Both the position numbers and the translations under genes were made by a program. A stretch of DNA of 49,447 bases, the filler included, from Dimargaris cristalligena (lineage: Eukaryota), in assembly GCA_003614675.1 (NCBI GenBank). It is 2 parts of 2 records of this genome, joined end to end, with 100 filler letters (N's around TTAATTAATTAA, not from the genome) between each part and the next. Parts side by side here need not be neighbours in the genome. Positions count along the whole stretch, not along the records: positions 24,782 to 49,447 come from ML002581.1; 1 more part is not named here. The stretch is one strand, 5' to 3'. Below the pieces are notes generated by a model. The model did not search any database and had not been told where the DNA came from. It was given only the letters and a program-made list of their open reading frames with translations. Positions 1 to 49,447 of the stretch are shown one piece after another. Positions within the stretch are counted from its first letter, which is position 1. Each line of letters starts with the position of its first letter.

Positions 1-2314
1 ATGACGGCCCTAGAGCTAATCGGAAGGATTGCCTAGGGAGGCTTGGAAATAGGGAGCATCGCGATTATTGTGGAAGGATGGGTAAGAGAGATGCCAGTAT
101 CGGGTGATCATGGTACAGGCATCCCTCGAGGGGAGCTGATCAGCGATATATAACTACATGAGCGAATGAAAGAGGGATGCCGGTGCTACTTACAGTAAGT
201 TCCTCTTCTTCGAGGTAAATCGACTGCTTGGAAGGATCGCTATCCCCTAAACCTAAGCCGGACAAGCCAAAGTTATCAACCAGTAGTCAGGGGTATGCGA
301 TGAGTTATGTTAACCCAGGGATTCTCGTGTGGGATGGGGGTACCAAGTACGTTGAAAGGAAGGTAGCGGAATTCCCAGGCCAGATAAATCGGGGGTAGAA
401 GAGAAACGGCCCGGTTGAAACATGCCCAAGGGAAGCCGGCGTAATAATTAAGATTTTAGTTTCAACCTGCCGAAAATCAAATAGTAGCAAAACGTACCAT
501 TAACTTCGGTGAATGTGTCGATAACCACATCACTCACGGACTGGGTGTACAATTTGGCGGAGCCTTTGGAGGGTTCGGGAGTGGGAAGCTCGGGGTCTTG
601 GAAGATGTCGTCTGTTTCCTCGCGGTAATCGTCGGTTGAATCGCTCTCGGAACCGCTGTCACTGCCGGACGAGTTCTCTTCGGGCTGGGATTTGGTTCGA
701 ACGGGCTGGTAGCCATTGTTATGGGCGGAGTGGCCGTCGGAAGAAAACAGGGCACCTAGAGCATTGGGTAGAGAAAAAGGTAGTGAGATGCCAAATGGGC
801 TATGAGTGGATTCGTCTAGGTGGTGCTGAGTGGGCCTGGGCAATGGCCCTGGTTGGTCCCCCGGTGCGGGAAGGGACTCGCCGCCCACATGTGCGGAGGG
901 CACAGTGACTGGGGTAGGGGGTGGGGGTGCCTCCGGTTGGTCAGACGTGGATTCGAAGGGGGTGGGACTGGCAGCCAAGGGGGTGTCTGAGCCGCGTAGT
1001 GGGGAAGTGAGGGTAGGCTCGAGATCGTGATCAGGCAATTGCCTCGCTAGGCCTTGTCGCCGTTGGCCCATGGTGCTGGTGTGGTGAATGATGCCTAACG
1101 ATAAAATACAAAAGAACCTGGCATGGAAGGAGTAAAAGGAAAGCAGTCCAAGAAGCGAAGGAAAAGCGGTAGAAGCGGCGCAATAAGTAAGTCCAAACAC
1201 AACAAAGAAGTCGAGCTAGGATAGGAAGAGGGCATTCACGGAGCGGGGAGGGTATCCAAATACACGTCTGCGGGAATATTGATAAATAGGAGAATATAAA
1301 TGTACAATAACGCGAAGAAAGATGGGGAAAGAATGTGCGAAAGGTAAAGAATACGAAAGTAAGGGGGTAATGGGATGCCTGGACGAAACAAGCCTGAGTT
1401 GCAAGTAAGTAGATATGTGGGGATGGGATAAGACAGCCACAGCCAGCGGAGGACAATACCGAAAAAAAACAGACCAATAGCTGCGCAGTAGAGTGGAAGA
1501 GAGGCGTGGTTCAAGACGTCATATCAAAAACGAGCGGAATGTGTGGAGAGGAGGAGACCTGCAGAGAGCACCACTTAAGGAGGCCCAGAGGACCTAGCCA
1601 ATACACACATTTCCTTCAAACCGTTGAATGGGAGGCAAAATGGGCAGAAGACATCATCACCACAACGATGAGGCAAGGGAACAAGGGGAGGGGGGGGTCA
1701 TCTCACCCAGAGAAGCGGCCATGGAGATAAAACCCCCTATGAAACCAGGGGCTCTATTGGGTATATAGACCAAGCATTGGGTAACCCTTCTTATTGACTA
1801 AGGGTGGGAGGAGATTACCGGTCGTCATTTTCGATCTCGAAATCCTTCTAGGTGAGGAAGACAGCGAAGCAGGAGTAAATCCCATATAGTCGACGCTTTC
1901 CATCCACTAGCCCAGTGACTACTAGCCAAGGTCCGCCCCATTAATATTTATGGGACAATGTAGTATATCTGTAACCTGAGACTTACCTTCAGGCTGATCC
2001 ACGGTGGCTGGCTCGAGGGGCGGATGGCCGGCGGTAACTCTGGTGCGGGACGAGTCCTGAGAATAATCTAAGGTGGAGCTGGGTTGACCTCCATCAAGTG
2101 ATGTCGACAAATGCGCAGCCCCAGTCAGAACCGTGGAGGCAGGAGACGAGGAGGGGTTATGGGAAGGACTGTCACTTTCCGGTTGCGGCTGCACCTGGTG
2201 GGAAGCCGTCTCCGTGGGTGGCGTACTACCACCCACCATATCTGTCGCAGATAGGGTAGGGGATGAGTCAATGGAGATGGGGTCGGGGGGACTCTGTGGG
2301 TGGGTTTTGGCCAT
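1..2314 (-). CDS. 5' part of a multi-exon gene running off the left edge; long disordered S/P-rich N-terminus, possibly a P5B-type ATPase (Ypk9/ATP13A2-like)
   Basis: Exon 2314-1987 (ATG; GTAAGT donor, phase 1), exon 1094-498 (pyrimidine-rich TAG acceptor, GTACGT donor) and exon 252-194 (TAG...GTAAGT) are phase-compatible. The last encodes GLGDSDPSKQSIYLEEEELT, resembling the Q-x-(F/I)Y-x-x-EEDL motif that precedes the first TM segment of fungal P5B ATPases. The product call rests on this one motif; extra exons or a start at ATG 1071 are possible. Confidence 0.4.
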
Positions 2315-3922
2315 TCAGGTTACTGGAGTATTTTTGCGAGTCCGGGCACCCTGTGCTTGAGTGTTGTCGATTCGAACGTTATTATTCAGAAATGGCTAGA
2401 CCAGCGAATGGGATTAGGCAGCGGGTAGCCACAATAATTATTAATTGAGAAAGTGGTGGGGTAGATCAGGACCGATTACCGGGATCAAGTGGCGATAGAA
2501 GGGGATGATAGTGGGTGGAGGGCGGATGGGAAAGGGCAAGCGGCGGATACTTGATAGCTGGGCGATTCCAACCAAACAGCCGGACACCATGAAGAATTGG
2601 AAAGGGGGGGAATGCCTGGTCGCTGGGGAACTTCAGGGAGGAATTATATAGGGGAGGTGTATTACCAGGGTGGCTGGGTATGTTTTATATCTAAACGTAA
2701 ATCTGTGCAGCAGCTTATTGATGCCCTCGGCTGTTAAATGGAGGGACCCGATACACACTGATCACACAGGCTGCAAAATAGATGACAGATTTAGCGCAGT
2801 TAATGAATGAAGGAGAAACGCTAAATGATCAGGAGGAATTGTAACAAAGAGTATAATCTAAATCACGGGGTCCGTGGGGGCGAAAGGGGCGGTAAAGGAA
2901 AAATAAAAAATAGTGTAGACTTAAGTAAGCGCAATATTCGGCTATAAATAAACGAGCAAACAGGAATTGATTAGGACGCAGGGTCATAGATTGTGAACCG
3001 CACAATTGGGTTACGGGGATTTAATTATAAGGTTAAGTTCAGGGAGTGTAAACAAGAGTATGATCTACCAAATTCGTAAGATGCAATTTGCTGGGATTGC
3101 TTACGTCACAACGCTTTTCTTCGGAAATTCAACGTACGAAATTAATATATAAATATGGCAGCCCCACGGAATCGACGAAGCTGAGGTAGTTGGGCGTACA
3201 GTTACGCCGCATACAGAAGAGGCAGGCCGAGATGGTTTAGGGCTAGAGCTAGAGCAAAGTAGGGCGGGGTTGATTTCTCTCGAACCCTGGTGTGAAGGAG
3301 GAGGAGGGGGGTCAGGGGCGGAGAATTATACCGAAGAGGCCCGTCTATATGCCAGTTGACCCAAAGTGTCGCATTGGTTTCAGCAATAAAAGAGACTGGG
3401 ACTAGCGATGAAGGATAATTAGAAGAACGGTAAGGACGAGTTTAAGAGTAATAAGAGTCGGTTAAAGAAAATAGCAAAAGAAGAGAGAGCGGAGACAAGA
3501 AGGAGGTTTAAGGGGGGAGGCCCGGATATAACCCACGCAAAGTGCATATAAGCAGCGAACCCCAATCAGCGCATATAGAAAGAGAGAGACGGCGGACCGG
3601 CATGTACGCCCCAGTTGCAGGTTGGGGAGGATTATTGGCGATGGAAATGGCAGCCGTGTAATTAATTAATCGGCCGGACTGGCTAAGAGCGTAAAAAAAG
3701 GCTTGCTGGGGGGAGATGTCCGCGGCTGGTCGGTCAAGCGATATATTATTTGATTAGGCGGATTCCAATGAGAGGAAAGGGAGTGTTTCGGAGCCACCTG
3801 TCTGGATCCTCTCGGTGAATGGTGAAAAAAAAAGTCGTTCTTTCAGACCGCCCCAACCAGCAAACGCCTTGGCTAGGCGCTTAAATAGCATTGTTTGAGG
3901 CATCTCCTATTGATTGGGGAAC

Positions 3923-3949
3923 AGTAGTAGTAGTAGTAGTAGTAGTAGT
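3923..3949 (+). repeat. (AGT)9 microsatellite
   Basis: Perfect trinucleotide repeat read directly. Confidence 0.95.
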
Positions 3950-5162
3950 GTTCATATACAAGCGGGAGAGGAGGAAGAGGAGGGAGGAAGTCGTTGATGT
4001 AGTAATATATTGGAAGAATAGGTTCCTCCCGTTACGGCCATGGTGGCACCGAAGCGAAACTGCGGGCTGGCGGTTGGTTATCCCAATGCTGCGTCCAACA
4101 GTGGTCGCCAACTCTGGACCATTGATCGGGCGTACAGGCGTTACCTTCACCCGATATACATTGCCACTCCGTTGCTTGATTTTCTTCCATGGCCACATTC
4201 CCCTCGCTGCTGCAGGCCGCGGTTTCGGATAAAGGTGGTGGTGGACATGTAATGGAAGGGGAGGGATATTAAGGGAAACTTGATTTGAAATCACCCTAAC
4301 CCTCCCCCCGCCCGTTGCCACTCCAGGGGCCCTTCCCACACCACCCAGGTGGTCAAGGATATCTTCCCCTCGTTCAATAAAGTTGGAACAGCTTAAGCAA
4401 CTCTCCCGTTGGTCATTGACGCACTATAGGAAGGCGCATGCGACCCGCGACCTGGTCAGGTGGCGATTATGGCGCGCTCCCCTGTGCCTTTCCTATTTCC
4501 CATCCGTCTTAATGGTATTGGGGCACGCTCTGCCCCACATGTTCGACTTCCACAACAAAACCGACTATGCCTGTTACGGATACGGAGGTGACCCAAAAAG
4601 ATTTCCATTGGAAACAAGCCCTACCATATCGCATAGGGCATGACTATAATTCATTCACGGCGGCTCTCCTATAAACCATCGACTGCCCCAAACCAACATA
4701 TCCGAAACATATATCCAGCGAAGGAATTGCTAAGTGGCACAAGCAGGCACAAAGGCCCATTGACATGTGGGCTAGAAGCCAACCAGACCTCTCTCTAAAT
4801 GACAGTGCAAAAGCTTACAAGTAGCTGGGGAAATCAGCCGTAGTTCAAGGCGGGTCTCGAAATGCATGCGACAGTAGTACGGGGGGAGTGGGGCTGGTTG
4901 TGGCATTTGGCCAAGATGGTGGCGACTGCTACCACTCATCCACTCCAACCCCCCCCATCTCCTTCACTCGAGTCACAGTAGGAGGAACCCAAGTGGGCTA
5001 TACCATCCACTACCACTTGGCCATCTGCTCACCTTCACTACTCCCTCGGCATTGTCTTGTCGTTTTTGTCAATAACTTGTTTAGCCACCCGACCTCCCGA
5101 ATTCGAGGCCAACTCCCCCCCCCCTCTCCGCCCACCCAGTAACTGCATTTCCCCCCGCCGCC

Positions 5163-6172
5163 ATGCTCGAAGAACCCCAGGCCTTCCAGGCCTTTTTATT
5201 CCGCCTCCAGGACTTGCCCGTCGTGAATCCCATTCGGCAAAAGGCGGATGACCTCCAGCAGTTGAATTTCCCGCTTCCCAAGGCTCGGTTTGAGGTGAGT
5301 TACTGGCACTATGTCGCTGAACCCACTGCCTATAGGTGGTATAGTCTGGCATTTTTCCTAGCCAAGTTGCCCGACCGACCTGGTCTGCTAGTTAACTGGC
5401 CATGTCGGATTATAACCGGTATATAACACTGAGATATACTTGGCAGCTGCTTCTATATACCGATTTCCGATAGATAAAGTCATCCCCCCGTTGATTCCTT
5501 TTTTATTCAACTCCCCCGCTGCATATGGAATACCGTCGCCACCCCCCCCTGACTAACACCAATACTATGTGTTTATTTTCACACCCTCTCCCAATGTAGA
5601 CCCCGACTAGTTCAGCAGCTGGTGTAACGCAGTCCGGAATGGCGGCGGGCCAGTCTCCGGATCTAACTGTCAGTGTCAAAGCCATGAAGGTGGGCTACAT
5701 GTATACATTGACTGTCGATCCCCTCGCCACCATCGGTCAATTGAAACAGCAACTGGCCGCCCAATGCAGTATCAGCCCGGACTACCAGCGCCTGCTAATC
5801 AAGGGCAAGGCCCTCCAGGATTCCAGCCTGGTGACTGACTACGGTCTCGACTCCGACGTGGTCATTACCCTTATGGTAAAACCGGGGGCACCCACCCCAA
5901 TCACCCCGGCATCCGCCGCCCCTAAACCCACCAAACAGGACCAGTCGGATGCGGATCAATTGCTAACCTCTACCACTGCCTCCCCCACGACTACACCCCG
6001 GCCCCGCTCGACCCCATCGAATACCGGGCCCAAACTCCCGCAACTCTCCGCGGAAACCCGCGCCAAGTTGGCTCAGTCTGGTTTCCAGACCCAATTCCAA
6101 GAATTGCTAAGCAGCCAGGGTATATCCACCACTGATCAGACTCTGCTACTGCAGGCCTTGAGTCACTTCTAA
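5163..6172 (+). CDS. GET5: Ubiquitin-like protein, Get5/Mdy2 (UBL4A)-like; exons 5163-5294 and 5600-6172
   Basis: Exon 1 (MLEEPQAFQAFLFRLQDLPVV...) resembles the fungal Get5 N-terminal Get4-binding segment and ends at GTGAGT in phase 0. Exon 2 follows a TAG acceptor in frame and encodes a UBL fold (LTVSVKAMK...TIGQLKQQLA...QRLLIKGKALQDSSLVTDY...ITLMVKP) plus a short C-terminal helical domain. Confidence 0.7.
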
Positions 6173-8567
6173 TGTTTCGGCTGTATTCACAGAGAGCCCC
6201 CCTTCTTTTCAGTGACCTACTTTCTTTATTTCTTTTCTTTTTATAGTTTTGTATACTGTTTCCGCCTGTCATTGCATCTAATAAACTCCGCCTCCACCTG
6301 TCTCCTCGATTGCGCCCTCCCCCTACCTCCGTCCAGTACTCTCGGCCGAGAGGGCTTTGGCGAAGGATTTGAGGGACTTGCCCCTTTTGGTAGCTCGGGG
6401 TTACTTTATCTGAGCCCACTTGGCAAATTGGTACAGTAGGGGTTACCCAGCCCCCCGAGTATATCAGCCCTTGCGCACACTGCTATTACCATATCAGCCT
6501 CAATTAATTCACTGGGTCTTTTAATACCGACCGCGATGTAATACTATTCAAAGTCTCGGTTGCGTTCGTATCGGGCCTGTGCATAACCGGTTAGCCTATA
6601 ATATTAGTCGCACTACTTGGGGCAATACTCTCTAGATTAGTGATTAGTATTGGATGACCTTAAAGGCAGTTTTTGTTCGGCTAAGGCGTGTGTGTATATC
6701 CCGTATGCCTGGGTAGATGGAATGGATGGCTACCAATAGTACCGGTTTTCGGTAGGTTTTTCGTTGACCTATTGGCCCCTGTGGACCAGTAAGTAGAGGG
6801 GAATCCGGTGAGATGGGGGGTGTGGAATTCTGTTGACCCGGGTGTAGGGTGACTGTGACTTTACATGGTACCATACGCTTTCTAGCTTGAACGTATATCC
6901 ACTCTGCGAACGGCGGTTGCGACCACTGCACCAATATACATTATTACCTAAGGCCTAATTTATATTGGCACCGAATCTTTTTCCCAAATTACCCCTATAG
7001 AACCAATGGGATGAATAGCTCCAGTGACACTTCTGGGAAATTTAAAGCCGCCCCCTCATGTTTATTGAAAACAACCAATTGATTTACTTTCCTCTCTGAT
7101 TTTGTCTATCCAATTAACAGTTCTCTATCTGATGCACCAATGTAAAATCAACAAAGTTTAGTGCTTCATTACCTCTCTATTTTTCATAGTGCCCCCCCCC
7201 AGGTCAGACCATTTAAAATTATAAGAAAAAGGGTATAGTAGTTCATATAAATGAATAGACGGAAATCTCATCCGGTTTGACTATGCTAATGCAAGGATCA
7301 ATTTTTTTTTCATTTCCCGTTCCTATCGAGTGATGTAAAAGATTGATGAAATTCCGTAACGGGGTAGATCAAGCACCAAGAATCGCCTTTTTAGGAACCC
7401 CACGACTGCAGCCAATTGCCTAAATGAGAAATGTAAGCAGGCCCCGGAGGTGGTGACCTTAGATAATGGGACATCTGCCCATTAAACGGTTTCCTGATGG
7501 AGGCCAGGCCCCTCCCTATCGGATCACTCTACCTGTTAACCCCAGCCCCAATCCTCACGGGATGTATTTCTCATTGTATTTCAGTGCATTCGTGTTATTT
7601 ATTTCCCCTACTACCCTACTCTATCACTCCCCCTCCCATTCCCCTCGAGGGGTCCCTAACCGGTACACTACTCTACCGGTGTCACTCAATAGGACCAGTT
7701 AGCAGGGCGTACTATATCGGGAAGCAAACCCTCTCCCCCCTAGCTAGCCAGCTAGCTAACACAGCTGCGCCCTTCGAGAGAAAGGCAAACCGGTACTGAT
7801 TACCACGGGGTTGCTGTACCAATTTCTTTTAGGTTATAAAATCACGCTGACTTGCCCCTTTTAGACCATCTCCGGCCAGCAGCTGTTTTATCACCTGGTA
7901 CACGAGAGTGTGAGGGCAGTGTGTAGTTTCAGTGGATTGCAGAGAGGCCCAAGCGGTCCTTGAAGAAAAGGCACCTCCTATATTATTGCCCACTTGGCTA
8001 ATGAAGCCACACGCTGGGTAGGACTGGTAGTGAGGGGAGAGGACCAGGTCGACGGGAATTACCCAAAAGGAAATAATGGTAAAATGAAGGACGGGATTTG
8101 GGAAGGGCCAGGTAGGCTGAACGGGTCCGTCACCAGCGCATTGTCCATGTTGTCAGAAAGCAAAAGGTCCTTGTAGAGATTAAAAGCCTTCCTGGGTGTT
8201 ACTAGAGAGACCAGACCCCCATTGTATTATTAGCGGAAAATGCCGGGATCGGGGCATTGCCTATACCCATATTGTTAACCGGCTGCGTGGGGGTGACCAT
8301 TACCTAGGTGTGACGCCTTCCGTGGATGACCACCACAACCAGGAATCACCCTATAAATACCGACCCATAGTCGCCCCCTTCCCCCCAATGGTTTTAGTCA
8401 ATACAATACAATATGCCCATTGACATCTGGTTCATCCTTCCCGACACCCTCTCCTGCCTATTCTTCTCTTACCCGGTCCCTCCGTTGATGACATAGTTTG
8501 TTACGTGTTTATTACTGCCACCCCTTGCCATATTAGATAAACACGCATTGCCACTTTCCGTACCGGC

Positions 8568-10787
8568 ATGCATACTTCTTGCTCCGTGTGTGCAGCGCAC
8601 ACAAAGGGCGCGAACTGTTTTACCCTTCCCGAATCTAATCGAGGGGCGAATCATCGTCCAATACCATCCCAGACACCTTCTTTAGCACCTATGGCCCCTC
8701 CTATCGTAACTGGTACCGCCCCCCTAGTTCCATCGGTTAATCCCGACCTGGACCGGACTATTCGGGCTGCCCAGGTCGTCATTCAGCGCATGGAAGCCCT
8801 CCTGGATAATTTCCAAACAGGCCCTCCGTCCGGTGCCCAAGTGGCCCCAGTCATAGCCTATGGGGCCCAGACCGCCATGCATCAGGTCCACCATTGCCAA
8901 GTGACGCGGACCACGGCGTTAACCATGCCATACTGTACCCCCCGGAATCTGAAGCGCAAGAGTCAAGCTCGTCATAGCCTACCTAAAAACCAGCACCGGA
9001 GCCGACACCAGCACCAGCACCAGCACCAGCATCAAGACCCCTTTCACTTTGTGTCCTGGAGTCAGCAGCAGCTCTATCTTAACCAAACTCTGGCCGATAT
9101 CTTTCGTAAGGTTCCCCATCCCTCACCCAGCCACTTCCAGATGCACCTAGAGAACGAGGAGGACCGTTTGTACGACCGGGCCGTGGTCCACCCCCTACTG
9201 GCCCTCTTCGCCGAGCGTACCCTCCGGCACCGAAGCGAACTTTACCTCCGTCGATTCATAACGAAACTAGAGCGCGGTGAAGTGCCCTCACTGCTTCTGA
9301 ATGTCATCCTGGCCAACGCCGCCCTCCTGTCGGACTACCAGGTGGCGGGTTTCGACAGTGCCGATGCCACTTCCCGGGCCTACGGCCTCCGGGCCGAACA
9401 AGAGGTCGCCTCTAACCTGGACGACCTTACCATCGACCAAGCCTTTGCTATTTTGCTGATGGGCATCCTGATGATATCAGGGAACAACATCGCCAAACTG
9501 CAGGCCTTTATCGCCATTGCGGTACGGTTTGTGATAGCGCAGGGCTGGCACCAACTGGACGACCCCGCCGCCCAGCAGCACCATCCCAAAGGGAACTCTC
9601 CGGGCCCGAACGGTGGGGGCCAGGCGGACGATGAATTGATGCAGGAATTCCGGCGTCGGGTGACGTGGATGGCCATTTACGCGGATGGTTTCAGCAGTGC
9701 TATGCAGAATTTTTCCCCCACCCTGGATTTTGACCTCATTCGATTACAGCCCAACGACGATGCGCTGATGGACCGGGTGCTTAATTTGGATCCCAATAAC
9801 GACATTTATCCCTGCCTTGCGGCTCCCCTGGGTGAGTTCTTTGCGGGCTACAAGGAAGTTATCCCCTTCATACGGTATTTGTATCAGACTTGTCAGCTTC
9901 GCCAGCAGTTAGTAACTGAAGGTCATCCGCGAGTCCCGGGCACAACTGCCACTAACCCTTCATCGAGTGACCGACCCCCCGTCACACTGACCGACTTTGC
10001 CCAGCTTAACGCCACGGTGCGCCACTGGTACGCTCATATACCACCGGCATTTGGTATCCTGCCGGTAGACCAGCGTTTAATCCAGGTTCGGTATAGTCCC
10101 GCTCACTACGTGTGTCTCATGTCCTTCCACGGCCACGTGCACTGTGTTTTAATGCTTCTTAACTCCGCTCGCCCGGTACCGGAAAAGTCGAACTTACCGC
10201 CAGCCCCCACGGGACCAACACCTACCACGGTGGCCATGTCGGACCGGCTTACTTACCCGAAACCCGTGGACCCTTCCGCAGACCCCACCTGCGCCCGCTA
10301 TGCCTTGGAGTCGGCCGATTTTACCTGCCAAGTGATCCCTAAACTGTTTGAACCGATCCCGATTCGGTTTCATTCGAGCTGTATCTATATTTTCTATTTT
10401 TACGCCGGTATGACTTTTGCCTCCCACTACCGGCGGGCCGTATTGGCCCGAATGGCCTTCAACGACACCAGGGGGTTTTCAGGCTCTTCCACGAAGTTTG
10501 AGACTCCCCCCACCTACTCGGCCACGAGTGGTACGACCAGTGGGAGTACTCCGTGGACCATGCCAACTCCCGAGCTACTCCGGCGTAAGGCACTGCTCAC
10601 GCTTGAGCAGTTGCGCCTTTACGAACCGTATAACGAGTTTGTGGCCCACTTTTGCCGAATTATAGAATCTTTGATTGGCGAGCCTAATGGCTATCGAGAT
10701 GGAGCGGGCCTTACCGAAGTATCGGATACCGACAGCGACAACGTTGGGCTTGCCAAAGCACTGATTCAGCCCCATTCGACATCCTAA
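8568..10787 (+). CDS. Fungal-specific transcription factor domain protein (Zn2Cys6-family middle homology region)
   Basis: 739-aa ORF with a Fungal_trans-like segment (LLLNVILANAA...QAFAILLMG...AVRFVIAQGWHQLD...EFRRRVTWMAIYADGFSS). N-terminal CSVC-x8-C and an HQ repeat. True start uncertain. Confidence 0.8.
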   Translation: MHTSCSVCAAHTKGANCFTLPESNRGANHRPIPSQTPSLAPMAPPIVTGTAPLVPSVNPDLDRTIRAAQVVIQRMEALLDNFQTGPPSGAQVAPVIAYGAQTAMHQVHHCQVTRTTALTMPYCTPRNLKRKSQARHSLPKNQHRSRHQHQHQHQHQDPFHFVSWSQQQLYLNQTLADIFRKVPHPSPSHFQMHLENEEDRLYDRAVVHPLLALFAERTLRHRSELYLRRFITKLERGEVPSLLLNVILANAALLSDYQVAGFDSADATSRAYGLRAEQEVASNLDDLTIDQAFAILLMGILMISGNNIAKLQAFIAIAVRFVIAQGWHQLDDPAAQQHHPKGNSPGPNGGGQADDELMQEFRRRVTWMAIYADGFSSAMQNFSPTLDFDLIRLQPNDDALMDRVLNLDPNNDIYPCLAAPLGEFFAGYKEVIPFIRYLYQTCQLRQQLVTEGHPRVPGTTATNPSSSDRPPVTLTDFAQLNATVRHWYAHIPPAFGILPVDQRLIQVRYSPAHYVCLMSFHGHVHCVLMLLNSARPVPEKSNLPPAPTGPTPTTVAMSDRLTYPKPVDPSADPTCARYALESADFTCQVIPKLFEPIPIRFHSSCIYIFYFYAGMTFASHYRRAVLARMAFNDTRGFSGSSTKFETPPTYSATSGTTSGSTPWTMPTPELLRRKALLTLEQLRLYEPYNEFVAHFCRIIESLIGEPNGYRDGAGLTEVSDTDSDNVGLAKALIQPHSTS

Positions 10788-11621
10788 TTACATTTGTATT
10801 ATTTCCACGAGCCACTAATGTATTTATGACCTTGGTTATTATTTCACCCCTACGCTGTGCTTACCCCCGTATCCCAATATTTATATACTGTGGTATTGCT
10901 TTCATAATGTTATTAGGGGAAATCCGCCACACTTCTTTAATCGAAAGCCGGTGATGTGGTGGCCTGTCCAACGAACTCACACGACTAAAAATGATATTTT
11001 ATTCCGTTAGTTTTCGGCATTATATATTTTTTTAAAAAAATGAAAATATTATTTATAACTCCATCAATAAATCTAGCTTCATGTCCGTACGGCGTGACTC
11101 CCATTTTTGTAGTGCGGTTATAATAAATGCCAGGTTGCGCGGCATTCACACTGGTGCCACTCAACAACCCTTTTATTTGATGTAAGGCGATGATTGGTTT
11201 AAATTAAATGATTGGCCCACACACCTACGGAATGGCCAACAACTTGATTTTAGGGGTAAGGGCTGTTCCCTCTGTCCTACAACAAAGTGACGGAGCGTCA
11301 ACGGAGGTTTTAGCTGGTAAATGAATAATGCTCACCAATGGTAACCATTTTAAGCTACGAAAGCACCAGCAAAGTCCGCCAGCCGCACGAACATGGAGCG
11401 TTAATGGTAGAGAGACTTCTCCCCCCACCTCCACACACACATTATTTGGCGCTATCCATCCGAAAGTAAAATGTCCCATAACTTAGCGGCGTATTCCCCA
11501 AGCTGTACTCAATTTCTCCCTACTTAGAGCCTCATCACCCTTCCCCTACATACATTGTCGGTCCTATTATCCGCATCTTCAACCATATCCTCCCTCTCTC
11601 CGTACTATTAGATTGCCCATC

Positions 11622-12290
11622 ATGAGCGACACCATTAGCGACCGTTCCAACACCAGCTCTCCGGCCCCGAAGGTCTCCACCCAATCGGCCTCTACGGTCT
11701 CCACCACCACCGGGTCCGCCGATGCTCTGGCCCTGACTGATACCATCGTACTCATCAAGGACGAATTACGGTGCGCCTCGCACCGCCTCGCGCAGTGCAC
11801 CCCTTGTGACGTGGATTTCCGGGACCAGAACCTCATGACCAAGAATCTGGAAGCCAACCAGGGCCGTCTCCCTCCGCCGCATCCCCAGATGGGTCAAACC
11901 ATCCAGCACCTCAAGTCCGAGGGCAATACCGCCTATCGTAACAAGGACTACGCGGGGGCTTTGGCCAAGTACACCGACGCCCTTACCATTTCCCGGCAGC
12001 GCCCCATCTGGGACCCCGCCGGTCTGGTGGTGGAGGAAACCTCCGTGTTGTTGAATAACCGGGTGGCTTGCTTGTTGGAACTCGAACAGTACCACGAGGC
12101 CTTATTTGACGCCGAAATCGTTACTCGGGTGAAACACTCCTGGGCCAAGGGGCACTTCCGTAAGGGGCGCGCCTTGTACGGTATGGAACGTTACCGCCAG
12201 GCCGCCCATTCGTTCGAACTGGGGTGCGCGTTGGACTCGGACGCTTCCGAAATGAAAACGTACTTGCACAAGTGCTACCAAATGGTGTAA
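11622..12290 (+). CDS. SEC72: Translocation protein Sec72 (TPR subunit of the Sec63 complex)
   Basis: TPRs (LKSEGNTAYR...ALAKYTDAL; WAKGHFRKGRAL) with the Sec72-typical RPIWDP...EETSVLLNNR segment. First ATG at 11622. Confidence 0.85.
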   Translation: MSDTISDRSNTSSPAPKVSTQSASTVSTTTGSADALALTDTIVLIKDELRCASHRLAQCTPCDVDFRDQNLMTKNLEANQGRLPPPHPQMGQTIQHLKSEGNTAYRNKDYAGALAKYTDALTISRQRPIWDPAGLVVEETSVLLNNRVACLLELEQYHEALFDAEIVTRVKHSWAKGHFRKGRALYGMERYRQAAHSFELGCALDSDASEMKTYLHKCYQMV

Positions 12291-12897
12291 ACATTGGGTC
12301 ACTTCAAAAACGCATACCTCTCCCCCTCCTTCATTTACGTTTCCCTCCCTCTTTATCGACTACCGGTGGACTTATGTTCGCTTGTTGGTCAGTTTGCTTG
12401 TTTTTCCCACCCAATATGTACCTCTCCTTTATATCCAATGTGCTCGTTTGGGCTATTCGACTACCTTCACTCTTGTTTTTAAATCGGTAAACTTCTACCG
12501 ATATGGTCTCGCTGTAACTATAAAAAACATTATCACTGCCAAGTTTCGAAAAAAAATATACACCAAATGGTGTATTATTTATACAGTGCACATGTGCACG
12601 AATAAGATGTGGAGAACCGATGGACCGAATGGTCGGCAAAGGTGTAAAATAAATGGTTTAAACCCATATACGAAATGCATAAAAAAAGGAATAGAGATTC
12701 AAATAAACGAGTTCTATTCAAGGTGAACCCCATCAGTCCAGTTATCCAGAAACGAACACATAAAGTATAAAAATATGAATATGAAAGGTATATTTGCAAA
12801 ATAATACTCGTTAAGGGATGGAATAAAAAGTGGTATGCCACTCGTCATTGAAAGCACGGCCAACTAGTGTTTCTACCACGAGTAAGCCGGGGGTGAG

Positions 12898-13920
12898 TTA
12901 CGACTCCAACCGCATCCTATACATAATTTCCTCACTCGACTGTTTCACTTCGCGACCTCCACCACCGAAACCGCCGCTGGAATTGATGTCCGACCGGTCG
13001 CCCCTGAAATGGACCTGGGTAATAACCGATGGCCGAATCGAATAGGTAATGAGTTCCCCCCGCTCCTCCATCCGAATAAGCATAATGTCAATCGGATTAT
13101 TAGGTGGGGTAAGGCCCTGGACCAGTTTGCGCGCCCCCTGTTTGGATACGGCATAGCCGTGCGTACAAGCGGGGGTGTCCCCCCGGTAAAGGTTGGCCTT
13201 GAGGTCCACGGCGTACCGTAACTCGCCTACACTATCCCCGCAGTGGCCCAAGAAAAAGGCGTCCCACGGCTGTTCCCCGATGGCCGCACGGGCCCGGGCG
13301 ACTTTCAGGCTAATGTTCCAGTCAAAGTCAATGTCGTCCTCTAGAATGAGGGCCGTCTCGATGGCGGGATTGTCAACCACTTCCTGGTACACGCGCATGT
13401 GGCTGTCCCAACAGGCCAAGTGACTGTCGCCCATGTCTTCGGAGCCGGGCGGGAACTTGGACCGGTCGAGGGTGAGTTTGTCGGTGGCGGGGAAGACGGT
13501 CATATTGAGATGCATAAAGTCGGCGAGTTGACGCATGCGGAACATATGGTCCGTGCGGCGTTCCAAATTGATCACGAATACTTTGTCGAACCCCAGGCGG
13601 GTGGTGGGCAGGGTCGCAGGCCCCCCATAGCCTTCCTGGTATGATTCCAGGGTGGGTCGAAGTACAGTGCCTCGTGGTGGTGGGTCGTACTCCCGCACAA
13701 ACACATTGAGATGGTAGCTGAGGATAGTCATGGCAATTAGGGATAGTACAATGTAGGCCAGCATAAGCCAGCCCTTGATACGCCGAAAGAAACGGCGGAT
13801 ACGGCCCAGTTTGGAGACCGGGGCAGTATAGAGCGGGTACTCAGGGGTTGGCGACGAGTTAGAGCCCACCGGGCTGAGCATTAATTGCTCATAGTCTTTG
13901 GAGGAGGGCGACTTGAACAT
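12898..13920 (-). CDS. GT25-family glycosyltransferase, type II membrane protein (paralog 1)
   Basis: Single TM helix after a basic patch; GT25 motifs FDKVFVINLERRTD, LACWDSH, ALILEDD, CTHGYAVS, PID. ATG at 13920. Confidence 0.9.
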   Translation of the reverse strand: MFKSPSSKDYEQLMLSPVGSNSSPTPEYPLYTAPVSKLGRIRRFFRRIKGWLMLAYIVLSLIAMTILSYHLNVFVREYDPPPRGTVLRPTLESYQEGYGGPATLPTTRLGFDKVFVINLERRTDHMFRMRQLADFMHLNMTVFPATDKLTLDRSKFPPGSEDMGDSHLACWDSHMRVYQEVVDNPAIETALILEDDIDFDWNISLKVARARAAIGEQPWDAFFLGHCGDSVGELRYAVDLKANLYRGDTPACTHGYAVSKQGARKLVQGLTPPNNPIDIMLIRMEERGELITYSIRPSVITQVHFRGDRSDINSSGGFGGGGREVKQSSEEIMYRMRLES

Positions 13921-15266
13921 GGTGACGGTATACAATTGCGTAGGCGTCACACCAGAGACTTAGTATAAACTAAATGCCGACCAACTTTAGAGGCCGGGTT
14001 GTATTAATACTAGCTGTAATCGTTTAAATGCAATAATGATAACTTAAAAGTTATAGAAGGGACAAGTGCTTGTCAAAAATCAAATAGGCAGATATATACA
14101 TATATGAAGTGCACGGTCGTTTGCGAATGTAAGACTCTACGAGCTCTGATTATCAGCAAGAGTGTAAATGCGAAAAATAGAAGCCTGGGTAGTTAACATA
14201 CACATATATATATTCGTATCTAAGGTTAGAAAAGGGTGAGCTGGAGTAAAAGATGAAGTCCACTGGTTTATTTTATTCCTACCGCATTTATTTTAAAATA
14301 TTCGCAGGTTTTGGATAACTTGTTTATGTAATTTTAGCGCCTGCAACGAAGACTGCATATTATAGAGCCTAAATTTTAGTCCCCGCCAGTTTGGCTTCAC
14401 TAGTTTACAGTTGGCACGTCCACTATAATCCCATATGTACTTATTCGCATTGAGCGGAAGGGGTGTTTCCCTTGTATACATCGTTACACAGTATTCCCTA
14501 CTTGCCATTGAACCTCGGGTATTTGGGGGGGCACAACGGGAGAAATACTCTCCCGCTTTCATTGTAAAGGGCTCGCCAAGACCACCAACTACACCCCTAA
14601 CTAGAGTAGCTGTATTACATTAAAAAGTGTGGCTTATGCGTACTACGTTATGTCGTTAATAAAGTAACATAGATTAGTCAAATCCTTCGCCGGTACACCA
14701 CTGTTGGGCTCTAACCTCGAGATATTGGACTTGGAGCTGTGAGTGAAGGTCATGGTTCCCCTTTTGGCGCAGTTTAATGTCCCTGGGTCCTGGTTCCCTA
14801 CATGTTGATACTGGTGCTTTTTCCTAGTTGGAGGAGACTTCTCCACGGATGGGCATACTTAACATTTTGGATGGGCTGACCTGAGATGGTAGGTTGACGG
14901 GAGGGACTTTAGGGAAGGTGTGTTATGAAATCACCCCCGATGCCTCTGACATCACCTGGTCCTGGCCCTCAAGTTCATCAACAACGTCAGGTCCCCATGA
15001 TACACCCAGTAAATTGATGTTTGCACCCATGATGTCATGATTCCTTGGGCCTTGATTAAAACCAACAGACCTCGGCCTCCTTAGGAGGATATCCCTTGAA
15101 CTCATTTTTATCAAATAAACACTTGGTTATTATCTTACTTACAACTCTGATTTTATACTTAGGCATTTATAATCATTGATATAACTATATTGTATCAAGC
15201 TCAACTCAAAAATAACATAACAGGTGTATATTAAAAATACAAGTACCAGTATTTGCTCAACAATAT

Positions 15267-16040
15267 TGTCACCCAGGTTTACCACTCTTAGTCTGTCAAG
15301 AGTCCTAGGGATAGGCTTCTAATGGTAGGCAGGGCTTAGGCTCGGCCAAGTAGGCTACTAGCATTAGGATGGGGGGGGGTAGGGTACTAACTAATAAAGG
15401 AGTGTACAGACCAAATGTAAGGGATGTGCAGTGGGCACACTTACTGGTTAGATGGGGGAGTGAGTATATATAGAGTTTATTGGGGTAAACTAAGGAATAG
15501 GAATAAGCTAAGGAATTGAGCTAGTCCCAGTGGGGCCTGGTTATATATACATAGGGATGGCTCCAGAGGGAGGTCCCAAGGGAATACTATTAAGACTAGA
15601 GTATGGATAGGTAAAAGAGTCCAACCAGATGACTTTGCATCAGGAAGACTCTCATAGGAACTGGAAGAGTCTTGGATCAGTAAGTTGAGTATTTGGGGTG
15701 CAAAGCATTGGGGTTGAAATGAGTGGGGTTATATAATAAATGATGACCCCATAGTACCAGGGGTGACTATAGGAGAGGGTTAATATGGTACTATAAGGCC
15801 TAATAAGGATGGGTGATTGTTAGGTCTGGTTTAAGTTGGATTAGGAGGGCTGACAGGGCTAACTATTGTAAGGGGTGGGGGGTAGGCAGAACTAATAAAC
15901 TATATGATACCTATAGAGTTTGACTGAGTTTTATGTAGCTGAGTAGACTAAGAATAAATGTATAGAGTCAGCACAGAATAATCTAAGATATGCTGCTAGG
16001 GGATATGGTATATTGGTAGATACTAATAATAACTGAATGG
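15267..16040. mobile_element. Degenerate LTR/retroelement-like remnant in a CpG-depleted tract
   Basis: Starts TGTCACCCAGGTTTACCACTCTTAGT, nearly identical to the start of the element at 24527; about one CpG in ~950 bp. Right boundary not determined. Confidence 0.4.
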
Positions 16041-16057
16041 CGAATTTGGATGCATAG

Positions 16058-16191
16058 AATATGGGTGAAATTCGGCCCAGGCGTATAAGGTTTTAAATAA
16101 TTAGTATATGGGATACTTAATTTTAACCAGCAATATTTGCTTCATCCAACGGATTTTTTGTTATACAGCTCGGTTGAACCTTTCCCATATG
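16058..16191 (+). mobile_element. MITE copy A (~135 bp)
   Basis: Ends ATATGGGTGAAATTCGGCCCAG and CAGCTCGGTTGAACCTTTCCCATATG form imperfect ~30-bp TIRs; homologous to copies at 25893, 26191, 39838 and 42857. Confidence 0.8.
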
Positions 16192-16579
16192 TGAATAGGG
16201 GGGTGGTCCTTCAGTGGTTGAATTGCCATATCCTATTGATAATGGCAGGTCATGCCAGCACTGAGATCCCAGGGATGGGTCTGCATAAGCCCCCTTAATT
16301 ATTAGGCATGGCCCACTTTGGTAGTATTTAAGTTTGCCACTGACCTCAACCACAGTCCCATAGTGAAACTAGGTTTCTTGCGTCAGTTTGGGCATGGGGA
16401 CTGCATGTAAGAGCATATATACAATACAACCATGTTACACTTCATTCCCGTTAAGCAATTTATTACTATGGAGAGACCAACGCAAAGAATAATTAAATGG
16501 ATATGGTCCTTTTGGGCAATATTACTAATATTAATAAATGTATAATACGATATGAAATACAACTACACTTCGTCGTGTA

Positions 16580-17549
16580 TTAGTGCAGCTGCCTGAGCAG
16601 CTTTAGTCGCCCCTCGGCAGAAGTGTCTACATTGTCACCAACATAGCCAAACTTGCCATCGGGGTTAATATCCGACTGGTCTCCTTTGAGGTGCACCTGA
16701 GTTATCAAGGGCGGGTGCATGGCGAGACTCTCCAGCACTTTGCGGGTAATTAAATTATCCAGCATGATGTCCACCGGGGCATTGGGTGGGGTCAGCTCCT
16801 GGACCAACTTACGGGCACCCCGCTTGGATACCGCATAGCCATGGGTACACGCCGGTGAACTAGAATGGAACACCCCGGGAAATGAGTCGAGGGCATTCCG
16901 GGGGTTTCCCCAGCCGGATTCACAATGGCCCAGGTAGAAAATGTCCCAAGGTCGGTCACCAATGGCTGCACGGGCCCGAGCCACTTTAGCTACGATATCA
17001 AAGTCAAAGTCGACATCGTCCTCCAGGATGAGGGCTGTCTCGATGGCGGGGTTATCGACCACTTCCTGGTACACTCGCATGTGACTATCCCAGCAGGCCA
17101 GGTAACTATCCCCCATACCCTCGGAGCCAGGTGGGAACTTGGACCGGTCGAGGGTGAGTTTGTCGGTGGCGGAGAAGACGGTCATATTGAGATGCATAAA
17201 GTCAGCAATTCCACGCATGCGAGCCAAATGGTCCGGACGGCGCTCCAAATTAATGACAAATACTTGGTCGAACCCCAACCGGGTGAGGGGCGTTAACGAA
17301 GTTTCTTGAACCTCTGTGGTGGCGTCCAGGTCGACCTTTTGGGCGGAGTCATAGTGACTACAGGCCAGGTAAACGTTGGTGGCCAGGGAAATAGTCGTAA
17401 TAAGTGCGGCGCCCCATAGTATCAACCGGTGGCGTTTAGTTGGCCTCGGGGGGGTGGCTGGAGGTTGGTGAGTGAGGGAGGTCGGGACCAGTGGAAATTG
17501 AAATTAGGGGGAGGTAATCCTTGGGCGATGTTCCGAGGGGTCCGGACAT
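16580..17549 (-). CDS. GT25-family glycosyltransferase (paralog 2), with an apparent +1 frameshift near the 5' end
   Basis: The long frame 16580-17425 has the TM helix and all GT25 motifs but no in-frame ATG before the TM. ATG 17549 gives MSGPLGTSPKDYLPL (compare paralog 1 SPSSKDYEQL) and is one base out of frame; a C7 run lies at 17448-17454. Confidence 0.8.
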
Positions 17550-19022
17550 GGCTTGGGATAGGAAAGATGAAGGGAAATTGGGTGGGGTCAGAAAGAACCG
17601 ACTTAAGGGGTCAGCGAGGGCAGTGAATAGAGCAGGGTAAGCCTAGTCTACTAATATAAGGGTGAGGTGCCGGCTATTAGATGATTGAAAAAAATATAGA
17701 GAACGAGGCGTAAAATATTCAGCGTAAGGTAAATGCTGGTGGTAGTATCTGGGGGAGGGGGGGTATAAATAATGCTGGCCGTTTGTGGTTTGTCGTCGAG
17801 GATAAATCCTACCAAGACATATTGGCCATCGACACACACCAATAAATTGTAACCTATACGTCGATTCAACTCTGTGCGTGTAACATGCGCTAGTAAACCT
17901 TTACAATCAATCGCCAACAAAAATTATAGGGGGCTTATTCGTTATCCAATAATTGGCAAGGGCTCACTGTAATCGGCCTGTGGTCCCCATAGATGGCTTT
18001 ATGCTAGGTATGATAACCCCCCCCCCCCCCACCGCTTTGGAATATACAAAGGGGTACCCATATATCACGGACGAATGTTATACCTCGCTGGCCATACCCC
18101 CGCCAGCCCGGTACCTGGTCCATCCTATAGGAGCTCCAATCATGCCAACGGAAGATACTTTAGTCAAAGAAGCAATATGTAAAGTATACTCGTTAAATGG
18201 GTAGGCCAGCCCAAATGCGCGGAAAATGTAATAGTTGCTGCTAACCTACTATACAAGTAGTGCGCCGCAATTGCCATCGCCCCTAGCCCCCTGTTGGAAA
18301 TACCAAAGGAACATGGGTAAACATGAGTGAAAGGGAAAAAAGCAGTTGGAGGACAGTAGGTGCCTCTAAGCGGTTAGTTTTATTGAATAGAGTAGCCGGT
18401 AGGGGGGCATTACAAGTGGTTGGAATGAGAGGACAAAGAATACCTAAATGAACGAACGTAATCGGTCAGAAACACGAGATAATAATAGACAAGTCGAGAC
18501 ACATTTTTCAACGCCCCGTAGGGGCTATTTGGAGGCACACCTTGATTGCATTCTCACATTAATCGCTGTCACGAAGGAATTGGACTGTAGTGAAGTGTTC
18601 ATCTGTGCTCCTACGGTCCATAATGGTATCTAATATGTTAACTATCGCTCATTACATTTTGTTAATTTAATTAGTGTTGTTATACCAACGGTATAATTAT
18701 TAAATGCAATGTCAATTTACGAGTTTGCCATCCTGTTCATTTCGTCTAATAAACCAAACCGATGTATAATTGTTCAAAAAAATATAGTGTGGTTTCCTTA
18801 TTGTACACGATATTTACTCTCAGCGACTGATGGATAGGTAACTACACTCAATAGCATCCTACCCACAGGCCTTTACGCCCCATGGTACATACTCAACCTG
18901 TCTGAATCCCGCAAAATCGTATTAACAAGAGTATTGCTGACTAATAATTTAATTATTGCACATCTTGTATTATACTTTGTTACGTGGACGAGCGGCAAAA
19001 TGGGAAAGGTCGAGATAAAAGA

Positions 19023-19173
19023 TATAGATACTTTATTGTGTAGGATGTAGCAATCAGGAAAGCGTCTCCTCGAGCAAGAGGGGGGCGGGAGCAGTTGGTT
19101 TTGATAACCGATATCGGGGCAAATCCTCCTGTCCTGTTGTGTGTCATACTGGCGCTGCTATTAGCTAAGTGGA
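19023..19173. repeat. Diverged non-coding duplicate, copy 1
   Basis: Collinear with 23150-23298 (TATAGATA.TTTATTGTGTAGGAT...CGGGAGCA...GTTTTGATA...GTCCTG...ACTGGC..TGCTATT.GC.AAGTGGA). Confidence 0.75.
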
Positions 19174-20648
19174 CGGTAACAGCTTTTAATCGTTTTAAAA
19201 TGTGCCTGTTCTGAGTTTAATCCTTGTTAACGAGATGTAGGCGCTCCGTTGAATAACCGACTCAAAATAGAGAACTGCCGATTATTGCCTTTACAGATAT
19301 TCACTGGTTGGGCTTCTTTTCTTTTTTCGATTTCATATAGTAGGTAGCAGCATTACCGCCCAATATGTGGCCCTGTATAAGTAAAAGCAATTATTCCCTG
19401 TACAGCATCGTTGTCATTTTGTGTCGTTGGAACTCCCGTCAAAATGGTATATATGTTAACCCCCAGATATGCCTCGCCCAATTTAGGGGTTCCTCCGTCT
19501 TCAGTTTGTAGGGAGTGGGCCTCATTGACTTTGGGTCGTGGAGAAATAGTGGCATCATTCTCCACTTACATCCCCCGGTCCAAAAGCCGCATATAGAACC
19601 CTAAATCGAGTATGGATGGTAGAATCAGTTAAATTATACATTTAGGTAGCTTGAATGGTTGGATTTTTTCCAGCTCAACACTCGTATCCGCCACTATGGG
19701 CTTATTTCTGAGATCAATATCCAAGTCTACAGCGACCGCCTCTCACTCTGGAATATTGTCAAGTTAGTCACATCCTCGAGGCTTGGCGTGATTGGTAAAG
19801 TCGAATGACCATTCGGCCCTCACCAAAAATCTGATACCAGCCATACCACTAGGCATCACAGGCAGAAAATACGAAAAGGGATCAGTGAAAAAGGTAGGAC
19901 GGCACATAGGGGGTTCAAGTATGGTTGTGCGCCTTTGGCACACTCACCGGGTCTTGTAAGTGGCAATGCCTGCTTTCGTGTAACACTCCATGGAGCCGGA
20001 CTGTTCACCCCATCTCAGATGCAAGGCTAGAGGGTTAGGGCCGGCTTGAATAGGGTGGATACTGAGTATGGGGGTAATGTAAACGGATGAAATGAGGCCC
20101 AGCTGAGCATAAGAGCTCAGCTGATTCGTGCTACGTCGGTGGAAATGTAAACAATAGATGTGTCAAGACTGTCAGCTCAGGCCATACGGTCTGTCCCGAA
20201 TTTGGCAAAGTGGAAGTCGATATAGGCGTGCCTGGACGAGCACAATTGTTGTACTAGGGGCTACTGCAAACGTTTAAACTAGTGCATACAGTCCACATGT
20301 CTGAGGTTCCCATCACTCCACAGAATATATTATACGCTGGTATTGAACTGCTTCATGCCACTAGCACCAGTTATACCCCACAGTAAACCATTATCCTAAA
20401 CTATTAAGAATATATCTCAATACTCTGTTTTTTATACTGTATATAAGGTTTAATATGTATGTTATGTTTTTGGGGCCTCTCAGTATACAAAATGATATTG
20501 TAGGACGGTTTTTATATATAAAAATGTAAAGTATCAGCGGCCTTAAAACAAATACAAAAGTAGAAATCATTAAATCGTTAAAAGCTCATGTAGCCAGGGA
20601 TACGCATATTGCCCAGTGGAAACGGATAGTGCCATAATACGATTGCGA

Positions 20649-21713
20649 CTACTTGAGCAACCTCATCATGTTCAGTCGCTCCTCAGCCGAAATTTGAACA
20701 TCTTCACCAGTGATACCGAACCCACCGTCACCGTTAATCTCCGACCGATCCCCTTCGAGGTGCACTTGCGAGATTATCGACGGATGCATAGCCAAACTGT
20801 CGAGTTTCCCATCTTTGAAGATGTCCATGACCATAAGATCTACCGGTCCAGTGGGTGGGGACAATTCCTTGACCAGCTTACGAGCACCGCTCTTGGATAC
20901 AGCGTAACCGTGGAGACAGACCGGGGCACTAGAATGGTACACGCCCGCGGACGCATCGATAGCATTGGCCGTGTTGCCCTCGCGGGGGCCACAGTGGCCT
21001 ACGAAGAAAATATCCCAAGCGCGGTCACCAATGGCGGCAAAGGCTGCCGTTAATTTGGCCGCCAGGTCCAGCTCGAAATCGGCATCGTCTTCCAGGATAA
21101 GGGCGGTTTCAATGGCCGGATTGTCGGCGACTTCCTGAATCACCCGCCGGTGACTGTCCCAGCAGGCTAGGTGGCCGTCGCCCATGCCTTCGGAGCCGGG
21201 CGGGAATGTGGACCGGTCGAGGGTGAGTTTGTCGGTAGCGGCAAAGACGGTCATGTTCAAATGCATGAAATCGGCAATTTGCCGCATGCGGGCCAAGTGG
21301 TCGGGCCGGCGCTCCAGGTTGATAAGGAACACCTCATCGAACCCCAGTCGGGTGCGAGGAATCGACAAACGGTTAATAAATTCGGGATAACCTTTCGGAT
21401 TAGCCGGGTTATTGCCGGCATAATATGCGGACAAAGGGGGTCGTTGGGTCGCTGAGGTTCGCGGGGTTGCCTGTTTTGACTGCTTTGATGACGTTGCCAG
21501 GGATTTGAGTTGGCTGGCGGCATTATGGAGGCGACAAGCCAGAACAATGTTGACAATAATAGACGCAATCGCAATAGGCAGGAAACTCCATAGGACTATG
21601 CGCCGTAGTTTGCTTGTTTTGGAGACTTTGGCAGGGGCTGGCAAGTCCAGGTCGTCGGGGACACGCACCGCGGCCAGGTGGGTCCTGGAAGAGGAGTCAA
21701 AGGCGTTGGACAT
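20649..21713 (-). CDS. GT25-family glycosyltransferase, type II membrane protein (paralog 3)
   Basis: 354-aa ORF with a TM helix (IVLWSFLPIAIASIIVNIVLAC) and motifs FDEVFLINLERRPD, LACWDSH, ALILEDD, CLHGYAVS. Confidence 0.9.
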   Translation of the reverse strand: MSNAFDSSSRTHLAAVRVPDDLDLPAPAKVSKTSKLRRIVLWSFLPIAIASIIVNIVLACRLHNAASQLKSLATSSKQSKQATPRTSATQRPPLSAYYAGNNPANPKGYPEFINRLSIPRTRLGFDEVFLINLERRPDHLARMRQIADFMHLNMTVFAATDKLTLDRSTFPPGSEGMGDGHLACWDSHRRVIQEVADNPAIETALILEDDADFELDLAAKLTAAFAAIGDRAWDIFFVGHCGPREGNTANAIDASAGVYHSSAPVCLHGYAVSKSGARKLVKELSPPTGPVDLMVMDIFKDGKLDSLAMHPSIISQVHLEGDRSEINGDGGFGITGEDVQISAEERLNMMRLLK

Positions 21714-23149
21714 GGTTTCGAGCCAAAGTTGTGGTTGTAGAAAAATCGGGATAGATAATGGGCTGACTAGCAGTAAATGTGGGCAAGCGCTACAAGCTCT
21801 AAATTTAGCACCGGAGCCAGATGGCTTGTAGTTTAGAGTGCCGGTTTCAGAGCCGGGGTATGGTTGAGGTGATTCCGGGAAGTGGGCTCGACCAGCTAAA
21901 CATAGACTAGTGACAACGGTGGCTTGCTATTGAAAACGATGAGCGGACGGGGCTTATAGGAAAACAACGAGAATAGGACATGTTGTGGTATCCATTGGGG
22001 TGTTATTGAATATATATATAGGGGTATACATGGACTGAGATATACTATCTATGTTATTCAAGTATAGTCGATCTACATTTATTGAGGTCTAGTACACATA
22101 TTATTATTATTTTTTGATTCACCGAGAGGGCATAGAGGCCATCTTAGGGCGACCCAATTTTGTGACCTCTTGACTAAAGGGAAACCCCAAGGATACACGG
22201 CCGAAATACAAGTGCTTGGCAGGGAACTCCCTTCCTTTATTTTACAGGAGAATATGGCTTTTGTCCTGCGCTCAAGGTTACGCAAGGGACAATGAGGAAA
22301 AGGAAAGGCGCTACTGTGTGTGTGTTGAGAGGTATATATATACAGGGTTTTTGCTTTGTCTAATTATAAATCACGTCAACTTGAAGTTTTAGATGTATAG
22401 ATTATAGCAAAATAGATACTATTTTTCCAGATGGGCTTGGGAGACACCGTTCGGTGCAGATACAGCGCCACCCTCTTGGGGAACACCACGGATTCCTTCC
22501 AAAGGTGGATATCTCCACTGGTTTGACACTTGACCCTAAGGTCCACCCATTTCTCACTTCTACTAAACACCTATAATAAGGCAATTTTTCTATTATGTAA
22601 GGTATAATCTATGGAATGTTTTATAAAAATGCATATTGGCTGCATTTATAACCCATTTATTCTTACAGCAATTCAGGGCACCGAGTAGCAGTGACTGTCC
22701 CCCCAAGGACAACGAATTAGGGACTTACGGGTGATGAGACTTAAACTGGCCCGACAAAACACCAAGCAATAGCATTATTCTATGCTGTTGGTAAATATAG
22801 TCACTGGCGCTCGTATTGGAAATTTACCAATATCACACACAGGCATACTCATATACCACGCCCCTTTAGCCGCCTTAGATATCTTCCTCCTGGATACACC
22901 ACCGAGTCTTGGCTAGTACCCCACTACCACACTATTGTTTTCAATTTTTTTTTGAGCTCCTCCTCCTTTTCCATCTCATATTGGGCTTGCAGTGTCTCGT
23001 TTATTAATATATCGGGTGACTTGAATTTGCTCTTTAGTCAACGGAATGCCGTACCATTCCTCCAATTTTCTATACTCAACAATACCCTGGGCTTCGCTCA
23101 CTCTGGTATTGTTCTTTTTATGGGCCAATTGGGATTAAATGCGACAGAC

Positions 23150-23298
23150 TATAGATAGTTTATTGTGTAGGATTCATGAAGGAAGGAGCCTCCCAGAGCT
23201 AGGGGAAGACGGGAGCACTGTGTTTTGATAATATCTGGGGGAGGTAAATGTTCTCGTCCTGCCGGTTGTTACACTGGCTGTGCTATTGGCCAAGTGGA
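23150..23298. repeat. Diverged non-coding duplicate, copy 2
   Basis: Collinear with 19023-19173. Confidence 0.75.
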
Positions 23299-24526
23299 TC
23301 GTTGCGCTACAAACAATGCTGTTTGTGAACCAGTTGCGCCTCTTTTGATACTTATAGAGTAGTAGGGTACCCTAAATCCTTTAGTGGAAAAAAATGGGGT
23401 ACATCCTGATATCTAGTCAACTGAGCAGACCCTAGGTTCCAACAAGGAAATTCCTGCCATTGAGTAGGCTTGTACGTGGTTTCATTAGTCATAAAAAAAA
23501 TCATTAATTTTTCCTGCCAAACCAGTCACACACACTTATATCCATTATCATATTTTCTCAAAAATGGGTAAAGTATATCATGGCAGAGTAGCACAGTGTG
23601 TACTAGGATTTAGGGGCCTAGCTCCTATGCATATTCTAGGGGAATGGGCATTAGGGTGTCTGGGCATAGGATAGAGAACCAGGTTGAAGGTAAATGTTGT
23701 CAGCTCAAGTTTTTAAGTTTTCTGTTCCAGAACCAAATACTGGCTTGAATTTTACCAAAAGATCATTTCCCATAAATAAATACCTTATTTTACTCTCATT
23801 TTTTACCTCCCTAACATCACCATGGACACAGTGGTAAGGTATTCAGGGAGTGTGGGTGTATATAACAGGGTATTATGACTTACACAGCACCAAGTAACAT
23901 TAGTAATGATGTTGTGTAATCCAATGACTTTTACATCAGTGTGTATGGCCAATAGATGGTCATCACCTAGGAGGAATGTGTATACACCTGTCAAACTTCA
24001 GTAATAGAGTACCCAGTCTCTATTCACCTCTATTGTAAAGGTACTATAAAGAGGGAATAGTGGCTTTATCCCCTTGGTTTTCCATACCAACTACTATGCC
24101 TTGGGTAGCAATGCCAGGATTGATTGGTGGGAATCAAGGGAGCTTAGAATGAGGTACCTTTGAAAATGAGTCCAGAGTGTACCAATAGGAAGTGTGGTGG
24201 CCACAAAGATCCTTCATATTCCCAACTCCATTATTCAATGGAATGGTTACTCTTGGGGTTAGCTGAGGTGGTGTGGGTGTATTGGTATTTGTCAAGCAGC
24301 TACATTAGTCTGAGAGTAGCTATGCATTATATTAAATTATGACTTATTGTAAATGTCATATAATAGAGTAAATACAGGGTCTACTTTTGGTATACTATTA
24401 GCTTACATAAACCTATACTCAAGGCCCTCAATGATAATGCAGAGGGGTATTTACATATATAAATAGATGCTATTTCCCCTCTATCTCTTCCATAGCTGCT
24501 TAACAATATAGGTAAACTACAGTCAT

Positions 24527-24825
24527 TGTCACCCAAGTTAACCACTTTTAGTATAAAGAACTGAAATCAAATCCTTGAAAACTGAACTTTATTTGAAAAA
24601 ATAGATAATAAGAAGGGAAAGGTGATGATAGACTTACTGTTCCAAGAGGTAGCAGCAAGGGGGAGTATTTATACTTGAAAGNNNNNNNNNNNNNNNNNNN
24701 NNNNNNNNNNNNNNNNNNNNNNNNNTTAATTAATTAANNNNNNNNNNNNNNNNNNNNNNNNNNNNNNNNNNNNNNNNNNNNCTATGATATAGAAGGTGAT
24801 AAATGGATATAGCTATGATATGACA
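24527..24825 (-). mobile_element. LTR-like element spanning the scaffold gap
   Basis: Bounded by TGTCA...TGACA; on the minus strand TATAAATA is followed by AATAAA; the left end matches the sequence at 15267; no CpG. No matching TSD seen. Confidence 0.5.
24682..24781. other. Assembly gap (Ns) with artificial TTAATTAATTAA spacer
   Basis: 100-nt block of Ns with a central six-frame-stop linker at 24726-24737. Confidence 0.95.
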
Positions 24826-24951
24826 TTGCAATTGATAAACTAAGCTAAATATAGTAAAACGGTAGTAATTTGATTAATGGACGTTAGGTACATCATCGGT
24901 GACATCACCAAAGCTTAAGGGTGTTCAGTACCTGTCACAACAATTGTACCG

Positions 24952-25025
24952 GGTCGCATGGCCAAATTGGATAAGGCACCTGACTACGGATCAGGAGATT
25001 GCAGGTTCGAGTCCTGCTGCGATCG
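24952..25025 (+). tRNA. tRNA-Arg(ACG), intronless
   Basis: Acceptor stem GGTCGCA/TGCGATC; D arm TGGCCAAATTGGATAAGGC; anticodon arm CCTGA-CT ACG GA-TCAGG (anticodon 24986-24988); T arm GCAGG-TTCGAGT-CCTGC; followed by a T6 Pol III terminator. Confidence 0.97.
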
Positions 25026-25892
25026 CTTTTTTGCCTTATTTTCCATAACTAGTGGTTGCTGTACTGCCAGGGGTCAGGACGATTTTCCCTTTCCATGAGA
25101 CTAATTAGTCATTATACTCCACCCCATGACGCCTGCGCACTCCGTATACGTAGTTATGCCTTTGTGGCGAACAATACTCACACTGGGATGAGGGAGCGAC
25201 ATTAAAGTCTTCCATAAACTACATTCAAGAAATGCCCTGGCAGATCCAAGGTGAATTTATCTTCCATTTTTCCACATATCCTTTTCTTCCCTTTTTCACA
25301 GTGTTCAAACTTGAAGACCCAGCCAGTTTTTCCCTTTGTGGTTTTATGGTTGTCCTTCCATCCAAGGACAATGTCCTAAAGTAGTAGTATAGTTCTAAGT
25401 TCATAGTATTATTTTGCATATATATAGTTTCCCCCAGCTGGCCCTTAAAATGGCAAGTTATCTTTGAGATAAGTTTTTATTATTCTGAATAAATGTCTAT
25501 TTTAACTTCACCCAGTATTTCACCCAGCACCAGTCAAGGACTTCAACTGGAAGTCAAATCTTTGTTTTTCTTAATTTTTCTTATTATCTTATTTTTTTCA
25601 GCATGTAAATCACCATGGCTCCTCCAGCATCTAACTCTGATGACAGGAGTGTAGGACCATATTTTTTGGAACATTTTGCACCATATCCCAGTTCAACCTC
25701 TGAGCATAGTTCTAACCCAATCCACCTAGCTGAGGGACTGTTTGCCAAGTTCTCCATGATTCGCCCAAGTGCCTTGAGCCCTCCAAACCTGACATCCAGT
25801 GACCCTGCCAATCCCGGGGAGGACAAGGGGTCTAACCCCAGCCTTAGTCCCAGAAGGGAGGGGCCTCAAAACACTGGTGCAACAGTTGCTAC

Positions 25893-26038
25893 TATTTGGG
25901 TAATATTCAAACCAGCTGTATAAGGTTTTACATAATTTGTGCATGGGTGAATATATGTAAGAATAGCTTTTAACCAGTAATATTGGTCTCATCCAATGGA
26001 CTGTTCGTTATACAGCCTGGATGAACTTCTCTCATTTG
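25893..26038 (+). mobile_element. MITE copy B
   Basis: TATTTGGGTAATATTCAAACCAGCTGTATAAGG...GTTATACAGCCTGGATGAACTTCTCTCATTTG; homologous to copy A. Confidence 0.8.
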
Positions 26039-26190
26039 AATGGACCAAAAACCCAACCAAATAGTTGATAACTGTGGTATATACCTACTCTTTGAGTAAT
26101 CCATTTGTATCCTTAAACATGCCATTTGGAAGTAAATGCCATTGGAAGCAGGTTCAATTCATTCTGCTGCAACTGCACAGGCATGTTAAC

Positions 26191-26336
26191 CATATGGGAG
26201 AGGTTCAACCAGGCTGTATAACGAACAATCCGTTGATTGAAGTGAATATTACTGGTTGAAAATAAATCTCCCATATATTATCCCATATACGTATCATTTA
26301 AAACCTTATACAGCTGGGCCGCATTTCACCCATATA
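26191..26336 (-). mobile_element. MITE copy C (inverted), TSD AAC
   Basis: CATATGGGAGAGGTTCAACCAGGCTGTATAAC...CCTTATACAGCTGGGCCGCATTTCACCCATATA, flanked by AAC on both sides. Confidence 0.85.
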
Positions 26337-27300
26337 AACAAAGCCTCATCTTCAACTTACCACTGCTAAAGATGGCTTCCTTCCCTTAGAGTTATGTTGT
26401 ATACATCTGGTACTGTTTGATATAGAATTCCGTAATGCCTTAACATTTTACATGGCCCTAGTACCGAGACAATGGTAAATAGTCAAGGACCCCCTATATG
26501 CTAAAGGATTAGTGGTATTATATTTTCCGGAGCGTTGGTATCTTACAGAGTGTCTATTTATCATTTAAAACCGCGTGGAGTGTCTCCGAGCAAGTAATAT
26601 AACTCATGGCAATGCAATATGACTGGACCACTCCCTTCAAAAATGAAAAGAAAAAATACCCCACATACTCGAGGTAATGTTTGGGAAGGGAGATGTGGAT
26701 GAGGATAACAATGTATGGAGTAATTTTGGAATAATGATAATAATAAAAAATGAGTATAGCTTATCCTATTTCAGTAATTAGAAAAAGGGGCTGCCCGTAT
26801 ATATATGTATGTAGGCATGTATATTAGAAAACCTGCAATAAGAGGAGGAGCACCAGTTGCCTGGGGGCGTTGAGCCGTGTAATTTGGCCTGTTTAATAAC
26901 AGTCAAGTTTACAGGGACATCTTACCCCTAGATGGATTTGATTAGTCGCTAATGGGATAATGGGAGGTAGCCTATTTAAGGTATAAAGTTGAGACTTATA
27001 GCAGCAAAAGGTGGGATAACAATATAAAAACAGAGGATATTTTTGTAAGAAAAAAATACACGTATGCATACTCAGCAATTATTAAGGTCAGCTGGAATAT
27101 AAATACCCCAAACCCTAATGTCTATGCAAGTAAATGTAACCGATGATATAGGGAGTGAGCAGATAGTGTGAATGGGGTACCGAGGGGTAGTGTAGACATT
27201 GGTTAAAAAAGAGACAGTGTGGTAAAACACGCGGCAGGGGTATACAACCCTTGTATTCACGAATCGAAATATAAGATCGAAGCCAGCAACCAGACCCAGG

Positions 27301-30300
27301 TTAATTTCCATCTGGATTACCAAAGGGCGACGGCGCAGTGGCATTCTGGTTTTTAAGCAGGATATCCAAAATAGCCCCCATGCCCTTACGAAGGTCTTCA
27401 ACATCGCGGGTCAGCATTTGGTTTTGTTCAAACAGTTGTTTGATGCGATCATCCCCTTCTTCGGGCGGGGTCAAGGCCACGGTCGCGGGGGAGGTCAATC
27501 GCAGGTCGACTTTGCTGGGTGCGGTACTATTCTCCACTGGCTTTATATTGTTTAACATCGGGGATACCTCACCAACACTGATAACAGTCTTAGATGACGG
27601 TACCGGCTGAGCTGGGGAAACTTCCCCGTCTTGACTGGGTATGGGCATCGGGCGACCGGCGATCTCGCCGACCTGGCCTTCAGCCCCCGTGGTTGTAGTA
27701 ACGATTGGAGCTGCAGCTGTATCGTCGTCAGTAGTGGTGGTAGTAGGATCGTTAGTAGTAGCAGACCACACAATGTTGGACAAGGACCGGGAATTATGCG
27801 AGCATCGGCCAGATGGGGCTGTTTTATCCATCAACCCACGTCCCAATACATGGATAGTCGGCGGATTGGACAAGCGCATCCGCAGCGACTGGATTAGTTT
27901 CTGTTGGCTCAGGTTTAACTCGGGGGTAAGACAACGGGGGTTGCGCACATCCACGCTAGCCGACGAATGTTGAAAGATCTCAGCGGCCGAACGGTTTTTA
28001 AAGCCGTAGGATCGACCGGTCGTGGCGGCGGTTGAACGTTTAGGAGAAGAGGATAAGGAGGAAGAGGAAGATGATGTAGACGGTGGCGGGTAGGTAGATT
28101 TCGGCGAGAGCGAGCGATGAGCAGTGTTCAAAGGCCCACCACTCTTGGGGGGAGCCTGGTCATCACTACTGGAGGGCTGCCGGGATTTCGGGGCCGTAGG
28201 GGACAATGGGTTAATCCCTAATAAATTATTGGGCAAGATCTCTTCGAACGAATCACCGCCGGTCCCATGGCCCGAGTCTGGGTGCCGGGGACTTTCCACC
28301 ACCCCATCGCCAGGAATCGCCCTTTTCCCTTTCGGCGAAGAGCCGGACGCCTGAGGACTGGCCGGTGGGTGGGGACCGCCCGACCCCGCCTCGTTTACCG
28401 CCGCCCGATCCTCCGGCCTCAAATTAGTGATAAAGTCCAAATACCCAAACTGTTCCATATCCATGGACGGCCCTTCTTGCAATTCCATCGACAAATCGGT
28501 GGGGTCGATTAGACGAGGAGCCTGGCGTCGGGCGTACGACGGGTTTGTGCGCTTGACGTAGTTGTAGTAGATTTGTTTATCGTAACCCGTTGGATTCATC
28601 CGCATCGGTACTACGTCGAGAAGATCGAGAACGGTCGAGCGTTCGAAAAAATCTTTGCTCGGCTCGTTAAAATCGTAGGCGCCGGTTGACTCATCGTCTG
28701 GAGGATCTGGCATACCAGTCCCAATTGTCGTGGCGGAGACCCCTTTGTCAAGCGCAAAACCGCGCAGCGGGTGGATAGGCTGGGTAAGCGTATGGCCTCC
28801 ATCCGCGGCCGTCCGTAAAGGACGGGATGAAATAAGGTTCAGATCACCTGTGGAGTCTTGGTCACGGCCGCTGGCCAACCGGGGGGGACGACCTCCGCCG
28901 AGCCCTATACCACCGAGCCCACCTTCCAGATGCATGCGGGTATCGAGCTGCTGGGCCAATTGATGAACCGTACCCCCGGCACCGACGTTCGTATGAGTTG
29001 GTGTAGGCCGGCTACTCAATTCTAACGGTGACGGCAGGGGAGAACGCCCCCGTTTCCGATTCTCGGCGGGACAGGGCGAATCGTCAGCAGCCAGATCGAG
29101 CTGTAGTTTACCTTCCCGCAAGAGTCGTCGCTGCAGGAGCTGTTCGCGCTTTTTCCGCTTCTCTTCGATATGCTGCCGGGTCAGGCCGGCTGAGGCGGCA
29201 ATATGGCTGGCGGTACGCACGGGTCCGACAGTATGGGGAACCTGCGGTTCGGGTGGTCCAGACGGGGGAAGACCTTCCGGAACCGCGGGGATCAAGGGCG
29301 CTACGACATTGGAGATAACCATAGTGGGAGCGGGATGTACGGGGGGAGTTCGCAAGTGGAGGGGGGCGGTCTCCGGGCGGTGGGGTGTAATATCAGGAGT
29401 ATTCTGTTCCATGATTGTGGACAACAGTAGGTGTTTATCCTGGCGCCGCTGGGCAGCCTCGCGCTGGGCATCCGTGGCCGGTAGGACAGGCCGGGAAGGG
29501 GCTTCGGTGGATTCCGAAGCCGGTCGTGGTCGAGGGGCCCGTTCCACACTCGAGTCCCGGTCGGAATGGTGGCCCGCGGCATCCCGTATCATGGGGTCCA
29601 CGGGGGGTTGGACGCGGCCATAAGCGGCACCGTAGCGGGAACCTCGGAACATGCGGCCATTATCCTGCTGCTGGAGACCTCCTTGTAGGGCATGGGTAAA
29701 CGCCCGGGTACGCAGTAGAATAGGCTGGCGACCGGAAGCCGGGCTTGCACCGGGTTTATCCTCGGTGGATGGGGGTGGATCCAAAGTGGAGAGGTCGGCG
29801 TCCCTATTCCGGGGACTGGCTATTAACGCTGTTGCCGCTGCTGTTGTTGCTGTTGTTGCTACTGTTGATGGGAGCACCCGGGACCCGATCCCTAATGTCG
29901 ATTGAAGACCAGTTCGTTCAGTCTTTTTGGGGGTCCGTGGGCCCAAGCCAGTAGTGGAGGATGCTGATGACGAAGATGACTGCGGTGCTGGTGGCTGGGC
30001 CGGTTTCAGTCTCGGCATAGTTGAAAGCCGAGCAGGCACCGCTATCTTCGGGCTCGTGGCCTCGGCTGAAGTCACTGCGGCGGCCCTCTGTCCCGTATCG
30101 GTTGCCGGGTCGACTTCACTATCCGATCCAACCCGGGGTAGCGGCGGTCGTTCTTGAGCGGAGGGTCCCGCAGTCGAGGAAGTAGAGCTGCCCCGCTGCC
30201 GCATATGCTGGGTGCGGGCCAGGGATTGGGCCAGGGCCGGCACCCCCGGCGCCCGCTTCTCCGGGTTTAGTTTTGCGTGACTAGGGGGGCGTTTATGTTC

Positions 30301-30645
30301 GGGGTTAGCTAAACTAGGCGAATGTGACCGGCTGGAGAAGGCGGCAGCGGGTTCTACCACCTTGGGCCAGGCGGGGGACCGAGAGCGGGAAGTGCGATCG
30401 GTTACCGATGGGGGTGGTAGATCATTGACTGATAGGGGCCGAATACTGCGGGACCGGGGTTTCCTTAAGTTCGAGATGGGGGCCGCTGCCGCTGGCTCCG
30501 TTGGTGCCCCCGCCACTGGGGCTGTAGGGGCGGCGGGTGATTCGGTCGCCGGAGGATTGGCCGATGGCTCGGCCTCGTACATCCGGCGTTTCATGGCCCC
30601 AAGTCGCTCAATGCGTTTACGGCGCTGCACGGCGTAGTCATCCAT
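27301..30645 (-). CDS. Hypothetical 1114-aa, largely disordered P/S/A/R-rich protein with short coiled coils
   Basis: 3.3-kb uninterrupted ORF from ATG; helical patches at the N-terminus, the middle (HIEEKRKKREQLLQRRLL) and the C-terminus (RIKQLFEQNQMLTRDVEDLRKGM). No family recognised. Confidence 0.85.
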   Translation of the reverse strand: MDDYAVQRRKRIERLGAMKRRMYEAEPSANPPATESPAAPTAPVAGAPTEPAAAAPISNLRKPRSRSIRPLSVNDLPPPSVTDRTSRSRSPAWPKVVEPAAAFSSRSHSPSLANPEHKRPPSHAKLNPEKRAPGVPALAQSLARTQHMRQRGSSTSSTAGPSAQERPPLPRVGSDSEVDPATDTGQRAAAVTSAEATSPKIAVPARLSTMPRLKPAQPPAPQSSSSSASSTTGLGPRTPKKTERTGLQSTLGIGSRVLPSTVATTATTAAATALIASPRNRDADLSTLDPPPSTEDKPGASPASGRQPILLRTRAFTHALQGGLQQQDNGRMFRGSRYGAAYGRVQPPVDPMIRDAAGHHSDRDSSVERAPRPRPASESTEAPSRPVLPATDAQREAAQRRQDKHLLLSTIMEQNTPDITPHRPETAPLHLRTPPVHPAPTMVISNVVAPLIPAVPEGLPPSGPPEPQVPHTVGPVRTASHIAASAGLTRQHIEEKRKKREQLLQRRLLREGKLQLDLAADDSPCPAENRKRGRSPLPSPLELSSRPTPTHTNVGAGGTVHQLAQQLDTRMHLEGGLGGIGLGGGRPPRLASGRDQDSTGDLNLISSRPLRTAADGGHTLTQPIHPLRGFALDKGVSATTIGTGMPDPPDDESTGAYDFNEPSKDFFERSTVLDLLDVVPMRMNPTGYDKQIYYNYVKRTNPSYARRQAPRLIDPTDLSMELQEGPSMDMEQFGYLDFITNLRPEDRAAVNEAGSGGPHPPASPQASGSSPKGKRAIPGDGVVESPRHPDSGHGTGGDSFEEILPNNLLGINPLSPTAPKSRQPSSSDDQAPPKSGGPLNTAHRSLSPKSTYPPPSTSSSSSSLSSSPKRSTAATTGRSYGFKNRSAAEIFQHSSASVDVRNPRCLTPELNLSQQKLIQSLRMRLSNPPTIHVLGRGLMDKTAPSGRCSHNSRSLSNIVWSATTNDPTTTTTDDDTAAAPIVTTTTGAEGQVGEIAGRPMPIPSQDGEVSPAQPVPSSKTVISVGEVSPMLNNIKPVENSTAPSKVDLRLTSPATVALTPPEEGDDRIKQLFEQNQMLTRDVEDLRKGMGAILDILLKNQNATAPSPFGNPDGN

Positions 30646-32700
30646 GATCCCGAATCCGGTTGCTATTGTTGATATTGGACTATGTATAGGGTATTTGGGA
30701 TGGGGGGGAGGGGTTGGAAAGACAGCGGAGTTTTAAATCTCTCGGGGGTGTATTAGAGGGAGAAAAGGGGTCGAGGGTTAATATGACAAGTAGCTAAGTA
30801 GTATATATATATGTAGGTATTTAAATATGGGAATAGATATGCGTGGAAAAATAGTGGCGGAGGCGGAGAGATAGATGGGTTTACAACGAAGGTGGAAGAT
30901 GCTAAATCAAGGGGAACTGGGGGGGCAAGATTGTCACATGGTCGATGAGGGCAAGTATAGAGCAGTAATAATGGAATCTAAAGCGACGGCTAGAGAGGTA
31001 AAGATGGAGTAAGGGGATGAAGGAACTCGGGGAGGCGGAGTATGAAAAAATAGGCCACCACCGATAACCAAAACAAACGAACAGGAGGGGATAATAGGGG
31101 AAGGGAGAGGAACTCTGTTTGGAGAATACGAATAAGCGGGGTTGGCGGAGGGAAGGCCTAATAGCTCAGGAAGGGGACCGCTTGCAACGTGGAAGAGGCG
31201 GTTCTGATTTTTTTACACGGACGGTACCTAAGCTGGACAAGCCGAAACGGACACTGGCTGAGATTCTCAAGGGTCGTCCAATTGGACCGAAAACACGGAT
31301 TATATGAGAAAAAATCGAACCTAAAAGGACCCTAAGTTGGTCAGCCCCATGTTTCCTTAATCCTATATTCAGCCTTACACTGAAGTCCAGGTTAAAGTAG
31401 ATTTCCCCCTTCGTCCCGGATGTAAGTAAGACGCAAAGAAAATATTTTCCCGTGGAGTGGTTGTCAGTCGTTCAGGAGGTTGGTGAAATTTGGTCTGAAT
31501 GATAAATTTGATGGCACAGGTGGGGAAGATCTCCCCATCGGCTCTTTTCGAAAGCCACAGTCTGTCCATCCCCGTTTGAAAATATGAGTATTATGATTAT
31601 TATGATTATGGACTTGCTCCAGTGTACCACTACTATTGAATCCTAGTCAACAAAGGGGGGAGGGAAGGGAAACCTAGAGAGACCCAGGGTGAATGGGTGG
31701 GCCAGGAAAGGAAATGTCCCAATGAAAATAAATGTAAACAGCACCATCCAATCATATTGCAGGAATAACGGGACAAATCGATTGTGTATGAACCTAATAA
31801 TCGACCCATTTTATATCGGAGAAAAAGCACCATGGAAGACACCATCATTATTGACCCAGGCGGTCACTTTTGTAATGTGCGTAGACGTCATTAATATAGG
31901 TGACCGCATCATTTCATTTCAAATCATAGAATTTAGGTTTCTGACCTTCCTTTTGGATTCAATCCACCGAAACTAGTACACTGGTAGGCCGATGGAGTCG
32001 GCGGTAATCTGTAGGTCCGTTCCAGCGTCATCGGCCATTAAATAAAGATGGGATGGGTCACCGGTTAAACGACAGCTCCAAATTTCAGAGCAAAAAGGTG
32101 GGTGGTGGAGGTCGTATAAATCAAAATGGGAATAGGTATAATACACTTTGACTCCTATTACAATTCCAACACCCTCATACTCAGGGATATAGGGCTACGC
32201 TCGCTCTTGGAGTACAATGACAAGCAACCGTGTATCCACCATTGATTGATAGAAAATAATTTAATGTCTGAGATTAAAGAATGGGCGAGAGAGAGAGAAA
32301 GAGAGTATATCCCATGCGTAAGTATGTAAAAGAATAACAGATCATAATCAAATAAACCAACTCTCAGATCAGCAAGATGGAAGTATAACCGGTAAAATTA
32401 TAATAATAGACAGTATAAAAATGGATATGGGAAGTGGAGTATGTAATGAATGCATCGGTGGTACCTTGAATCGACCAACGATGGAAAATAATTCAAGGGG
32501 AGACGTGGAAGTGGAGGAACAGGCATCGCGTTGGAAACTTATACAAAAGGGATATGTGGCCCCTTAAAAATATTAAGTGGAAGCATATAAATATATATAT
32601 ATATGACAGAGATTATGGAAGAGTGGCACTGTGATAGGTGTGACCAATTACGGGTGTATCTAACCCAGTAATCGTATCGATAAAGAACATCGTCCTAATC

Positions 32701-34671
32701 TCAGTCTGTCGAGGCAGTCAGGGGCACTTTCTTATCTAGCCACTCGCGCTCGACTCGGAAGTACACCCACAGCCAACGGCGGAGCACCTCCAGCCATTCC
32801 AGCGTAAACCCACCCAGGGGAAGGGTCTCAATGGGCAAATGAGGTGAGATTTTCAGGGTCCAGGTGGTTCGGAGCAGGACATTGATGGCAATGGCGGCAT
32901 AGTAGAGGGCGTTGTCGAAGATTATATGGGGACGAAGGAAGGGGTGGCAGTGGGTGCGGCTGTCCGTATTAAGCAGACTGGTGGGGTCGTCGTACGTCCA
33001 ATCATCGGAGGAGCGGGGGGACGAGGAGGGGGACCGGACCGATGGGTGGTCGGACCGGGGTCCGGTGGGGGAAATCGGGGCGGATGAGGGTGGACGAAGC
33101 AACGGGGTGCGGGGTTCATGGTGGCTGGCATTGGGCGCCCGAAGGTGGGCCATGGGCGGGGGGAGGCCGTCGGTGGGACGGGGGCTGATATTAACGATTA
33201 GCTCCCCGGATCCGGCGGTGTGGTCGGTTTCCGTGGATGAAGTGGAATAGGAGGGAGAGACGGGGGGTAGGTTTAGCCCAACCGGGTTATCCACGGGGTC
33301 GGTGGGGTGACTGCTGGTCACGATGGTGAGGGTACTTCCCGTAGGAGTGGGTAACGAGGAGGCCTGGAGGAGGTCATCATCCCCAGCATCCTGCCCTAGG
33401 CCGAAGGAGGAAGTGCAGGGACCGTGGGTAGGGGAGGCTAGGCTGGCGGGGTAGGTCTTGCGACTGCTGAGTTTGGCCATGGGACTGCTATGGTTATATG
33501 GGGCGCGGGACTGGGAGAGGGCCCCCGTCGTATCCACCAAATGGGGTGCAGGGCTTCCCGGGGATAGGACAATTTTGGCGTAGTAAAGATTGGGGGCGTC
33601 CCGGTTCAATAGTGACTGTAAGCACCCTCGGGCGGTATAACCCAAATTCCAGTCAACCGCGGTATCCCAGTAAATAGAGTACAGCGTGTTGACAATGGCC
33701 GACAGAAGCCAAAGCTGGGACAGGAGAGTAAGGATATGGTCGCGGGGGGTGATGGTACCATCCCCGTCATGGTCCTTGGTCTTCCAAGAAAGGTACTTTT
33801 CGTAGCCGGAGAGGAGCACAACGGGAAAAGAGGACGCATATTTGGCAGCATTAGCCAGATGGCGTCGCCGCACGGGACCGGCGGGCGAGGATAGCGCCTC
33901 ATTGATGCACTGGCGGAAGCGGAGGAGATAGGGAAGGCAAATCACCAGGGGCCCGAAGACACTGTACCCGCACTGTTCAAAGGAAAAGTTTATCCGGTCC
34001 GGGGTCTGGGGATCGCCGCCCGAGCCGGGTAACAGGAGCGCAGACAGGTCACAGAGGGATGCCCAGGAATCGGAAAACACTCGGGCGAAGCTGGTCAGAA
34101 TATCAGCCATAATTACGTCACAGAAAAAGACGGGGGCAGTGAGTGAGGGGTACAGAACGCGCCCCAGGGCGCGGAAGAAACGCATACGGTCGGCATAGGC
34201 CAGGATATGGAAGGGCAGGGTTAATATCCCAATCAAGACAATACCGGTGGCCAGGATAATAAACCGCTTGACGTTGGGGATGTCCTCAGGGACTAACAAA
34301 TAACACCACCAACTGAAGAACACGACAAAGGTTAGGATGAGGGCCAGGCGGTAAAGCTCGGATTCGGCGTGAATTGCGCGGTGGCACTTCGGAACGTGGG
34401 CGGGGAGGCCCTCTGTAGCCGTCCGGGATCGCTCCAGAGAAGAAGGGGCAGCTTCGGGCGAACATGCTGAACAGTCGAAATTGTCATCGGGGCCAGTTGA
34501 GCCTTGGAGAATTGTGCGGGCGTCGATTCCGGCGATACGGAGTCCGTGCAAGTTCAGGCACCAACACCAGACTCCGAAACAACCCAATAGTAAAATGCGG
34601 TAATAAAGGGGGAATATCTTTGCCCAGTCACTGGGTTCGACCAGAATTGGGTCATCGGGATGGGGTTCCAT
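32701..34671 (-). CDS. ERD1: EXS-family membrane protein, Erd1-like (no SPX domain)
   Basis: EXS motifs VFFCDVIMADILTSFARV, LPYLLRFRQC, HLANAAKYAS, YSIYWDTAVDWNL, NVLLRTTW, LEVLRRWLWVYFRVEREW; multiple TM segments. Confidence 0.85.
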   Translation of the reverse strand: MEPHPDDPILVEPSDWAKIFPLYYRILLLGCFGVWCWCLNLHGLRIAGIDARTILQGSTGPDDNFDCSACSPEAAPSSLERSRTATEGLPAHVPKCHRAIHAESELYRLALILTFVVFFSWWCYLLVPEDIPNVKRFIILATGIVLIGILTLPFHILAYADRMRFFRALGRVLYPSLTAPVFFCDVIMADILTSFARVFSDSWASLCDLSALLLPGSGGDPQTPDRINFSFEQCGYSVFGPLVICLPYLLRFRQCINEALSSPAGPVRRRHLANAAKYASSFPVVLLSGYEKYLSWKTKDHDGDGTITPRDHILTLLSQLWLLSAIVNTLYSIYWDTAVDWNLGYTARGCLQSLLNRDAPNLYYAKIVLSPGSPAPHLVDTTGALSQSRAPYNHSSPMAKLSSRKTYPASLASPTHGPCTSSFGLGQDAGDDDLLQASSLPTPTGSTLTIVTSSHPTDPVDNPVGLNLPPVSPSYSTSSTETDHTAGSGELIVNISPRPTDGLPPPMAHLRAPNASHHEPRTPLLRPPSSAPISPTGPRSDHPSVRSPSSSPRSSDDWTYDDPTSLLNTDSRTHCHPFLRPHIIFDNALYYAAIAINVLLRTTWTLKISPHLPIETLPLGGFTLEWLEVLRRWLWVYFRVEREWLDKKVPLTASTD

Positions 34672-36853
34672 GGAGGATAAGCGGTTATATCCAGGCGGGG
34701 CTATCCAAAACCCTACCGGCTACAGAAACCACAGGATAAGGGTTGAAGGGGATAGCGGGAGTTGGTGATATGTAGCGGAATCCGAAACTACGTTCTTGGG
34801 AATAAAACAGTAGAACGTTTCACGTAAAAGGGCGCGTGGGGGTATACACTAGCTTGGCTGCCTGGAGGTGTGATACTCTGTGACCAGCTGAACTAAAGGT
34901 GAAGGATAGGTTACTTAAACGAGCTGACTCATTTACACAGTAAGTCTGTCGTAGGTAAAGCCGTCTTGTTTTTCCCTCTAACTGGTGAAGGACAATGATA
35001 CACCGACGGACAATAAAGCGGAAAAATAGGGGGCTAAACGAACTTAATAATATATACCGGAAAGGGACAACTGAAAGATTAGTCGCAGAGAAGGAATCGC
35101 AGTTTGAGAAAAGCACATTGAAAGAGGGTACACCTTCTAGAGAGGGGTAAGACTCAGAATATATATTGTTGCCCTCCCCAGTAAATTATTATTTGAAAAA
35201 ATAAGGGGAAAGGAAAAGAAAAGAACAATGGTACGGCAGAAAGTGGCCAAGTGTGGTGTTGTATCAGAAGACTGGTGTGAATGAAAGCGAGAGAGAGACA
35301 GTAGAATGAAACCTAGGATGGCTAAACTAAGCTACACTATGATAGTGGGGTTTTTAAGGAAAGAGGGGAGAGCACACCTCTGGGAAGGTTGGTGTAAATG
35401 TAATTTATTTGCCCATACAACGCGAGATTCCCGGATTGAAGAACAGCACTAGAGTTATAATAACAATACTAGTACTGGGGGTGGGTATGAGCAAATAGAG
35501 TAGAGTAGAGTAGAGTGGAGTCTAAGGTAGATGTATTTTTGCAACAGGCTTGATGTACACGGGCGGCAACGGAATATGAAATATAATATAAACGGGGCAA
35601 AAACAAAGGAATAGTGAATAAACCGGGCGGTATTCAGTAATCGGATGCAGGAAAGCAGTGCCAGGCAAAGACAGGTCGCAGTGAGTGCAGTAATTACCGC
35701 ATATATATATATATATATATAATTATTGAAAGGAAGAGGGAAATAAAAGCAGAGATGAGGAGCGCTCCAGATACGAAGGGGAAGGGGGGTATTTATAAAG
35801 CATATAGCCAGGTGCCGCATATATAATCCTGGGACTCGTTGAATGCGAGGGGCTTTTTAGCATATATACAGGACACCAGGTGGGTGGCGGGCTTCCAATC
35901 GGAACTCATCCCTACATTATATTGCATTACGGGGCGAGGTTCCCTCCAAGGTCCTGAATCGAATCCAGCCGGCTTTGGCTTAGCATTTTCAGTGGGAAGG
36001 GACGATACGTTCTTTTAGGGGGGTTATTTCTTGGCCCTTCGTAGTCAGGCTGCTTTTCCCATTAGGCCTAAACCAACGCAGGCATTATGGTTCATTGTAG
36101 CTCATAGCTGCGATCATCGCCACCTAACTGAGTTGGTGGGAACCAAGAAGCCTCTCGCCCCACTTATCTCCGCCAATCGCTCTAATTCCGTGGTTAATCC
36201 CCTTCCCTCCTCATACACCACTCACCTCCATGGTACTGAAGATAAATCCCAGCATAATGCGTTTTCCCCTCCCTCACACTCTTTGGCGGTGGGTGGAATC
36301 CTCATCTTCCATGATAGCGGGGTGGAGGGGCAGCTGACGCCCCTGTTGGGGTCAACTGGGGGTAAAAAGGGGAGGGGGGAGACACACACACACTTCCGCT
36401 CCATATTCGGGGACGCTTTTGCAGCGCCTCTGACCTTCCATTCCACGGTGTCATACGTAAATGAATCGTGGAGATACAAGGTGCAATTCCGCCTGCTCTA
36501 TTCCGTAATCGAATCATGGGATGCAATACAACGCGGGAGAGGAAAATCCTATCTGCACCCACCACAAGGCAGGTTCGGTTGTCGATTGCACCCGTTTCGC
36601 CCCCAATAGAAATGAATAGGTCCCAGGCGACATGACCTCACTCATCGGTGCCAACTGTGGTGGGTGCAACAGAAAGTTCCTCAAAAGATGCGCATTCATT
36701 GTATACAGGTTCGGATATTTGGCAGCCCGAATAGCTTCAGGCATATAATCAACGAGGGGTGCGCATAAAAGCTCCGAACCATGCAAATTCACATCCATAT
36801 TACTATTTTATTGGCCTCCCCTCCCCCCACATTTTCACCGATAGTCTCATGAA

Positions 36854-39060
36854 TCAGCGGTAGTACCCCCGCGGAGCTGGGAAGGGTGGCGGAGTCGGAT
36901 CAGGTGGTCCTGAGAAGACGCCTGGGGAGTAGTGGGGCGACAGGGTGGGGACGGGTAAATGGCCACCCGGATAGGGTGGCATAGGGGTACTATACCCGAT
37001 ATTGCTATTCATGCGGGTATTGACGAGATGGTTGGTCCCTCCCCCACCTCCCTCGCCAATCGCAAATACAGGGCCCAGCATTGGGACCCCCGGCCCACCC
37101 CCGCCCATTCCAGCATGGCGCATGGCCCCTGTTGGTGCGGGCGCGAACGCCGGCACGTGGTGTGGTGGGCCGTACGCCGGGTGTGATCGATCAGCGATAG
37201 GTCGTTGGATGGGATGGTGGGGGAAGTAGTGGGGCGTGTGGTTGTAATAATGCGCGGGCCGACTCTGCGAGTGCGAAGGGTGGTGGTGCGGATGGCCACC
37301 CCCGCCGAAGGGATAGGCCAGGGTAGACGTTGGGGGGGAGGAATGCAAGGGTGGTAGGTGGGGCGTGTGTTGGTGCGCCTTTTGGTAGTGATGCTGCTGC
37401 TGCTGATGGTGGTAGCTGTGGCTGTGGCTGTGGCTAGGGTGGGGGGGTTGGTGATGGGCATGATAAGCGTGGTGTGACGAAGTTTGATACGGTGCTGAAT
37501 GGTGGGCGTGGCCCAGGGGTCGCATCGTGGGTGGAACCAGGCGAGGCGATTGGGTATGGTGGCCTGAATGGGGGGGCTCCGATAGCCGGTTAGAGCTCCA
37601 AAGGGGCCGGCCATTCCCGGCCCCGCTATGAATAGCCTCACGCGGCGGTGGGGATTTTGGGCGAAGGCACTCGATTTCTAAAGGGGTGGAGATCACGGAC
37701 GTCGGTGTATTAAGGTACAGATAGGATGCCACGGCCAAGAGTTAATATAGGTGGTATTTCTAAAACGGAATTACGCCTGGGGAAGAATGGAGGGTGCGGT
37801 AAATATTAACATTCCATAAATATATGGAAATATATAATGATAGCCGAGTAATGCTACTGCTTCGGGGCCACTTACCTTTATCAAACCCTAACAGATGACC
37901 CGACGGCTCCTTGAAAAAATCGTGGTAAGTCTTGTAATCGAAATTAGAACTACTCAGCCCCAGGCCCGCCGTCACCCAACCGGGTCGTACATTATTATCT
38001 TCACCGAATAGGTAGAGTCGGCGGCGGCCCAGGCAGAAATGTTCAATAATATTAAGCAGTTCGTTGGGTTTGGCCGAGCTCCCCAGCGGAGGTTCATCGG
38101 CGATGATCACGTCAGTATCAATGTTACAATGGATGAAATGGGAGTCAGCACTCCGCCGGGCGGTGCCTCGAATTCCCATAAGGCAATGTTCTTTGGTGGG
38201 CTCCAGGACCGCATTCGACCTTGGCCTTACTGCCGACTAAGAAATAATATATGTGTATATATACGGACATAAATACCCCAGGAAAAATCAATACGATGGG
38301 TATATGTGAAGTGAGTAAAATGGAGAAATGGGTTAGTTGAATGGAATTAGTCACTCATCTCCAGGCCAAAATTATAATCAAGTGGATCTCAATGCCGTTG
38401 ATGATATTAATATATCACCATACTTACCTGACCTAACCGATTAGTCTTTACCCACACTATATCTTCACACCGTCGATATCCCCATTTCGTAAGCAGTTTA
38501 CGACCCAAATCCAGGCCCTCCCCGTCCCCCACCCATAGAAATATAAACGATGGGCTCGCAGCAATCTCCGGGATATTGAGGGCGGCGATTTCTTCGAAAG
38601 TCCAGTATGGGTCGCCCTTCTCTGGAGGCGTAGCGGGGGTGTTGGTGTCGGTGGGAGGGGTTGGGCAATCACCCCGAGCGTCGGCCTCGGGCACTGACTC
38701 AGAGGGCAAGGGTGGTGGCACTGGCGCTGTCAATCGGGGTTCGGGTTCGGGTTCCGGCGGCGGCGATCCGGGATCGGCCCGCGCTTTCCGATCGGCGTAT
38801 TCCTTCCAAGGTGGGTCAACGACAATCACGTCAAAAAACCGCTGCCCTAACGATGTCAGGGGAAATGTCTTCAGGTCAGTTCGAAGGGTCAGGGGTGGGG
38901 TGGCCCGCTGCCGAATTTGGGCGTCTTTACGCTGGAGCAGTTCCCGGAGTTTGGGGTATTCGATGAACCGTTCGTTATAGTCGGCGTCGGCCACGTAGTT
39001 TTGGGGCCGGGACCGGGTTGTCACAAAATGTTGAGCGTAGTCATTGCATATATTATCCAT
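36854..39060 (-). CDS. METTL14: m6A methyltransferase complex subunit, METTL14-like (MT-A70 family); exons 39060-38428, 38236-37876, 37677-36854
   Basis: METTL14 signatures NDYAQHFV...RPQN...RFIEYPKLREL, FDVIVVDPPW, KWGYRRCEDIVWVKTN, TKEHCLMGIRGT.RRS.D.HFIHCNIDTDVII, IIEHFCLGRRRL.LFG and EIECLRPKSPPP. Both introns are GTAAGT...TAG and phase-consistent. Confidence 0.93.
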
Positions 39061-39837
39061 CAAGCCAAAACCCGCCGAGGTTGGGGGAAATGAGATGGTG
39101 CGGTGGAGTGTGTGTGTAGTGAATTTGCCGGCAGGTGGGAGGGACAGAGTGTTCCAAGGTAGATGAAAAAAAAAATCGGTCGGAAAGAGAGAGAGGGTGG
39201 TGAACTGAAATGCAGTCCAATAATAATAATAGTACTGATAATTATATTGCAACAGAGTAGAAAACCTGGTAACAAGTCTTAAAAGGCATGTCCAGAGGAT
39301 AAAGGTAATGTTTAAACGAAACATATATTAGAGTTTAAAGTTGAATTCACCGGAACTGAGACCTCAGGAGATGAATCATGAAGGTGTAATGTAGCGTGAA
39401 TGGGTCTCTACCATTAATAGTAAGGCTAGCAAAAAGTTACGGGCGTTCGTTCAGTGACCAGCAGTCATTTAAATATTATCTTTCCTCCCCCGAATTAAAA
39501 TATTTTGAGTGCAATGGAATATATTTTGATCAACAGGCGGCGCGGTGGTCAGGTGCACTTCCCCACCTACCACCCAATTCCCTTTGTAATCCCCGGGGGC
39601 TATCACGAAAAGGGTGTGAGTTATGTCACCATTTTTTCCTTCACCAGGCTTATGGTATCCCGATATTGACGACTTTGAACCGACAAAAACGCATGTATTA
39701 AAAGGGGGGAATATACTATGGGGAAGCGCCGCAATTGATTGTTTAATCAGGAAGTAATTCCTGGGGAAGTGACTTGCCATTAGGAATTGTGGCAGTGTAA
39801 TGCAAGGCGCCAATCGGTGCCAACTATCAGTCACATC

Positions 39838-39983
39838 CATTTGGGTGAAATTCGGCCCAGCAATATAAGGGTTTGCATTATACGTGTATGGGAAAATACA
39901 TGGGGAATGAATTTTTAACTAGTAATATTGGCCGAATTTAATGGATTTTTCGTTATACAGCTTGGATGAACTTCTCCCATTTG
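39838..39983 (+). mobile_element. MITE copy D, TSD ATC
   Basis: CATTTGGGTGAAATTCGGCCCAG...CAGCTTGGATGAACTTCTCCCATTTG, flanked by ATC on both sides. Confidence 0.85.
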
Positions 39984-40665
39984 ATCACAGGCCATATTGA
40001 CCGGTATTAAACTATGAGGGCTCAGAGCCTCTAATCTAAACTGTTGTTATCAGTAGCCCCCCCCCTATTTATCAGCACCCATCCTATTGATATTGTACGT
40101 TAAGGACAGAATCATCGCCCCTCCCTACCTTATTATCTGGTTGCCTACACTCCACCCCATAGGGTTATAGACCTAATTGGAGTAATTATCTGGGGAGGAA
40201 TCAAGACTACCACAAAATTCGACAATGGTCCTGAATTCCCAGTATTCTCACGCATATGCAATTTAGTTTCAATTAAATCCGATTTTAATGAATTGTAGGC
40301 CTAGCCATGGGATCCTTGCCCGTGCTCCTCCAAGGGGTTCATATAAAAGGAGTTCCCTGTCGCTTTCAAGGAAGGGGCAGGATATCTTTCCCAGGCGCAG
40401 GTTAGTTCTAGAGGGAAGTGGCACCTCGTGAGACCACATCATGGTCATGAGTCTTCGGGTCAGGGGGGGGGAGATCGGTAGAATAGTAGTGTACTAACAT
40501 AAGTAACGTCTAACCGATTCCTCAATGAACTGCTTTAGCCATGCTCGGTCGAAGACCTACCTCCGGTTTCTACAATAATGGGTTGGCCCTGGCAATTATT
40601 TAACAATGTTTATAAATAACTCAATTGGTAAAATCCAAAGGGCAACCACCAGACAAAGTCCCCCT

Positions 40666-41685
40666 CTAGCATTGTTTAATATGTCTGTTATACAGGCATT
40701 TCTTGGTAAATAGCTGATGACAATTGGCACAGGTATACGGTGGGGGAGGGCCACTCTTCGGTTTCCGATGACTTCTCAGTGCATCCCGATCACAGAATTT
40801 ACCACCACAGTCCGAACACTGATACGCAAACTTAGTACAGTCCTGTAGCACATGGGTGGCTAGTTGGTGGGCATTAGAAAAGATGCGTTGGCAAGTGGGG
40901 CATAGGTTTTGTTTCAGGCAGGGGTTGGTTGCACAATGTCGACGGAAGTTGGTCTGGTGTTTAAAGCTGCGGTGACAGTGGGGACAGGTCCGCGGATTCC
41001 GGCAGGTCAGTCGGTGGCGGTTCAGGTAGCCCTGCGTACGGAATCGACCCTGGCAGTACTCGCAGAGTAAAGCAGCACTGGTATCATTGGCATCGTGGAG
41101 TCGAAGGTGCCGTTCATAACATTGGTTATCGCGGATGCGGCGGGGACAATAGGGGCACAGTTGGCTTAGGGAGGCTGTCTCGGGAGAGCTGCCATCACTT
41201 ACTCGAAAGTGGGAGAGCCGTGCGGCAGGTATAATAGGGCTATGGGCTGCACTTGTACCACGGCCCAGGATCTCCTCCCCCCTACCCGGTGGTTTGGGGC
41301 CGCTAGCTGTATGTCCCTCTGCCCTAGTATTGTCGCTCATTAGGGCGGTAGCCGACATCTTTCCGTCATCGGCAATTCCCAGTTCCAAAAAATTACCAAT
41401 CGGGTAGTCCGGACAAAAATGGTTCGGCGGAATAAGAGTAGGATCGAGTCCATGATGACCAAGTGAGTGAGAGGAAGGGTTCTGGAAGGCATTCCAGTCG
41501 AAATAATTGGAGGTGTCCTCCTGGCCCATCATTTCGAGGACCCAGTTAATATCGGGTAGCGTCGAATCAATTTGATCAAACTGCTCTTCCTGGCCTTTCC
41601 CAACCCCGAAGAAGTTGGTAGAGGCAGCCATGAGGGGTAGGGTGGCCAAAGCGATACTTAACAGCCCGATCCAGACACTTCTCAT
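40666..41685 (-). CDS. Signal-peptide-bearing protein with six tandem C2H2/C2HC-type zinc fingers
   Basis: Intronless 339-aa ORF; N-terminus MRSVWIGLLSIALATLPLMAAS; the C-terminal half has six C-x2-C-x12-H units, mostly with the conserved F and hydrophobic residues. Confidence 0.85.
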   Translation of the reverse strand: MRSVWIGLLSIALATLPLMAASTNFFGVGKGQEEQFDQIDSTLPDINWVLEMMGQEDTSNYFDWNAFQNPSSHSLGHHGLDPTLIPPNHFCPDYPIGNFLELGIADDGKMSATALMSDNTRAEGHTASGPKPPGRGEEILGRGTSAAHSPIIPAARLSHFRVSDGSSPETASLSQLCPYCPRRIRDNQCYERHLRLHDANDTSAALLCEYCQGRFRTQGYLNRHRLTCRNPRTCPHCHRSFKHQTNFRRHCATNPCLKQNLCPTCQRIFSNAHQLATHVLQDCTKFAYQCSDCGGKFCDRDALRSHRKPKSGPPPPYTCANCHQLFTKKCLYNRHIKQC

Positions 41686-41883
41686 GATTAATGGTTTGGC
41701 GAAGCAGCTTGAGGGAAGAGAAGGAATGCACAGTGTAATTTTAGGTCAACTAAGTGCACTATGATCTTCGAGTAAACAAAAGATAATAAAAACGGGACAA
41801 ATAGGGGGGACGAACGTCTAGACGAGAAAATAGGTCGGCATTATACTGGATAAATAAATGCCTAGGTTGCGAATTATATATAT

Positions 41884-42540
41884 TCACAGACATGGGTGTA
41901 CTGCACCTGGCTTTGGACCGACAGTGGCGATTGGCTTGCCTTGAGCAGTGTTTTGACCTGGTGATTCCACTCGATTATAGTCCCCAGCTACTAGCGATGG
42001 TATTCTACTTTGGGGCAGCATCTGCGTGTATGTGGTTTTACGGGTGACCGGGCATAGTAGGTTGGTACGTAGCTGGGACTGTACTGTATTCATCTCTTAT
42101 GGAGGGGTGTGGGTAGCACTATGTTTTAAAACAGGACGGGGACTACCCCCAAGCTATTTTGGTCAGAAGACCATTTTTCACCTTTTCCCAGTCCCCTCTA
42201 TCATTTGGTAGCCTCAAGGCATAACTTACCTCATTAGATGACCGGTAATAACCAATGAATTGTGGGGTTGGCTACCCTGCGGTACCCCTGTGCTGTATCA
42301 CCTGCACCCCAACTATAACAACCGTCTCAGCATTGTGCCAAACTACAGGTATAGCACATGGCCTCCAAAGACTTAACAATCCACAGAGTACCTTAATGGC
42401 GAAGTGGATTATTCTAAGCAGCCGATCATTATTAAATGGCGAAGTGGGTACGACCCCGCTGTACAAAAATGTCGGGAAGGTAGTTCGGTAAAACCTATCA
42501 TCAGACCAATATATCAACAAAGGAATCTGGGTGTGCCGAG
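41884..42540 (-). mobile_element. Possible degraded non-LTR retrotransposon AP-endonuclease fragment
   Basis: Broken minus-strand frames give, in order, IGFTEL, CGLLSL and SLVAGDYNRVESP, resembling LINE APE motifs (LQE/TE; GDFN). Short motifs only. Confidence 0.3.
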
Positions 42541-42856
42541 GAATTTGGATGTGGACTGTACCCCCCCCCCCCTGCGATTACACTAGGGGGTAAATGTAGA
42601 CTGTGTCTCGCCAATAGCCCGGCTAACGACTCCTCATACAATACCCCAGGGGTAGAGCTGCCTTTACAATCGCCAGCTAACCGGCCAAATTAATTGCCGC
42701 ATGGTCTTGGTTGGGGGGCATTTTGTTAAGAAAAAAATATGGCCTGGAACCCCAGCTTCAGTAAACTGGACCATTACTACATAGCTAAGTAGATCTTACC
42801 TTCTGACCAAGAACTTTACTGGTGTAGGGATTATGCGTTAGTAACAAATATTCGAT

Positions 42857-42999
42857 CATATTGGAGAGGTCTAATCCGGCTGTATAACGAAAAGGCCGAC
42901 TAATCAGGCAGGTATTACTTGTTAAAGTACCTATTATATATATTACCACACATTTATAATTTAAAGCTTTTCATTGTCGGCTTGAATTCCCCTCGTACG
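42857..42999 (-). mobile_element. MITE copy E (inverted, diverged), TSD GAT
   Basis: CATATTGGAGAGGTCTAATCCGGCTGTATAACGAAA...TGAATTCCCCTCGTACG, flanked by GAT on both sides. Confidence 0.7.
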
Positions 43000-43680
43000 G
43001 ATTGTGACACCTTGAGCCGAATCAACCTATTCGCCAACATTTAATAAATAGCCATCGTTACGAATGGCCTGTCTTTCAAACCCTGCTTTGATTTAGTTCG
43101 CCCACGCAATAGTCCATTAACTTTAATCCCCGCTTATCTATTTACATATTTTGATCTATTAGATACTAAAGTCTCATCAGCTCTGAAAACCGACCCAGTA
43201 TCAACCACGGTGGAATAACCCGTAGGGTATAAGACGCCGATTGTCCACTGGCAGTCAGGTCTATTTAGGTGGGATGGCCCATAAAAGAATATTTCCCCCG
43301 CCGCCCTGGGACTTTTTGCTTTTGCTTGTTTGTTTACGGTGTTCAGTCTGTTAGGTAGTGCATCGCCTAGTTATTCGTTGTTCCAAAACAATAGCCCGTT
43401 GCTGCTACTGGTCCAGGTCGAGGCGATCTTCCCTCTATTGTCCCATTCCTTCACGACCATATAGCCAACCCGCAGCGTGGGCGGAGTTACTTCAAACTCG
43501 GGTGCCATCGTCTTCTTAGTATTCGTGTGCTATAAATATATATATATATTTAATACTCCGGTATATAATAGAGCATTATTTTTTCTTTCGAATTGCATTT
43601 TCACTCTGTGGCTAGATTCTCTCCCCAACAGCCCGTTTGTACCCACCGCCCTCTCCCAATACCCCGCGTTCCTTTCGGTC

Positions 43681-46036
43681 ATGGCTGCCTGTGCCCATGC
43701 AACCATCAAGTTGGCCTTTAAGGAGGAATGCCACCGCTTCAATGTCCCTTGGGAATCGCTTACCGTGGAATTGCTCGCGGTTAAAGTAAGTAGAACGCGC
43801 TGGTCGCGAGGTATCCTTCAGGTACCGAGCCGAATCGCGTGCTTGGCCGTTTTTTTTTTGTAATCGACTCGGGTTTGAAAAATAGGTTCATGTTTATCCC
43901 AGCTCAATGGCAGACTTATATAATACCCCTAATTCTATTATACATTATCCCCGGCGATATTCTCCCTACTCCCCAATCCTGTAGGCCCGGGAACTGTACG
44001 GACTGGAAAAGCAGGATTTCACATTGGCCCACCGGGACCATGAAGGGGACATGATTACGATTTCCAACGCCGAGGAATTGGGTGAATTAAGTAGGTATTT
44101 GTTATGATGGTTGGCATGGTATACGTACGACGTACCCTCCCCCTCGCGGAGAAACAAGGGCTACACATCTACATTGGAGTACATGAGGTGGTCTTATTAA
44201 TCCCACGGACAATGTCGGCTTATTGTCCAATGCGACATTGTATTTTAACTGCATCTAGTCCGGGAAGATATCTCACCCACCAAGTCTTCCCTGCGCCTGC
44301 ATATTCGATTGAAGGATCCCGCGGCCCAGCCACCGTCCCTTTCCATCGAGGGATTGGGCCTAGATGAACCCAGTAAGTCATGAAATATAGTTTAGCGTAC
44401 GCGTATTTATCTAAATCAATTACCGTACTTTTCTGGCGCGACTAATTATTCATAACGGGTTAGAACCCTTAGATGTAGAGTTATTTCTAACTCCAGTACC
44501 TTCATCAAATTTTCATTTAAAATGTTTATTTATCGACTTGGGTCATTCCCTCAATTTCGCATGGCTAGTGAGCACTGACCTTATCAGTAATGTGGCCCGT
44601 GGCCGCTTTGGCAAAGAATTCAGCGAGGAAGAGATTATCAACATCTTGCGCGATATCAGTCTGTTCATTTCTACTCGAGGTGAGTTTCCGGGCCCCGGAA
44701 GTGGATTTGTGATTCTGTTTTTATATATATATATATTTTTACCTGTCCCACTTGCGAGATTTGATCCCTAGTTTCGGTTAGCGCTGAGTAGACCTGTGTT
44801 TCTATATAGCCGATCACCAGGCTTTGTTTGCCCTAACCCTGGTCTATTGCTAATCAGGTTCAGTAATATGCTTTTATTCACTATGCTCCCGCTTTAGATC
44901 TCGGTCCCGATATTCTATCGTCGGTAGCATCTGAAAAGAGTCTGATCAGTAAGTACTCCCCAATGGGGGACCAGGCATGCGATTTTAGTACCGTTTCCCA
45001 TATCAGCCGGAGATGGTGGCAGTCGGAGTAATAGTTGGATCATAAACATCTCCGCCTCCTAACAGCTAGTGATCTACTGTATTAAATGTGTTGTATTTAT
45101 AAAGCCCCTCAGAACGCCACACTGATCGAATCGAAGCCGAGGGCTCAGGTCGTCGCGTCCAAGTCCGACTTGGATAAGTGTGCCAAAGGTAATATATCCG
45201 TAACGTAGGACGGGGGCACCCAGCGGGACCATGTCATCGTTTTTGAAGACCACTGCCTATTGTTAAAATGGATGGGGCTACAAATGACCCTTCCACCACC
45301 ATCTTCCAGATGGTTTATTTTTGGTGGATATAAAGACTAACTCTAACGCTTAATCGGGCCAATGGTGGGTGGCACTAATAAATTGCACGGTAATATCTAG
45401 CCGGGCTCCCGGAATCCCATCACTCATTGGTTACCGCCTGGTCATTAGCCGAGGTGGCCGAATGGATTTCCGCCCAGGGTTACGAAGAGTACGCGCAAGC
45501 CATCCAAGGTAAGGCGGAGGAATATCCTTTTCTCCTTATATACCTCCTTATGCTTACCTATTACCCTCTATTTCCCGAAAATCAGACTACCGTCCATTCC
45601 GGGAGCTTCTTCTTTTTCTAACCCCCCCCTCCACTCTTCCTTCTTACTAAACCTTATTTGTTTGCAACTCGGAATGGTCGTACCTATCCAGATAATGATA
45701 TCACGGGCGATATCCTCGTCCAGTTGGACGATAATAACCTGAAGGACCTGGGGATTCAGTCCATCGGTAAACGCATCACGTTACTCAAGTCCATTCGCAA
45801 ACTCAAGGAACAGTGTGTCCTCGATTCGCTGGCCACTCGTCACTCCCAGGTAAACAACGCGAGCACACACCTGCTTGATTAGTTATTTGGCGGTTCCCCC
45901 GTGGTTAACTCCGACCAGCCTTTTCTGATACTGGCTCGGATCTTATTTATAGCCACTGACTTTAATTACCATTATTTTCTTCACACTTACACTCAATTCA
46001 CCGGTATAGGGCAAACTCGAGACACCTTCAACTTAA
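43681..46036 (+). CDS. PB1 + SAM domain adaptor protein; predicted exons 43681-43785, 43985-44081, 44259-44372, 44569-44679, 44898-44948, 45105-45188, 45401-45508, 45692-45849, 46010-46036
   Basis: Phase-consistent GT-AG exon chain. PB1: TIKLAFKEECHRF...FTLAHRDHEGDMITISNAEEL...LRLHI (OPCA motif). SAM: VTAWSLAEVAEWISAQGYEEYAQAIQDNDITGDILVQLDDNNLKDLGIQSIGKRITLLKSIRKL. Exon 6 and the last exon are less certain. Confidence 0.75.
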
Positions 46037-46691
46037 ATGGAATCTGCCCAAATGGTATCTACCCCCCCTCTTTATCTCTCTACAGGGTAGTTAAACTAGA
46101 CTACTGGGATGGACTGCGATTAATTTAATAATTTTTGTTCCTTTTGTGGCCCATCTTTTACCACTTTTTTTACATCTTAATATTGATCAATCGATCCTTT
46201 TACATACCTATGTTTCATTTTTTTTCTTTGTCTCGCGCCACATTGTATTTACCCAATATATTCGCACAATGATTGGTAACCTTTTTGTGTTTTATTCTTA
46301 CAACATTCTTATTATCGGGATCGAATTGCCTCGGGCTATAGTTTCTACTAAAGATTTTCCCTGGCTGGATTGGTCTTTTCAGTCATATATTAAAATTTGT
46401 TAATTTGAATAGATGGTGAGAGGAAAGGGGGGGAACAGCAAGCAACGAAAAAACTCAGGCATTTGAATCATTCAGTTCTCATCGATTCATTGGGAATAGT
46501 CAAGAAAAGCGAGACGATATCACCTAATGATCCCAAGGGAAGTGAAAAGGCGTTCACTATTGATACCGGCATTTTTGTTGGACGATAGCTGACTAAAAAA
46601 AAGGAAATTGAAAAACCAAGTATAAAACAACCTCAACTGATTTTTTTATATGTAGACCCACTCGATTAAGAAATAGGAATAGTGTAATGAG

Positions 46692-48512
46692 TTACACGGC
46701 CGAGTAGCCGCCACGGCGGCGACCACTGCAGGAATTATAAGCGAACTGAACAAACTCCTATAGAAATGATCCATGAAACAACAAAAGCAATAGCATATAA
46801 AGTACAACATCTATTAGTGACTCTTCTTGTATCATTCGCGGGATTTGAGGAAGTTCTCAGGTGTTCAGTCCAAAGGGGTGTCAGCTTTAACGAACTGGCA
46901 TAGGCAGAATCAGGCCAAATTGTAGTAAGGGCCATTATTAGTTTTCATAAATAAATAAATATTTAGAACTTACAAGACATAGGTAGGGTAGCTCCTGCCA
47001 GAAGTAGCGATGGGGGATCAGGTCAAGACCCGAGGCGCCTGCCACGGCGTAGTTATACACGGCGCCCACCACGAAATAGACGAGAAGGAGGATTCCGATA
47101 CTAACGGATCCACCAACCGAGGCATGACAAAGGAACGATACAAATAATGAATATGTGGTTATTACTAATCTTACAAAAATTGTGTACTCAAGAGACTTTG
47201 CCACAATCCGACGATTATAGAGCTGAGACTGTGTGCTAAAATATATAGTAAGTGGGTAGGTGGTAGTCCCAATAAGGTAGTATGTTAAGGGTGACTTACA
47301 TCTTAAAGAGGGTCGAAAAGAAACCGCCGCCGCCGCTGCTCGGCTCAGGGTCATTCTTTTCGGGGTCGTCTGATGGTTTGTCCTCGGGTTTCTTGGGGTC
47401 CTCGGGGTCCGTCCGTTTTTGACTGTAAGAGATAAATAGAAGAATCATACAGAGGGTATGTTAAGTCACGGGACAGACATAGAATCGGAGGAGTGGATGC
47501 AGCAGCATAGGCTCGGTTTTAAGACGGCAGCATATACACCTGATACGTCTAAGAGAAGTAATGGCTATTCTTCTCCCACAAGCCTGGAAACAGCATAAGT
47601 GGCATAAGCATTCACTTACACACAAACAGCGGCCGAGGTCCACTCCAGGGTCAGAATACCGTTAGTCATGCTAACGAATTTCGGTTCCGCCTTGGCCGCG
47701 TCCACGTCTTTATCGCAGAAAAGGCGAACGTCGCAGCGGTAGTCGGTCTTATCGACCGTAGGCCCCTTGACGCTCCATAGCAAATCCTCCTTCTCGCTCG
47801 ACGCCCGGGGGGCCGTAATAACTGGTGTTTCGTCTTTGCTTCCACCAATAGCTTGCACGGCGATTACCCGGTCCTTCTCATCCGGCTTGTAGTTCGTGGA
47901 AGTCTTGCAGACAAAGGTGCCGTCGGGACATCGGTCAATTTCAGGAACGTCCTTCGGGGCTTGGAGGGCCTGGCAAGGGTTGATGGTGTACCGGTCAATC
48001 GTATGCGTGGGCGGGGTTACTGTTTTGATTTCCACCACGTGCTCCCTACAGGAAAAATAGTACAGCCAATTTAACAGAGCGGACTGGTTAAAACCCTGGG
48101 GAGGGGGCTCTCGCGGTTCCCAGAAATTACAAATAGCAACCAGGCTAAGGGCTTAAAGCCGCAGTTTTTCCAGGGGGGTTTAAATTGCCAGAACATGTAG
48201 GGCATATACTTTCGGTAACACCACCATCGCGGACCAGGAAATGAAGGTACCATACCATCCAAACGCGATTCCAAGATGGGGAGTACCCGGTTTCCCAAGT
48301 ACTACCGCGGCGTTTAATAGCTAGCGAATGAGAAACACTGGGCCAAACGCCCGAAGTTCCGGTAGATGGAATATAACGTACCTGTCCAAGGCGGAAAAGT
48401 CGTAGTGCTGGTCGCCAAGCGTGAAGTCTTTACAATTCAAGGCGAGGTGCATAGGAAGGGCCAATAGGCCCAGAACTAAAGCGCCTCGCCAGACCTTGTT
48501 AAACGCCAGCAT
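46692..48512 (-). CDS. ATG27: Autophagy-related protein 27 (MRH-domain type I membrane protein); exons 48512-48382, 48045-47620, 47422-47300, 47100-46974, 46757-46692
   Basis: Signal peptide; YDFSAL; TPPT...YTINPC; CPDGTFVC; LTLEWTSAAVC; TM followed by YFVVGAVYNY...GLDLIPH..FW..LPY; C-terminal RGGYSAV*. Splice phases are consistent. Confidence 0.9.
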
Positions 48513-49228
48513 GGGGATGTGGTCGTATGTGTGTGGAGGGGGGGTACGGACGAGATGGACACGCCAATAAAGAATGTCGAAAAGGTAGAATTTAAGAAGG
48601 ATTGGATGGATGGTTGGAACTGGATGGTTGCGATAATTCCAACTAAGTTAAAGCCAAAAAAAAACTGCAAGGACGCTGACTGCCAAGTGAAACTGCGGGG
48701 GATGAAAAGGGTTTTCTGTATTAGTGAATGGAACCTCAAAGACTTGCTGTTCAATGGGTGGGAGGGGGGGGAGGAGTTAGGAAAATGGTGGAGAAAATGG
48801 AAGCCGAATGCCAAGGGAGTAGTGGGCGAGGGCCAGAGGACTGGGCATTTTTTTTTTAGAATACCGCGAGAGGGGTAGTCTACTGGTTTGTTGATATGGT
48901 GAGCATAAGCAATTGGAAACCTTCCACACATCTAATGCCCCGAGTTAGAGAGCGGTGGTAGGCCCCCTGGTACAGCAGGCGGGTATGCGATACTCATTGT
49001 AGCATAGGTGCTGCTTCTCCGCGATTGGGCTTCTAAGGAGCACTACGTCAATATGAATGATTGCTTAAAAAGGACTTTCAATGCACTGGGATGTTCCCCC
49101 CACCAGTAGCAGCTTTGGCAATTGACTGAAACTCTTTTCCGTAAAGGAGAATAGCTAAGTAACAATCTCGTGATTAGACCATGAATACCATGGTATATAT
49201 GCAGGGTCAGAAGGAGCTAACTAGATGG

Positions 49229-49262
49229 CATATGGGTAAATTTCAACCCGACTATATAGGGT
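49229..49262 (+). mobile_element. Single MITE-family TIR-like end
   Basis: CATATGGGTAAATTTCAACCCGACTATATAGGGT resembles the family TIR; no partner end seen in the window. Confidence 0.45.
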
Positions 49263-49291
49263 AAAATCCATATAAGGGGGCCATCATATTT

Positions 49292-49305
49292 AGGTCACGT
49301 GACCT
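49292..49305. promoter_or_regulatory. Palindromic E-box AGGTCACGTGACCT
   Basis: Perfect 14-bp palindrome containing GTCACGTGAC, ~780 bp upstream of the ATG27 start. Confidence 0.4.
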
Positions 49306-49447
49306 TTAGAGGACGGACATAACCTTCCCCCCCTATATTATCCACCCATCCATCACCGCCAACATAAGCCAAGGAGACTTGGCCTATATTGCGATGGGAA
49401 GGGGGTACGCCCAGAAAGGGCAGGGGCAGCAATGGTACTCTATTATT

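Follow-up and report, generated by a model that had tools for sequence, protein, structure and literature searches.

Results

A zinc-finger gene between two MITE-like repeats

The window, by which we mean the whole stretch of Dimargaris cristalligena DNA that was analysed (49,447 nucleotides), carries a zinc-finger gene in its second part, i.e. after the N-runs at 24682-24725 and 24738-24781 (44 N each). The gene is read on the minus strand as one continuous frame, and a copy of a dispersed repeat is found on either side of it. The parts of the gene and the two repeat copies are as follows:

40666-41685, minus strand: open reading frame (ORF), ATG to TAG, 339 codons plus TAG, continuous
41620-41685, minus strand: signal-peptide-like N-terminus, residues 1-22, with n/h/c anatomy, present only if translation begins at ATG 41685
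41485-41592, minus strand: acidic/aromatic segment, residues 32-67 (9 D/E, 0 K/R, 6 F/W/Y)
41161-41475, minus strand: linker, residues 71-175, with no Pfam family and no relatives
40669-41157, minus strand: six CX2CX12H zinc-finger cores, residues 177-339 (one C2H2, four C2HC, one without a fourth ligand)
40756-40776, minus strand: basic patch RSHRKPK, residues 304-310, between fingers 5 and 6
39839-39984, no strand given: copy of a ~145-nt dispersed MITE-like repeat, 3' of the gene
42854-42965, no strand given: MITE-like repeat copy 5' of the gene, inverted relative to 39839-39984, one terminus of which supplies the exon 1 ATG of the public gene model P0002

Following the frame upstream, we came upon an in-frame stop 20 codons 5' of the ATG at 41685, which makes this ATG the first of the open frame. 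The gene had been described as intronless in the first-pass annotation, and this description stands insofar as the frame is continuous over 339 codons, but not with respect to P0002, in which introns are predicted. We infer that the 339-aa product is a zinc-finger activator in which a disordered linker joins the acidic/aromatic segment to a basic array of six fingers, and the best explanation for the gene itself is that of a lineage-specific, single-exon gene from the mycoparasite D. cristalligena. AlphaFold2, run without an alignment on the 339-aa protein, returned a mean pLDDT of 37.4, and the model was therefore too poor for a fold search.

The two flanking MITEs of the first-pass annotation were recovered as the inverted copies at 39839-39984 and 42854-42965, and the ~145-nt family to which they belong has five copies in the window, the others being at 26191-26335, 25894-26039 and 16059-16191; among the three copies examined, two have 30-nt terminal inverted repeats. 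The copies at 25894-26039 and 26191-26335 adjoin each other. The LINE remnant proposed for the same neighborhood did not hold up, as the 10 flanking ORFs gave no Pfam match below E 0.09 and no reverse transcriptase or endonuclease was found in them. A non-LTR (LINE) retrotransposon was rejected on this ground, together with the single-copy status of the zinc-finger gene in a repeat search of the window.

The acidic segment and the finger array

The acidic/aromatic segment noticed earlier is indeed present, with 7 L/I/M/V among its 36 residues besides the acidic and aromatic residues listed above, and the net charge of residues 23-70 is -8. Judged by this composition, residues 32-67 may well resemble an acidic activation domain.

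The finger array, with a net charge of +19 over residues 176-339, matched the Pfam family PF00096 (zf-C2H2) in 5 stretches at 55.9 bits, vs. a cut-off of 25.2 (E 3.6e-15), and PF13894 at 40 bits, vs. a cut-off of 27. Its sequence matches in the PDB, comprising 55 distinct sequences, were DNA-bound arrays, among them Aart (1.3e-17), PRDM9, ZNF568, CTCF and Zif268. As to the six tandem fingers claimed for this protein, six CX2CX12H cores can be counted, but only one of them is a true C2H2 finger: His is the last ligand in finger 1 alone, whereas in fingers 2, 3, 4 and 6 a Cys stands in its place, 3-5 residues after the first His, and at this spacing finger 5 lacks a fourth ligand. The linkers between fingers are 4-10 residues long. 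Recognizing that Cys as the fourth ligand can bind zinc, we consider the fingers to be probably functional, albeit atypical. The bias towards Cys as fourth ligand, in 4 of the 6 fingers, is unlike the 131 of 4294 cores ending in Cys in the 148 generic poly-finger proteins listed, in which 4080 of the 4294 cores end in His.

The basic patch RSHRKPK is found at residues 304-310, as had been reported, and matches only a relaxed basic pattern; RRIR (182) and RKPK (307) are the only relaxed matches in the 339-aa protein, and this same protein gave no match to a strict monopartite or bipartite NLS. Zinc-finger arrays can themselves mediate nuclear import. The putative mature protein would contain 21 Cys, of which 20 are in the finger array.

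Searches for relatives

In a word search with the whole protein, one of the 1065 candidates proved to be a relative, namely the locus itself, and the same was true of residues 1-175 (1 of 372 candidates) and residues 170-339 (1 of 21). The representative search gave, among the matches listed, only P0001 and P0002 as close ones, the other 148 being poly-finger proteins of 621-5807 aa with 25-34% identity, for which the best stretch never began before residue 132. Apart from the models of the locus, these searches gave no protein of similar length; in addition, a metagenome scan yielded 184 pattern matches with 0 relatives, and the ESM Atlas gave no usable match. From these comparisons the gene appears to be an orphan, homologue-free in the sequence collections searched.

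Public gene models of the locus

Whole-protein and representative searches thus led to two close records, P0001 and P0002, both of which represent this very locus and both of which are devoid of residues 1-18. P0001 is 321 aa long, 100% identical, and begins at Met19 (MAAS...). P0002 (KAJ1981817.1, a 162-aa hypothetical protein of Dimargaris cristalligena) joins an upstream exon straight onto Ala20, drops most of the linker as an intron (41202-41462, 261 nt, in frame) and has a further splice at its end; the protein segments common to P0002 and the window are identical, splice junctions apart. The upstream exon is located as follows:

42806-42859, minus strand: exon 1 of P0002, 17 residues, judged spurious

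This exon was rejected on two grounds: 1) its ATG (42857-42859) lies within the conserved CCCATATG-type terminus of the MITE-like repeat; 2) the acceptor at 41628-41629, through which the exon would be joined to Ala20, reads GG, not AG, in the window. The DNA of the P0002 record probably differs at 41628-41629, possibly at the Met19 codon. Within the frame there is also a perfect donor-like hexamer, GTAAGT, at 41197-41202 (minus strand, codons 162-163), and the AG overlapping its first base is the acceptor that P0002 uses for the 261-nt in-frame intron. The hexamer was dismissed as a splice donor: with the nearest AG acceptors the intron would measure only 24 or 38 nt, too short in either case, and removal of 38 nt would break the frame as well.

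With regard to an RNA basis for the start of either model, the words "transcriptome" and "RNA-seq" are absent from the text of PMC6784888, which reports use of the JGI Annotation Pipeline; for low-coverage genomes, the models described in PMC9866270 are ab initio consensus ones. P0001 and P0002 may each stem from either type of pipeline. As P0001 begins at Met19, secretome pipelines run on this model would miss the protein, a practical blind spot whereby effector candidates are lost via the choice of start codon.

The hydrophobic N-terminus

Classical ER signal peptides are taken here to have a positive n-region, an uncharged h-region of ~7-15 residues and small residues at -3/-1. On direct reading and with a crude n/h/c heuristic of our own, residues 1-22 conform to this pattern: the n-region is MR, the h-region S3-L16 is uncharged and followed by P17, and small residues occupy -3/-1 for a putative cleavage after A20 or S22. 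The best 15-residue Kyte-Doolittle mean within residues 1-22 is 2.12. The classical signal peptide of the first-pass annotation is therefore present as far as its anatomy is concerned. The h-region appears short enough for a cleaved signal, and 14-16 residues followed by Pro would fit cleavage better than an anchor.

We applied the same heuristic to window ORFs, Met positions, random peptides and zinc-finger proteins as controls. Among the 82 ATG-initiated window ORFs with 60 aa or more it passed 2, one being the target itself; it also passed 2 of the 109 Met positions lying in ORFs with 100 aa or more, 905 of the 20000 random peptides drawn from local base composition and 2 of the 148 unrelated zinc-finger proteins. 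Given a control pass rate of ~1.4-4.5%, a signal-like pattern of this type is uncommon, not rare.

The charges around the hydrophobic run are also informative about orientation, with R2 preceding the run and a net acidic flank following it. According to the positive-inside rule, the positive flank of a hydrophobic segment stays cytosolic; the C-terminal array would therefore face the lumen, giving an N-in/C-out orientation that fits secretion. A membrane-tethered transcription factor was rejected on the basis of this topology, since its DNA-binding domain would have to face the cytosol and not, as here, the lumen.

The choice between two start codons

Export of the protein hinges on the use of ATG 41685, and the following features bear on this choice:

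41629-41631, minus strand: ATG of Met19, start of public model P0001, with C at -3 and G at +4
41818-41841, minus strand: upstream ORF (uORF), MPTYFLV plus stop, 7 codons, in frame with the main ORF
41874-41882, minus strand: TATA-like TATATATAA, ending 189 nt 5' of ATG 41685

The two in-frame ATGs, those of Met1 and Met19, are 18 codons (54 nt) apart, and the first has A at -3 (ccattaatcATGaga). By the scanning rule, an mRNA that includes the first AUG is translated from it, and A at -3 normally keeps an AUG from being leaky; a Met-Ala start with G at +4, as at Met19, is a very ordinary and common eukaryotic start. The TATA-like TATATATAA is a possible promoter element, and the ATG of the uORF is the only other ATG between this motif and ATG 41685. 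In codons 1-18, the third-position G+C is 0.67 (12/18), as compared with 0.53-0.54 in the remaining ORF, 0.55-0.68 in five other window genes and 0.37-0.40 in the upstream sequence, so that codons 1-18 are coding-like by this measure, 18 codons being too few to be decisive. We consider it somewhat probable that the first AUG (41685) is used, and a start at this AUG is the slightly favored reading, with the deposited models and the Met-Ala at Met19 counting against it. Transcription may also begin somewhere in the 54 nt that separate the two ATGs.

Discussion

Dimargaris cristalligena is a haustorial fungus that attacks Mucorales, and control of the fungal host by biotrophic mycoparasites is almost unknown. 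The biotrophic or mycoparasitic lifestyle that had been guessed for the source of this DNA is in agreement with the published record, in which D. cristalligena is placed among the biotrophic mycoparasites (PMC6784888).

The idea of a secreted zinc-finger effector is not new, as MoHTR1-3 precede it. MoHTR1 and MoHTR2 of Magnaporthe oryzae are secreted C2H2 proteins that bind DNA and make their way into rice nuclei (PMC7672089), while MoHTR3, a small C2H2 protein equipped with a signal peptide and an NLS, is secreted and likewise reaches rice nuclei (PMC10189765); C2H2 domains are found in 10 of the 20 predicted secreted proteins of M. oryzae with a DNA-binding domain (PMC7672089, PMC10189765). 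The premise of the first-pass annotation, by which C2H2 proteins would not take the ER route, is thus outdated, MoHTR1-3 being described as secreted and as nuclear in rice (PMC7672089, PMC10189765). The protein of D. cristalligena is akin to MoHTR1-3 in its proposed N-terminal signal peptide, in its C2H2 domain with basic residues, in being encoded by a lineage-restricted gene of a fungus nourished by living cells of its host and in its proposed action on transcription in the host nucleus. In contrast to the MoHTRs, which are described as small, with a single finger domain, and for which secretion, uptake and DNA binding were shown experimentally with a plant host, the protein of D. cristalligena has 339 aa, six fingers (four of them C2HC) and an acidic activation-like segment, and its host would be a fungus. 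This likeness is drawn from the described layout and not from sequence relatedness.

The nuclear tandem C2H2 factors (Aart, PRDM9, ZNF568, CTCF, Zif268/EGR1) share with our protein the CX2CX12H fingers, a basic array and an acidic region, but differ from it in that four of six fingers here have Cys as fourth ligand and in the possible signal peptide. In animal C2H2 arrays the conserved linker is TGEKP, and a linker of this type is absent from the D. cristalligena array.

The concept proposed here, that of a sequence-specific DNA-binding activator delivered by a parasite or symbiont to its host, is also embodied by TAL effectors and by the TAL-like effectors of Mycetohabitans acting in the mucoralean fungus Rhizopus (PMC11261895). 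TAL-type effectors come from bacteria, which deliver them through type III secretion, and consist of TAL repeats; the likeness to the D. cristalligena protein is one of analogy only. A TAL effector as such was rejected, as the protein has no TAL repeats and the four Pfam families found at E <=1 are zinc fingers plus Rad50-hook noise. The ZiF (zinc-finger fold) effectors of M. oryzae are likewise secreted fungal effectors with a zinc-finger fold, but are described as binding a host Tubby-like F-box protein and not as DNA-binding activators (bioRxiv 10.64898/2026.10.15.759101). In the literature searched, supplementary tables (a possible place for candidates) aside, mycoparasite effectors of a nuclear or zinc-finger type did not turn up; the word "zinc" is absent from the main text of PMC13188720, and "zinc finger" from that of PMC9391592.

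Taking these observations together, we put forward, tentatively and a little short of calling it probable, a signal-peptide-bearing candidate secreted zinc-finger effector as the best overall explanation for this gene. We postulate that translation would start at the first AUG (41685), that the nascent chain would carry a cleavable signal peptide of ~20-22 residues and that the protein would enter the ER and leave the cell, in which case it would be a candidate secreted zinc-finger effector of the MoHTR1-3 kind; uptake by the host fungus would be followed by import into host nuclei, where host genes would be switched on. The successive parts of this proposal do not carry the same weight. Entry into the secretory pathway is quite possible, falling just below what we would term probable, while uptake by the host fungus with import into its nuclei and activation of host genes seems unlikely on present grounds. 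The proposal in its widest form, namely that a haustorial mycoparasite of an early-diverging lineage exports a complete six-finger activator, acidic activation domain and DNA-binding array together, to the nuclei of the fungus it parasitises and thereby switches on host genes, is decidedly doubtful. These gradings are matters of judgement and were not computed; that for entry into the secretory pathway combines the control pass rate, the composition signal, the contrary gene models and a guessed prior of a few percent for a C2H2 gene of a biotrophic fungus being secreted.

We counted the following in favor of secretion: 1) the A at -3 at ATG 41685 and the coding-like codons 1-18; 2) the n/h/c anatomy, the orientation of charges and the sparse passes among controls; 3) the mycoparasite source, the orphan status together with the MITE flanks, and the precedent of the MoHTRs; 4) the uORF ATG as the only intervening ATG, with no RNA support found for the models that omit residues 1-18. 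Counted against secretion were: 1) both public models, which lack residues 1-18; 2) the ordinary Met19-Ala start and a chance rate of ~1-5%; 3) the passage of 21 Cys through an oxidising ER, while the MoHTRs are described with a single finger domain; 4) the missing match to a strict classical NLS and the lack of a paralogue or orthologue showing a conserved hydrophobic N-terminus. We regard the protein as a worthwhile candidate and not yet as a discovery. What the first-pass annotation observed is for the most part borne out; its interpretation, plausible and in keeping with the organism, rests on the choice of a presumed start codon.

It is on this choice that the main alternative turns. The protein may instead be an ordinary nuclear activator of D. 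cristalligena, translated from Met19 of an mRNA whose transcription start lies within or just 5' of the 54 nt, with the hydrophobic "leader" being untranslated sequence that is open and in frame by chance. We consider this a serious possibility, albeit one that we would not term probable. It accounts well for the fact that P0001, with its 321 aa, starts exactly at Met19, where Met-Ala with G at +4 makes a common start, and an activation domain joined to a finger array is the standard layout of such factors, the array here matching DNA-bound nuclear factors in the PDB and, with its 20 Cys, being best suited to a reducing compartment. In addition, signal-like N-termini arise by chance in 1.4-4.5% of controls. 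To omit residues 1-18, however, a nuclear activator requires either that the 5' UTR fall short of 54 nt or that scanning ribosomes leak past an AUG despite its A at -3, and the third-position G+C of codons 1-18 (12/18), vs. 0.37-0.40 upstream, is coding-like; nor was RNA support found for the start chosen in P0001.

The secreted and the nuclear protein might also be made from the same gene, the former from Met1 and the latter from Met19, via alternative transcription starts or leaky scanning. The in-frame AUGs, 18 codons apart, have complementary contexts for such an arrangement (A at -3 at Met1, G at +4 at Met19), and the loss of exactly the h-region would leave the activator intact. We nevertheless find two products very improbable, since A at -3 normally prevents leaky scanning past an AUG and the additional step explains no additional observation.

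Finally, residues 1-22 could be translated and the protein still be no effector, whether as an uncleaved type II anchor, as a misfolded ER client or as the product of a young or decaying ORF that is barely expressed. An N-terminal half without relatives in any search, four of six fingers ending in Cys and one without a fourth ligand (vs. His in 4080 of 4294 generic cores), and the MITE-rich surroundings could all be read in this way; we deem it very improbable, given that the frame is open over 339 codons with third-position G+C above the non-coding level, that the segments shared with P0002 are identical except at the splice junctions of that model, that an h-region of 14-16 residues plus Pro is more in keeping with a cleaved signal than with an anchor and that a type II anchor would leave the DNA-binding array in the lumen, where it is functionally senseless.

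Returning to the candidate secreted effector, its export would provide a handle on host reprogramming, because the DNA-binding specificity of the fingers can be read against the host genome, and it would show that the MoHTR concept is not confined to plant pathogens. If the export of a six-finger activator were true, TAL effectors would have in this protein a counterpart among eukaryotes, and fungus-on-fungus parasitism the first nuclear effector described for it. If the protein is not exported, the gene would encode an ordinary lineage-specific transcription factor.

Other genes of the window

Elsewhere in the window, a 1143-codon open frame at 27301-30732 (minus strand), with a G+C of 0.57-0.62, has no Pfam family at E <=0.001. 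Pfam domains assigned to other window ORFs are Fungal_trans, EXS, MT-A70 and three Glyco_transf_25 domains. The ORFs with the Glyco_transf_25 domains, at 12898-13959, 16580-17503 and 20649-21926, are all on the minus strand and within 9 kb, forming an apparent cluster of tandem paralogues.
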